64,000 bases of DNA from Naegleria gruberi (Eukaryota): assembly GCA_000004985.1 (NCBI GenBank), contig GG738854.1, one strand, 5' to 3'. Of this stretch, positions 1-64,000 are shown one piece after another. A program made the position numbers and the translations under genes. How positions within the stretch are numbered: position 1 is the first letter of the stretch; the number at the start of each line of letters is the position of its first letter. The notes under the pieces are model-generated. The model searched no databases. It worked only from the letters and a program-made list of their open reading frames with translations, and was not told the DNA's origin.

Positions 1-11
1 TACAACAAGTG

Positions 12-1262
12 ATGAAAAATTACTTGACAATACTATTGGTTTTGATTGCAATTATCATGATGGCTAGTCATCCAATGATGATTCATTGTTTATCATCATC
101 ATCGGAATATTCCTCCTTTATGAATTCTGATAATCATGGAGATGTTTCAATGGTAGAACAATCAGCTCAAGGAAATGCTGCCCTTCAATCAGCCCTAGAC
201 GCCTTGAATTACACTTCAACTTTTACTTATTCGGGAAGAATTACAACATTGGACTTGTTGAATGAGGTGATGAAGAATTCATCCCTAGATAGAAATACTG
301 CTTTGGATTATATTAATAGCTATTATGTTTCTATTAGATTGCCTGTTAGATTTCAAAAATTGACCAATTCAAATGATCTTGTGGAGAGAATTGAAGTTCT
401 GGCTGTGAATAGAATTAGGAATTCATTCTACTTGATGGTGAATAGTTACAACGTAGAGTCATATTTTCTGGGAAAGAACACAACTGTTGGAAAGACAGTT
501 CCATTGTTTACCGATTTGACATCACCATATTTCCCAACTGCTTTTGATGGAAAGACTTTTGTAATGGTTTTCAAACCAAATGGTTGGGCAAACATTTTGA
601 AACAAAGTGATAGTAATGCCACCTCGTCGAGAACTATTCTTCACACTCCACAATTGAAAATGTTCAATCCAACCACCAATTCGAGAAATCATTTCAAAAT
701 TGTTAATATTATGGGAAAGAATGCTTCCCAAGTGATTAATGTTGATTCTGGAAAATGTTTAACATTTAATGATTTTGGATATTTTAACAACTTGATTGCC
801 GACTTTCAAGATTGTGATAGTAATAATAGTAATCAATTATATGTTTGGACTGGTACAACTCTGGTTCCACTCTTCTCTAGAAATGGTAATCAATATTATG
901 CCCTTAAGAGAGATTTCACATTTGGAACTTCATTTATGGAATATTCCAATGATTTCAAATATACAACCATTACTTTACAATTGGTTACACCTGCCAATTA
1001 TGATGTTGTGAGATCACAAAATATTTCTCTAACAGATAGCTCTATTGAGCAATTTTATTCCGACTATTCTCTAGTATTGGACGAAAAATTGGATTCCACA
1101 ATCAAGACATTTGTTTCAAGATCAGTACAGGAAAATACTGATGATAATAGATATCTTAAAGTTATTGGAACAAGGTGGTCAATAGCTCCTTCCTCATTCA
1201 GTAGCAGTTTCATTTATTCTCTTGTATTGTGCTGTTTGGTAATTATTATGCATTTTGTGTAA
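12..1262 (+). CDS. Secreted, N-glycosylated protein with a C-terminal hydrophobic (GPI-anchor-like) tail; function unknown
   Basis: ORF 9..1262 starts at GTG; the first ATG is at 12. N-terminal signal peptide MKNYLTILLVLIAIIMMASHP, many NxS/T sequons, C-terminal hydrophobic stretch SLVLCCLVIIMHFV. Confidence 0.5.
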   Translation: MKNYLTILLVLIAIIMMASHPMMIHCLSSSSEYSSFMNSDNHGDVSMVEQSAQGNAALQSALDALNYTSTFTYSGRITTLDLLNEVMKNSSLDRNTALDYINSYYVSIRLPVRFQKLTNSNDLVERIEVLAVNRIRNSFYLMVNSYNVESYFLGKNTTVGKTVPLFTDLTSPYFPTAFDGKTFVMVFKPNGWANILKQSDSNATSSRTILHTPQLKMFNPTTNSRNHFKIVNIMGKNASQVINVDSGKCLTFNDFGYFNNLIADFQDCDSNNSNQLYVWTGTTLVPLFSRNGNQYYALKRDFTFGTSFMEYSNDFKYTTITLQLVTPANYDVVRSQNISLTDSSIEQFYSDYSLVLDEKLDSTIKTFVSRSVQENTDDNRYLKVIGTRWSIAPSSFSSSFIYSLVLCCLVIIMHFV

Positions 1263-1433
1263 ATAAATAATTCATTATCACTCTTTAATCTGGATTTTAA
1301 TTTGGCAGTACTGTGAACAGTTTTATGATGACGTTTCTTGAATTGATGCTTAAACTCAATTTTTCAATTTTTTCAAGTTGACTGGAAAATGACAGATAAT
1401 TGTTGCATATAATGAACTGGAAAGAACTAAAAA

Positions 1434-2611
1434 ATGATACAACAGCTGGATAGCGACAGCCTTGCAAATATTCTATCCTTCTTTCCAACGAAAGATTGTT
1501 ATTTCGTCTACTTTAGTTTACAACATTCTTGTAAGAATTTATATAGACAGTTATCAACAAGACAATCACCACTAGAGCCTAAAACTATCCAACAATTTCT
1601 TCATTCCGATCAAGAAAAATTCCATCATCCGATAGTCAATTTCCAGAATTTGAAATTTCACTCAAATTATTGGAAAGTGATTCGAATGAGTGTTTTGATA
1701 AATTGGAACAATTCTTTTCAAATATTTTGGATAAAGACACTGAGAATGAAGAGAGCGTTTATTACGTGAATAGAATTTCAACAGAAGAACACAAGTCAAT
1801 TAGACAATATTTAAAGGAATGGATTGAAAAAGTGCCAAATATCGTTAACAATATTTCAATGAATGTTTGTAGATTGACCAAAGAAATCATTCTTCATTTA
1901 CAAATTGTTAAAGAATGTGATGATAGAAAGGGAATTCCAGGAAGAGTTGTCAATATGAAAGATTGTATCAGTTTATGGAATATTCATACAAAAGTGGAGG
2001 GATTGCATTCAAGAGGAAGACCAATTAATGTTGATGAGTATGGATATGTTCCTCACAATTGGAATCCTATTTATGGATATGTTTATCTAGGTGGAGATAT
2101 TGGAATGTTGCTCTTGTATTATTTGGTGAAGAATTGCTTGGTTGAGTGGATGGAAGAACGAGCAACAATTCAATTAGATATGTTATATGATAAGGAAACG
2201 ATGAAAATATTGAAAGAGCAATGGATTCACAGTGATAGAAGGGAAAGAATTGTGGAATACTTTTTTCAATTGATTGTCAAAAAAAGGCCCATTGAAGGAA
2301 TTCAAGTTTCACAAAATGAAGATTTTATCAAGTTTGAATTTGAAACTCTAAATATGGAAAAGAATATTTGGAAAATGAAAAACAATCAAATATCCTTGCC
2401 AAGATTTCCTTCAACTGAACTATCTCTTATTTCACATGTAAGGCCTCAAAATCTGAGGTTTTTCAAGATTCCACTGCTTGGAAGAGTAGATAATTGGTTT
2501 CTTTCGAATATTTGCGCGAATGCATGGTGTTGTCCTTTGAGTGTTTCAGGAATTTGTTGTAGTTGGTGTTTTACTGATTTATGCTGTTACAAAAGGGTAG
2601 GTTTTAATTGA
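1434..2611 (+). CDS. F-box-like N-terminus with polycysteine C-terminal tail; paralog of 40724..42460; reading frame shifts near 1590-1670 (possible pseudogene or indel)
   Basis: ORF 1434..1769 (MIQQLDSDSLANILSFFPTKD, F-box-like) and ORF 1670..2611 are in different frames. Both align to consecutive parts of the 578-aa paralog at 40724. The second frame is open back to about 1583. No plausible GT..AG intron joins them. C-terminus AWCCPLSVSGICCSWCFTDLCCY. Confidence 0.45.
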
Positions 2612-2858
2612 ATCTTATAATTATTGAACATTTGACAGAGTATTGACTTTTCAAAAATTTGGGGATGGCATCACTTTGCTTGCTGTTTGAATTTTCTGTG
2701 TAGATCAGAACACAAAATATGTTTCACACTTAATTTGGATAATTGTTGGATGGTTTGTTTTCCAGAAGGACGAGAAATAATGAGAGAAACCTACACAGAA
2801 GAGGATAAAAGAGATTTATTCTAACATATGGTTTTCATAAATTGAAAGCAACAAAATT

Positions 2859-2948
2859 TGATGCGAGTGGGATTTGAACCCACGCCCTTGCGGAACACGG
2901 TATTAGAATACCTTAACGTGTCGTCTTAGACCACTCGACCATCGCACC
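2859..2948 (-). tRNA. tRNA-Leu (anticodon most likely AAG), class II with long variable arm and a putative 10-nt intron at position 37/38
   Basis: Reverse complement reads GGTGCGATGGTCGAGTGGTCTAAGACG..ACACG TTAAGG[tattctaata]C CGTGT..GTGGGTTCAAATCCCAC TCGCATC A. Acceptor stem 7 bp with one G-U pair, Leu-type D-loop GAGTGGTCTAA, T-loop TTCAAAT, 11-nt variable arm. Confidence 0.7.
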
Positions 2949-3321
2949 ATCGAATATTTCAAACAAAATGGTTAAGACAACAGTTAAAAGAGAATTTCAA
3001 AGAGAAAAGCAAGTTGAAAGAACCATGTTAAGACTACAGTTTGGTTAATGGGTTCGAGGATTTTACAATCAATCTGTTCACTAATGACTTTTCTTGAATG
3101 ATATAGATTATTCTGAATTCTGTTTGATTAATAATAATTAATTTAATTATTGAAAGTAAAATTTTGATGGAACTATCTGTTGCTCAATGATGTCGGTTAG
3201 CACAATTAGGTGCCTTTTCAAAATATTATCGATACTATTCGAAAGGAAAATAATCCATAATATTTGTGTGTGAAAACAACAAGCTCCATCTCTTCTCTTT
3301 GAATTCATTCAAATGATTCAA

Positions 3322-3837
3322 TTATTCTTCATCGTACAAGTGAGAGAATTCAATAACATCATCCAAATCATCCACATCAACCATTCTCTTCTGATAAATA
3401 CCATCTTTTGGATGATTTCTATGCCACTTTTTATGATTTCTTCCTTCAGATCTGAATCTTCCATTTCTAGTCTGTTTTTTGAAAGCTCTTTCTTCATGAT
3501 GAATTGCATTCCATTCCACCTTATTAAATCCCTTCTCAGTATTAAACTTGTGAAAGGAATTCAAAAGAACAGGTTCTGCTCTCTTTATATTCGCTCTCTC
3601 TGCAACCCAATCACATCGTTGATGATTTTCCTTATACTGACGATCATAGAGTTCCAATTCAGCAGTATAATTCCTCTCCAATCGATGAGCTCCGGCAGAA
3701 TATTCCAAATTACTTGATGATTTTTGTTTGTATTTGGAGCAACCTCCGTGATAGGATGTATCACTAGTCTTTGCTACACGAGGTGTTTGCCATTTAACTT
3801 TACCACTTCTAGCCAATGAGCCGTGAATAACTGCCAT
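3322..3837 (-). CDS. Basic 171-aa protein with eS30 (RPS30)-like N-terminal motif; otherwise uncharacterised
   Basis: A 171-aa ORF is long for an AT-rich genome. N-terminus MAVIHGSLARSGKVKWQTPRVAK closely matches the eS30 start [21 protein letters not shown]. A C-terminal IYQKRMVDV resembles eS30 YNRRFVNV. The overlapping plus-strand ORF 3313..3717 is low-complexity and rejected. Confidence 0.45.
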   Translation of the reverse strand: MAVIHGSLARSGKVKWQTPRVAKTSDTSYHGGCSKYKQKSSSNLEYSAGAHRLERNYTAELELYDRQYKENHQRCDWVAERANIKRAEPVLLNSFHKFNTEKGFNKVEWNAIHHEERAFKKQTRNGRFRSEGRNHKKWHRNHPKDGIYQKRMVDVDDLDDVIEFSHLYDEE

Positions 3838-4026
3838 ATTGTTCTTTGTTTAATTGTTGTTTGTTTTTTTTGGTTAAAAATAGAAGAATTCACTTGAAAA
3901 AATATGAAATTTGCTTTTGTTCTATTTTTATAATATTGTAAGGAGTTTTATGTAACCTCATTATTCGGATAGGTTGTTGCATTGATATTTCAGCAGGAAA
4001 TATGTTAAGGTATTGATGTTTCCAAT

Positions 4027-4374
4027 GTGGACAGTTCTTTTGGTGTTGAATATGCTTTAAACGACGACACCTTCTCATCAAACAATGTAGAAGAAAGAGC
4101 TCAATTCATCAAGACACTCACTGCCAAATTGTATTGCATCCAAACAATCACTTTTGAGAAAAAGGAATACTCCCTTGTGGCAATACCTAAAATATCATGT
4201 AGCAAAGTGATAAACAAGGGAACAAAAGAGGATTTTGAAAGGTTTATGGACCACGAGTTCATTACCAATTCACTGCTGAATGATTTGAAACGATATTTCA
4301 AGAGTTATGAATTTGAATTAACAGACAAAGCGAGAATTGACAATCAAAAGAGAAAAGAGTACAAAAGAGAATGA
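4027..4374 (+). CDS. Small hypothetical protein (115 aa); GTG-initiated ORF with no in-frame ATG near the 5' end
   Basis: ORF track only. First in-frame ATG is at residue 74. No recognisable domain. Confidence 0.2.
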   Translation: MDSSFGVEYALNDDTFSSNNVEERAQFIKTLTAKLYCIQTITFEKKEYSLVAIPKISCSKVINKGTKEDFERFMDHEFITNSLLNDLKRYFKSYEFELTDKARIDNQKRKEYKRE

Positions 4375-4667
4375 TGGCCGCTGGCTTGTGCAATTTTACA
4401 AAAACATTCAATTTACTGCAGTAACAATTCCTTAAATAAAACACCATCGTTTCAGAAAAATAATAGAGAACTCTGATAATATTTTCTGATGAAATTCTCC
4501 AAGTGAAATCTCCACAGTTGTCTGAAAGGAATTAGAAAAATTAGCCAATTTTCCAATACTTTAAGGAAATCAAGTTTCAGTGAGAAAATTTGTAAAATAA
4601 AAATGTCTCAACTCCTACATTATCTTTGACATTAGAATAGCCAGTCTGTTTTCTTGTAGCTGTAAAC

Positions 4668-7211
4668 TTATTTTCTTGTTTTCAGTCTCAATTCCAGAGG
4701 GAGAGAATTGACATCAACCTTTGAACAGCCACCAACATGAATTGTTTGCAACTTTGAACATGCTTTGGCAATAGTAACAAGTCCCTTATTAGTAATATCA
4801 CAAAATCTTACATCCAATTCTTCCAAATTAGTTAAAGAACTCAACTCGGTTACCCCCTTGTCATGAATTTGATCCTCTCCTAAATTCATTACATAGAGCT
4901 TTCTCAAAGATTTCACATTTCCAATCATGGCGCAACCAGCATCACCAAAAGCTGTGTTTTGTTTCAAATCCAAAATTTCCAGCTTTGATAAATTAGCCAA
5001 TTTTCCAAGAGAATTTAATGAGTTACCAATGATTGAATCAGCATAAAGATGTTTAAGATTGGAGAAAGTACTGATCGTATTGAAAACGTCTTCGCTCATT
5101 GTCGCCCTACTCAGATTCAAAACTTGAATAGTATGATTATTTTTGAGGCCTAAGAATTCCTCTCCAGATATTGCATAACCCTCAAGTTTCAGAGTGTGTA
5201 ATGTCTGTATTGTGTTAAGTGCTGTAAAGAAAATATATGCATTTGCCTTCTTCTCGTGTCCAAAATGGTTTCTATCAAATTTACAATCCAAAACTTGAAG
5301 ATTTTTCCAATTAGCAACACAATCTCCAACGTCACTAATGAAATTACGACTTTCAATTCTAATAATTTCCAAATTGGGCGTGTGAGTAACAAACTCGCTA
5401 GTTATGAATGTAGTCGGTCCACAATATTCCAAATGTTTCAAAGCATAATTGGTTTCTGCAAAAACTTTTGCAAAATTCTCATCCAAATAGTAAGATCTTG
5501 AATTTGTCATCTTTGTCCTGAGAACACTTCTCCCAAAGCAAATTTTCTCCAGATTGTTAAATTTACGTACGGCCAATGTTATTAAAGACTCAAATGTTTC
5601 AATTCCTTCAATATTGAGCTCGGTTATTTTGGTACAAAGAGAATTGTCAGTTGTAAAGAGTTCTAATTTCTCAACAAGATTGTTCTCAATTTCATTTTCA
5701 TCAGCTAATTGGATAGTTCTCTTAGGGAATGAAAAAAGGTAATGGCTTATTGGATAAACTATTGACATTTGGTGTCTATGTAGACTTTGAATTTGAATGA
5801 GGTGGGATATTTCTTGAAATGAAAGGTTTGTACTTTCAACATGGAGATATTTAAATATAAATCTTGGCTTGTTAGCTTCCTTAAACTTTCCAAAATATGT
5901 TTTGATAAATTTAGAATAATTTAGTATTCCATCAAAACAACATGTTTTTGAAAAGCTGCCACCATAAAACTCTATCACAACCTCCTGAATTTTAAAAGGT
6001 AGATTTGAAAGTAATTGAATTGTAGAAGATCCCATCCTCACAAGATTGGTTGCTCCACTGTGACTTCTACTGCGAGCAGAGTTTGGAGTGCTGACTTCCT
6101 GGTTATTATTTACACACATGTCAACACTCAACTTGGGCCGTCTCTTTGTTGTTCCTGTTGACAGTCTTGGCATGGATAGAGCCTTTTTTGGAGGGGAAGG
6201 AGGTAATTTTACAACTGGATTAAGGTAAATTGATGGAGCCATTTCAAAGCTCTTCTTTTGTTTCTTTGGAGGTGATTCCTTCTTTTTTGGTGATTTCTCG
6301 CTTTTTGGTTTATCTACACTCACACTCTTTGAGTAAATGTAAGCTCTTACTGGAGATGAAGGAGCTTTCCTTATTGCCCTAGATGATGGCTTAACAATTG
6401 ATAATCGAGGTGGTACCTTTTTAGTTTCCTCCATTTTCTTATTGGCATCCATAAAAGCAGTTGCAGTAAATGTTGGTGCTGTTGATGCTGCATTGGCAGA
6501 AAGAGCCTTCCTTCCCAAACTGCTAAACATGGGAGAAGTTGGTGGTGATGCTTGCTGAAGAACCATATCCTCATCATCCATTGAGTGTTTTTTCATATTT
6601 GGAATGGGTGATAATTCCATGCTATCAATGCCAACCCTCTTCTTATTGGCAGTCAAATATCCGAGTGTTGAATTATTATCAGAAGTGGGTGAGTGTCTTT
6701 CATGATGAGAAGGAGGTGATAATGATGATGGTGGTGATGATGAATGGTGCTGTGAAGAGTAGGATGAAGAAATTCTTACTTTAGCCTCACTTGAGGGTAT
6801 ACTTGTTGAATCGGAGAGAACTACAGATGATACTCCCTTATATTTTCTAATGTTTTGAGGTGTTTGTGAAGGATTAGGACCCATGGCCAAATCTACATAT
6901 AAATGTTCCTCTGCTCCATTAAAAGTTGAATTATTATTCTCACTGATCATACTGAAGGAATCTTCTTCCATCAAATCTGAGGGAGTCAATAATAATGTAT
7001 CATCAACATCCATTCTTTTTCTTGTGGGTGAGGAGGGTATCGGAGGAAGAATAATTTGTCTACTCTGTTTCCTCTTTAATGATGATAGAGGTTCAAACAG
7101 AACAACTTCCTCCTCTGAAACTGCTGTCCTCAATAGAAATTCAACTGCTGCATTATTGGGCGTTGATGAGGGTGCAAAATAGCCTGATGAATAACTACTG
7201 GTTTTTTTCAT
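4668..7211 (-). CDS. F-box/LRR protein (cysteine-containing leucine-rich repeats, AMN1/GRR1-like) with long S/P/K-rich disordered N-terminal half
   Basis: 847-aa ORF with ATG at 7211. C-terminal half has LRR_cc-type repeats (LEELDVRFCDITNKGLVTIAKACSKLQTIHVGGCSKVD; LKHLYADSIIGNSL..LEILDLKQN). A possible F-box-like segment LSNLPFKIQEVVIEF precedes them. Confidence 0.6.
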   Translation of the reverse strand: MKKTSSYSSGYFAPSSTPNNAAVEFLLRTAVSEEEVVLFEPLSSLKRKQSRQIILPPIPSSPTRKRMDVDDTLLLTPSDLMEEDSFSMISENNNSTFNGAEEHLYVDLAMGPNPSQTPQNIRKYKGVSSVVLSDSTSIPSSEAKVRISSSYSSQHHSSSPPSSLSPPSHHERHSPTSDNNSTLGYLTANKKRVGIDSMELSPIPNMKKHSMDDEDMVLQQASPPTSPMFSSLGRKALSANAASTAPTFTATAFMDANKKMEETKKVPPRLSIVKPSSRAIRKAPSSPVRAYIYSKSVSVDKPKSEKSPKKKESPPKKQKKSFEMAPSIYLNPVVKLPPSPPKKALSMPRLSTGTTKRRPKLSVDMCVNNNQEVSTPNSARSRSHSGATNLVRMGSSTIQLLSNLPFKIQEVVIEFYGGSFSKTCCFDGILNYSKFIKTYFGKFKEANKPRFIFKYLHVESTNLSFQEISHLIQIQSLHRHQMSIVYPISHYLFSFPKRTIQLADENEIENNLVEKLELFTTDNSLCTKITELNIEGIETFESLITLAVRKFNNLEKICFGRSVLRTKMTNSRSYYLDENFAKVFAETNYALKHLEYCGPTTFITSEFVTHTPNLEIIRIESRNFISDVGDCVANWKNLQVLDCKFDRNHFGHEKKANAYIFFTALNTIQTLHTLKLEGYAISGEEFLGLKNNHTIQVLNLSRATMSEDVFNTISTFSNLKHLYADSIIGNSLNSLGKLANLSKLEILDLKQNTAFGDAGCAMIGNVKSLRKLYVMNLGEDQIHDKGVTELSSLTNLEELDVRFCDITNKGLVTIAKACSKLQTIHVGGCSKVDVNSLPLELRLKTRK

Positions 7212-7329
7212 TGTTATTCCTCTCTCTAGTGTATAATATCTCTTTCAACCTTTATATCCCAGAAAATGATCCTTGTATCTCCTCTAATAATAATAGCAAT
7301 AATATTGAGTGTTGTTTTTGGCTCAAAGT

Positions 7330-7480
7330 TTTGTGAAAGCTACCGCGAGCAATGATTGTCCACTTTTTTAACTATGCACGTTGTGTCTGTTCATATGCGC
7401 GCAAGAGTGAAGAAATGATTCTTTAAGGGTTTGATGAATTTGCGTCGTTAAAAGGGCTCGCTTTTTTAACGAGTGAATTT
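7330..7480. promoter_or_regulatory. GC-rich palindromic motifs inside the AT-rich divergent promoter between the 4668..7211(-) and 7831..9222(+) genes
   Basis: GCTACCGCGAGC; CATATGCGCGCAAGAG containing the 8-bp palindrome TGCGCGCA; imperfect hairpin GTCGTTAAAAGGGCTCGCTTTTTTAACGAG. Confidence 0.3.
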
Positions 7481-7830
7481 TTCATTAAGAAACAATGTAT
7501 GAAGGCGGAAAAAATATATATTAAGGAATGAGTAATAACCTTGTAATATAATTGTTTTGGTTTACAACCATTGTGTTTATAAAAGTTGTAAGCTAACTTA
7601 CTTTTAACAAATTCTGAAAATTTTGATAAATCTGATATTCATCATACCATAAAATTGTAACAAGTGTGAAATTGTATCAAATATATATTATAATAATGTT
7701 TTTCTAATGGATTAGAAATACTGCTAAAACTGAATAGTTCTATTTTTGGAAAACTTCTTGAATTAGAATTCTTCTGAAACCAATCTCGTTCGAAATCCAA
7801 CTTGGTATCTTACCAACTAAAAAAAAACGA

Positions 7831-9222
7831 ATGACTTCAAGTGTACAACCATCTACTCCACCTCTAGGCGCAACAGGAGTTGATGAAACAACACCTCTCT
7901 TTGAGAGTACTCTCCTTATTGAAGATCAGGATAATTTGTTAATGTCTGATCTCAAGAATAATCAAGAAAGTGCCCTATTCGAAACAATTGATAAGGATAA
8001 TATTGACAGCAACTTTACCATTGAAGCGAATACTTCTGGTGGGGTTGATTTTGATGCAAATATATTCAATGATGAAGAATTTGGCAATTTAGCATCTGCC
8101 TTCACAACTGAAACAAAGGAAGAGGAACAAGTGGCAAAAAGTCCAATTCTCATTGAAGTTCCCTCCAATGCAAACTTTTTCAATATGAAAAGCTCACAAG
8201 AATATACCATTGAGGAGGATCAACCATTCCTTGAAACCTTTGAAATGCACCAGGAGAAACTCGAGCAAGAAGAGAAACCTTCTGATGTTGCCCCTTTCAC
8301 AGATGCTTCTGAATCTTCGTTCATGGCTGGAACTTCTAATTTGAATGATAAGATGGATATGGCACCACCAACTAGATTGAAATTCAGTGTTGAAGGATCT
8401 TACACATCCTCATCCACAACAGATCCACTAACCTCATTCACAGCTCCCAGTATTTCAATAATGGAAGCTGATGATAATCCCTTTTCATTAACTTCTCCTC
8501 AGGACTTTTCCTCAAATGTTTCATCGAATGGATCAACAAGTGGATTTTCAAATAATCATTCTGCTAGATCGTCTGACAACTCTCCTCCCTCCAAATCAGT
8601 TAAAACTGAAAACAAGTCAAGTGCAAGTCAGAGATTGGAAAGAGATGATGACTTGTCTGGTTATACTTCAGATGTGTCATCTGAGGAGGGAGAACAGAAA
8701 CTTCCTGGTATTTCCAAAACTCCCTACTTTGAACTTCGAATCACACTTTCACAATTCAACTTTTTCAGAGTTGTGAGAGTACCTCAATTGGTAAATCTCA
8801 ACGATTTGTATATTATTTCAATGGAAGCACTGGATTGGGATGATGATAAGTATAGAGAACATCCACATTATTTCAGAGATGAAGGTGGAAGAATCTTCGC
8901 CAGCTCAATACGTACATTATCTAACATTCCACCTGAAGAAGAGGACAATGTTAAAGATGAAAAGACCTATCTTTTAAATCAGGTGCTCAAGCATGAAAGA
9001 AGTACTCTCACGTTGTACTATTCCAGTAAGAAGGAGTGGATTGTCACTATTGCCCTTCAAGAAATATTCGATGAGAAGCCACCCAAAGACAAATACTCAC
9101 AAGCGGTTTACTGTGTTTCTGGGCGAGGAGGGGGCATTAGTGAAGTAGACTCATCCAAGGAAGGTAAATTTGATAAATCCAGTGTAAACAAACGTCTACA
9201 AGAAATCAAACCCACCGAATAA
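7831..9222 (+). CDS. Acidic, serine-rich hypothetical protein (463 aa)
   Basis: ATG at 7831 with A-rich context. Long non-repetitive ORF. No recognisable domain. Confidence 0.5.
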   Translation: MTSSVQPSTPPLGATGVDETTPLFESTLLIEDQDNLLMSDLKNNQESALFETIDKDNIDSNFTIEANTSGGVDFDANIFNDEEFGNLASAFTTETKEEEQVAKSPILIEVPSNANFFNMKSSQEYTIEEDQPFLETFEMHQEKLEQEEKPSDVAPFTDASESSFMAGTSNLNDKMDMAPPTRLKFSVEGSYTSSSTTDPLTSFTAPSISIMEADDNPFSLTSPQDFSSNVSSNGSTSGFSNNHSARSSDNSPPSKSVKTENKSSASQRLERDDDLSGYTSDVSSEEGEQKLPGISKTPYFELRITLSQFNFFRVVRVPQLVNLNDLYIISMEALDWDDDKYREHPHYFRDEGGRIFASSIRTLSNIPPEEEDNVKDEKTYLLNQVLKHERSTLTLYYSSKKEWIVTIALQEIFDEKPPKDKYSQAVYCVSGRGGGISEVDSSKEGKFDKSSVNKRLQEIKPTE

Positions 9223-9256
9223 ATTAAATCATCCAATTTAATAATCGAGTAAAAAA

Positions 9257-11108
9257 TTAAGGCCAGACACCAACTTCATTGTAACTGGAAGCAACATTTT
9301 CAATGGCAGAAATGTAAGCAGCAGTTCTCAAATCAACGTTGTGCTTTTCCTTAACTTGCTTCAAGGTTTCCCATGTTTCATGCATGACACCTTCCAAGCC
9401 AGAGTAGACATAGTCAATTTCACCAGAACCAGAAGTGAGAACAAGATATTCAAGATCAGAAAGCTTCTTCTTACCAGACAATTCAGTGATAGCATCAACC
9501 ATTTCACGCTTATAATTTTGTTCAGCTCTACGAGTCATTCTACCGAATTGGACGTGACCCAAATTCTTCAACCATTCAAAGTAAGAAGCAATGATGCCTC
9601 CAGAGTTGACATAAATATCAGGAATAACTTCTTGACCATTCTTCTTTAAAACTTCATAGGCATCAGCAGAGATTGGCATGTTAGCACCTTCAACAATAAC
9701 CTTAGCACCGACTTCATGAACATTTTGAGCATTGATTTGATTTTCCAATGCAGAAAGAATGAGAATATCACAATCAACCTTCAACAATTCCTTAGGATCT
9801 CTGAGGGAGACTTGAGCATCTGGATATCCCATCAAAGTCTTCTTAGTTTGTCTGTGCAACAAAACTTGTGAAACATCCAAACCATTTGGATTATAGATTG
9901 AACCAGTAGAGTCGCTGACACCGACAACAATGGCACCTTGTCTTTGCAAGAATTTGGCAGTGTGGCTACCAACTCTACCAATACCTTGGACAACAACCTT
10001 TTTACCGAGCAAAACTCTGTCATCAGCAATTCCTTCCTTGTCAGAATAAAAATCACGAATGGCAAAGTACATTCCCTTACCAGTGGCTGTTTAAGGAAGC
10101 ATTTCACAAAATAATCCAAATATTCCAAAAATAAGAGTATGACCATTTTCGAATTATTACAGTTATGTTTTCATGAAATTTCACATTCATACATACCTTC
10201 AACACGACCTCTGACACCTCCTTGTGAAACTGGTTTACCAGTAACAGAAGCAAAACTGTTAATATTATTTGGGAAGAATGCTCTATAGGTATCTTGAATC
10301 CAGGACAACTCTCTTGAAGTGGTTCCAATATCTGGTCCAGGAACATCAACTTCAGGGGACATTACACCTCTTGTGAAGAGTTCTGTAGCATATCTTCTTG
10401 TAATTTTTTCCAATTCGATTGGATTATAGTCATTGACATCAATATCAATACCACCTAGCATGAAGAAATGCAAACAAAATATATTTCAATGATTAATCAT
10501 ATTTTCACAAGTGTCAATGACAAAAGTCAAAGTGCACAAAATCAATAATAATAATAAAAATTATCATGCAAATAATGAATGTGAAGATCAACAATATAAA
10601 TAATATTGAGAACAGTTATTCTTGAAAAAGCCATTCACATAAACATACCTTTAGCACCTCCGAATGGAATGTTATTCAAAGAACACTTCATAGTCATCAT
10701 CATTGACAAACCAACAATATCGTCTCTGGTCAATCTGGTATAACGAATACCACCCTTGCAAGGAAGACAATGACGAGAGTGTTGTGCTCTGTAAGCTCTC
10801 AACAAGGTAACATCCTTATCAAACTTATTCAAAGAGTGAGTTCTTCTCACTGGAATTACAAATTCATAAACAGCTTCAGGTTCCTTGATGTATTCTAATA
10901 AACCTTCTGGATATTGATTTTGTTGTTGTACAATACTGGCGGCCTTGTCATAAAAATGATTGACGTTAGTCAAGAGATTGAATTTTTCTCCTACTTGATC
11001 AGTTGATTTACAAGCCTTTTGGCAACTATTAATACTAGATAAAACAACACCCTTTGATGATGAAGTCTTGTTCAAGAGTGGTGTTGTAGTAGTGATCAAA
11101 TGCTTCAT
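9257..11108 (-). CDS. Glutamate dehydrogenase, mitochondrial/animal (GLUD)-type, 3 exons: join(9257..10086,10197..10454,10649..11108), about 515 aa
   Basis: Strong family motifs: RAYRAQHSRHCLPCKGGIRY, PFGGAKGG, ELEKITRRY, VTGKPVSQGGVRGR, VVQGIGRVGSHTAKFL, SGGIIASYFEWLKNLGHVQFGRMT. Exons are in phase 1/1 with donors GTATGT and acceptors CTAG and AACAG. Introns are 194 and 110 nt. N-terminal presequence-like MKHLITTTTPLLNKTSSSKG. Confidence 0.9.
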
Positions 11109-11578
11109 TTTTTTATGCTTTGTAAAAATATAGAACAGCTAACTGTAATAATTGGTTTGATGATGTGATCAACAAATAGGAGGAGGCTTTATATTTGTGT
11201 AGTGGTCATTGCCAGAAAAAGCCTATTAAACAGCATATACCGGAACTTGTCTTTCATTGAAAAATTAATTATTTTCTTGAAAATTTCATTGAACAGCATG
11301 TAGGTTTTGATAATGACCACTCCAGTGAGGATTCTCTTGTTGGATATTAGTGAAGATTGCTCTCTTTGAAGCTTCTTTGTGGTAAGCAGACCAAACTAGG
11401 GCGTAACGTTTTTTGCGATTTTATGACCATTTAAAGATGTGTTGCAATAAGTGGAATTGGGTTTACAATAACTATTTAAGCCTTGTTACAACCACTACAG
11501 TCAGCTGTGGACAGTGAAAGAAAATTGATTTAGTGTGAGATTGGAAGAAAAATTACTGTTGACTTTATCAATTCTGAT

Positions 11579-13223
11579 CTAATGTGAAATTACACTAAAT
11601 ACCAAATAAATCAAAGAAATAAATACCAATGAAATGAACGAGAATGAAACAGTGTTTGCTCCAGCACAAATGAATCTATCCAAAGGAAGAACATAGGCAC
11701 TGGTGGAATATTTCAATTCAGATGGTCCATAACCAGTGAATGTCATTTCAATAGTGAATGCAGTATAACCAATCTTTGGATTTTCCACATCAACACTCCA
11801 TGTCAATGAGTCAACCTCAGTCAAAGTCTTGGAATTAAAGATGGATCCAACATGACTGTATCTGAAATCTCTCGAATAAGTATTTGTTCCGTACCATAAC
11901 AATACCTTACTTGGTTTAATTCCATTTGTAACCTTAACCCAAATTCTGAGTCCATTCGAAATAGTTTCATTGTAGAAAGTATATTGTGGAAGAAGTGAAT
12001 TTCTCGTGGTTGCATAGTAATAAGCAAGGACTGATTGGGGAACATCAGATCCAGCTAAAGAGTGTCCAGTATTAGGCACATAACGAATATATTTTGTGGA
12101 CAATCCTGGAATTTGTTGATAACTGAACAAACTCAAATCTGGCCACATAAATTCATCTCCCATGGCATTGATCATATAGGTTGGTATATTTGTATACCTA
12201 TCTCTATAATTGAATGGATCGACAGCTTGTGCCAATAAATCAAATGCAGTAGTATTCAATTGATTTAAAACTCCTAAATTTTTGTAATCTTGCAAAGCTT
12301 CTGGCCAAGCACAAATTGATTTGTTAATATGTAGGAAACATTCTTTCAAATTCATTATTTGAATAACAATTGGAATTAAACTCTTAATTCTAATTAATTG
12401 AAATTATTTCCAACCATTTCGAATATTAGAACTCAACCATTCTAAACTTGTTTAAACTTACCTTGAATCCCTACTAGCTCCAACCAACCAAGTAGCCCAA
12501 CCACGTTTACTCGTTCCAGCAATTGTAAATTTTTCAATAGAAAATCCAATTTGCTTACTCACAAAATCCTGAATCACATCCATCGCTCTAACTGATGTCT
12601 TGGCCATTGCAAAATGAGATAACCACTCATAATCTTCAACATTGTAAACTGTTCTATTCATGGCCATGTTATTATTCATTCGCTCCATAAATTTCATCCA
12701 CGAGAAGGACATGATTTGATCTTCAGATCTACTAGTTTTGGAACTATCTGATGCGAAAACAATTGGCTGATTTGGAACGGATAATAACATGGAAGAAACT
12801 GTTTGCGAATTTGTGGAAATTGCTTGAAGAATTGCATTTCCTGTTGGCATTTCCATTCCAGTTTTTCCTGCTTCGATTAGTAAGAAACCTTCCTTGATGG
12901 ACCGATCTAGAGTTTTAGGAATGGAAATTAGTAGATAGTGTGACCTATTCATGTGTTGGAAAGCTTTCGAATAAATTAACTTACCAAGAAGAGGCTGAGC
13001 CAATTTCTGCATCTGTTAACCAGTTGACACCTCGCATGGTGATTGTGTAGAAAGTGCAATCGGAATAGGTAGTTGTAGCTGAGATGGAATAGGACATGCT
13101 TGGGGAAGGTTGCTTTAGGTACAAATCGAACATTGTGTCTTGAGAAGAAACTTGAAGAAACAAGACACAACCAAGCAAAATAAAAGAAAGTGAACGAATG
13201 GCAAGATGACAGCTCGAAGACAT
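11579..13223 (-). CDS. PhoPQ-activated pathogenicity-related (PqaA-like) secreted serine hydrolase, 3 exons about join(11579..12380,12462..12944,12985..13223)
   Basis: Signal peptide MSSSCHLAIRSLSFILLGCVLFLQVSS at ATG 13223. Nucleophile-elbow motif IAGTSKRGWATWLVGA. C-terminal hydrophobic tail. Introns of about 40 nt (GTAAGT..AATAG) and 81 nt (GTAAGT..TTAAG). The three ORF-track pieces 12981..13280, 12458..13012 and 11579..12355 join in matching phases. Confidence 0.6.
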
Positions 13224-13443
13224 TTTTTTTTGGAAAGTTATTGAAAGAAGATCTATTAGAAAGCAAAAGGACTTTTGCAATTAGAAATCTTTCCAATAAA
13301 GTTGACTTTTCTCTTTCCACATTCGAATTGTAAAGAATATTCAAATTCGTTGAAATTCTCTCTGAAATTCCAACAGAAAGAATTCTTTAAAGAAAAAGTT
13401 CATCTTTGTAAAAATTTATTGATGATCAAGAACAATAAAAAAA

Positions 13444-14342
13444 ATGAAAATTCAAATACTGAGTGATTTGCATATTGAACATTTTCCTTCCCTCTCTGAT
13501 TTTCAAGCACAATATAAGAATCGGTATGGAAATTATTTATGTGAGACGGTCTATGGAGAGGTTCTGATACTTGCTGGAGATATTGGTGATCCATTTCAAC
13601 AGAGTTATTTCGATTTTATGCAATATTGTTCGGGGAAGTATAAAGCAGTGATGGTTATTGCTGGAAATCACGAATTTTATGGACATGAATATTTTCAAAC
13701 TATTGATCAGATTAGAAATTTGACCAGATCATTTTCAAATGTATATTTTTTGAATAGAGATGTGGTTGAGTTGACCATTGATGGGAGCTCACTTGTGTTT
13801 TTAGGTTGTACTCTTTGGAGTCATGTACCAGATAAAGCGTTAAATGTAGTTCAGAATGTAAGTGAAATAATATCTATTATCAATACTGAATCAATTACTA
13901 GTCAATGAATGATTACAGATGTATTAGTATTAATAATAATGGAACATTACAATTATTGAATGTTTATCATACGAGTCAAATGTTTAAACAAGATTTAAAT
14001 TGGATTCATTCAGAATTGAAAAAGCACAACACTAAGAAAGTTGTAGTTTGCACTCATCATGCCCCTTTTGTTAAAGGAGTAGCATCACCTTATTACGAGA
14101 ATACCACTGACGAGTCAACCCTTTTGAGCAATCATGCTTTTGCTTCTGATCTGAGTAAGATAATTTCCAATCCTCCAATAATACTGTGTGTATTTGGTCA
14201 CACACATTATTCATCAATTCAGGTTGTGAATAATGTTTATTTGGCAAGTAATCAGCTAGGTTATATTGCAAAAAACTTTTCATCTGAGAAGTCTGATAAC
14301 AAATACAGGGAGGATCTTTTCTATGATAGTGTCAATAAATAA
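13444..14342 (+). CDS. Calcineurin-like metallophosphoesterase, 2 exons join(13444..13857,13902..14342)
   Basis: MPP motifs DLHIEH, ILAGDIGDP and IAGNHEF in exon 1; VFGHTHYS in exon 2. A 44-nt intron GTAAGT..ACTAG (phase 0) is needed to keep the domain contiguous. Confidence 0.65.
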
Positions 14343-14344
14343 AT

Positions 14345-15472
14345 CTAGTTGAATGTATTCCACAAATTCATCAAAGTTCTGTCCTTAATAGAATAAGGAA
14401 CATCCAAAATTCCTCTCAAAATCTTGAGCATATCTAACCCCATCGTTAGTCCAAGGAAACCAGCAATTTCACCAAACAAACTTTCAATTGAAGAAGTGAC
14501 AACCTCGGTAATGTAATTCACATTCAATGTAGCGTATGCAACAGATATCACAACCAATGTTTCGTCTGCTCCAATTAGCTCAACATCAGAAGTTACAGGC
14601 TCCCATCTAACATCGACTAATTGTGGATTAATAGGAGTTGTTTTTAATCTTGAAGTGATAATTTTGGTCAACATGAAATAATTGTCTCTTCTTGGAACTG
14701 CAAAGTTTGTTTCTCCAACTAGATCAGGCATTGTTCCATTTGAATGGAATGACACCTGCAGGCCAACTCTCGAGTAGTCGCTTACATCTGATCCTGTTGG
14801 TCTTGGTACTCGAACAAAGAATGACAAACTACCAGTATAACCTGTATAATTTGCAGTCACAACATTAATGGATCGATTGTTGAAAACATAGCACCTAAAC
14901 AATGAATCATCTTGTCGTATTTCCTTATATTCAGCTTGTTGTAGGTATTCAGGAATATCTTTTTGGATATCAGCCCTAAACACTTTCTCCAATCTCAGCC
15001 CACAATAACTACAGTTATTTGTTAGTGCATTCCAATTACAAATTGAAATAGCTGGAAAGGGAAGCGGTACCTCCTCAACATATGACAAAGAGGTGGTTGG
15101 ATTATTAATCGCATCCACAAAGTTCACAATTGAATTAATCGAATACCATAACGAAACACCAATCATTACAATCCAACCAATAGCTGTTAATATCTGATAC
15201 CATCTCAGAGGTATCTGCCATCCACAAATAGTTCTCTTTCTTTTGTGCTTTTCAGATTCTGCAGGCTCATTATTTCCAAATTGATTATTCGTATTATTCT
15301 TAGATTTGTTTCCTCCAATAATTACATCAAATAAGGATAAATTCTTTGAGGATTTTCTTTTCGATAATTTCTTTCCAATTGTTGGAATTTCCACTTCATG
15401 AGGTGAATCCAATCGGGTAGTATTTTGTTGAGCAACTTGTTGAGGGTTATTTGAAGAATTATTCTTCATCAT
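14345..15472 (-). CDS. ENaC/degenerin (amiloride-sensitive Na+ channel superfamily)-like small channel subunit
   Basis: TM1 ILTAIGWIVMIGVSLWY followed by PFPAISICNWN (hallmark FPAVTIC-like post-TM1 motif). A Cys-containing extracellular region of about 200 aa. TM2 with G-x-S-like filter LFGEIAGFLGLTMGLDML. Paralog of 16011..17177. Confidence 0.6.
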   Translation of the reverse strand: MMKNNSSNNPQQVAQQNTTRLDSPHEVEIPTIGKKLSKRKSSKNLSLFDVIIGGNKSKNNTNNQFGNNEPAESEKHKRKRTICGWQIPLRWYQILTAIGWIVMIGVSLWYSINSIVNFVDAINNPTTSLSYVEEVPLPFPAISICNWNALTNNCSYCGLRLEKVFRADIQKDIPEYLQQAEYKEIRQDDSLFRCYVFNNRSINVVTANYTGYTGSLSFFVRVPRPTGSDVSDYSRVGLQVSFHSNGTMPDLVGETNFAVPRRDNYFMLTKIITSRLKTTPINPQLVDVRWEPVTSDVELIGADETLVVISVAYATLNVNYITEVVTSSIESLFGEIAGFLGLTMGLDMLKILRGILDVPYSIKDRTLMNLWNTFN

Positions 15473-15908
15473 CAGTGATAAGATAAGGATTCGAGGTGTT
15501 ATTTCCTACTCCAAATACAACTTGTGGTGTTGGTGTCATTACGAAATTTTGTACATCCTGTGATATAGGTTGGCTAAAGCTCTCCACGGTTACTGTTTTA
15601 TGATTCCTCATTGCTTCATTCTCTATCACTTGAAGAATAATATCTTGTGCCCTAGTTTGTCTATCCTCAATTTCCTCTATTTTTGGAGTCAAGACTACTT
15701 CATCATCCCGATAAATATTTGAATTATTTGAAATTTGATATTCTTTAACTGGAGAAGATATAGATTCTTGTTCGGAATGATCTTGTTGATTTAGTTGTTG
15801 ATGATTTGTAGGCGACGATGGTCTATACAAATCTCTCACCACTGAAGAACTAACCTTCTGAAAGAATGGATCGTCTTCAACGGGCATAATCTCTGGTGCA
15901 CTTTTCAT
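15459..15908 (-). CDS. ORF immediately upstream of and overlapping (out of frame) the ENaC-like gene start; possible N-terminal extension via frameshift or unrecognised splice, or an independent small ORF
   Basis: ORF 15459..16037 is open. An internal ATG at 15908 has AAAAAAAAGATG context (MKSAPEIMPVEDDPFF..). It overlaps 15459..15472 of the downstream ORF. Confidence 0.25.
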   Translation of the reverse strand: MKSAPEIMPVEDDPFFQKVSSSVVRDLYRPSSPTNHQQLNQQDHSEQESISSPVKEYQISNNSNIYRDDEVVLTPKIEEIEDRQTRAQDIILQVIENEAMRNHKTVTVESFSQPISQDVQNFVMTPTPQVVFGVGNNTSNPYLITDDEE

Positions 15909-16010
15909 CTTTTTTTTAAGGTTGAATTTGTTTGGCTGAACATATAAATTTACTGTATTTGAAAGTGGCGGGAAGAATGGTTGTAGAATTTGTAAGGAAC
16001 TTGAAAAAAA

Positions 16011-17177
16011 ATGCTGAACAAGAAAAAGACGGTTCAATTCTCTGATATTTTAAAAGAGGAGGTGGAGAATGATGTTTATTCAGTACAAAAAACAACTTCA
16101 ACCAAGGCCAATAATACTGCTACTACTATTTCTCCAGAGGATATCAAGTCGATCAAGGAAAAGTTGGAAAAACCAATTTCTAGAGAAGTTGCTATGGAAA
16201 TTAAAAAGAAGGCGATATTAACTTCGGATAGTGATGCTGTGCAAGATTATTTATTTGAGGAAGATGGTGGACAGGAAGGCGAGGAGGAAGAGGATCCGAG
16301 TGATTGTTTGGAAAGAAGAATAGGAGTTAAAGTTAAGGATGTGATTTTGATTTATGCATGGTTGATATTGGGAGCATTATTGATTTATTATGTTTATTCA
16401 TCAGTTAATACCTATGTTGTGGACAGAAACAAGCCAGCGACCAATGTTGCATACACAGCTCAATCAAAACTCTCATTTCCTGCTGTCACAATATGCAATT
16501 GGAATACTGGAGATGATCCTGTGAATGATATTGCCTTGGATTATTGTTTTCATGCAACGTCAAATGATTCAACTCACGAAGAATGCAAATTTCCAATTAC
16601 AAAGAAGAAAATTGTTAGTGGAGATCAGATTTTCTCCTGCCTAGTTCTGAATAATGACACCAGAACTCCTCTCCAAGCCACAAAAACAGGTTATTTGGGC
16701 ACCATCTCTGTAATTGTGACCATCAAAAATGTTACATTATCCTCTGGAGAGATTAGATCCTCTGGAGTCCAAGTTACCTTCCACAATATTGGAGAAACAG
16801 CACAAGATTTGCTTCTCAATGAAACAAAGTGTGCAACTCCAAACTTTGATAATAATTTCTCAATTTCTAAAGTTGTGAGCCACACCATTAGACCAACACC
16901 ATTTACCAAAACTTTTTGGGAATCCTCTTATTCAGCAGTAGAATTGGTAAAACAGAGGAATAACAAGATTATGGTTTCATTTGCTTACAACACGCTGAAC
17001 ATACAACAGGTAACAGAATATGAAGCAAGTAACTGGCTACAATTATTAGGAGAAATTTCAGGCATGGCCAGCACACTTTATGGATTTGGATTTGTTATGT
17101 TTTGGAGAACATGTTTGTGGTTACCAATAGCAATCAAGAAAAAGTCTGTAAAGGTAGTTTGGGAGGAGCTGAACTGA
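16011..17177 (+). CDS. ENaC/degenerin-like small channel subunit (paralog, divergently oriented to 14345..15472)
   Basis: ATG at 16011 (AAAAAAAATG). TM1 VILIYAWLILGALLIYYVY. LSFPAVTICNWN motif. Extracellular Cys-containing domain. TM2 SNWLQLLGEISGMASTLYGFGFVMFW. Confidence 0.65.
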   Translation: MLNKKKTVQFSDILKEEVENDVYSVQKTTSTKANNTATTISPEDIKSIKEKLEKPISREVAMEIKKKAILTSDSDAVQDYLFEEDGGQEGEEEEDPSDCLERRIGVKVKDVILIYAWLILGALLIYYVYSSVNTYVVDRNKPATNVAYTAQSKLSFPAVTICNWNTGDDPVNDIALDYCFHATSNDSTHEECKFPITKKKIVSGDQIFSCLVLNNDTRTPLQATKTGYLGTISVIVTIKNVTLSSGEIRSSGVQVTFHNIGETAQDLLLNETKCATPNFDNNFSISKVVSHTIRPTPFTKTFWESSYSAVELVKQRNNKIMVSFAYNTLNIQQVTEYEASNWLQLLGEISGMASTLYGFGFVMFWRTCLWLPIAIKKKSVKVVWEELN

Positions 17178-17233
17178 AACTTCTATTTTACCAATTTGCA
17201 AACAATTTAAATAATTTAACAATTGCTTGTTAA

Positions 17234-18010
17234 TTATTTATTTGGGAAGGCCAAAGTGTAGAATTCCTTCCAATTCATTGTCTTTCCATCTTTCCAATTT
17301 GCATTAATATATTGAGCCATGTGTGGGAAGGCAGTAATTACCATTTGTCTAAAATCCAAAGCAATAGCAGAATCAGATTGCTCTCTTGGTCCATCTCCAA
17401 AGATTCTTCTTATGACATTGAAAATTCTTACTGCTGCACTGGAGCCAATTTGACCAACAACATACCAAAAGTAATCCCACAATGTTACTAATTGATCAGA
17501 CATTTCATCATAATCTCCTTGTGTTCTGTACTTATGGCTTGCTCCTGGTGGAGGTGGAGTTGGATCAACAAATCTATCAATGAGAGAAAAGACAGTTCTA
17601 AAAGCTTTTTCACCAAGAATACTCAATACTTGGAAGAAATATCCAGCAAGGCTTTCGTCTGATAATTGCATGTTAGCAGCAAGATCAGCACTTTCAATAT
17701 ACTTAATCTTGCTCTTGTCTATTACTTGCAATGCTTTTATAATCAATTGTTTTGTTTGTTGTAAACCAAACTTATTGACAATTCTCAAAAAGTGGGCCAT
17801 CAAACTCTCCTCGACAACATCAGCTTCTTCTTGATAGGTACTTCTTCTTTCAATCTTTTTAATGAGTTTATCAACACGCTTGTCAATAATCTTGTTAAAC
17901 AAACGTTTTACTTGAGTTCTTTCCTCTCTAGTCAATTGAGAGCCTGTAATACCAACAGCCAGCAAACAAACCAAAAGGAATGTAGCAATTACAAAGGTTG
18001 ATCTTTGCAT
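17234..18010 (-). CDS. Secreted hypothetical protein (258 aa) with N-terminal signal peptide
   Basis: ATG at 18010. MQRSTFVIATFLLVCLLAVGITGS signal peptide. No recognisable domain. Confidence 0.5.
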   Translation of the reverse strand: MQRSTFVIATFLLVCLLAVGITGSQLTREERTQVKRLFNKIIDKRVDKLIKKIERRSTYQEEADVVEESLMAHFLRIVNKFGLQQTKQLIIKALQVIDKSKIKYIESADLAANMQLSDESLAGYFFQVLSILGEKAFRTVFSLIDRFVDPTPPPPGASHKYRTQGDYDEMSDQLVTLWDYFWYVVGQIGSSAAVRIFNVIRRIFGDGPREQSDSAIALDFRQMVITAFPHMAQYINANWKDGKTMNWKEFYTLAFPNK

Positions 18011-18335
18011 GTTAATTTTTTTTCAGATAACACAACCAGTTGGCATCAATTCTCGTTTTAAATGAGAGTATTGGTCAACCGCTCATCCATCCTCAAGCCC
18101 CAATATGGAAACTTAAAGTCTGGACTATTCCTCAAGTCCTTCCAACACGAATTGTAGACGTTTGACAGTTTTCTAAGGATCATCCATATGGTGATTTTAC
18201 AAAATTATTACAATTCCAATTAGAATCAACCTTCTCCTTAACATCAATAAGTTAGCATACAGTGAGTGCAGAAGTGCAAAATCAGATTTTGCAAGATAAT
18301 CAAATTTTACGAAACTATTTTTAAACAAGAAAAAA

Positions 18336-18998
18336 ATGTTGCAACAAGAAAATGTCAACATGTTGGAGAATAACAATATTTGGCTCATTGATGGCTTGGT
18401 CTCGGAGGAGGAATGCCAGGAAATTATAACAAATGAATGTGAAAAGAAGGAATTTGAGAGTGGAACTTATAATAATGCACAAGACCGTTCCATCAGAAAT
18501 AATTCTCGGCTCATCATGGATAATCAAAATTATTCTAATTGGTTATGGACACGAGTTAAAGATTATATTCCAAAATTGGCATCCGAGCTCAGCAATAAGT
18601 GTGTGAGAAGAGCTACAACTATTGGTTATGAATTATGTGAATTGAGCGATAAGATTAGATTTTACAGATATTACAAGGGTGAATTTTTTGCTCCTCATTC
18701 AGATGGTGGAATTGTATTGGAAAGTGTGGAAACTATTGATGGAGAGGAATATTATGTGACCAAAAAGAGTTTTCTCACTTTATTGTTGTATCTGAATGAA
18801 ATTCCAAATGGAGGGGGTGAAACTGAATTTCTCAACAAGAATACTAAACAAGTGGAGTGGTCTGTAGAGCCAAAACCTGGAAGGATTTTACTGTTCGTTC
18901 ATGAAAATTATCATCAAGCCAAAACTGTGAATCAGGATGGAGATGTAAAGTTTGTGATGAGAACTGATGTGCTTTATAGACATCTAACCAAAAAATAA
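18336..18998 (+). CDS. 2OG-Fe(II) oxygenase (prolyl 4-hydroxylase-like, P4Hc)
   Basis: HxD..H iron-binding triad: FAPHSDGG and RILLFVHENYHQAKTV. ATG at 18336 in A-rich context. Confidence 0.65.
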   Translation: MLQQENVNMLENNNIWLIDGLVSEEECQEIITNECEKKEFESGTYNNAQDRSIRNNSRLIMDNQNYSNWLWTRVKDYIPKLASELSNKCVRRATTIGYELCELSDKIRFYRYYKGEFFAPHSDGGIVLESVETIDGEEYYVTKKSFLTLLLYLNEIPNGGGETEFLNKNTKQVEWSVEPKPGRILLFVHENYHQAKTVNQDGDVKFVMRTDVLYRHLTKK

Positions 18999-19338
18999 AC
19001 TGGACTAATGGGCTTGAATGTTGTCTAATGTTTATTAGATTTTCATTGATTTTCCAGTTTTACAATGAAAATATGTGGAAAAGAAATGAGTCATTTCTCA
19101 TATTCGAATCCTTTTTGATTGTAATAATTCCATTGTCCAATCATTTCCTACTCGTCACTTTTAAACCATTACAATTCTGGTTAAGGCCAGATTAGTAGGT
19201 TTGGAAATCAAGTTGAAAATAAATTCCAAATTGATTTTTTATTTTTAAATTCATAAAAAAATTCAAGAGAGTTCTCTTAACAAGCACAAAATAACGTCAA
19301 GTTTAACGCTATTTTCCAAACAAAACCACAGAAACAAC

Positions 19339-20322
19339 ATGGACAGTTTTATTAACGGCAACCATTACGATGATGCAATGATCAATACTGATGACGATGA
19401 TTTCCTCTCCTATGATGAAATCATTAATTATAAATCCCAACAACAACAACAAGAACCATTACACTCCAACTCTTCAGTTGGCTCTGAAGTGTCGGATGAT
19501 GAGTGGTTTTTGAATATGGATCAACCCATCTCTCCTGTACAGGCTGGATTAGAAGACTTTAAACAATTTAGCTCGAGTCCTCCTCCTGCAGATGATCAGG
19601 CTTGTTTACCTTCTTTTGATGATATTTGCCAACAACTTAAAGGCAACAACAACGCTGCTCAATCACCTTGTAGTCTCTCAGTTTTCTCAAGTGATAGTAA
19701 TCACTCTCAAGAATCTGTTTGTAGCTACAATACAGATTCTACTCTAAATAATAGAAGCAGCAAGTTTGAAACCTCCAAGTTTGTACAAGAAAAGAAGAGA
19801 GGTAAGAAGGCAAAGCAAGAAGAAGAGAAAACAGTCAGAAAGAGAGCCAAGAAGGAAGTCAGCAGTAAAATATGGCAACACAACAAATTCTCTGCCAGTG
19901 CTTCCTATGTAGAGATTAACACTACTACACCACAAGTTAACATTACTTTTGAAGTGTTTCAGACTAAGAGAAGACAAAATGCTCCTTTGGAGTCTGATAA
20001 GAATGACATTCACAAGATTTGTGAAATCTCCTTCCAAATGTCAAACTTGAACACCACAAAGACTAATTATGTATCTCTGAAAGGTCGTTTGGATAAAGAG
20101 GCGATCTATGGTACCGAAAAGGTCACTAAATTCTACACATGGATAAGATTGAAGGGTACTGAAGAGTATCTTTTTCTCTATTGCCAAACTGGAAAGACCA
20201 CAGAGGTGCATAATATTGTAAATTATGATAATGGAAGACTCGGCACAAGATCCGATCATCTTTCCAAATACTCTGGCAAGTGTTCCAACACTGCCCAAGT
20301 TATTAGGTCCAAACCATACTAG
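19339..20322 (+). CDS. Hypothetical protein with acidic N-terminus and K/R-rich NLS-like stretch (KKRGKKAKQEEEKTVRKRAKK)
   Basis: 327-aa ORF with ATG at 19339. No recognisable domain. Confidence 0.45.
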   Translation: MDSFINGNHYDDAMINTDDDDFLSYDEIINYKSQQQQQEPLHSNSSVGSEVSDDEWFLNMDQPISPVQAGLEDFKQFSSSPPPADDQACLPSFDDICQQLKGNNNAAQSPCSLSVFSSDSNHSQESVCSYNTDSTLNNRSSKFETSKFVQEKKRGKKAKQEEEKTVRKRAKKEVSSKIWQHNKFSASASYVEINTTTPQVNITFEVFQTKRRQNAPLESDKNDIHKICEISFQMSNLNTTKTNYVSLKGRLDKEAIYGTEKVTKFYTWIRLKGTEEYLFLYCQTGKTTEVHNIVNYDNGRLGTRSDHLSKYSGKCSNTAQVIRSKPY

Positions 20323-20676
20323 TACTAACCTACGGTATGCTATGAGCCTGTAAGGGAATATTTATTTTCATATGCAATATTACATATAATATCTTTCATA
20401 AGATGATTATCTTATGGTAAATATTATGGTAGTATCTGTATTTGAAAATAAGAATTCTCTTGTTTTCGTATTACAAAATAAACATTATTATTTCTTTATA
20501 AATTGAAAAACAGTTCATTTCAAAAAGGAAATGCAAAATGTTGTCATTTTCATACAATTCCTGCAACACTCTAACAAAGATTGAAGAAGTATTTTGAGTA
20601 TTAAATAGTTCATACAATTAATTGGACATAGACCTTCTTGTCAACTGGATATTTAAATCTGCAATTTATGTTTTAT

Positions 20677-21804
20677 TTACAAATCTACAACAACTTTACC
20701 ACTCTTTTCACCAGTGAACAAAGATTGTAAAGCCTTTGGAATATTTTCAAGCCCAGTAAACTTGGTTTCGAATGCCTTAAGCTTTCCTTGCAACAACCAT
20801 TGAACAAGTTGAGCAGTTCCTTCTTGGAATCGTGGCATGAAAGATGAGATAATAAATCCCTGAGTCTTCAATTCTCTAACAACATGGATTGTACTCAATC
20901 TCAAACCAGTTTCTGGATTTTGTTCATTGTAACTGCTAATAGCTCCACAAAATGAAATTCTACCTTTACAATTCATGGCCAAAGTTACAGCATCCAAAAT
21001 AAATCCACCAGTATTATCAAAATAACAATCGACACCTTTTGGACATTCTTCATCAATGGCCTTCTTCAACTCATTGACATTATTATTGAACTTTTTGTAA
21101 TTAATGACAGCATCAAATCCATTTTCAAGCAATTCCTTAACATTGTCATTTCCTGAAATACCAACAACTCTACATCCTAAAATTTTACCAATTTGTCCAA
21201 CAACACTTCCAACAGCACCAGAAGCAGCACTAACGACAATAGTTTCACCTTCCTTAGGAGCACAAATATCAATCAAACCAAAATAGGAAGTCAATCCTGG
21301 CATACCCAAAACACCCAAAAAATATGAAAGTGGAATTCCACTTACACCTTCTAATTTTCTCAAATAAACACTCTTATCACTCAAATCAACAACTTGTTCT
21401 AATACCCAAGGTAATGCACCATAGACAATATCTCCTTCCTTATAAGTTTCGGCAAGTTTAGCACCAACTTTGACAACCTTAGCAACAGCACCACCACTAA
21501 CTGGTTCATTGAGTGGGTATGGTCCAAAATATCCTTTTGGTGGTTGTGCACTCATTCTAATTCTCATATATGGATCTATTTTCAATGAATTTCATTTCCA
21601 ATCACGAAAAATTACTCAATTAAACAACTTATTAAATTTTCAATCTCACATACCAACAGAAAGATGCAACAAACGAACAACCAATTGTTCTTCACCCAAT
21701 TGATCAACATTTGGTAAAGCAATTTCTTCCAATTTGAAATTATCCTCCTTAATCAAACCTTCAGGATAGGAAACCAAGAGTAAACGTTTATTTGTTGTGG
21801 ACAT
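20677..21804 (-). CDS. NADP-dependent oxidoreductase of the MDR/zinc-binding dehydrogenase family (prostaglandin reductase / leukotriene B4 12-hydroxydehydrogenase-like), 2 exons join(20677..21575,21654..21804)
   Basis: Exon 1 MSTTNKRLLLVSYPEGLIKEDNFKLEEIALPNVDQLGEEQLVVRLLHLSV. Exon 2 DPYMRIRMS..GMPGLTSYFGLIDICAPKEGETIVVSAASGAVGSVVGQIGKILGCRVVGISG. This aligns along its full length with PTGR1. A 78-nt intron GTATGT..AAATAG in phase 1. Confidence 0.85.
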
Positions 21805-22131
21805 GATGATCGGGAATTAAAATGTTACTATGAGATTTTGGCCAATGGAGAAAAACTCTTGGAGATGGAGAGGTATTTTTTTTATGGTTTTTGGTCAACT
21901 TCCAACCACGGAAGTTATATGGAGAAGATTTCGCCAAGTAGAAATTCGCATAATTGATATTCATTGTGCGATAATAGTGAGTGCGTGCTGGATTTTTTGT
22001 AAACTTTTTGTAAATGGTGAGAAGCAATATATTGGTAAATTACATACGAGTCAACTTACCATTTGGTATTGAAATATAACTATAAGAATGAATTAAGGAA
22101 TAATTGGATTACTAAGCATTCTAGATTTCAA

Positions 22132-24366
22132 TTATTTTCGTTCAAGTGAAAATTGAACAAATAAGGCATGCAATATCTGCTCTGGTAGAAATGAAACTTT
22201 TTCGCAATCATTGAAAAGTTCCTTGCAATGTTCAATTCCAAATAATAACAATTCTCTGTAAAAATCTTTGAAGGAATCTAAGTGTAGATAATTTTTACAT
22301 GATATTGCAATTTTGTAATAATTTGCAGTTGTCAGAACGAAATTATTCTTGCAGAATTCGAGTAGGTTGCTTATTTCATGTCTCAATGCCAAATCAATTA
22401 ATTCAATCTGTTTTGTTGCATCAAATTTAAATGGTATTCCATAACAAGATTTGATAACAATTTCCAATAATTCCAAATCCTCTGAAGGGTCTGGAACAAA
22501 AACACCATCATCACTGAGATCACTAAACGATGATCCACTATCAAAGAGTGCATCAAAGAATATGCTAGAAGAGCTCAAAACAGTTTTGTGGCAATACAAA
22601 TACTTGTCTAGCCCTAGTTTCACTTTGATGTCACCTGTTTTCTCGTCATTGTATAGGTCAACGAGGCCTCTTGGAGGAATTTCAACTTTTTCATCAAGGT
22701 TGATGATTGTCTTTTGAGGTATTGCCATTTTTTGAATAATCGAAACACTATTCTTAAGAACAATTGGACTATTTCCGAGTGGAACGCTATTTTCAGTGGA
22801 TTTTAAACGAAGTGCAGCATATTCCACAAAGTATTCATGTATGTATTCAAAAATCTTGTTTTGTAAGGATAGGTCTTCATTGCAGAATTTGAGATGTGTT
22901 TCAATTTGTTCCCATTGAGAGGTGAATCTTTCAACTGTAATTGACTCTACTAATTTCTTCACTAAATTCTTTTTCAAGTTGATAAATTCACCATTTTCAA
23001 ACAATCCCAATAACGATAAAACATTCAATATCTCATGTTCCATGAATTCCAAATTATCATTTTGATATATGAGTGAGTTAATCAATCGTTGAATTATTTC
23101 TCTTTGGCATAAATTAATCTTACTAAGAAGGTATTCATTTTGCAAAATAATTTTGCAAAATTGGGGTGATTTCTTTTCGATTAATGGGATAAATCCATAA
23201 ATATCCAAAATATTGATTTGATCTCTGGCTTGTTTCTTCAGTTTTGGAATGTGTGTAGAAGTAATTCCAATATGTGGGTAACGTGAGATATCGAAAAATG
23301 AATCACCACTATTTCCTTCTCTTCCATTTCCTGCAATTGTTACAATATTTCCATTTTGTAATATCTTTCTAATTCTTTGATTACTTTGATCGGCAATATA
23401 AACTTCATTTGATGAGACAAAAACACTTGAAGGCCGATTGAGCATTGTATCAATTGCAGGCACATTATCATCACCATACCCTTCCTTTCCATTTCCTGCA
23501 ATTGTTGCAATATTTCCATTTGCTAAAATCTTTCTAATTCTATGGTTGCCAGTGTCTGCAATATAGACTTCACCATTTGATGAAACAAAAACACTTTTTG
23601 GAAAATTGAGAGAAGTATTTGTTGCCAATATGTTATCCTCATGAAATCCCACGAGTCCATTTCCTGCAATTGTTACAATATTTCCATTTCTCAATATTTT
23701 TCTAATTCTATGGTTGCCAGTGTCAGCAATATAAACTTCATTATTTGATGTCACGAATACACTTGAAGGCCGATTGAGCATTGCATTAACTGCAGGCACA
23801 TTATCATCACCATACCCTTCCTTTCCATTTCCTGCAATGGTTACAATATTTCCATTCGACTCAATCTTTCTAATTTTGTTACGGTTTTGATCTGCAATAT
23901 AAACTTCATCATTTAATGTCACGAAAACACCTGAAGGACGATTAAGCATTGCATTAATCGCAAGTCTATTATATACTCCTTTACCATTTACATTATTTCC
24001 AGCAATTGTTATAATATTTCCATTTGTTAAAATCTTTCTAATTCGATTATTAAAATAATCAGCAATATAAACTTCATTATATGGAGAAACAAACACTCCG
24101 ATTGGATAATTCAGCATGGCATTAGTTGCAGGACCATTATCACCACTAAATCCATTTTGTCCATTTCCTGCAATTGTCACCATTTTTCCATTGGTTAATA
24201 CCTTCCGAATTTTATGATTGCCAATATCAGCAATGTACACTTCGCCATTCGATGAAACAAAAACACTTGAAGGACCTTTAAAGTTTGCATTGGTCGCTAG
24301 TAACAGTTGCATTTTCAGTTTTTTAAGCCTTGATTTTTTATCTTCAGTTGTTGCTCTTCTTTTCAT
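22132..24366 (-). CDS. NHL-repeat beta-propeller protein fused to a C-terminal BTB/POZ (and BACK-like) region
   Basis: At least six NHL repeats, e.g. NGEVYIADIGNHKIRKV..TIAGNG. C-terminal BTB-like YLYCHKTVLSSSSIFFDALFDSG. ORF starts at TTG 24411; first ATG is at 24366 (AAAAAAAATGAAAAGA). Confidence 0.65.
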   Translation of the reverse strand: MKRRATTEDKKSRLKKLKMQLLLATNANFKGPSSVFVSSNGEVYIADIGNHKIRKVLTNGKMVTIAGNGQNGFSGDNGPATNAMLNYPIGVFVSPYNEVYIADYFNNRIRKILTNGNIITIAGNNVNGKGVYNRLAINAMLNRPSGVFVTLNDEVYIADQNRNKIRKIESNGNIVTIAGNGKEGYGDDNVPAVNAMLNRPSSVFVTSNNEVYIADTGNHRIRKILRNGNIVTIAGNGLVGFHEDNILATNTSLNFPKSVFVSSNGEVYIADTGNHRIRKILANGNIATIAGNGKEGYGDDNVPAIDTMLNRPSSVFVSSNEVYIADQSNQRIRKILQNGNIVTIAGNGREGNSGDSFFDISRYPHIGITSTHIPKLKKQARDQINILDIYGFIPLIEKKSPQFCKIILQNEYLLSKINLCQREIIQRLINSLIYQNDNLEFMEHEILNVLSLLGLFENGEFINLKKNLVKKLVESITVERFTSQWEQIETHLKFCNEDLSLQNKIFEYIHEYFVEYAALRLKSTENSVPLGNSPIVLKNSVSIIQKMAIPQKTIINLDEKVEIPPRGLVDLYNDEKTGDIKVKLGLDKYLYCHKTVLSSSSIFFDALFDSGSSFSDLSDDGVFVPDPSEDLELLEIVIKSCYGIPFKFDATKQIELIDLALRHEISNLLEFCKNNFVLTTANYYKIAISCKNYLHLDSFKDFYRELLLFGIEHCKELFNDCEKVSFLPEQILHALFVQFSLERK

Positions 24367-24621
24367 TTTTTTTGAAAATAGACAAAAAAGCAGTGTTTCT
24401 AATCTAGTCAATATTACAATGGAGAATTGTACATCAAGGTTTCTCTTAATGATTAATTGATCAACAAGATTCTTCAGATAGTCATATTTTATTTAAAAAT
24501 ATTACATATTACCTCCAATGAAAACCAAAAGGAATCGTGTTGTAAGGAGAATGTATTATTTCCATTTATAGATGATTATCCTGAAATCCACTTTATAAAA
24601 TCAATTGACAAATGATGCTCA

Positions 24622-25744
24622 TCAAAAGACCCAATGCTTATCAACATAAAAGAATGAAACATTTGGATGAGTCGATTGAACAAATTTCAAATATTCACTC
24701 TTCAAACTCCAATAACTTTCTTTATCCAATGGAAGAAACAAAACACAATAATTCTCCCTCGATAATGGATCATCTTTGTGTTCTCTAAAATAACCATCAT
24801 CTCTAAAGAAAACAGTTGATTGAGGACCTTTCTTCCAACTAAAGAAGAATAGTTCCTTCTCCTTTGAAATTGGGTTGAGTAAACGAGAGAGGCAATTTCT
24901 TAAAAGTTCTGAATGCTCGTTGTTGTTTCCAGTTATGGAAATGTCAGAGTTTAGCTCGTTGGTGACCCTATCAAATAAGTTATGAGATAATTCTTGTGGA
25001 TCGTTGTCAGAAGCATTTGAAACTCTTACAATATTTTTTTACAAGTCTAAAAGGCTTGGCTTGGGGACAACAAAAACGGGACATGAAGAAAATTGTTGGA
25101 GGACATTTCTCAAGATGTTGTTGCAATCACCAATAGTGAAATCCTGTGTTGGAAAGCAACCAAAAAGTGAAGAGAGGCACTTCATTGTTGAAGTAGTTTG
25201 GTTTTTTTCAAGAAGTTTGATGAAATTAAAGTTTATTTTGATGAAAGTGTAACGTCTTCTTTCATGGCGCCAACTAATGTAACATGTCTACGTATACAGT
25301 TTCAATCCTCTCTACAAAATACACGACAACGTCACTCGGATTATCACCATCTTCCACAACATTAAACAATGACAAGAATTTTTGAATTTCCTCTTTCAAA
25401 TGAGTTGGTTGACCTAAAATTCGAATCGAAATATTTTGGTCATGTTGATGTTTCACAATCTTGTGAATGGTTTGATGAATATGATCGAAATCTTTTTCTT
25501 TCTGAACGAAAAGAAAGTAATTTTCTGGAATGTTGCTGAATATGGCTTCTTTCTTTCCAAATGAAACAAAAACAACTTTTTCTTCTATTCGAAACTGTAT
25601 CTGAATCTAAAATGAAAGAAACCTACGGTTTTTCTTAAAGCATTCCTCTAAAGTTTCCAAAGATGGTCGGCATTCAGTCTTTTGGGTTGTGTTTCTACTC
25701 CACAAACCACGAAAATTCTGAAGAAAGGTCTGAAAGATCTGCAT
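24622..25744 (-). CDS. Unresolved multi-exon gene or pseudogene, minus strand: several open segments separated by stops
   Basis: Minus-strand segments MQIFQTFLQNFRGLWSRN.., IQIQFRIEEKVVFVSFGKKEAIF..VDMLH*, MKCLSSLFGCFPTQDF.., and ..FFFSWKKGPQSTVFFRDDGYFREHKDDPL..YVDKHWVF*. Candidate short-intron boundaries exist, but phases could not be reconciled by eye. Confidence 0.25.
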
Positions 25745-25782
25745 GCGTTTTTTTTTTGAGTTTTTATTGTAAACGAGATTTG

Positions 25783-25930
25783 TGATTCTAATAGCAAACG
25801 TGATGATTTCACGTTTCTTGTTCTTTCATTAGATTCGAATAGAATGGAAACGTGAGAGGTTGCATAGAAATCATGTAGTTAGAATCACGATTCTTTTTCT
25901 ACCTCACACGTTTCCACTAGATTCGAATAA
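25783..25930. repeat. Imperfect inverted repeat / hairpin with flanking 12-nt direct repeat in the divergent promoter between the 24622..25744(-) and 25982..26668(+) genes
   Basis: Arms GGAAACGTGAGAGGT and ACCTCACACGTTTCC. Outer arms GTGATTCTAA and TTAGAATCAC. Direct repeat TAGATTCGAATA occurs twice. Confidence 0.4.
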
Positions 25931-26116
25931 CTTAAAAAAAATGGTCTAGTATTGTCATAGACACAGACGCTATTATTAATATTGGAAATCTTTACCAATG
26001 GCTCGAAAAAAAATCATCACTCAGTAAGTTTCTTCCACATTCGTATTTCAATTTTATCAGAACAAAAACCTTTGGTCATTATTACAAACCATGAAAAAAT
26101 CCCCAGCTCAACAAGA

Positions 26117-26668
26117 ATGGAATTAAAGGAATCTCTGTCTAACCTAATCCATGAAAATAGAATTTTCTTTTTTGAAAATCATATCAACTTGGAAACTGAC
26201 ATTCCATCAGAAAAGAACAAAATCATTGACTTGATGTTACAAAAAATTGAGGTTGAAAACATGAAATATAATCCTAACAAAAAGTCTACCAACATTCTTG
26301 TGCTTGGACCTCAACACTCTGGAAAATCTTCAACAATCAACACTTTGGGTAAATATTTCAATAGACGAATCCAAGTTGCAATTTGTGATGTTGGACGAAA
26401 GGCAGATGTTGGCACAGTTCACTATGAAAAATTTCATCTCGGTTCCTCTAATGGTCATGAATATCACATCTTTGATACTGCTGGTAAACCATTCGAAAAG
26501 GGAATGGATGGAAATGATGTGAATCAAATTCAAAAGTTAATGCATGGATTGCCAACAGGTGTAAACTTGTCACTTTCTGAATGGATGAATTCAGAAATTG
26601 TTACAGAAAATGCAGTTGGATTTGTGTTCCTTGTTGTCAGTGCTGAGGTTCTTACAAAGCGTAGATAG
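26117..26668 (+). CDS. Small P-loop GTPase-like protein (G1 GPQHSGKSS, G3 DTAG)
   Basis: ORF 25982..26668. Plausible ATG at 26117 (MELKESLSNL..). NILVLGPQHSGKSSTINTLG Walker A motif. HIFDTAGKPFE switch II. Confidence 0.5.
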   Translation: MELKESLSNLIHENRIFFFENHINLETDIPSEKNKIIDLMLQKIEVENMKYNPNKKSTNILVLGPQHSGKSSTINTLGKYFNRRIQVAICDVGRKADVGTVHYEKFHLGSSNGHEYHIFDTAGKPFEKGMDGNDVNQIQKLMHGLPTGVNLSLSEWMNSEIVTENAVGFVFLVVSAEVLTKRR

Positions 26669-26798
26669 ATTAGTTATTAAATGAATAAATATGTCATTAG
26701 CAACAGTATTGACCCAACTTTGAAACAAAAGCATCATTCCTTAAAACTGTAATGAAATACACATCGAAAAAGTTGTCGAAACGTGAAAATAAATACCA

Positions 26799-27475
26799 GT
26801 GAGTAGATATTCTAAACGTGACATCACGTTTCAATTTGGTTCAACAAAAAATGTCTGTAACAACTCTCCCAAACCTTCCTCTCAAAATTCTCGGTTGGTG
26901 ATCTTGGTAAATCATCCTTCATCAACACTCTCCTCAAATTTTTCAATCCAAATATTATGGTTGAAACATGTGATGTTGGAAGAAAGGCAGAAGTTGGTAC
27001 CTTACTTTACGAAAGTGTTCCAGTTTCGTCTGCCAACTTGTTGTTGTTTGATTCTGCTGGTAAACCATTCGAAAATCCAGACGACTTGAATACCTTAAAA
27101 TTAATCTTGCAAGGAATCAAGACCGGAACTAATTTAGTGGAAAATTACTTGACAAACAAGATTGACCTCGATAATAGGATTGATGGCGTTATTTTTGTTT
27201 GTAGAGCTTGTGAATGGAATTCTGTTTCTTTACAAAAATTTGTCAAATTCCAAAATGTTGTTAAAGAAACAGATATAAAGGGGCTTCCTTTCAATCCAAT
27301 GATTGTTTTAACACATTTCACAGAGTCAATGTCAGAGAAGCAATTTGTGGATAAAGTTACAAATGCTGTTCCATTTGCATTCTTGGATAATCCAAAAGAT
27401 CTTTCCAAAGATTTGACACCACAAGCTATGGAAGCATGCAAAAGAATTTCAAGACAATTCAAAATATGTAAATAA
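26799..27475 (+). pseudogene. Degenerate tandem duplicate of the P-loop GTPase-like gene (P-loop lysine lost, internal frameshift)
   Basis: Two ORFs in different frames, 26799..27089 and 26957..27475. The first has VNHPSSTLSSNFS in place of GPQHSGKSSTINTLGKYF. The second (VETCDVGRKAEVGTLLYES..FDSAGKPFE) is paralogous to VAICDVGRKADVGTVHYEK..FDTAGKPFE of the upstream copy. Confidence 0.5.
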
Positions 27476-27508
27476 TTAATCTCTAAAGCTTCAACAATGG
27501 TTTAAGGC

Positions 27509-27581
27509 AAAATGAATCGCCCACCGTGGGGGTCGAACCCACGACCACAAGGTTAAGAGCCTTGCGCTCTACCGACTGAGC
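27509..27581 (-). tRNA. tRNA-Lys (anticodon CTT)
   Basis: Reverse complement GCCCGTCTAGCTCAGTCGGTAGAGCGCAAGGCTCTTAACCTTGTGGTCGTGGGTTCGACCCCCACGGTGGGCG. Canonical cloverleaf. Anticodon loop CTCTTAA. Confidence 0.9.
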
Positions 27582-27937
27582 TAGACGGGCCACGTATCAC
27601 GTAAAAATCATGTGAAACTCATCCCTTAGTTACCATCAATATTTAATGCAGTTCTTAATATTTTCACTCAGTCTTCAAAAGTGCAGAAACGACAAGCACA
27701 TTTGTCTGATAAATTGATCTTCATCAATGACAAGGTTACCATTAGAGTCAACTTCAGTTTTGTACAATTCGATACCAGAAATTCTGCCATCCTTATACTC
27801 AAGTTTGAAAGGAGAGAATATTGTAAAATTAATACAATTTTCAAGATTGAACGGGTTACATATTTATGTTGTACTGTTACTTAGGGAGCGACTGCCAAAA
27901 GTTGAACATTGAATAGTTTAAATTATTACAAATTTAT

Positions 27938-28999
<1,062 letters not shown>

Positions 29000-29613
29000 T
29001 TACAGTGTTACCTCACCCAATGTTCATTCAAGTGATGGAAATAGATAACAATAAATTGTTTAAAATTATATCACCCACTTCTTATTCAATTTTAAAATTT
29101 TTAAGAACTTTGAGGTGATATCTTGGAACTATTTTCCTCTCAAAATATTGAAGAATTATTCAAAATTTCAGTCTATTACATCATTTCCTTATAAAAATCT
29201 TCAAAAGAATTACATACAGTTCATCTAATCAGATATGCTGAGACAGGACTTCAATAATCCCCTCTCTACAATCCGAACTACATAACCATTTATCAGGCTT
29301 CCACCAGAAACTTAGGGAGATGCACTGACTTGTGGTCTAGCTCCTTTAATTGGTAATTAATTAACTATTTGTAATTCTCAATACATTTTGCTCTGAAACA
29401 TGGTGTTGGAAAGGAGAAAAGAGAAAATGTATTTGTTATTGTGGTTTAGTTTCTTAATTAATGAAACTGTTGTGTTTCTATTTTTAAAATAATCAGTTTA
29501 ATTTCAATATTGAAACTTGTGCAAGGAACCAACAAGTGAACTTTCTATTCAAATCATTCTAGGTAGCATGTTTTTTAATTGAAATGTTTCTGTTAATATT
29601 TTTTGAATTGCTG

Positions 29614-30405
29614 TTAGTCATCTATTTTATCTAGGGAATGACGTGTATCTACCTCTTCAATTATTTCTTCGTCTTCTGTTTCAGAACTCTCTTCAGAGAT
29701 GGCTATCTCATCATTGTTATCATAGGCCTGTAAATACCTTTTGCTTACTTGTTCTTGTTGGGCGGCATTGATGGAAGCAACAATTTGAGTACCACCCATG
29801 TCGATGGTTGTGATTTGGCTGGGTTGTTGCTGTTGGTGTTGTGATTCAATGAAGGCAAGAGCATTCGTATCGATTTCAATAGTATCCTCCCTGGTGAATC
29901 CAACTTCCTTCATGGTTTGTGCTTCCATTTCCTTCTTTTTGAAATAGGCCATATATGCCTTTGTAGCCATGAGACGAGAGAATGTATCTTGTAAACTTGA
30001 AAGGGTTGATTCTTTCAATTGATCAATTAAATCAGACAAGAAAGCAGCCGTTTGATAATTGATTAATTCAATGCTCCTATTATCCACTCCACTAACATTT
30101 GGTCCCACAACTGGTGGTTGTTGCTGCTCAGTTTTGAAGATGGCATAAAATTTCTTATTGTGATTAAATGTAGAGGAATCTGTGGAGACTGAATATTCAT
30201 CTCCAATATAGGATTCCATAAATGCAGAAATCTTAGTCTTTAGCTCATAAGGTATTGCAACTTCCAAACTAGAACTTGTCTTGACAAATGAATTGTATAT
30301 ATCACAAACTTTCTTATTCATAGTTTGTGGATCTGTCTTGTATTTCTGATCTTTGAGTAATTCCAAAACTTTACAACATCTCTCAAATAAAATTAATAAT
30401 TCCAA
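29614..30405 (-). CDS. Hypothetical protein with Q-rich and acidic C-terminus (263 aa ORF; first ATG at 30321)
   Basis: ORF track starts at TTG. No recognisable domain. Confidence 0.4.
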   Translation of the reverse strand: MELLILFERCCKVLELLKDQKYKTDPQTMNKKVCDIYNSFVKTSSSLEVAIPYELKTKISAFMESYIGDEYSVSTDSSTFNHNKKFYAIFKTEQQQPPVVGPNVSGVDNRSIELINYQTAAFLSDLIDQLKESTLSSLQDTFSRLMATKAYMAYFKKKEMEAQTMKEVGFTREDTIEIDTNALAFIESQHQQQQPSQITTIDMGGTQIVASINAAQQEQVSKRYLQAYDNNDEIAISEESSETEDEEIIEEVDTRHSLDKIDD

Positions 30406-30437
30406 AGAAAATTCCTTGCAACAAAACTAAACACATG

Positions 30438-33287
30438 TTAATGTTGAATTTCAATATAGCAATGAGATCTACCTACCTTATAAATTAACTCTCTTCCCTC
30501 TCCAGTTCTATCACCAATTGTCTTAATTAACAAGACAGTTATTGGATTCTTTCCAGTAATTGTTGCTTTTTTATCTTGCACAGAAGTTCTGGTCTTCCAT
30601 TTTCTTCTCTCCACGATAAGCTGCATAAACACAACAAATCCACTCGTCAATAATACGTAGCAATAATCAAAAAGGAAATACAAGGTACCATGTGTACCCA
30701 ATATAGTCAATTTCAAACTTGTTCTCCAATTTGGTATATCTATCATACCCACTACAAAAGTTGAAATTCCAATTAATAAACTCAAGGAAGTAACTATTAG
30801 GAATTCTGATCTGTAACATAGAGGGTCATCATAATCACTAAAGTACGTTTGAAATCCACAAGAAAGCTCTTCCATTTTCCTTGTTTTCGATAGGACCTTA
30901 CTCATGTATGTGGAAATATTACTATCACCAAAATTGAAAATTCTCTTACAAAAGTCATAGAATAACCATTTCCTGTTAATAAACAAATCAAAAGACAATG
31001 CAATAAATCCTGGAAGTACAAATCCAACAATCAATGCTGCCAGTTTCACATAGCCTATAATAGAGACAACCACTGAGAATGTATCTCCAGAACTAGAATT
31101 GAGTATCCATAAAAAGAATGGTGTTGGTAAATTTACAATAATGATTAGACTGATAATAGCCGACAGGTAAATTCTCTTAGATGCCAACTTGGATAAAAAC
31201 CTCATTTGCATAGTTTTCCTCTTGTAGTTTGATACGAGTCCTTCGTCGTTAAATTCTCCAACTGATATTACTGTATCTTCCATCTTGTCTACAATTCTAA
31301 TAACTCTATATAAATTACGAACAAATGTGTATCTTATCAACGATACCAAATAGAGCATAGCAAGTGTTAAATAATATGAATATTCAATAGCATCATAATT
31401 AAATACTGAATAGATATCGCTGATAACTCCCAACGCATTGAAAATTACACTAATGACAGCACTGATCATGGCTGTGTGAAGTCTACTTTTGACAGGTTGC
31501 TTTTGTCTGTAAATGAAGAGAAATCCTACTACAAGTAATGAAAAAATTCCAACAATGGTATGTCTTACTGCTCTTATGTAATAGTAAATTTGAAACATTG
31601 ATGTTTGATAGATTTGAACGTAGTAATCACAATCTTCATCATAATAATCAACAGAAAAATCTACTTCATGAGCTAAATAATAGGATTGAAGAGAGTCCTT
31701 ATTCATATAGGAATTGAGAAAATCTTGCTGACCTTGCATGGTAGTATTTTTGTATCCTGCGTTAACTATTGGCATGAAATAAATAAAATATTTGTGATCT
31801 GTTGTGTTGTTATTATCCTCAGAGAATGTACGAGTGTTGGGTAAATTCTTTGGTCTGACAATTGAATTCAGTCTCTTTTCAAAGTAAATATATGTTCCTC
31901 CTGTATAGGGCGTTACGTCGTGTATTTGATAGACACAAAACTTGGAATATTCACTATAGGTACCATTCAAATTCACTCTTTCACCAACTGCAGTTGGAGA
32001 AAGAGCCATATTAACATCATCATTACAAGTTGGATAATGATCATAATTTTTCACTGTCGTAATTGTTCCTGTATATTTTCTCAGATAGGGGTTTGAACTG
32101 TTATCATAGCCCACATAAAAAGAAGGAAATCCATCTCCATAAACAGCATGAAAAGTTGCTTGTGGTTGATTCATAAAATCCAAAACCTTAATCTTTCTAT
32201 TATCCTTAATATTCTTATCGAAAAAGTATCGATACTGAACCCCCTTTTCGTCTGGTTTCGATGTCTGCAAGTTATTATATATCTTATCAAACCCTGCATC
32301 AGCTGTAATACCTTTAGAAAATCCAAAAAGCTTGAAATTTCCTGCACTAATAGACAAATTTGCCTCTCCAATAATGATTCTCATTCTAACTACAGGATTC
32401 ACATTTGGATTCTGAAACCTTGAACTCTGCGTATCATTGAAGAGGGGATAATAATTCTGAAAGGTATGATTGGATATGAATTTCCATTGTAAAATAGCTC
32501 GTCCCTTCTTATCACCATCAAGTGGCAACACTCGACAATGGGTAAATTTCTCCGATATTGTATTAATTGATAGTGTTGTTCCATTATTCCCATAAGTGAG
32601 TGCATCACCCTTTGTTAAATTCCAAAACTTTTCCACTAAATTATTCCTCCGAAATTCATTCAATAATTCCAATGATGATGGTGATGATGGCAATAATTGA
32701 AAGACACTAATTACTATCGGAAGAGAAATAATCATGAGCAAAAGCAGTCTTAGTACTTTCTCCTTTCCAAAGCACGTTTGTGCCAGCAAGCCAAGTTGTT
32801 CCGTCTTCACAAGCTTTGGAAGCAGCTTACTGTGAAACGCTTCATCATCACAATTTTCTCGACTTGTTATTACTTTATCCACAATTCTACCTTCCTCCAC
32901 ACCATCATCATCAACACCATTATTATCATTCTTTATTTCCGTCCGTTCAAAACAAACATCATCCTCATCGCCATTATTCTTATAATTATAATTCTTATCA
33001 TCGTAATTATTATTACTATTTTTCTTCAATAACAATTCCAAGCTATTATCAAGAGTATTGCCATGAATATTATAACATTTCCCAAAGTTTTGATTTTTTA
33101 CGGATTGAATATCTTCCTCATCATGGTTGAGATGATGAATTGGATAATGATGATGATGAGATCGAATGATGTGAATCATGTTGTTCAGAAGTATCACGAT
33201 AAATGGAGGAAAAAAGTTCACGATAGAATGGTACTGAGAGGATTCTTTGAACCAACTGCTGGTTATTGTCGAGTTGTTGTTGTTCAT
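30438..33287 (-). CDS. Large multi-pass membrane glycoprotein, 7-TM receptor-like with large N-glycosylated ectodomain
   Basis: 949-aa ORF with ATG at 33287. Signal/anchor LRLLLLMIISLPIVISVFQLL. Ectodomain of about 450 aa with many NxS/T. At least 7 hydrophobic helices in the C-terminal 380 aa. Confidence 0.45.
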   Translation of the reverse strand: MNNNNSTITSSWFKESSQYHSIVNFFPPFIVILLNNMIHIIRSHHHHYPIHHLNHDEEDIQSVKNQNFGKCYNIHGNTLDNSLELLLKKNSNNNYDDKNYNYKNNGDEDDVCFERTEIKNDNNGVDDDGVEEGRIVDKVITSRENCDDEAFHSKLLPKLVKTEQLGLLAQTCFGKEKVLRLLLLMIISLPIVISVFQLLPSSPSSLELLNEFRRNNLVEKFWNLTKGDALTYGNNGTTLSINTISEKFTHCRVLPLDGDKKGRAILQWKFISNHTFQNYYPLFNDTQSSRFQNPNVNPVVRMRIIIGEANLSISAGNFKLFGFSKGITADAGFDKIYNNLQTSKPDEKGVQYRYFFDKNIKDNRKIKVLDFMNQPQATFHAVYGDGFPSFYVGYDNSSNPYLRKYTGTITTVKNYDHYPTCNDDVNMALSPTAVGERVNLNGTYSEYSKFCVYQIHDVTPYTGGTYIYFEKRLNSIVRPKNLPNTRTFSEDNNNTTDHKYFIYFMPIVNAGYKNTTMQGQQDFLNSYMNKDSLQSYYLAHEVDFSVDYYDEDCDYYVQIYQTSMFQIYYYIRAVRHTIVGIFSLLVVGFLFIYRQKQPVKSRLHTAMISAVISVIFNALGVISDIYSVFNYDAIEYSYYLTLAMLYLVSLIRYTFVRNLYRVIRIVDKMEDTVISVGEFNDEGLVSNYKRKTMQMRFLSKLASKRIYLSAIISLIIIVNLPTPFFLWILNSSSGDTFSVVVSIIGYVKLAALIVGFVLPGFIALSFDLFINRKWLFYDFCKRIFNFGDSNISTYMSKVLSKTRKMEELSCGFQTYFSDYDDPLCYRSEFLIVTSLSLLIGISTFVVGMIDIPNWRTSLKLTILGTHGTLYFLFDYCYVLLTSGFVVFMQLIVERRKWKTRTSVQDKKATITGKNPITVLLIKTIGDRTGEGRELIYKVGRSHCYIEIQH

Positions 33288-33493
33288 TCCTTGAAGTGAT
33301 CATCATTGTGGGGATGATTGGTGGTGGTGTGGAAGAGAGGATGATTCGAATGGTGAGATTTGTTGTTATGATCATCCTCGTGCTCGTGATGCAAGTCGTT
33401 TCTAACTTGCATTTTTTTATTGTGGTATCTCTGGAAAGTTGTGTTGGCATTTGACAGGAGTACTTTTCCGCAGCAAATTCAACAATGTTTTAT

Positions 33494-36107
33494 TTACATG
33501 ACAAGACAATTTCTATCTGATGAATTATTCATCTTTTTACCTAAACTCTTGTTTCCAGAAGATGAAGGTTTCTGGTGATGTCTATTGACATTGGCATGTA
33601 CAGGTGCATTTGGATTGTGTGATCCGCCAAGAATGGATTTTATCACTTGTACATCATCCTCATCATACTCATCAACCAAATGTTGTCTTTCACCATCTTC
33701 CAGTAAGCTATCATAAGCATCCTTTTGTTCTTTCATGTATTGGAATACTTTCTGTTCATTGTCTTGTTGTTTGGATCTGGCAAGAGTGAATTCTTCATGG
33801 ACTATGGTGATGGTTTCGATCAAGTTTTGATCTAATTCAGCTTCCAATTGCTCTTGTGTGTAATTTGTAAAGTTTCTGGCAATGAGATGGATACAACATT
33901 TTTTGACAATTTCAGCTTGACACATTTCAGCAACTTGACACATTTGTAAAACGTTGGAAGGTTGAAGATAGAGGACAATCTTTCTCTCTGCTGCAAGTTT
34001 GAGTGTATCAATGTTAAATCTGGTAGCCAGTTCAAGGAGAGGTACACTTTGCTCAGCAGTCAACTCATTATCATTGATATTTCCACCTGTGTAAATGTGT
34101 TTCAATAGAATTTCGAATGAATCTCTGGTGGTGCTGTCGAGGTGAATAACCTTTTGGAAACTTTCACTGAATTGACCAATGGAGAACATGGCTCTGAAAT
34201 ATTCCAATCTGGCACATAAAATACAACGATGTGATCTGATAAATGTTCCATCATCCAATGAAAAACTCACGTCTGAGAGGAAGGAGAAGATGGTATCAGC
34301 TGCTGGGTCATTAAGTCCTGAACTTTCTCTCATTGCCAATTTGTACAAATTTTCAAAATCTCTGGTATAATCACTCAGCTCTCCAAGAAGACTGCTTGAT
34401 CCCTTGACTTTTTCATGGATCATTTCTTTGGAAACCACCTCAATCATTGTAGCTAGATCCTTCTTATTCTCATCAGATATATCCTCTTTTTTTAACAATT
34501 CTGTCAAAATTTTGGTAGCTGCTTGTGTATTGTTAATATGTTCATTAATGATGAGAAGCATTCGTTCATTCTTTGCTGAACGACCAGTTGCATTGGTATA
34601 AATGAAATTCAATAGTTCATCCAATTCTTCTTGACTTTCAACAAAATCCAGGGTAATTACTCTTTCAATGTGTGATGTATCTGTGACCTTGAATTTTGAT
34701 GATTGATTATTATTCGATTCCAAATATTCCTTAATCAATAAACTTGTAAATAAAGGACTACGGGCACTAAGAATGGCAGCATGGCAAACAGCTTCATGTC
34801 CATTCTTTGATTTGAGAATACAATCAGCATAGTATTGAGTTTCTTTCAAAAGTTTGGTATAACTTGCTGTGAAACTCATACCAGTCACTAAAAACATATT
34901 GTAACCACCAACAAAAACATCACCAATATAAGTTTCAGCAATGGAACCGACTGGAGTTGGATCATTAACATATTTACCGTGACCATGCCCCAAATTAAAG
35001 TGCAAATTGTGTCCCCAAGAGTAGACATTTCCATCATTGGTCAAGACAATAAATGAACTGTATGATGAGGCAATCTTTTTGATATTTCCTTTTGAAATTG
35101 GAATGCTCACCATTGTGGGGTTCATAATTTCACTGTTTGCATCACTGAGATGATCATTCTTTTCAGTTTTTGCTGTTTTAATTCTTCCCCAAACATAAAT
35201 ATTACCCAAATTATCCAAAGCCATTGTATGTCTCATTCCACAACTCACTTGAACCCAACGAGAACCACTCTCAGCATATGGATGTTTCACTTCAACAATT
35301 TTTTCCTCACTAATATGAGCACTACCGTCCTTAGTCACTTGGCCATCACTATTTTTACCATAGCCAAACAATTTTCCACTCTCAGTCAATACAAATCCAT
35401 GGTGAGTTCCACAATTCACACTGGCACAAACCTCTGAATCAATCAATGAATTTCTCACCATGACAGGTTTATGTCTATTCTCCAAACCCCAAGTGAATAA
35501 TCTTCCATCCTCACTCACAGCAGCCGAATGTCCTTCACCAGCTGCACAATCAACAATTCTATGCGAAAACAAGTATTGAATTGGTTCTGGTATTCCACAC
35601 AATGAAGACATTCCGTGCCCACATCCCATTCCAAAGCCGAAACTAAATAAAGTTCCATCACAAGTCAAAACGAGTGAATGTGTCTTTCCAGCACTTGCTT
35701 TCAATACACGATGATGTGCACTTGTACTGAATGGTTCTTTAACTTCGATCGGAAGTGTATAATTTAAAATATCAAGAGATTCAGGTTCACCTAAACCAAG
35801 AGCACCATATCTATTTCTTCCAACTATTCCATTTAGTTTAGAATAGTTTTTTATATGATTAATTATAAAAAGATCAAATGATCATTACACTACCTCCATA
35901 AAGATGTCCACTTGTAGTAACAATCAGAGAATGCCACAAACCCACCGAAATAGACTGAATATCGAGAGACGAAAGTTGTGGAGATTCCACCAATGTCGTC
36001 TGAGTTTTATAAGTATCAAGTGCTAAACCACCAAATCCTCCGAAACCAACTTGCTACTGTTGGAAATGTATTTCTATTAGAAACTTACCAGCAAGAGTTG
36101 CAGACAT
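33494..36107 (-). CDS. RCC1-repeat plus tandem BTB/POZ protein (RCBTB-like), at least 3 exons about join(33494..35823,35894..36037,36089..36107)
   Basis: RCC1 repeats GLWHSLIVTTSGHLYGVGRNRYGALGLGEPE and HSLVLTCDGTLFSFGFG. Two BTB cores GHEAVCHAAILSARSPLFTSLL and RSHRCILCARLEYFRAMF. Micro-exon 1 ATGTCTGCAACTCTTGCTG|GTAAGT. Exon 2/3 junction GGAG|GTAGTG..AATGGAATAG|TT in phase 1. The exon-2 acceptor is ambiguous; the intron is 51 or 67 nt. Confidence 0.65.
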
Positions 36108-36366
36108 TTTTTTAGATGTTGATAACAAGTGAGAACTCGAATCATCATAATTGTTGGGAACAACAGAACTTGTTTACAATACTTTTTAATATTGCATGAC
36201 ATGTTTAATTTGATTGCAACATAACCTTTAATATTAAATTTTAAAAGCCAAGTTGACCATACTTTGAATCCACCAAGATTCTTCTAGCTCACTGAAAGAG
36301 TTAGAGAAAGAGTGAACCACAAATGGCACGCACAAAATCCAGGAACGAAACTAGCAGTAATAAAAA

Positions 36367-37205
36367 ATGTCGTTATCTGATGATTCTTTCACAAAGACAA
36401 AGAGAAAATACTCCGATTATGAAAAAGATTATAAAGAAGAAGATGATGCTGATGATGAATTAATTTATGATCGTTTTGATAAGAAACGTAAAGGTGAAGA
36501 AGAATTAATTGTCGGAATGAAAACAATGTTAAATGTTCAACCTGATGAGGTGATTTTCTTACTCCGAAGGCAACAATTGGTATTTCGAGTGTTTCTCATC
36601 AATTTAGAAGAGTTTGGAAAGAAACTCCGAATGGAATTGTTTACAATATGATTATTCAATTGAACTATTCCTTTAAGAAACGTTCCTGTTCCTTGGATGA
36701 TAGAATTCAAGTGGCCAATTTTTCCAAATCGGCAATAATAGGAGCTTTCATTCAGGGAGAATCATCAGAAAAGATTCTTTCAAAGACAGAACGTTTTGTT
36801 GATGAATTAAGCAAAATTAAGGATAAATCTGAAAATTTCACAAATGCCATTTCAAGAATTGACAGATTTGATTATGGACAAGATGACAAAATGTATTATG
36901 GAGCTTCCCTTCGTAGAGCTGCTGGTTTTGAAATATCCTTTGGTAAACTTGGAGTATTGAGATATTGGCAATGGAAAGAAAGAGATGAGGAATTTGGAGA
37001 TTCCACAGTATTTGCTAAATTATCCAAAAAATTGGAAACTTTGAATTTGACAGAGGAAGAATGGGATGTTATCATTGAAAATTCGATTGGATATTTGGAG
37101 GAAGAACAAGTGGAAATTTGTTTTTATGAATTTCAGTATGAAGAGGAGATGGGAGATTCAATTTTTATGGATAATGAATTGGTACCATCACTGCCTTGTG
37201 ATTAA
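36367..37205 (+). pseudogene. F-box-like family member A of a tandem triplet; frameshifted within the F-box-like region
   Basis: ORFs 36367..36651 and 36648..37205 are in different frames. Against paralogs B and C, the region PDEIIEQIFDFIPNRYSAIRVSGVSQQFRRVWK is present but carries a net 4-nt deletion: PDEVIF then frame change, GISSVSHQFRRVWKETPNGIVYNMIIQLNYSF in the other frame. Confidence 0.5.
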
Positions 37206-37248
37206 ATTCTATGATTGGCTGTCAGCTTTCAATTTTACAATAAAAAAA

Positions 37249-38091
37249 ATGTCAGCACAAGAAAGTGAAGAAACATCAAACTCATGCTACTCTTCAGATG
37301 ATGAAGAACAGAGTCAGGGAACAAAGAGAAAGCTTGATGATGATGATTTTATTTCCAAAAACAAGAAACAAAAACAAACAATTATTGGAGTGCAAACTCT
37401 CGGACAAATGCCAGACGAAATTATTGAACAAATATTCGATTTTATTCCGAACAGATATTCGGCAATTCGTGTTTCTGGTGTTTCTCAACAATTTAGAAGA
37501 GTTTGGAAGAAGACTACTTTTGGAATCGTTTACAATATGATTATTGAACTAAACTATTCTTTTGTGAAACATTCGTATTCTTTGGATAAACAAATTGGAA
37601 TTGGCCGAATTGTTAAAGAAGAGATCAATCAACTGTTTGCTGAAAAAGAAGATGAAAAGCAAGATTTATTTTATGAACAACAGGCTGATCTTTTAATTGA
37701 AGAATTGAGGAAAAAAGAAAACATGTCAGAAAACTTTACAAAAGCACTTTCAGAGATTACAAGATTTGATTATGGAGAAGAGAGGGATGTGCCTAATGGA
37801 GTATGTATGGGAGTGAGTAAGGGAATGGAGATTGAATTTGGAGATCTAGGGATGATTAGATTTTGGAAATGGGATCAAATCTATGTTAAACATGGAGACT
37901 CTATAGAATCTGGCATAATGTCGGAAAGTTTACTTGATTTGAATTTGACAGAGGAGGAATGGAATATCATTATTGAAACTGCAGGTAGTAAAGCAGATCT
38001 GTGGCTTAGATATAAAAACTTTGAGCACCACAATGAAGTGGGCTCAATATTTGAGGATCATTTGTTAGAAATTTCAAGTGAGCTTTGGTGA
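37249..38091 (+). CDS. F-box-like family member B (280 aa)
   Basis: ATG at 37249 (AAAAAAAATGTCAGCA). MPDEIIEQIFDFIPNRYSAIRVSGVSQQFRRVWKK. Conserved C-terminal region shared with A and C (NLTEEEWD..II). Confidence 0.6.
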   Translation: MSAQESEETSNSCYSSDDEEQSQGTKRKLDDDDFISKNKKQKQTIIGVQTLGQMPDEIIEQIFDFIPNRYSAIRVSGVSQQFRRVWKKTTFGIVYNMIIELNYSFVKHSYSLDKQIGIGRIVKEEINQLFAEKEDEKQDLFYEQQADLLIEELRKKENMSENFTKALSEITRFDYGEERDVPNGVCMGVSKGMEIEFGDLGMIRFWKWDQIYVKHGDSIESGIMSESLLDLNLTEEEWNIIIETAGSKADLWLRYKNFEHHNEVGSIFEDHLLEISSELW

Positions 38092-38257
38092 TGATGGAAC
38101 ATAAATTGAGTTTAGAATATTCAAATATTGCTAGAAATAATTATTTTCTGTTCAATAAACCCAGTATCAGTTATACTAAAGTACTTCATATCATGCCGCG
38201 GTATTATCTTTCGAATAATTTCACAGTTTACAAAATATTATTTTTTTTTTTAAAAAA

Positions 38258-39046
38258 ATGTCATCACAACAATCTAATATTATTGATGATAATCAATCCA
38301 CAATGAAAAAACATGACAAAAATAGCCAAATTTCTCACCACCACAAGAAAAATCTGGCAAGTCAACCTGAGGAAATTATTGAGCAAATATTCGAATTTAT
38401 ACCTAGAGATGAAATTATTCGTGTATCGGGAACTTGCCAGCAATTCAGGAGATTGTGGAAAGAAAGTCCTCATGGAATAGTTTTTAACATGATTATTCAA
38501 CTAAACTATTCCTTTCAGAAATATTCCTATTCTTTGAATGATGAAATTGAATTGGGAATATATACAAAGGAAACAATTAGTAGAATGATTTGTAAGAAGG
38601 AAAAGGAAAGGCAACAGTTATTTAATCTTGAAAAGAAAGATCGATTGTTAACTAAATTAAGTGGAAAGGAAAATATTTCTGAAAATTTCAACAAGGCAAT
38701 TAAATTGATTACAAGATTTGATTATGAAGAAATAGAAAGAGAACACAATAATTCACCGTGTTATGCACGTGGATTTGAAATTGAATTTGGTCAACTTGGA
38801 ATGATGCAACTTTGGAAATGGAATTATTTAAGAGAAGACCACAGCGAATTATCAGCCAAAATGTCAGAAAAATTGAAATCATTGAATTTAACAGAAGATG
38901 AATGGGATTTCATTATCAAAATGGCATGTAACTATATTAATTTATCGAGGGTTGATTTGGATGATTTTTACTATCAAGAAATTCGCGAATCAATATTTAA
39001 GGACCATTATATTATGACCAAACCTATAATTTCTTTCAGGTTTTAA
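38258..39046 (+). CDS. F-box-like family member C (262 aa)
   Basis: ATG at 38258 (AAAAAAATGTCATCA). PEEIIEQIFEFIPRDEIIRVSGTCQQFRRLWKES. LNLTEDEWDFIIK. Confidence 0.6.
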   Translation: MSSQQSNIIDDNQSTMKKHDKNSQISHHHKKNLASQPEEIIEQIFEFIPRDEIIRVSGTCQQFRRLWKESPHGIVFNMIIQLNYSFQKYSYSLNDEIELGIYTKETISRMICKKEKERQQLFNLEKKDRLLTKLSGKENISENFNKAIKLITRFDYEEIEREHNNSPCYARGFEIEFGQLGMMQLWKWNYLREDHSELSAKMSEKLKSLNLTEDEWDFIIKMACNYINLSRVDLDDFYYQEIRESIFKDHYIMTKPIISFRF

Positions 39047-39213
39047 AAGTGTTGATTTCAAATTATAAAATAAAAACTGAATGTATTTAGTTAAAGCAGG
39101 TTTGAAACACTTTCGTATGTGATTTTAATTTTGTTGGTGTTATCTTGTAAATCAAAATTACAGGCTAAGGAACTAATTCAATAAAATAGCATTGCAACAA
39201 AATTAAAATCACA

Positions 39214-39284
39214 GGGGGCGAGGGGGAATCGAACCCCCGGCCACAGCTTTGGAGGCTGCGATGTTACCATTACACCACCGCCCC
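39214..39284 (-). tRNA. tRNA-Trp (anticodon CCA)
   Basis: Reverse complement GGGGCGGTGGTGTAATGGTAACATCGCAGCCTCCAAAGCTGTGGCCGGGGGTTCGATTCCCCCTCGCCCC. Anticodon loop CTCCAAA. T-loop TTCGATT. Confidence 0.8.
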
Positions 39285-39841
39285 TTGTGTGATAATATTG
39301 TTTTTGGCATTCAATATAACCTGATTGAGCATCAATAATAATGCTTTATTCCCTATCTCTTATTTCTCTTACTAAAAGTCAATATCGTTACTACATGAGG
39401 AAAGCAGCAGAAGCCTTTCTCTTTGTTGATGAAGTAATTCCCTTTTCTGTTTGTTGAGCTACTCTTGTTGTTTTGTTCTTCTTATCGAAACATGACCTAT
39501 CAGTGCGAACACTGTTTTCGTCATTCAACTCCATTTCGCTCCACAAGGACAGTAATCGAGGATTAACCACATCAGCAAGTGTTTGAACATGACTAAAACG
39601 TTTCTCCCAACCATTCAACTTGACTTTAACCTTGAGCAAATTTCTCAAGTTGCAAAGGCAATTAAATCCACCTCCTCCACATTTTCAAAAGCATGATCTG
39701 ATCCCTTGCCGATACTCCGAACGTCCCCTGTTTGCCAAAATCTTCAACAACCTTTCCAAAGTCAAATTCTTCGACAGGGTACATCTTCAAGGAAAGATCT
39801 TTTTTTTTCTTTTAAAAGCCAACTTGCAGGTTTAAGAATAT

Positions 39842-40444
39842 TTGGTTTCGTTTACAACAAGATATCCACCAATGAAAATCTACAAACAAAAAAAAATGGC
39901 AACAAGCAAAAATCAACTTGTTTTAACCATGAGCGATTATTATGATTGCCCATTGCATGGAGTGGCCAATCTCTTCGATCAGCCACACATTTACGAGAAA
40001 CATGGAACAATCGATAACGATTTTGAACCCTTTTATTATTTGAAACCAATTTATGATACAAATTTTCTCAAATTACTATTGGAAGATTGGGATATATGGG
40101 TGAGATATTATGATACAATGATTCGGAATGAACTTGGACCCAAAGATTTGCATCCCTGTTTAGCCATTGATCAGGAAAGAAGTAAACAAGTGGAAGAATT
40201 ATTAAAGAAATATTCGTATAATATTTCTACTGAGGAAGTTGATCAAGTGATTAAGGCATATGGAGAATTTACACCGAAAACAAAGGTGAGAGGAGTTGCA
40301 AAGCCGGATACGGTTAATTGGAGTAATATTGAGTATGGAGCTAATTATTCAGTATTAAATTTTCTTTCGGATACGAGAGGAGTGATAAAAAGGGATAAAT
40401 TGACTGATGTGACATTTGAATTCAAGTATTCTGAAGATGAATAA
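39842..40444 (+). CDS. Hypothetical protein (200-aa ORF; likely start at ATG 39896)
   Basis: ATG at 39896 has context CAAAAAAAAATGGCAAC. No recognisable domain. Confidence 0.45.
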   Translation: MVSFTTRYPPMKIYKQKKMATSKNQLVLTMSDYYDCPLHGVANLFDQPHIYEKHGTIDNDFEPFYYLKPIYDTNFLKLLLEDWDIWVRYYDTMIRNELGPKDLHPCLAIDQERSKQVEELLKKYSYNISTEEVDQVIKAYGEFTPKTKVRGVAKPDTVNWSNIEYGANYSVLNFLSDTRGVIKRDKLTDVTFEFKYSEDE

Positions 40445-40723
40445 AAAGGATTTAGGAAATATCAATTTGATCAGTAAGAATAAGCTAATCTCCTCAATTA
40501 GCTCACTATTAGAATCTAGTTGAAACTCAACTTATCTTCATCAATATTTTCTTCTATTAAAGAAGAACTAATTTTTCACATTAATAAGGAAGATAACATT
40601 AATTACAAGATTTTTATGATATTATCGTGATTTTCTTAAACCAAGAAAGAAAACAAGAAGAAAACCAAAGAATACATTTCGAGTTCTAAAAAGATCCAAT
40701 CTATCTCACATCACATAAAAAAA

Positions 40724-42460
40724 ATGATTCAACTCCTTGACTTGGATTCTCTTGCTTCCATCTTCTCATTTCTTCCTGACAATCACCGAGGAAAATCTGC
40801 TCAAATATTGAAATGTGTTTCCAAGTACTTTTCCCACTTGTTTTCAGTAAATTATAATCATCAATATACTGATTACTTTCGGGAAGTGTTCGGATCAATG
40901 TTTGTGCCAAAGATGTATATTCAACTATGTAGGCTTTCTACTCAGTCCTCCGATCGTGATGAATTTGGAGATCAATTTAGCAATTGTTTAAAAAGATTAT
41001 TCGGAAGAAGATTTGAAGCAATTTCCAAGACTGAATTTGAATTGGAGTTTGATTTTCCAACTACTACTGAAGAGAAGAATACTGAACATATTTTGAATTT
41101 TCTTCCACACATTGTGGAGCAGAATTCAGACGAAAGGCAATACTTGTTGGATGATGAAAAACATTCTGCCAATCATGATTTGATAAAGCAACTGCTACAT
41201 TGGAAGTTTAATTCTAAAGATTCACTGACATTGAATAATTATCGGAACTTTGATAAAAGGAAGAAAATCAATGCATTTCGTTTCTTCAAAAAATTCAAAT
41301 TTCATTTTCAATTAGTCACTAACTCCACATTGGGAGAAACAGAAATTTACACTTGTAAATACTTTAATCTATTCGAAGTATGGGATAATGTCATAGTTCC
41401 CAAACTAGATTCAACTTCTGTTAGATGTGAAATAGAGAAGAGTTCAGAATCTCAAGCTTATGGAATTATTCGTTCTTCTTTTCTGAACTTCATCAAGTAT
41501 GCAGAAAAATATGGAGACTTTGAATTGCAACAAATATATAATGGGAAAGAGTTGGATGAATTACAAAAAATCTCACAAGAAGGTTCTATTACTGACTTGA
41601 TTGACTATTTGACCATTTCAAGAAATATAATAATGCATTTCACAACGAGTATACTCTCCAACAATACCAACCTGATTCGATATTCTTCCATAGAGAGGCC
41701 ATACTTTCACCCTAAAATACGCACTGCTTTGGGAATTACTGAGAACCTATCACTCATACCATGGAATGTATTTACCAACAATATTAGACTCGAGTTCTCT
41801 TCAATCATTCTCTATCACTTGTTGGAGGATGCGTTGAATATTTCAGAGGAATATCTCACCAAGTACAGAAACATACACAACCTACCAATATATCACCAGA
41901 AAGAGCAGAGGATTACTTTTGTATCGAATAGGAACAATTTTGTTCTCAAATTTCAAACCCTTGAATTCTACAGAACTGTTGCCATAATTAGAAATAACAT
42001 TGTGACAATACCCTTCTACCCAAGTGCATCCCTTGAGGGTTTCTCTCATCATGTTCCTCGCGACCAAGTATCAACCTTCCCTACCACCTTAGATTCAGTC
42101 AATCTGTGTTGCATGAAGTACTGCACCTTCAATACTATCACTGCTCCATTATGGTGTGTTCCTTGCTGTTGCTGGTGGGGTGCCATGACTTGTTGTTGTC
42201 TCTATCCTCTATGTTATCAAGCAGAGAAATTGCTCTCTGGAGATGGTATGTGTGATGCACTGGTGGACAGCAAACATAGATGCATGTCGTGTTTTGATTG
42301 TGATGTATGTTTATTCGTTTCTGCCAACTCCTTGTGTTATCCTTGCTTTTTATTAAAGGCCAGGGTAACCGATGGACCTTTTCTACCAGAGGCCAGAAGT
42401 TGGACCATTGCTGACGACAAGATATTTGGAAATAATAATAACTATTGCAATATTCTGTAG
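40724..42460 (+). CDS. F-box-like N-terminus with polycysteine C-terminal tail protein (578 aa), intact paralog of 1434..2611
   Basis: ATG at 40724 (AAAAAAAATGATTCAA). MIQLLDLDSLASIFSFLPDNH. C-terminal 100 aa with about 25 Cys: CCMKYCTF..LWCVPCCCWWGAMTCCCLYPLCY..CMSCFDCDVCLF..CYPCF. Confidence 0.6.
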   Translation: MIQLLDLDSLASIFSFLPDNHRGKSAQILKCVSKYFSHLFSVNYNHQYTDYFREVFGSMFVPKMYIQLCRLSTQSSDRDEFGDQFSNCLKRLFGRRFEAISKTEFELEFDFPTTTEEKNTEHILNFLPHIVEQNSDERQYLLDDEKHSANHDLIKQLLHWKFNSKDSLTLNNYRNFDKRKKINAFRFFKKFKFHFQLVTNSTLGETEIYTCKYFNLFEVWDNVIVPKLDSTSVRCEIEKSSESQAYGIIRSSFLNFIKYAEKYGDFELQQIYNGKELDELQKISQEGSITDLIDYLTISRNIIMHFTTSILSNNTNLIRYSSIERPYFHPKIRTALGITENLSLIPWNVFTNNIRLEFSSIILYHLLEDALNISEEYLTKYRNIHNLPIYHQKEQRITFVSNRNNFVLKFQTLEFYRTVAIIRNNIVTIPFYPSASLEGFSHHVPRDQVSTFPTTLDSVNLCCMKYCTFNTITAPLWCVPCCCWWGAMTCCCLYPLCYQAEKLLSGDGMCDALVDSKHRCMSCFDCDVCLFVSANSLCYPCFLLKARVTDGPFLPEARSWTIADDKIFGNNNNYCNIL

Positions 42461-42720
42461 TTTATGATGAAGGAAGAAAATCAAATAGGAAATATCAATG
42501 GTTGAATTCATTGTTTCTTACGGAGCTACTCGGACAGCTATTGTAAAAAGACTCAAGTGTTCGTTTTGATTGGATTCAATTGATGCATTTATAACACCAC
42601 AACCATTTTAAATGTTTTTTAAATGTTTATTGAACATTGTTCTGAATAGTTCCATTATTGACAATTTGAACAATCCAAATAATATTATTTTATCATTTTC
42701 TAAAATTAAATCAAAAAAAA

Positions 42721-43737
42721 ATGACGCAAATAGAATCAGCACTTACTGAAGATTACAGGCCTGTAAAATTGCTTCTCCTTGATCATTGTCATGATGATAG
42801 AGAAAATAATCTCCATCAAAAATTAACTCTTAAATTGAGACAATCCGATAGAATTGTTTTGATTTATAAAGCCGTGGAAAGATTTAAGAAACATCGAAAA
42901 GTTGATGAGAGATTGGTTCGTGATTTGGACTATGGTTTGCTTGTTGTACAAATAGAAGGTACTGTATTAAGAAAATTGAGAAATCAAGATAGAGAGGTGG
43001 CTTTGGCAGCTGTTGAACAGAATGGAAATTCCTATTCCTATATCAAAGGTGCTTTTCAAAAAGATTTGGAATGTGTGAGGAGGGCTGCCTCCACATGTGG
43101 CAATAGAATTGGTATGAGAATATTGAATCAAACTAAGAATCTATTCACTGATGAAGAGCGAATGGGCGTGATGAAACTAATGTTGGAAAATAGTAGATTG
43201 AATCTGGTTTACCTATTTAGATACATGTCCCCAGATTGGTTCAAAAGCTTGGAATTTTGCATGGAATTGCTTCCCAAAGTTGGGAATCATTTGTTTTCTG
43301 TTTTTTTTGATTCGTTTAGAGGGAATAGAGATGCATTGTTGCAACTCTTAAGAAATTGTACAACATTTGATAATAATTTTCCACAATTAGTGGAAAAACA
43401 TGTGTGGGATAAGGAATTAGTTTTGGAGATGGTGTCAAGGGTGGGTATTTCAATTGAACACGTACCACGAAACTTACAAGCTGACAGAGATGTTATTCTG
43501 ACAGCCGTAAAAAACGATGGAAGAGCATTGATGTTTGCCCATCCTCCACATAATGCTGATTTTGAAATTGTCACAAATGCAGTCAAAAGTAATGCAAGAG
43601 CCTTTTTCTATGTTGATAATGAGTTAAAGTCATCAAAGAAATTCATTGAAATATGCATGAGAGAAAATCTTGATGATTTTATTATTTTGAGAAAATGTGA
43701 TTTCGAGGTTGATAATGCCTTTAAAAAGTTCGAGTGA
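42721..43737 (+). CDS. DUF4116 repeat-containing protein
   Basis: Repeats such as REVALAAVEQNGNSYSYIKGAFQKDLECVRRAAS and DRDVILTAVKNDGRALMFAHPPHNADFEIVTNAVKSNARAFFYVDNELKSSKKFIEICM. ATG at 42721 in A-rich context. Confidence 0.6.
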   Translation: MTQIESALTEDYRPVKLLLLDHCHDDRENNLHQKLTLKLRQSDRIVLIYKAVERFKKHRKVDERLVRDLDYGLLVVQIEGTVLRKLRNQDREVALAAVEQNGNSYSYIKGAFQKDLECVRRAASTCGNRIGMRILNQTKNLFTDEERMGVMKLMLENSRLNLVYLFRYMSPDWFKSLEFCMELLPKVGNHLFSVFFDSFRGNRDALLQLLRNCTTFDNNFPQLVEKHVWDKELVLEMVSRVGISIEHVPRNLQADRDVILTAVKNDGRALMFAHPPHNADFEIVTNAVKSNARAFFYVDNELKSSKKFIEICMRENLDDFIILRKCDFEVDNAFKKFE

Positions 43738-43740
43738 TTA

Positions 43741-43762
43741 ATGTAGCTCACATGGTAGAGTG
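43741..43762 (+). other. Truncated 5' fragment of tRNA-Ala (first about 20 nt), 100 bp upstream of the intact tRNA-Ala
   Basis: ATGTAGCTCACATGGTAGAG matches positions 5-25 of the tRNA-Ala at 43862, then diverges (TGGGACTATT..). Confidence 0.5.
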
Positions 43763-43861
43763 GGACTATTATTATCTATTTTATTAAGTAACTTAAGTGA
43801 TTAGGAAGCATATGAGGCCTATTGGAAATGTTGTATTAAGCATTGGTTAATCTTATTGTAA

Positions 43862-43934
43862 GGGGATGTAGCTCACATGGTAGAGCGCTTCTTTAGCATG
43901 GAAGAGGTACGGGGATCGATACCCCGCATCTCCA
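43862..43934 (+). tRNA. tRNA-Ala (anticodon AGC)
   Basis: GGGGATGTAGCTCACATGGTAGAGCGCTTCTTTAGCATGGAAGAGGTACGGGGATCGATACCCCGCATCTCCA. G3:U70 Ala identity pair present. Anticodon loop TTAGCAT. Confidence 0.85.
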
Positions 43935-44004
43935 GCTTACTTTTTGCAGACGTTCATTTATTAGAAAGTTCGAAATGACCTACTTTTTAAATTAGCAAAA
44001 CTTT

Positions 44005-45738
44005 TTAATGAATGTCACCTCCAATGAAATTCAACCGACTTCCAATATTTTCCAATATTATTGGAACATACTCAACAGCTTCTCCGTCAATTGTCAGATA
44101 ACTCTTCTTTGTTGAGGTTGGCTTAAAGTACATCGCCTTAATTTTACGATACAACCACTTGTCATGGTTATGATAGTCTCCCTTCTCACAGCTCAATAAA
44201 ATAGATAAAAGTTCAAGAGGACTGGCAGGCTTCTTCACATACATCAAATCGACAAGGTTGTCATTGTGGAAGCTTAAATGGGAAGCTACAAAATCTGCTG
44301 CAGCATGAGAGACATTACTTGCAAACATATAGGTGAAGGATTGGTCGACTTCTTCGTGCTTTACATATTCTTCAGTATTAACAATACTTGCCTGCTTTGA
44401 ACTATCCAAATATTGGGTCAGGCCCATTTCCTTTAACTCTTTAGAGAGGAATTGACGTGATATTGGACTGTCCAATTCAATTTTTGATTTCAAATCAGTT
44501 TGCACAAAGGCACTGTTAATAGAGTGATTTCCTTTGAATTCTTCAATTTCAGCTCCATTTTGTTTCTTCAAGTATTCATATTTCTTTGGTTGAACAATCG
44601 TCAAATTACCTGTATAGTATCTTCCAAAACAAGCGTACCATACAGATCCTAGAATGAATCTGAAATCTCCAATGAATCTAATAAATTCAGTATCAACATC
44701 CACATCGGCAATGCCACCAAAACTAAAACTAACAAATCCATAAGTCTTTCCTTTTCCAGGTTGGAAGACTGTCCACAAATCCATAGGAGAACAAAGACCT
44801 CTACAAATAAATAGAGTGCCTCTCTTGACCAAGCTTTCGTCATTGGTTATGGTGTTGAATCCAAACAAGAATTTTTGGAAATGACAACTCACTGCATTAC
44901 CACTTCCAGTTGGAATGACACCAAATCTCATCTTTGAAAGTAAATCCAATTTTCCTTCTTTTTCTAATCTTGGAATTAAACCATTTATGACTTCATTCAG
45001 AGTACCGTCTCCACCACAAGCTATAATTTCATTAACCTTACTCAAATCCAACTCTTTTTCACAATATTCTTTAATGTGACCAGATCTCTTAGAAACAATA
45101 AACTCAAAATTATTTCCAATATGACTTTCTGTAATCATTGGCTTGACAATATTCTCAAAATTTTGTAAAGATTGACCTGATCCACTCTTTGGGTTAATAA
45201 ATATCAATAATTTTCTATTGGATTGAACTAATTGCTCTCCAGATTCAACTCTAAATATTTTCTTCTTTAACAAATCAGCAAGTGATTGAACCAATTCCGA
45301 GCTAGGACCACTAATTGTCATCTTTTCCTTGTGATTGGTAATTAAATTCAAACTCAACAAGACCACTCTATCTTCTTCTTCGGAATGGACAGCATAAAAC
45401 TCATAGAGAGGAATAATTCTGGTTTCTTGCTGGTTATTACTGGAGGTAATAATTAATTGTTCATCAAAAACTTCAACAGTACAATCAGAAATTATATTTG
45501 AATAGCCTTGTCCGTCCTGTACTTTATAGTCTACTGTCATATTGGCAGCTTTCATCAAGGATTGTCCCTTCTTTTCCAAGTAGAGTATGTGTTTATCCCG
45601 ATTAGCATGTTTGTTGAGTATTTCACTCATCTGTTGATAGGGAGAGCTATTCTTCTTATTATTCTTCTTCCACAAATATCCGACAACTATCACCACAGCA
45701 ATCACCAAGGCAGTAAATAACCAAGTGTTATCCAACAT
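44005..45738 (-). CDS. Lipid kinase with DAGK catalytic domain (sphingosine/ceramide kinase-like) and N-terminal TM anchor
   Basis: LLIFINPKSGSGQS and IIACGGDGTLNEVINGL (DAGKc GGDG motif). N-terminal hydrophobic WLFTALVIAVVIVVGYLW. ORF starts at TTG 45783; first ATG at 45738. Confidence 0.65.
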   Translation of the reverse strand: MLDNTWLFTALVIAVVIVVGYLWKKNNKKNSSPYQQMSEILNKHANRDKHILYLEKKGQSLMKAANMTVDYKVQDGQGYSNIISDCTVEVFDEQLIITSSNNQQETRIIPLYEFYAVHSEEEDRVVLLSLNLITNHKEKMTISGPSSELVQSLADLLKKKIFRVESGEQLVQSNRKLLIFINPKSGSGQSLQNFENIVKPMITESHIGNNFEFIVSKRSGHIKEYCEKELDLSKVNEIIACGGDGTLNEVINGLIPRLEKEGKLDLLSKMRFGVIPTGSGNAVSCHFQKFLFGFNTITNDESLVKRGTLFICRGLCSPMDLWTVFQPGKGKTYGFVSFSFGGIADVDVDTEFIRFIGDFRFILGSVWYACFGRYYTGNLTIVQPKKYEYLKKQNGAEIEEFKGNHSINSAFVQTDLKSKIELDSPISRQFLSKELKEMGLTQYLDSSKQASIVNTEEYVKHEEVDQSFTYMFASNVSHAAADFVASHLSFHNDNLVDLMYVKKPASPLELLSILLSCEKGDYHNHDKWLYRKIKAMYFKPTSTKKSYLTIDGEAVEYVPIILENIGSRLNFIGGDIH

Positions 45739-45802
45739 ATTTTTTCTAACAATGATTTTGGATAATAGTGTTAAATCGTTCAATTCGGAAGTATTGAGTG
45801 GT

Positions 45803-48481
45803 TTATTTATTGATTTCGGCTAAGAGATTTGCAAAATCAGAGCAAATTCTCTTTATCAACAAGTCAGGCGAGGAGCTTAACATGGTGACGAGGTGTTGGA
45901 GAATCAATCTCTTTGGAGTTCCAGCAATGAGTGGATTCCAATTTGTGGATGTAGATTTTGGATCCCAAGGACCTAAGAGAGAACGGAAGAGATCAGTCAG
46001 TCTGTTATTATTAATCTTTGCCAAATGTTTTGCATAGGATTGAACAGCATACATGTAACTTCCAATATCTCCAATTGCTGCTGCAGATGTCATGGCAAGC
46101 TCTAGGTCATCTATGATATCAATGTTAGCAGTTTCTGTTGTTGGTGTTATTTCTGGATGTTCAAGTCTGAATTTTTGCACTGCTTTGGCAGCCTTGTTTC
46201 TTAATACTTTGAGTGTCACTTCAGCATCTTCAAAATTAACATCCTCAATTTCTTCAAGGTTTACTCTGCCTTGAGAAAGGAAAGGAGAAAATACTGAATG
46301 TGAATCGGCAACACAAATCCATGTGTTCAAATTTACATCAAAAGCAAAAGATTCACCACTAGTTAATGTTACAATACCAACACCTTTAGCTGTCACAGCA
46401 ATATCATCAACAATTCTCATCTCTACAGAAGTAATGGACGTGTTGCTTAGTAATGGGTCTGCACTGCAACGTACAAGGCACTTTTGCTTCCTGACATCCC
46501 ACACATAAAACATTAGCTCTGCAGTGTAAGCTGCCAAGAAATCTCCTGAACAATTTACATGTTCAATCTTTGAATCTAAAACTAATGGAGGTAATAATCT
46601 CATACCAGACTCTGTTGAAAAAACATGGCACTGATTGGAAGGGAATGTACATACAGCAATAAAGAATTGAGTACCAGCAGCCAAGTTTGGATAACTATGA
46701 AGGACGCTACCCGTTCCTGAAACTGTGCTCTTCCATTCTAGAGCGTTGTTTCGTTTCAATTCAACAATACCCTCCAGTGAGCAGAATAATTCATCTCTGG
46801 CATTAAGTCTTAAATAGAGTGGCTCAGCAGTAATGGTAGATAAATCCCTTAAAGGATTAATTGGATTCTTTGTTTTTTTCTTATTCTTTTTCGAATTATC
46901 TTCTGGTTCAATACGTGTTCTTTTCTTTGTTACTTCGGTTGTTACTTTCAAAATGTCAGATGTTGAATATGTACTAGGGGCAAATCCAATTGATGTCTCC
47001 ACAGCATTAACTCCTATTCTATTTGAAATTACATCATTCAACATGTTTTCCTTTTGCGTATCAATATTGAATGGACCAGTAGCAAAATTTTTGAGAGTGT
47101 TTTCCTCCTCTTCTTCATCATCATCAAAAGAAGTATGTACTGGTACAATTCTCTTTTTACCATTAACTATTTCAGTTCGTTGTGTAACTGATGGTTTTGG
47201 TTTTGGTGGTATGACATTGTTAGAACTACTAGAGGTTGCTAGAGAAGCTAAAGGATTAGACTGCAATTGTGGAAGAGGTGCAATTTCTCCAAGTTGAGGA
47301 ATTGCAAAAATGGTGCTAGGATATTCAGACAAAACTGTACCAAGCTCCATGTCTCCGTAATATTGTTCGAGGTATTCTTTTTTTTCTCTTTGACTTAATG
47401 GATTTCCAAAGAAGCCTGAAGGGAATGTGATTGAGTGTACTGAACCATCATTACTTGATACTAATAAAGACAACCCATCTGCACTCCATACAATGTCACT
47501 AATTGACTGTTTACAAATATTGTTAATATGAATCATTGGCTTTGGAATTTCAGAAGAAAAAACGCTTATCGTATCTTCAGTGCTCACTGCAAAGAAAGTC
47601 CAAGGTTTGGCTTTCTTCTTGAAAATACATGGATTAAAAGCAGTAAACCAAACAGGGTGATTATTGTGGAAAGGGATACATTGGGAGAAATCGTCCTGTC
47701 TCATATAAATATTTGCACAATAAACAGTCTTTGTGTATGCATTTGGAATAATCAAGAATTGACCACAAGGAGAAAATGAAGGTTTGTAAACAGCAATATC
47801 AACCTTACCGAATACATTACTAATCCTTTTGTGAAATTGAAAAACACCATCATTAAGGGCCCAAATAAATACAGAATGATCCGATTGAGATACAAGATAC
47901 TTTCCGATAGGATCAAAGGTAACACCTTTCACAAATTCATTGTGGTCGCTGGATTTCAATACAATATCACCAACATTTTTTGCTCTCATATCATAGACTA
48001 CTACAGAATTGTCAATTGAACAAGAAGCTAAATATCGTGAGTCACCACTCCAAGCAATAGACAGCACATCACTTGTGTGAGTCTTGAAATGTTTGATCCT
48101 CTTCCAACTCTCTTTATCAGTATTTGCTTTGGAGACCTTGTACACACTAACAGAAAAGTCATCAGAATTGGCTGCAATAAATTTACCATCTGGACTAAAC
48201 CTTGCACAATTAGTATTTCCACCAATTTTCTGGATACAGAAATCCGATTCTGTTTTAATAGTAGCGACTGATGAAGATAATTCGGTCTCTGTGATTGCAG
48301 TATCACCTGATGGTTTTGTAGAGTTGATGTAAGAAGTAGCTTTCCATATGTTGATCAACTCATCTGAACAAGTTAAAAATCTACTATTATCGGGATGAAC
48401 ATCAATAGAAAAAACAGGTTGTTCAGAAGAAATCCAGTTAATTTTTTCTGCAATGGCTTTTGGTTGTTGTTGTTCTTCCAT
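45803..48481 (-). CDS. HIRA: Histone chaperone HIRA/Hir1 homolog (N-terminal 7-blade WD40 plus C-terminal Hira region)
   Basis: VFSIDVHPDNSRFLTCSDELINIWK. ..DVLSIAWSGDSRYLASCSIDNSVVVYDMRA..VKGVTFDPIGKYLVSQSDHSVFIW. ..KKKAKPWTFFAVSTEDTISVF..DIVWSADGLSLLVSSNDGSVHSITF. These align block-by-block with HIRA. ORF starts at TTG 48520; first ATG (MEEQQQ) at 48481. Confidence 0.85.
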   Translation of the reverse strand: MEEQQQPKAIAEKINWISSEQPVFSIDVHPDNSRFLTCSDELINIWKATSYINSTKPSGDTAITETELSSSVATIKTESDFCIQKIGGNTNCARFSPDGKFIAANSDDFSVSVYKVSKANTDKESWKRIKHFKTHTSDVLSIAWSGDSRYLASCSIDNSVVVYDMRAKNVGDIVLKSSDHNEFVKGVTFDPIGKYLVSQSDHSVFIWALNDGVFQFHKRISNVFGKVDIAVYKPSFSPCGQFLIIPNAYTKTVYCANIYMRQDDFSQCIPFHNNHPVWFTAFNPCIFKKKAKPWTFFAVSTEDTISVFSSEIPKPMIHINNICKQSISDIVWSADGLSLLVSSNDGSVHSITFPSGFFGNPLSQREKKEYLEQYYGDMELGTVLSEYPSTIFAIPQLGEIAPLPQLQSNPLASLATSSSSNNVIPPKPKPSVTQRTEIVNGKKRIVPVHTSFDDDEEEEENTLKNFATGPFNIDTQKENMLNDVISNRIGVNAVETSIGFAPSTYSTSDILKVTTEVTKKRTRIEPEDNSKKNKKKTKNPINPLRDLSTITAEPLYLRLNARDELFCSLEGIVELKRNNALEWKSTVSGTGSVLHSYPNLAAGTQFFIAVCTFPSNQCHVFSTESGMRLLPPLVLDSKIEHVNCSGDFLAAYTAELMFYVWDVRKQKCLVRCSADPLLSNTSITSVEMRIVDDIAVTAKGVGIVTLTSGESFAFDVNLNTWICVADSHSVFSPFLSQGRVNLEEIEDVNFEDAEVTLKVLRNKAAKAVQKFRLEHPEITPTTETANIDIIDDLELAMTSAAAIGDIGSYMYAVQSYAKHLAKINNNRLTDLFRSLLGPWDPKSTSTNWNPLIAGTPKRLILQHLVTMLSSSPDLLIKRICSDFANLLAEINK

Positions 48482-48642
48482 TTTTTTTAAATTTTTTGAA
48501 AGGAATAATTTTGGCGGCAAGTTAAATTCGAATTTTTTTGTTAAATTTCAACTAATATTTTTGAAAACATAGATTAAATTGTTAATGTTTCTTCCAATAA
48601 ACAGAAAAAGTTTGAATTTTGAAATTTTGAAATATTCTTTAA

Positions 48643-49740
48643 TTATTTCTTCTTCTTTGCAATTTGGAAATCTTTAGAGTCTTTTCTTGGTGCCTTGCTT
48701 CCTTTGACTTTGTAATGACCTTTAGCTTGGGCCATAAGATGTACCTTCTTGGTCTTTCTGGTATCTTTTTCTGTCAAATGTTGGAAGATATTGATGGCGT
48801 TTGTCTTTAATTGACCTGTCTTTTTCTTGGAGTTTTCCTTTAAAATTCTACTACTGATCTTCATAGCCTTAGTCTTTTCATCCTTTGATTTTGATCCAGA
48901 AGCTACCAAGTGTGAAATACCCTTCTTGACAGGCATTGACTTTTCGTCTTTAACTTGTGTATCAAATTTACCCATACTTGCTGTACTCACTCTGGCAAAA
49001 TCATATGCATTAAGAAAATCATCCTTCATTCCAAGATGTGCTCGCTTTGGATTAATTTTACCTCCATTAACGTTAGAAATCTTCAAAGATGATGGAGCAG
49101 TTGGATTATATTTGTTTTTCATAGCAAGAGCTCTATTTTCCTTTTCAGCATCATTTGAACCCTTCTTAGCAGCTCCTTTACCGATATTTGTGACTTGATT
49201 TTTAAGTTGTAGTCTCTTCTTTTCCTTCTTTTCTAATTGTCTTTGTAAGAATGGATCTTCGAATTTCTCGTCACCTGCCTTAGCTGGTATAATTATATCA
49301 TTTTCAGCAGCATTATTGGCCTTCTTCCAACCAAATCTAGGTCTAAATTCGTCATGTACTTCATCATAAACCAAAGCATCCCTTTCATTCTTTCCTCTAA
49401 CACGGAGACCCTTTTCTTGTTGGTATTTTTCAAATCGGGTCATTTCTCGTTTCTTTGGACATGGTTTTCCTCTAGGTAAACGGAACTCTGGGTCAGGTAA
49501 TTCGGCATAAAGACCTGTTTCTTCATGTGTAATATTTTCAATTTGGAAAAGACGATTTACTAATAATTGTACATTGTCTCTAGCACTGTTAAGAAGTTGA
49601 TCTTGTGATGGAGTTTCAATCGGATGTACATCTAAACACATTAAATGACCAATATCATATTCCAAATCATCGGTCTTCTCCACAGATGATGCTTTAAAGG
49701 TTTGTTGCGATGAGGTTTTGTTGAGTGAACGTGCAACCAT
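48643..49740 (-). CDS. RRS1: Ribosome biogenesis regulatory protein RRS1 homolog
   Basis: YDIGHLMCLDVHP..ARDNVQLLVNRLFQI..LPDPEFRLPRGKPCPKKREMTRFEKYQQEKGLRVRGKNERDALVYDEVHDEFRPRFGWKKAN matches the RRS1 core. Lysine-rich C-terminus. ATG at 49740. Confidence 0.8.
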   Translation of the reverse strand: MVARSLNKTSSQQTFKASSVEKTDDLEYDIGHLMCLDVHPIETPSQDQLLNSARDNVQLLVNRLFQIENITHEETGLYAELPDPEFRLPRGKPCPKKREMTRFEKYQQEKGLRVRGKNERDALVYDEVHDEFRPRFGWKKANNAAENDIIIPAKAGDEKFEDPFLQRQLEKKEKKRLQLKNQVTNIGKGAAKKGSNDAEKENRALAMKNKYNPTAPSSLKISNVNGGKINPKRAHLGMKDDFLNAYDFARVSTASMGKFDTQVKDEKSMPVKKGISHLVASGSKSKDEKTKAMKISSRILKENSKKKTGQLKTNAINIFQHLTEKDTRKTKKVHLMAQAKGHYKVKGSKAPRKDSKDFQIAKKKK

Positions 49741-49961
49741 TTTTTTTGAAGTTATTTTTTCAACTAAATTTTTGATGAAGCGAAAACGAATATCATCACC
49801 ATCAGGAATATTATTTTTTATTTAGTGATTTTAAATTCTAATCCTAAGTAGATGGTATTGTTTAAAAGTTTTAAATATAAGATACATATTGTTCAATATT
49901 ACAATCATTTCATAATATTAAATAGAATTTAATTAAACATTATGTAGAAGGAATTAAAAAA

Positions 49962-52900
49962 ATGCAAAACAATGTAGAGGAAACAAAATTTAATAACAAT
50001 AATAGTAGTACTAATAACATGGTCAACAACAATACAAGTATTGGAAAGGAGAATGGTGGAGAGAATGCCTATATTGATGATTCGTTGGAAACTTTACCAA
50101 TGCGATCTGCTAGAAGAATCATTCAATTCATTGGTGAGAAATTATCAAATGATTCGGAAATTACTCCATCCAAAAGGAAAGCCATCGAATCCATCATTAC
50201 AGAGGATAGAATAATGAAGGAAATTGAACAATTGGTAGGGAAGGATTACTTTAATTTGAGTGAGGAAGTAACAAGCCTTGGAAGGAAAATTAATATGAAT
50301 CAAAAGATGGATGTTGAGTATTCTGATAGACCAGAGCCTATTGTTCTTACCAATCGAGTAAAGATGCTCTATGGAGGAGAGAATGATAAATCAAAGGTAG
50401 TTTCCTCAACATTGAGAAGATTTGATAAATCCAAATATTCTCATGCATCAAAATTGAAACAACAACAAGAATTGAATAGGAAATTAATTAATAATTCGAA
50501 AAACTTGAAGGTAGATCCGAGAGATATCGAGGAAAATCAACCAGTTCGATTAGTTTACGATGAGGAAAAGCCAACCCAGAAAGATATTGAAATTTATAGA
50601 GGTGATAAGAATGAAGAATTGACTGATGAGGAACGTGCACTACAACAAGCAGTGAGCTACATGCAAAAGTACAAGGAATACTTTAAATATATACAGGATA
50701 TTAAGGTTAGTAGAGTTTGATATTTTAATTAGAAATGTAAAGTATTTGAGACATATTCCAAGTAAATCAGCTCGTAGTATGATTATTGAGAATTTTGAGA
50801 AATATTTGGTAGGTTTTTGGATAATTTCACTTTTGTTTCATACTGTTGACTAGATGGATGCCAAGTACTATTTACACTTTTATCATAAATATTCGTATTT
50901 TTGGGCTCCAGAGTCAACTAGATCTGTAGAATCCTACAAAGGGCTATTCGTTCCAATTGACAAGAGAAAAGAAGAGGAAACTTTTGATTTTAAATCACTT
51001 GATACTTACGAACCACTGAGGACAATGATTTATCAAGATTTTCATGACAGAGTAAGGAATGGATTACCACCTTCTTTGGATTTGGATGGAAAACTTCCTC
51101 TTCTTGCAATGCACTATGCAAGAACTACCTTTGTACCACCAATGACAAGAGAGGAAATGAACAGGCTTTTCTATCCAATAACAGAGGATGTTAAATATCA
51201 AATTCCAGAATATAAGGGCACCAAAGTAGATAAGGTACAGAATTCTACCATGCTAAATAGATTCCAAAAGTATTACTTTACCAGAAGGCATTTGGCTGGT
51301 TTAAAAACTTTATTTTGGTATTATGACTCGTATACTGAATGCGTAAAACCTGTTGCGGTCGAAGAATTTCTGGATCATTTATCTCGTCTAGTTTACCTTT
51401 TTGAGAATGATTTAGTGAAGGTCAAACATGAAGATCAATGTCTTGGATTATTTCATTCCTTCACACAACATTCTGCCATATCCAAAGAGCTAATAATGAT
51501 TATTTCTTCTTGTTTCTTCATGGGACTACCATTCGTGACATCCTTTGAGAAAATAGATAATATTCAGGATTTGATTTCCAATATTTCTCAATACTGTTCC
51601 CTTCCTGTTATTGCCTCAGCAGATCACAGGATTGTTTCCAAAATACTTGGTAGCAACCAATCGAATATTAGTAAGCTATTGTACTATGGAAATAACGAGT
51701 CATCTTTTCAAAGCGAAAAAGGAACTACTTCTTTTAAGAAGGATCCAATTTCTAATATTCTCAAACCTATCAAAGTAAGTTGAAAAGTTAGAATGAATTA
51801 ATTTATAATCTCTTTTAGCAAATTAGTGTAAATAACAAGCCATCCCATGTCACCTCGTGGGATTACATTCCATCTAATATAGATACCAATATGCATGTGG
51901 TTAATTACAAGGAATCTATTAAAAGTAGGACGAGCGAGTTGGATTCTGCAGATATAGAGAATGTTAGACAATCTACAATATCTAAATATTCAAGCAGAGA
52001 CAAAAGAAATGACCTTCTCTACATGACTTACCATGGAACTCAAGTTGGATGCATAACAGGCTCAACTTTTGAGAGAGTGATTGATTCATTGAATGAACAA
52101 TTTAAAGATTTACTCAATCATATCAAGCAAACAAAATCAAGTGATACTACACCCAAGAAAGTTAATGTTATGATAATGTCCAATGGTTTCAGTATGCTAA
52201 CAATGTATTTGCTTGCATTTTGTTTTGAAAATGCCCTCTCCTTTTCTTTTATTCCTATAACTGAAAAGGAAACAATGCTAAAAAATTTAGGAGAGTTGCA
52301 ACCAGATATTATCATTAGTGATACACATACCATAAATTGGATATCAGAAATTCTTGACTCGGTAACTTTTAACTATAAGTATCCAAACCATAACACTGTT
52401 ATTGACAGTGAACATTTGAACAATATTAACATTGAATATGAAGGGCTAATAACAGACTGGACCATGTCAAATACACTAAAGAACCTGAAAAATACATTCT
52501 CCCAGATTGGAAAGCAAAACCACAATAACCATTGGAATTTACACGGAATAATAACTATTGGAACAGGTTTACCTATTGAGACCATCCATACTCTATCAAA
52601 GAAAGTCAAATTTATATACCAGTTGATACAAGAGGATCATGTTCAATCTCCTCTTTTGGTAAGAAATTTCTCAAACTCTGGACATTATTCACTTGAACGT
52701 GAGATTATGAAACCATGGACCTTTTCGACAATCAATGAAAAAAATCAAATTGTGATAGAGGGAGTTTCTGCAATTGTTAGAAAGAGACCTTTGTTTGAAT
52801 CCCGTAAGGAAGAGGTTATACTCACAGGTATGGAAAATTCAGTATTCGACACGAACGAAAGGTCTAACACCTTGGAACAATCAAATCAATTAAGAAATAA

Positions 52901-53797
52901 TCTTATAGAACAATACAGACAAGTGGAAATGCCAAAAGATGTTCGAGAATCACTCACCAAATGTCTAAGGTTGAAAGAGGAGTTTGATTTTTATGTTCAA
53001 GTACACAAGATGGTACAAAAACGTGAGAGTAGCACCAAGAAACCAACTTCTTTGGCCCTGTTCGATAACATTTTATATTCAGTCTTATTGGATGAGCTGG
53101 AGAGTATTACATCGATTGGTAAAATTGAAGACCTTACTGAAGTTCTCAAGTATTTGGAACTAAGAATAGACTTGACTGCTCAATGTGTACAATTGCAATT
53201 AATTGATTTTAGATTTAGATTTTCATCATCCCTCAGGGAGAAGAAGGTCAAGTTCCATTTCAAACATGATTCTCTTGGAATATTAATTGATAACGTACAA
53301 ACCACTATCAAGACCAATATTTTCTACATTCAAAATAACTTTTGTTTTAGACCATTCATTTCAGATAATGTTTACTATAGTAAGTTTTATTTGTTTCACA
53401 ATATTAAATTGTTCTAGATTTGGATATGATTGAGGGAATATTCCAACACAAGCTTAAAGAACGAGCTATTATTCAAAAGTATAACAACCAATTATATTTA
53501 ATTCTATTCACAAAAAGACCAGATTACAACCTTAGGCCTATCATATTTTCAATGGTGGAGGAGAGTTTGAGAATGAATGGATTTTCATTTAAGGAGAATA
53601 ACAGATGGCCCCTATCAATGTTCGGAACGAGGGGTGGCTCTAGCAAGCTTATTGATGGGCTGAAAAATAGCAAAATTCTATTCTGTTATGGTTTGGACTG
53701 CTTTGATGGCGATAATAGATTGTGTGAGAGGAATAATCAATTAATAATTCAATTTATAGAGCAATATTTTCGTAGAGAAAAATATTCCAAGATGTAA
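49962..53797 (+). CDS. Large (about 1201 aa) conserved-looking hypothetical protein, 4 exons join(49962..50705,50854..51774,51819..53379,53418..53797); possible degenerate AMP-binding (ANL)-like region
   Basis: Four consecutive plus-strand ORFs (49962, 50854, 51891, 53420) join in frame through introns AAG|GTTAGT..TTGACTAG|ATG (148 nt, phase 0), AAA|GTAAGT..CTCTTTTAG|CAA (44 nt, phase 0) and TATA|GTAAGT..TTGTTCTAG|AT (38 nt, phase 1). The middle region YMTYHGTQVGCITGSTF / SNGFSMLTMYLLAFCFENALSFSF is faintly ANL-like. Confidence 0.5.
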
Positions 53798-54049
53798 CTT
53801 GGACAATATGGTTGCAAAAAAGTCCTCAACTGTCGAATGAACGAAAGTAGCAGACACTCCATGATGAATAGACCCAAAATTTTGTTGTGCCTCTTCAATA
53901 TGGACAAGATTAGTATCGACACCCACATATTCAACTGTTCACTGTATTATTTGGGCAGTAGCAATTTTGTACCAGGTGAATTTTTAGGCATACCTTAAAC
54001 TTTGTGCAAGATCAAGAATACTTGAATAAAAGAGTCACAAGCTAGTGTA

Positions 54050-55417
54050 TTAAGAAATCCTCTCCAATAGTCCATTTTGGAAATTAACAATCTTATCGTA
54101 TAACTCATCTGTTTCCTCCAAAAAATATTTTCTTATCAATAATCGTTTCAGCATTTGTACATTGTCTCCAACATTGTCAATGGCTTCATTCAGAAAACGT
54201 AAAAACTTGTCGCTGTCTTGTTGCCATATCGACAACATGTCAACCTCGACCAGGAATGGACTAGCTCTCTTAATTCCATACTTTTGGTAGCAATCCATGA
54301 AAATTTGATTCGCTCTCTTGAAATTACCAATTGAAAAATATGAATCAGCCAAATTCACCAAATAATCAATCATTGTCTCCTTGTATTTACACAAGGCAGT
54401 ACATTTCTCAAAGTCAAGAATTGCCTCCTTGAATTTTCCAAGTTGATGATAGGCATCTGCTCTATTCAGAAATAATAGAGAGTGTTCTGAGAAATAGCTA
54501 CTACCCATATTGTATTGTTCAATAGCTTGCATAGGATTATTCATAGAGAATAACCCTCCTCCTATATTATTGAACAAACCAGCAAGTTGAAACTGTTCCA
54601 ATTTAGGAAGAGTTTCTGTATTAAAGTTAGTATCCAAGGCCTTCTTGTAAAAATCAATTTCCAAATCAAATCGTTCCATATCTGAGTGAGCTATGCCCAA
54701 CCAATTGTATATTGTATAGAAGCATTCATACCTATGGAGAACTGTATTCAAATCAGAATTGGCAAGTTTTACTTGGTGGTCCTCTGAGAGAACAAATTCC
54801 AATGCATTTTCATAACTCTTGATACATAATTGTTGTTTCTTCTCCTGCAAGGCCATGGAGGCACCAAATAAACAAAGCCAATAATCGATATTAAAATAAT
54901 TATTTTGAAATACTTCCGATCTATATTCCTCCATCTCCTTGTAGATATTCTTGTACTTTTCAAAGTTATTTTGAAAATCAGTGCAAGTATAAATTCCATA
55001 AACTAAATTTCTAATATGAGTCCTATAATCACCAATCGACCAAAACAATGAAGCTTTTCGGAAATAACCATACGGATAGAAAGGGATCTTACTAATAGCC
55101 TGATTAATATATTCCTCAGCTATATTGAAATTATTCTTTGCAATTTCCAATTCAAACTTATAAATTAAATTATTGTATTCCTCCGTGAGTACTCTTGGCA
55201 ATTCAATACATCTAACCCGAGGCTCATCATTGGTAATTTTAAAATAGTCGAAAATATCTAACTGGTTCGTATTATTGTTGCATTGTTCAATTGTTGTTGT
55301 TGTTGTTTCTCTGCTGGTTTCTCCTATTTGACTATTTATAAATGCTTGAATTTCTTCTTCACTCTCTTCAATATTGTCGGAAGTAACTTCATAAATAATT
55401 GAATGTTGTCGAGACAT
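54050..55417 (-). CDS. TPR-like repeat protein (455 aa)
   Basis: ATG at 55417. Multiple 34-aa helical repeats with W/LG/Y/A/F/A/P-like spacing (e.g. AEEYINQAISKIPFYPYGYFRKASLFWSIGDY; ADAYHQLGKFKEAILDFEKCTAL; ADSYFSIGNFKRANQIFMDCYQKYG). Confidence 0.5.
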   Translation of the reverse strand: MSRQHSIIYEVTSDNIEESEEEIQAFINSQIGETSRETTTTTIEQCNNNTNQLDIFDYFKITNDEPRVRCIELPRVLTEEYNNLIYKFELEIAKNNFNIAEEYINQAISKIPFYPYGYFRKASLFWSIGDYRTHIRNLVYGIYTCTDFQNNFEKYKNIYKEMEEYRSEVFQNNYFNIDYWLCLFGASMALQEKKQQLCIKSYENALEFVLSEDHQVKLANSDLNTVLHRYECFYTIYNWLGIAHSDMERFDLEIDFYKKALDTNFNTETLPKLEQFQLAGLFNNIGGGLFSMNNPMQAIEQYNMGSSYFSEHSLLFLNRADAYHQLGKFKEAILDFEKCTALCKYKETMIDYLVNLADSYFSIGNFKRANQIFMDCYQKYGIKRASPFLVEVDMLSIWQQDSDKFLRFLNEAIDNVGDNVQMLKRLLIRKYFLEETDELYDKIVNFQNGLLERIS

Positions 55418-55491
55418 TTTTTTAATTAATATAATACTAATTAAACTATTGCATAATAATTATAACATTTGGTAATCACACATTTGTTAGT

Positions 55492-57165
55492 TTATTGTTT
55501 GTTTTCTAATTTTGAAACTCTATCAAGAAGCATTTCTAATTGAGATTTGAGGAATAAATTCTCCTGTTCAACTCTCCTCACATGCTTGAAAACAAAATTC
55601 AATTGTCTGGCAGAGAGATAATGAATGAGATTCCTTGTAGTTTCGTAAGATGCAACACTGTAAGGTGTTTGACCTCTCTTGTTTCTAAAATTGACATCTG
55701 CACCATTGGAAATCAGTAACTCAATGATTGGGCACCAATTTCTCTCAGCTGCATAATGTAAGCCAGTTTCTAATTCATCATCACATAAATCTATTTGAGC
55801 TCCATAGCTGTAGAGAAGTTTAGTCACAGAGAATAACCCCAATTTACAAGCCAACATGAATGGCGAACGGTTATTCTTGTCCAAAGTGTCCACGCCCACA
55901 TTAGGTTGACTAAGAAGGAATGAAAGCAACTCTTCATTGTTATTTCTTACTGCAGCATGAAGAGGGGACTCAAAACAGGCTCCATGTTGAATGGCAAAGT
56001 CAAAATCGTTAGGATAGTTAGTCATTATATATTTTACAATGTTGGATCTGTTAAATTTAGTGGCAGAGTAGAGGAAGTATTCGTTAGGGTTTGATTTTTC
56101 TCGAATCAAGTATTGCTTGTAATTATTTTCAAAGAGAACTTTGAATGCCTCAACATTGTCTTGACACGATAAAAGAACATAGATTGCATTTCTCCCATTA
56201 ATATCGTACTTGTGAGGTTGGGCTCCAAATTCAATCAGTCTTCTCAACTTTTCCAAATCAATAGTCTCTCTTCTGATTTCTTCAGTGAGTGCCTTGTTGA
56301 GAACAATTCTGTTAATGTTTTGGTTTGGTGTCAGGTCATTCAAAAGTGGTGGAATGTTTCTCTGCAGTCTGGACTCCAATAGGAACATGTACATTTCCTC
56401 TACCATCTCTGTGGTACCTAGCTTACATGCCAATTCATAGCCATTCAGAGTATAGTCAATCAGAGTCTTCTTACAAAGCTTATTTGGCTTGGTCAATTGG
56501 CTTATATTGTAATTTACCAATTCGCTTAACATTTCAGGTGAATAGAGCAACAATCTCACATCATTCTGATAAATTTCTCTTGCCAAATTTCTATCCTTAT
56601 TAACAACAGCCCATTGAAACTCAACCACAGAATTACAAGGAAGAAACACATCATTGGACAAGTGATATTGGAAAGGACAAACTTTGGAATGTTTCAAATT
56701 CTCAAAAAATCGTTGAATTTCATTCTTAATATGAACATTCTCAATAGTTTGAGTTCCAATATTCTCTCTAGTGAATGGAGACTCTGAATTGTGATTTATC
56801 AACCATTGACTAATCAGTTCCTTCTCATATGTTCTTCCATCTCCAGCCAAATAGGGCTCTACCATTATTATATCACTTATTGGACAAAACAAATCATCGG
56901 AAGGTTGCAAAGACTCAAAGTCTACTTCTTCATCTTGTTGACTATTGTTGGCTGGTTGTATGGTTGCAGTTGAAATATTATCAATAACCAAATTTTCAAG
57001 CCTTTGATTTTCTACCAGTAAATTCTCTTCTTCATAATCAACAAGACATGGTTCTTGCTTGTTAGTGGAAGGATTCATATTCAGTAAGACAATTGGTTCT
57101 TCTCCCATTTTCTTTTCATATTGTTCTTCCATCAGATTACAATTAATTTGAGTTGATAAGGTCAT
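55492..57165 (-). CDS. U-box E3 ubiquitin ligase-like protein with C-terminal ankyrin repeats
   Basis: U-box core DLFCPISDIIMVEPYLAGDGRTYEKELISQWLINHNSESPFTRENI. At least 3 ANK repeats (SPLHAAVRNNNEELLSFLL; SPFMLACKLGLFSVTKLLYSYGAQIDL; TGLHYAAERNWCPIIELLISNGADVN). ORF starts at TTG 57171; first ATG at 57165. Confidence 0.7.
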   Translation of the reverse strand: MTLSTQINCNLMEEQYEKKMGEEPIVLLNMNPSTNKQEPCLVDYEEENLLVENQRLENLVIDNISTATIQPANNSQQDEEVDFESLQPSDDLFCPISDIIMVEPYLAGDGRTYEKELISQWLINHNSESPFTRENIGTQTIENVHIKNEIQRFFENLKHSKVCPFQYHLSNDVFLPCNSVVEFQWAVVNKDRNLAREIYQNDVRLLLYSPEMLSELVNYNISQLTKPNKLCKKTLIDYTLNGYELACKLGTTEMVEEMYMFLLESRLQRNIPPLLNDLTPNQNINRIVLNKALTEEIRRETIDLEKLRRLIEFGAQPHKYDINGRNAIYVLLSCQDNVEAFKVLFENNYKQYLIREKSNPNEYFLYSATKFNRSNIVKYIMTNYPNDFDFAIQHGACFESPLHAAVRNNNEELLSFLLSQPNVGVDTLDKNNRSPFMLACKLGLFSVTKLLYSYGAQIDLCDDELETGLHYAAERNWCPIIELLISNGADVNFRNKRGQTPYSVASYETTRNLIHYLSARQLNFVFKHVRRVEQENLFLKSQLEMLLDRVSKLENKQ

Positions 57166-57925
57166 GGTCAATTATATTCAATTTACAATTTCAGACTTTG
57201 GGTAATTTTACAATTTGTATATATTTACAAGGGCATATATTTACAGTGTTTTACAAATATTAATATTGGATTGTAGTGAGGTGGTTATACACTTTCCGAT
57301 ATTGAAAATTAAATTGATGAGGAGAATACCAAATTCAAAGATAACTGATTCAGTGCCAAATGATGATTTGAATAAAGCTTGCACTATTTTTAATGTTGGT
57401 GCTTTTTGTTTTGTGGTTTGCGATTCTCTGTTTTGGATAGACAAGATTTTCAAACGTCTTGCCTCAATCGTTCTCGGCGAGTGTTGTATTTTGTTGTTAC
57501 TTGTTGTTGCTTGTAATATTAGTATTAATAATAGACACTAGGGTTTACAATTTTGCCAAGGCAGATTACAAATTGATGATTTTGGGAGAGAAATATGATG
57601 AGTGGCTCTTGATTGAGTGTAAATATGACTTTTAGAGAAGGACATTCTCTTTCAGTTAATTTCATTATTGAATCCAAGTAGTAATATTATTAGATTTTGA
57701 TTGTATTTAAAATAATATATGAGTTTTTTAATAATAATATTCAATCATGATGGAAACTTTATTAGGAACCAATCATTTCATTGTATACAACGTTTCACAA
57801 AATTTAAAGGAAATAGAGGAACAAAATATTCCTAATAGAGTTTTAAAACAATAAGGCAATCATCCTGCTAAACACAATGCAAACTTGATTTCTTTGCCAC
57901 GAATCAAAATTTATTCAAGATAACT

Positions 57926-60904
57926 TTACAAAAGTCCTAACAATAAAAAACCAATAGAAATAAAGGTCAAACCTGATGTTTGGTAATTAGTGAAGGCACT
58001 ACTCAATTTGAAACAATTTTGGGAAGAGCAAACACATTCAAACTTTGAAATTGGATCCAATGTATAGTTATAATTTTCTATATTTGCACAGAAGGGAGTT
58101 AATACTTTGATTTGATTGGTTACAGATATAATGAGCTCACCATTTTCAGTAAGAATGATGGAATGTGGATTATCCAATACCAACTTGTCATTTTCTGCAC
58201 CTGCAATTGTGGTTATAACACCTGTATCATTGTTGATCATTCTCAATCTGCCATTAATTGTGTCAGCAATAATTATGTTTCCTTTTTTGGTGACAGCAAC
58301 ACCAGTTGGAATATTAAGTTTCGAGTTAGCTGCTTTGTCACCATCACCAGAGAGTCCAATCAATCCACTTTGACCAGCAATTGTTGTAATAACTCCATCC
58401 TTAGAAACCTTTCTAATGGTTGAATTGTTCATCAAATAGAGCTCATTAACCACTTCATCATAGAAGAATTCATTAACAAGGATTGAAGAAGAGGTGCTTA
58501 CAACATTGTCTTTTGGAGGAATTGTCTTAATAGACAATCCATTTCCAGCAATAGTCGAAATGACTCCATCTTTGGTAATCTTTCTGATTCTAGTTTGTTC
58601 ATTGAAAATAAGATCTCCTGATTTGGTCATCTTCATACTACCATAAACAGTTCCAATCAATGCGTTGATTGCTAAACCTCCATCGCCAACTCCTCCCATA
58701 ACTACTGAAACAATTGGATTCTTATCTAGTCCAGTTAGTGGCATTTTACGAATTCTGTTATTCTGCATATCAACAATGAATAGGTTATTATCAAAGATAG
58801 CCAATCCTTGGGGAATATTTAACAATGTTTCAGATACAGGTAAATTATCGCCTCTGGAAGTGAGATACGACCTATCATCACCTAAAACTCCATTAATTTT
58901 TGAATTTGAGTCAATTCTCATTATCATGTCACCAGTTGTAATGTAAATTTCATTTGTTTTTTGATTGAAAACTATACCACCAGGAGTAGGCACAGATGTT
59001 TCAGTAGCTAAACTTCCAAATTGAGTTGTTTGTGATTTTCCATTTCCTGCAATGACCTGCACTGAACCGTCAACAATCTTCTTTACCATGTTATTGAATG
59101 TATCACATACATACAATTCTTCTTCATTATTGGCATTAACTTTCAACATCATGTGTGAAGGATTCTTCATTCCAGATGCTATAGTTATAATAGATCCATT
59201 GATAAATCTTTTTTTAACTGAGTTTCGCTCCAGTATGAATATTTCATTTGTGAGAGGGGATTGAATGGCATGACTTGGATAATCTAATCCAGACACGATT
59301 GTTGTAATAATTCCATTAGAAACCTTTCGAATGGCTTGATTACCATTATCTGCAATTAGTAAGTCTCCACTTGAAGTTAAAGATAATCCACTTGGAGAAA
59401 ATAATTGAGCCTTATTGGAAGGACCATTGTCACCTACATCACCTGCCTCTCCTGTTCCAGCTACAGTTGTAACTATACCACTCTTTCCGTCAATCTTTCT
59501 AACACAATTCAGATAACCATCCGAAATGAAAACATCTCCATTACTTGGGTCTACAACAACACCATATGGATCTACCACAGATGCAGTTGTAGCTGGTATG
59601 TTATCAATTAGTTTTCCTTGATTAGTTCCAATAATAGTTGAAACAGATTTATCTGCAGCAGACATTTTCTTAATGACTGAATTTTGGTAAAAGAATACAT
59701 CCTGAGTAGATGGATCAAAAGTGAATGATCTCAAATTGTCGTCAAGGAAAATTCTTTTAGCTATTCCATCACTATTAGATACTTTTACAACATCTCCAAA
59801 TACGGAATCACCAATCCACAAGTCCTTTGTTTTAGTATCATATTGAAGATTGGGAACCCTCAAATTCAACAAGCTTGCCTTGATATTATCTCCCTTGAAA
59901 ACAGACTTTCCATTACCCATTACTCCATTGTAAAGAGTCTTTCCATTTTCGAACCTTAGTGAAAATATCTTGTTATTAGTATAATCTGAAACATAGATTT
60001 TACCACCCCAATAGCTGACTTGAAAAGGGACCATTTCAATTGTCAAAGCATCAACATTCTCTAGAGGCTTATCCACGGAAAGACCATTACCATTTCCAGC
60101 GATAGTTCTTAATACTCCAGTTTTAGTATTAATGGCAAAAACTCTAAAATTTCCAGAATCGCTAACAATCAACTCCTCTGTTTGCGGATTAATAGTTAAG
60201 TAGCTTATACTATTAAAAAGACAATCCACAGCAATAGAACAAGATGCACTAAAACCAGACATTCCCTTAGTCCCTGCAAAATTTGAAACAATTCCACTGG
60301 AAACAGAAACACGGCTAATGGATGTAGATCCTTCAACATATAAATATCCATCATAAATAGCCATAGTATTTGGATCATTTAAACCTGCATCACTAATTAA
60401 TGTGTTTGTTTGCTTTGTTGCCAAATCGTAATACTTAATCACTGAAGCAGAATACATGGTGTAGTAAATTCTGTTGTTTTTATCATCAACTAGAATGCTT
60501 CTTGGATCATCTTCTGTTAAGACACTAGTTTCACCAGAGGTAAAATTGTACACTGCTAATCCTTGAACACCATTGATGAAATATGCAACGTTGTCAGAAA
60601 ATGTGCTGAAATAGGGAATTACAGGTCTATCAGTAGCTAGTGGTACAGATTTGATGAAGCCACTTGATTTATCAATTTTGAAAAGATCATAATTGTAATA
60701 ATAAATTTCACCAGCAATTGGAGATATCCCAAAATACCAAGCAGAAAAAGGAATTTGTAAAGCTGAAACTGAATTACCAAATGGATTTCCACCAATAAGA
60801 GTTGATTCTTTAAAGAGAGGTGGAACTGTACTGACTTGACAATTGCACCAAGTCAATATGCAGGCAATCAAACAGGTTGCAATAATGAGTGTAACTGTTT
60901 GCAT
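57926..60904 (-). CDS. Giant cell-surface NHL-repeat protein (signal peptide, more than 15 NHL-type beta-propeller repeats, C-terminal hydrophobic anchor)
   Basis: ORF starts at GTG 60928; first ATG at 60904 (MQTVTLIIATCLIACILTWCNCQ signal peptide). Repeats such as LLIADNGNQAIRKV and LFIVDMQNNRIRKM. C-terminal SGLTFISIGFLLLGLL. Confidence 0.65.
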   Translation of the reverse strand: MQTVTLIIATCLIACILTWCNCQVSTVPPLFKESTLIGGNPFGNSVSALQIPFSAWYFGISPIAGEIYYYNYDLFKIDKSSGFIKSVPLATDRPVIPYFSTFSDNVAYFINGVQGLAVYNFTSGETSVLTEDDPRSILVDDKNNRIYYTMYSASVIKYYDLATKQTNTLISDAGLNDPNTMAIYDGYLYVEGSTSISRVSVSSGIVSNFAGTKGMSGFSASCSIAVDCLFNSISYLTINPQTEELIVSDSGNFRVFAINTKTGVLRTIAGNGNGLSVDKPLENVDALTIEMVPFQVSYWGGKIYVSDYTNNKIFSLRFENGKTLYNGVMGNGKSVFKGDNIKASLLNLRVPNLQYDTKTKDLWIGDSVFGDVVKVSNSDGIAKRIFLDDNLRSFTFDPSTQDVFFYQNSVIKKMSAADKSVSTIIGTNQGKLIDNIPATTASVVDPYGVVVDPSNGDVFISDGYLNCVRKIDGKSGIVTTVAGTGEAGDVGDNGPSNKAQLFSPSGLSLTSSGDLLIADNGNQAIRKVSNGIITTIVSGLDYPSHAIQSPLTNEIFILERNSVKKRFINGSIITIASGMKNPSHMMLKVNANNEEELYVCDTFNNMVKKIVDGSVQVIAGNGKSQTTQFGSLATETSVPTPGGIVFNQKTNEIYITTGDMIMRIDSNSKINGVLGDDRSYLTSRGDNLPVSETLLNIPQGLAIFDNNLFIVDMQNNRIRKMPLTGLDKNPIVSVVMGGVGDGGLAINALIGTVYGSMKMTKSGDLIFNEQTRIRKITKDGVISTIAGNGLSIKTIPPKDNVVSTSSSILVNEFFYDEVVNELYLMNNSTIRKVSKDGVITTIAGQSGLIGLSGDGDKAANSKLNIPTGVAVTKKGNIIIADTINGRLRMINNDTGVITTIAGAENDKLVLDNPHSIILTENGELIISVTNQIKVLTPFCANIENYNYTLDPISKFECVCSSQNCFKLSSAFTNYQTSGLTFISIGFLLLGLL

Positions 60905-61183
60905 CTTTTTTTTCAATGAGAAGATCACAATTCTATTTGCCTGTTACTTATGGATTGTCCACATGGATATTAAACGTTCTTGTTGGTGAATGGTCTGTTA
61001 GTTTCTAGGATTTCACTGATTTAAATTACCCGTTCGGCTTATTTCGAATTGTTCTAGCTTAAATCTTTTACAAAATTCGTATCATTGTAAGCATAAGAAT
61101 TAAAGTAGCACAAAAGAATTTTGCAAGGTATCTAAATTATATTTGATTTTATTTACAATTAGTTCAATAAGAGTTTCAAAGAT

Positions 61184-62141
61184 TTACATGAATTTTCCAT
61201 CATGATAATCTTCAAAAGCTTGTTCAATTTCCTCTCTAGTATTCATAACAAAAGGTCCATATCGTGACATTGGTTCATGCATTGGTTCACCTGCAATGAT
61301 TACCATTTGTACAAAATCAGAAGTTGATTTGAATTCAAAAAGTTGATCTTCTGTAGTTTCAGAAAAGAGAAGAGCTGCCTTTTCCTTAGCATTTTCAAAC
61401 TTGTTTCCATCTTGAGTCAAGACTCCACTTCCCTTAATGACATATACGAAACCTTGATAACCCTTTGGAATGAGTTCCTTAAATGTATGACCTGATTTTG
61501 TAATCTTGACATCAAAATACAAGACCTTAGTTCTCAATTCGAGAGGACTTTCAATATCTGCATATTGACTCTTTCCACCAATTACTGCAATTGATGTGTG
61601 TTCATCAATTTGCTTTTTTGGAATGTTTTCTGCTTTCAAATCTTGATATTTTGGAGGAACCATCTTATCCTTTGCTTTAAGATTAACCCACAATTGCATT
61701 CCTGTATTGACATTCAATCCAACAGGTGTTTCAGAGTGAATAAGTCCACTGCCAGCTGTCATCCATTGAATATCACCAGCATGAATAACACCACCACCTC
61801 CTCTATTATCCTTGTGTTCAAAAGCTCCATCCATCATGTATGTCACAGTTTCAAATCCTTTTATTTCCATTAAATAATTATAAATATCATGATAATTAAA
61901 TAATTAAATAGAATAGGAAAGGATGTAAATTGAAAATGCACAAATTAAACTTACCTCTATGAGGATGATTTGGAAAACCTGCAGGTTTAGCAACCTTAAA
62001 TTCGTCCAACAAGAGGAATGGATCATGATACGACACAGAACCTCCAATGGTTCTAATAACTCTGGCACCTACGCCTTCACTTTGTTCCTTTCCCAAAATT
62101 GTCTTGATAACTTTTACAAATGATGCTGATGAGGAGGACAT
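61184..62141 (-). CDS. Pirin (bicupin), 2 exons join(61184..61857,61955..62141), 286 aa
   Basis: Exon 1 MSSSSASFVKVIKTILGKEQSEGVGARVIRTIGGSVSYHDPFLLLDEFKVAKPAGFPNHPHR|G. Exon 2 FETVTYMMDGAFEHKDNRGGGGVIHAGDIQWMTAGSGLIHSE. A 97-nt intron AGAG|GTAAGT..AAAAG|GA in phase 1. The ORF-track upstream extension to 62558 starts at TTG and contains no ATG. Confidence 0.85.
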
Positions 62142-62921
62142 TCTTGATAATGATGATAACTTGTTTGATGATACTTTCAATTCTAATTTGTTAATTTTTG
62201 ATGATGATTCTTTCAAATTAACAATGATTGGTTCTTGCTGTTGTTCCGATGATAAAGATTGATTCTGCTTCTTATTCAAAATAAATGTACCAATGATGAT
62301 AAATAAAAGTATGATAAAAGCAACTGTTATGTGAAGTGTTTGTTTCTTGAATCGATTTGAGGCGCTGTATGCTTCAAAGAAATGTTTTTGAGTATGCTCT
62401 GTTTGTGGAGGCACTTTTTTTGAGTTTTTATTTGAAAAGTGTGTTTGTGTTCCTGCTTCTTTTTGTGACTTTCTGTTTTTAGGGTGAGGGAATTGATGGA
62501 TTTGGTAGCGTGCGCAATAATTGTACTGTTTGTGCGTACTATGAGTGGAAAAACTCAATGGATAGTGCTTGCTTAATCACAGCCGAATTATGCAACTGTA
62601 ATTAAGCTCCTCTTTGAAAATTAATCTCTAATTGGATATTATTATTCATCATCAATTTATTTAATTTTTTATTTAAATAAAAAACGGAAATGAAAATAAT
62701 GGAATGAAAATCTATTAAAAAATATGCTTAGGAAGATCATTCTAAAAAAAACAAAGACATTCTCCGCTGCTTCGTGTTTTAATCTTTCTCTCCAACAAAA
62801 GAAGATCTTTAAACAACAACAACATCAGCAACAGCCTCTTTTTGTACCATATTACATTCATCAACACTCACAACAATTTAGAGAATTTTCTTCTTCGACT
62901 TTAAAAAACAAAATAATCAAC

Positions 62922-64000
62922 ATGACTATTGCTCAAGTTCTTCAAGATGAAAAATTGAAACACTTTGTTTGCCCAGAGAAGGTTCCTGTTACTAGATTGG
63001 AATTGGATGAAGCTTGGAATGCTTTGGATGAACAACAAAAGTTGTATGCTCACTACTTTTCCAGAGCAGCTATTAGTGGAACAGGAATTGTTTTAGGGCA
63101 ATGTTCTGAAGAATCTCCATTGATTTACAAATTGTTGGTTTTGCTTTGTGATGATTTGGCATTATTGAAGGAAAAGACATTGAATGCTGGAGTGAGTGAA
63201 AAGGACTATGATTCCTTCTTGCAATATTCTGTCCAATTCTTTGGTAATTTGGGAAATTATGTGTCCTTTGGTGACAGTAAATTCGTTCCAAGATTGGAGG
63301 TTTCAGAATTTGAAAAGATTGTTAATTGTGTAAATAATGAACAAGCTGTTACCTTGTTCCAACAAGTTAAGGAACCATTGTATAGTTTGGATACTAATTT
63401 ATTGGAATTATCCTTTGGTAACTCTTCATATTATAATAGAGAAGTCACTTCTCATGATGCTGAAAGAGTCAAGTCATTCATGGAATCCAACTCAATTGCT
63501 GCTGAAAATACTAGACTTTTCAAGACTGGAGAAAATCAATTCGAACTCAAGATTGCAAGTGCTAGTCCAAAGGCTTCCACCACTCACACCCATGAAGATT
63601 TGACCATTACCACTACTTATGGTGATTTCAGTAAGGAATTGGCTGGTGTTCGTGACAATTTGGAGAGAGCTCTTCCATATTCCGCAAACGAATTCCAAAA
63701 GAACATGTTAATCAAATATCGTCAACACTTTGATGGAGGTGATTTCAAAGATTTCTGTGACTCTCAAATTCAATGGGTTCAAGATAAGGGGCCTATTATT
63801 GAAACCAACATTGGTTTCATAGAGACCTACCGTGATGTTTTAAGAGTCAGAGCAGAATTTGAAGGATTTGTTGCTGTTGTCAATCGTATTGCTAGTATGA
63901 AAGCCCAAGCTGTCGTTGAGGATGCTGAAAAATTCATTTCTCGTTTGCCATGGAATACTGACAAGACTAATGGAGACAAGAAGCCATTCGAAGTTGAAAC
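62922..64000 (+). CDS. DPP3: Dipeptidyl peptidase III (M49 family), 5' part; continues beyond the window end
   Basis: Reading from ATG 62922 is open to position 64000. MTIAQVL..QKLYAHYFSRAAISGTG..FGNLGNYVSFGDSKFVPRL..WVQDKGPIIETNIGFIETYRDVLRVRAEFEGFVAVVNRIASMKAQAVVEDAEKFISRLPW aligns block-by-block with DPP3. Not in the ORF track because there is no stop within the window. Confidence 0.85.
   Translation, partial: MTIAQVLQDEKLKHFVCPEKVPVTRLELDEAWNALDEQQKLYAHYFSRAAISGTGIVLGQCSEESPLIYKLLVLLCDDLALLKEKTLNAGVSEKDYDSFLQYSVQFFGNLGNYVSFGDSKFVPRLEVSEFEKIVNCVNNEQAVTLFQQVKEPLYSLDTNLLELSFGNSSYYNREVTSHDAERVKSFMESNSIAAENTRLFKTGENQFELKIASASPKASTTHTHEDLTITTTYGDFSKELAGVRDNLERALPYSANEFQKNMLIKYRQHFDGGDFKDFCDSQIQWVQDKGPIIETNIGFIETYRDVLRVRAEFEGFVAVVNRIASMKAQAVVEDAEKFISRLPWNTDKTNGDKKPFEVE

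What the first reader, a model, noticed from the sequence alone, without database searches (positions are those of the whole stretch)
36367..39046. Tandem triplet of F-box-like paralogs; the first copy carries a frameshift inside the F-box
Three head-to-tail genes A, B and C share the cores P(D/E)EIIEQIF(D/E)FIP..IRVSG(V/T)(S/C)QQFRR(V/L)WK and NLTE(E/D)EWD.II. All three start with near-identical AAAAAATGTC contexts. Copy A has a net 4-nt deletion in the F-box-like segment relative to B and C, which splits it into two frames (36367..36651 and 36648..37205). The array ends right before a tRNA-Trp gene. This is a recently duplicated, fast-evolving adaptor family with ongoing pseudogenisation.
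Basis: seen in the sequence. Interest (0 to 1): 0.6.

Follow-up and report, generated by a model that had tools for sequence, protein, structure and literature searches.

The report
Tandem Naegleria F-box genes, one broken
Three neighbouring genes of the amoeba Naegleria gruberi encode old, diverged copies of a lineage-specific F-box (ubiquitin-ligase adaptor) protein, and the first copy has lost the core of its F-box through a frame-shifting 16-base deletion; this is an ordinary gene-family feature, and its main practical use is to show that the public gene model fusing copies A and B is wrong.

Summary
The window is Naegleria gruberi nuclear DNA. Three head-to-tail paralogs lie at 36367-37205 (A), 37249-38091 (B) and 38258-39046 (C). 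A tRNA-Trp gene on the minus strand starts 168 nt after C. B and C pass Pfam's F-box threshold. A reads QPDE in one frame and FRRVWK...stop in the +2 frame. Its F-box segment is 50 nt long, against 66 nt in C and 69 nt in B. The net loss is therefore 16 nt, not 4, and it removes the IIEQIF helix-1 core. Even a frame-repaired A has no F-box hit.

The copies are not recent: amino-acid identity is 41-49% and dS is saturated at 1.0-1.2. A+B+C form a clade in 1% of bootstraps. N. gruberi has at least three more members on two other scaffolds. dN/dS of 0.37-0.49 indicates purifying selection. A shows no decay apart from the lesion. It is therefore either a very young pseudogene, which I favour, or an F-box-less derivative. 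The C-terminal domain of about 190 aa has no Pfam or PDB relative. GenBank's NAEGRDRAFT_47059 is a chimeric A+B model. The finding is ordinary and of low interest.

The parts
36367..36549 (+). Copy A, N-terminal part in its original frame. It holds the acidic/basic leader with KRK..KKRK motifs and VGMKTMLNVQPDE, the last in-frame residues before the lesion.
   Evidence: The frame-0 translation aligns with the N-termini of B, P0004 and P0005 up to P59-D-E61.
36550..36551 (+). Deletion junction in A. Two bases ('gt') stand where the paralogs have 18 nt encoding IIEQIF (F-box helix 1). The net loss is 16 nt relative to C and 19 nt relative to B. It shifts the reading frame by +2.
   Evidence: Read directly from the sequence. 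The 5-residue gap shows in the repaired alignment. Exact placement of the indel depends on the alignment; MAFFT splits it into gaps of 9, 4 and 3 nt.
36552..36651 (+). Out-of-frame tail of the 94-aa frame-0 ORF of A. It ends at a TGA that overlaps the conserved ATG at 36648.
36549..37205 (+). Copy A, remainder in frame +2. It holds the F-box remnant (DFLTPKATIGISSVSHQFRRVWK) and an intact C-terminal family domain. It is open for 218 codons, and the first ATG is at 36648.
   Evidence: E 3e-103; 38 of 40 family-invariant columns kept.
37249..38091 (+). Copy B, an intact 280-aa F-box protein. The F-box spans residues 53-90, roughly 37405-37518.
   Evidence: Pfam PF00646 scores 22.7 bits against a cut-off of 20.5. 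It is 100% identical to the C-terminal 280 aa of XP_002680188.
38258..39046 (+). Copy C, an intact 262-aa F-box protein. It is NAEGRDRAFT_64435 / XP_002680189. The F-box spans residues 37-70, roughly 38366-38467.
   Evidence: Pfam PF00646 scores 26.8 bits. Identity with P0002 is shown.
39214..39284 (-). Neighbouring tRNA-Trp(CCA) gene. It is context only and is not shown to be functionally linked.

Best explanation
B and C are intact members of a small F-box protein family found so far only in Naegleria and a few unnamed environmental sequences.

Each protein has four parts:
- a charged N-terminal leader with a KRK...KKxK motif that resembles a bipartite nuclear localisation signal (inference from the motif);
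- a canonical F-box, which by established knowledge docks onto Skp1 of an SCF (Skp1-Cul1-Rbx1) ubiquitin ligase;
- a long helix;
- a compact domain of four strands plus helices, about 190 aa in total, with no known relative. It presumably selects the substrate (inference).

The three genes are old tandem paralogs kept under purifying selection. Copy A suffered a net 16-nt deletion that removed F-box helix 1 (IIEQIF) and shifted the frame.

Most likely A is a very young pseudogene, inactivated too recently to have collected further lesions. The public model NAEGRDRAFT_47059 (460 aa) patches over the frameshift with two invented introns and wrongly fuses A to B.

Shown: paralogy, F-box membership of B and C, the lesion, the age of the duplicates, and the lack of further decay in A. 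Inferred: SCF function, nuclear location, and non-functionality of A.
For: Organism and gene models.

F-box: it is above the Pfam threshold in B, C and P0003-P0007, and is absent from frame-repaired A at E<=1. 12 of 13 family members hit F-box-like, the exception being A.

Lesion.

Old duplicates under purifying selection: dS 1.0-1.2 and dN/dS 0.37-0.49. Codon identity is near the codon-usage expectation.

Family size and spread: only 5 hits below 1e-10 among 1.84 billion representatives, all from N. gruberi. Weaker hits come from N. lovaniensis and unnamed metagenome or Logan contigs.

The chimeric model is doubtful for three reasons:
- Its first intron (36511-36569, donor GTCGGA) removes sequence that is homologous to coding F-box sequence in the paralogs.
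- Its second intron (36943-37225) removes the conserved GKLGVLRYWQW...NLTEEEWDVII motifs.
- 46 different GT..AG pairs would restore the frame by chance, and none restores an F-box.

A young lesion is consistent with the data. Neutral decay leaves both ORF parts free of stop codons with P about 0.07 at 0.05 substitutions per site and below 0.01 at 0.1.
Against: A shows no sign of relaxed constraint. Its terminal branch is 0.267, against 0.24-0.32 for the intact paralogs. It keeps 38 of 40 columns that are invariant in the other five members, the same as intact B. This fits a functional F-box-less protein equally well.

No expression data or read data could be obtained.

Skp1 binding and substrate binding are inferred, not tested.

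The structure model is of moderate quality only (mean pLDDT 67).
Confidence: 0.55

Rival explanations
1. A is still functional as an F-box-less paralog. The conserved C-terminal domain would be produced by initiation at the conserved ATG at 36648, by reinitiation at the overlapping ATGA, or by splicing out the damaged segment. The product would bind the family's substrates or partners without recruiting SCF, acting as a natural decoy or stabiliser.
For: The 218-codon downstream frame and the 61-codon leader are both intact in a 33% GC genome. The branch length and the retention of family-invariant residues match those of intact paralogs. The frame-0 stop overlaps the conserved Met codon (ATGA at 36648-36651). 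In-frame GT..AG options exist, for example AAG|GTGAAG at 36494 to the AG at 36549.
Against: Terminal branches are long, so a recent inactivation would be invisible in them. Reinitiation after a 94-codon ORF is inefficient in eukaryotes (general knowledge). The ATG and the out-of-frame TGA are ancestral features shared with B and C, not adaptations. The candidate splice sites are weak compared with the clear GTAAGT intron in the window. There are no expression data.
Confidence: 0.27
2. The frameshift is a sequencing or assembly error, and A is an intact third F-box gene.
For: It could not be checked against reads or an independent assembly. The rest of A is perfectly preserved.
Against: The difference is a net 16-nt loss in non-repetitive sequence, not a homopolymer slip. 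Even if 1-2 nt are added back, five codons of the F-box core are missing, and the repaired protein has no F-box hit at E<=1.
Confidence: 0.08
3. The GenBank model is right: A and B are one gene (NAEGRDRAFT_47059, 460 aa) with introns at 36511-36569 and 36943-37225.
For: The model exists in NCBI and UniProt. Both proposed introns have GT..AG ends, and the second has a fair donor (GTAAAC) and acceptor (TGTCAG).
Against: Both 'introns' delete sequence that is in frame and conserved with five paralogs. The exon junction reads through B's 5' leader and its AAAAAAATG start context. The donor GTCGGA is poor. The homolog in N. lovaniensis is a single-domain gene of 312 aa.
Confidence: 0.05

Closest known systems
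F-box proteins of the 'FBXO' (other C-terminal domain) class, which are substrate receptors of SCF ubiquitin ligases (Pfam PF00646)
   Same: The N-terminal F-box of about 40 aa has the LPxE[IL][IL]xxI[FL]...[VC]S[KR]xF/W pattern and scores above Pfam's threshold in B, C and the other intact members tested (P0003-P0007). A separate C-terminal domain is presumed to bind substrate.
Lineage-specific tandem expansions of F-box genes with frequent pseudogenes, as described in plants and nematodes (my own knowledge, not checked here)
   Same: Tandem arrangement, lineage restriction, one member with a disabling lesion, and a probable second tandem pair elsewhere (P0004 and P0005 have consecutive accessions on one scaffold).
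   Different: The family is tiny (about 6 genes) rather than hundreds. The duplicates are old and under purifying selection (dN/dS about 0.4), with no sign of rapid birth-and-death turnover or positive selection.
NAP/SET histone-chaperone fold (a weak structural lead only)

Membership tests
F-box domain proteins (PF00646) | An F-box motif scoring at or above Pfam's gathering score | tested here: met
   B 22.7 bits and C 26.8 bits, against a cut-off of 20.5. P0003-P0007 score 25.3-38.6 bits.
F-box domain proteins (PF00646), copy A | An F-box motif scoring at or above Pfam's gathering score | tested here: not met
   Neither reading frame of A nor the conceptually frame-repaired protein gives any F-box hit at E<=1. 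The helix-1 core IIEQIF is deleted.
F-box domain proteins (SCF substrate receptors) | Physical binding to Skp1 and assembly into an SCF complex | not testable with these tools
   This needs a pull-down or yeast two-hybrid assay with N. gruberi Skp1.
FBXL / FBXW / Kelch / FBA classes of F-box proteins | A recognisable LRR, WD40, Kelch or FBA domain C-terminal to the F-box | tested here: not met
   No family other than F-box is consistently hit in 13 members at E<=10. Searches agree.
Processed or unitary pseudogene (copy A) | A disabling lesion relative to functional paralogs | tested here: met
   A frameshift with a net 16-nt deletion in the F-box. Two in-frame stops precede the downstream frame.
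Processed or unitary pseudogene (copy A) | Relaxed selective constraint (extra stops or indels, an accelerated branch, loss of invariant residues) | tested here: not met
   There are no further stops or indels. The branch length is 0.267 against 0.24-0.32 for the others, and 38 of 40 invariant columns are kept. This is compatible only with less than about 0.05 substitutions per site of neutral decay.
Processed or unitary pseudogene (copy A) | Absence of a translated product | not testable with these tools
   No transcript or read data were reachable.
NAP/SET fold | Significant structural superposition on solved NAP/SET chains | tested here: inconclusive

The most novel reading that the evidence does not exclude
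Copy A is not dead. It would be a naturally evolved F-box-less 'decoy' paralog, expressed from the conserved internal ATG or after the damaged F-box segment became an intron. It would antagonise its SCF-adaptor neighbours B and C by sequestering their targets. The shared C-terminal module would be a previously undescribed nuclear, possibly NAP-like, substrate-binding fold specific to heteroloboseans.
Probability: 0.15. Interest if true: 0.4.

Novelty: new member of a known kind. Interest (0 to 1): 0.18.

Why it matters
The practical consequences are modest:
1. The reference protein XP_002680188 / NAEGRDRAFT_47059 (UniProt D2V6G9) is a chimera of a broken gene and an intact one. It should be split, because it contaminates orthology and domain-architecture analyses.
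2. The analysis defines a small Naegleria-restricted F-box subfamily with an uncharacterised C-terminal domain. This domain is a candidate substrate-recognition module in an organism used to study basal-body assembly and amoeba-to-flagellate differentiation.
3. It gives a clean example of a copy that lost only its F-box. If that copy is expressed, it would be a natural dominant-negative adaptor.

None of this changes how F-box families are understood.

Tried and rejected
Independent DNA or transcripts for the frameshift. Exact-protein look-ups of C, P0003, P0001, the 185-aa and 94-aa ORFs of A, B and P0004 all returned nothing. A metagenome scan for a 26-nt A-specific string and a metagenome search for relatives of A also found nothing.

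A fourth or relic copy in the window. Short repeats upstream of A (D5, D8 and D9) looked suggestive. Neither the protein profile nor the nucleotide profile finds anything outside A, B and C, so these are chance matches.

Programmed -1 frameshifting. No X XXY YYZ slippery heptamer exists in frame between 36549 and 36649 (read). The F-box core would still be missing. Rejected.

Rescue by a genuine intron. 46 frame-restoring GT..AG pairs exist, and none restores an F-box. The N. lovaniensis homolog has its only annotated intron near the 5' end, not in the F-box.

Collapsed alleles. Rejected, because the copies share 41-49% amino-acid identity.

Literature. No paper mentions these loci or accessions. 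A search for N. gruberi splice-site statistics gave nothing usable.

tRNA association. The N. lovaniensis homolog has no tRNA within 5 kb. The other N. gruberi loci could not be fetched.

Full report
**Source and layout**

The window is nuclear DNA of Naegleria gruberi. The translation of 37249-38091 is 100% identical to the C-terminal 280 residues of the NCBI protein 'predicted protein [Naegleria gruberi]' (P0001 = EFC47444 / XP_002680188 / NAEGRDRAFT_47059). The translation of 38258-39046 equals NAEGRDRAFT_64435 (P0002 = XP_002680189). Both lie on a 665-kb scaffold. The window has 32-39% GC. It is densely packed with intron-poor ORFs and carries four tRNA genes.

**Checking the observation**

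Three same-strand genes follow each other:
- A: 36367-37205, in two frames.
- B: 37249-38091, 280 aa.
- C: 38258-39046, 262 aa.

They align over their whole length at 74% mean column identity in DNA. They share 41-49% identity in protein. Profiles built from them find only these three places in the window: protein E 1e-103 to 1e-117 with the next hit at E 0.6, and DNA E 1e-193 to 1e-223 with the next hit at E 0.25. The paralogy is therefore far beyond chance, and there is no fourth or relic copy here.

In A, frame 0 reads MSLSDD...VGMKTMLNVQPDE. This is homologous to the leaders of B, P0004 and P0005. It then runs out of frame to a TGA at 36649-36651. Frame +2 has two stops (36543-36548) and then reads GDFLTPKATIGISSVSHQFRRVWKETPNGIVYNMIIQLNYSF... 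without interruption to 37205.

Between the PDE codons and the QFRR codons the lengths are:
- A: 50 nt.
- C: 66 nt.
- B: 69 nt.
- P0003, P0004 and P0005: 22 residues, like C.

The net loss is therefore 16 nt. In the most parsimonious reading, 18 nt encoding IIEQIF are replaced by 'gt' at 36550-36551.

tRNA-Trp(CCA) lies at 39214-39284 on the minus strand, 168 nt past the stop of C.

The shared AAAAAATGTC context is real. However, an A-run before the ATG is the usual start context in this window: about a dozen unrelated long ORFs have it, and the 10-mer itself occurs 7 times.

**What the genes are**

Pfam's F-box model (PF00646, gathering score 20.5) is passed by B (22.7), C (26.8), P0003 (38.6), P0004 (28.9), P0005 (29.1), P0006 (25.3) and P0007 (27.8). 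Nothing else is consistently hit in 13 family members even at E<=10.

Downstream of the F-box lie about 190 residues with strongly conserved blocks: GIVYNMIIxLNYSF, SENFxxAIxxIxRFDY, EIxFGxLGxxRxWxW and LNLTxEEWxxII.

An AlphaFold2 model of C from a 13-sequence alignment has a mean pLDDT of 67, rising to 70-93 over residues 60-235. It predicts a very long helix (71-135), a short helix, four strands (153-203) and two further helices. None of the structure searches links this domain to a known fold:
- A PDB sequence search found only marginal F-box matches.
- Foldseek against PDB found nothing at E<=1e-3.

I treat the NAP/SET resemblance as a lead only. The leaders carry KRK followed 10-12 residues later by KKxK (B: TKRKLDDDDFISKNKKQK; P0004 and P0005 are similar; A has KRK...KKRK). 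This resembles a bipartite nuclear localisation signal, which is an inference from the motif.

By established knowledge of F-box proteins, B and C should dock onto Skp1 through the F-box and present substrates bound by the C-terminal module to an SCF ligase. That mechanism is inferred and was not tested.

**Family size and age**

A full HMMER scan of 1.84 billion representatives with the family profile found only five proteins below 1e-10. All are from N. gruberi: the A+B fusion model, C, P0003 (EFC47012, another scaffold), and P0004 plus P0005 (EFC39626 and EFC39625, same 310-kb scaffold). In this data set adjacent genes have consecutive accessions: EFC47444 and EFC47445 are the A+B model and C. 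P0004 and P0005 are therefore probably a second tandem pair.

Weaker relatives (E 1e-8 and above in that scan) are one N. lovaniensis protein (P0007) and unnamed metagenome or Logan sequences. The N. lovaniensis gene is single, sits in unrelated gene surroundings and is more than 5 kb from any tRNA.

Within the array, synonymous sites are saturated:
- pS is 0.56-0.60 and dS is 1.0-1.2.
- At conserved residues, identical codons number 66 of 115 for B-C. Codon usage alone predicts 60.5. The A-B and A-C pairs run somewhat higher (53 of 85 against 43.8; 53 of 81 against 42.1).

dN/dS is 0.37-0.49, and this is probably an overestimate given the saturation.

In a neighbour-joining analysis of 164 ungapped columns:
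- The six N. gruberi members form a clade in 100% of bootstraps.
- B+C group in 74%.
- A+P0004+P0005 group in 51%.
- A+B+C group in only 1%.

The array is therefore old. Its members are no closer to each other than to copies on other scaffolds. 'Recently duplicated' is refuted, while expansion within the N. gruberi lineage is supported.

**The state of copy A**

The lesion removes the part of the F-box that, in solved Skp1-F-box complexes, makes the main contacts (general knowledge). A frame-repaired A gives no F-box hit at E<=1. No splice, slip or sequencing correction of 1-2 nt can therefore give back a working F-box.

Everything else in A is intact:
- The 61-codon leader and the 218-codon downstream frame have no stops or further indels.
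- The terminal branch is 0.267, against 0.24-0.32 for intact members.
- A keeps 38 of the 40 columns that are invariant in the other five members. B keeps 38 of 40 and C keeps 38 of 42.

About 6-7% of random substitutions in these frames create a stop. In simulations both parts stay open with P = 0.31 at 0.02 substitutions per site, 0.07 at 0.05, and below 0.01 at 0.1. If A is a pseudogene, it was inactivated within the last few percent of the time since the duplications (dS above 1). Otherwise it is still under selection.

I favour a young pseudogene (0.55) for three reasons:
- The most direct route to a product is initiation at 36648, downstream of a 94-codon ORF. This should be inefficient.
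- The ATG and the overlapping out-of-frame TGA are ancestral and are shared with B and C.
- The available splice donors are weak compared with the GTAAGT of the one clear intron in the window.

A functional F-box-less derivative (0.27) cannot be excluded with these tools. An assembly artefact (0.08) is unlikely to produce a 16-nt loss in non-repetitive sequence, and it would not restore the five missing codons.

**The public gene model**

P0001 (460 aa) joins ...KGEEELI to ATIGISS... by an 'intron' at 36511-36569 with donor GTCGGA. It joins ...GFEISF to AFNFTIKKMSAQ... by an 'intron' at 36943-37225. The first removes the remains of the F-box. The second removes the conserved GKLGVLRYWQW...LNLTEEEWDVII blocks, which are in frame and conserved with five paralogs. 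The model then reads through B's leader and start context.

This is what an ab initio predictor does to maximise coding length across a frameshift, so the model should be regarded as a chimera.

The 43-nt spacer between A and B is short but not unique. The genes ending at 45803 and starting at 45738 on the minus strand are 64 nt apart.

**tRNA adjacency**

With four tRNA genes in 64 kb, having one within about 170 nt of either end of the array has a post-hoc chance of a few percent. The only other locus of the family I could read shows no such link. I treat the adjacency as coincidental, though the other N. gruberi loci could not be examined.

**Verdict**

This is an ordinary, already annotated, lineage-specific F-box mini-family in tandem, with one copy that has lost its F-box. 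The useful by-products are the mis-fused reference model and an uncharacterised C-terminal domain.

Noticed in passing
window 39118-39136 and 39195-39213: A perfect 19-nt inverted repeat with a 58-nt loop directly abuts the 3' end of tRNA-Trp (39214-39284, minus strand). Folded as DNA it gives -18 kcal/mol, z = -5.7 against shuffles. The arm next to the tRNA contains T-runs that could serve as the Pol III terminator. Its origin (a small mobile-element footprint?) is unknown.
   Followed up: partly
window 2858-2949 (minus strand): A 92-nt tRNA-like gene. ARAGORN cannot assign its anticodon, yet it reaches 47.9 bits on Rfam's tRNA model. It is probably an intron-containing tRNA.
   Followed up: no
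window 33494-35704 (minus strand): The divergently oriented upstream neighbour encodes RCC1 repeats followed by two BTB domains. This is another cullin-adaptor-type architecture, next to the F-box array.
   Followed up: partly
window 40724-42460 (plus strand): A 578-aa ORF begins MIQLLDLDSLASIFSFLPDNHRGKSAQILKCVSKYF. By eye this looks F-box-like, but it gives no Pfam F-box hit at E<=1. The C-terminus is very cysteine-rich (CCCWWGAMTCCC...).
   Followed up: partly
window 36574-36707 compared with 37463-37596: Just downstream of the frameshift, A and B share 80% nucleotide identity. They have 17 of 20 identical codons at conserved degenerate residues, where about 10 are expected from codon usage (binomial p = 0.002, borderline after correction for about 18 windows). 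This could be a short gene-conversion tract or a nucleotide-level constraint.
   Followed up: partly
window 45738-45803 (minus strand) and 37206-37248: Intergenic spacers between same-strand genes are very short (64 nt and 43 nt). Promoter and 3'-end signals must therefore overlap neighbouring coding sequence in this genome.
   Followed up: no
L001 8001-8170 (N. lovaniensis PYSW02000029.1): The annotated 5' intron (8019-8170, GTATGC...TTTCAG) of the distant homolog P0007 skips an AAAAAAATGTCC start at 8108. That start has the family's typical context and an MSKR... leader, but it is out of frame with the rest of the gene. This may be another mis-model or another frameshift.
   Followed up: partly
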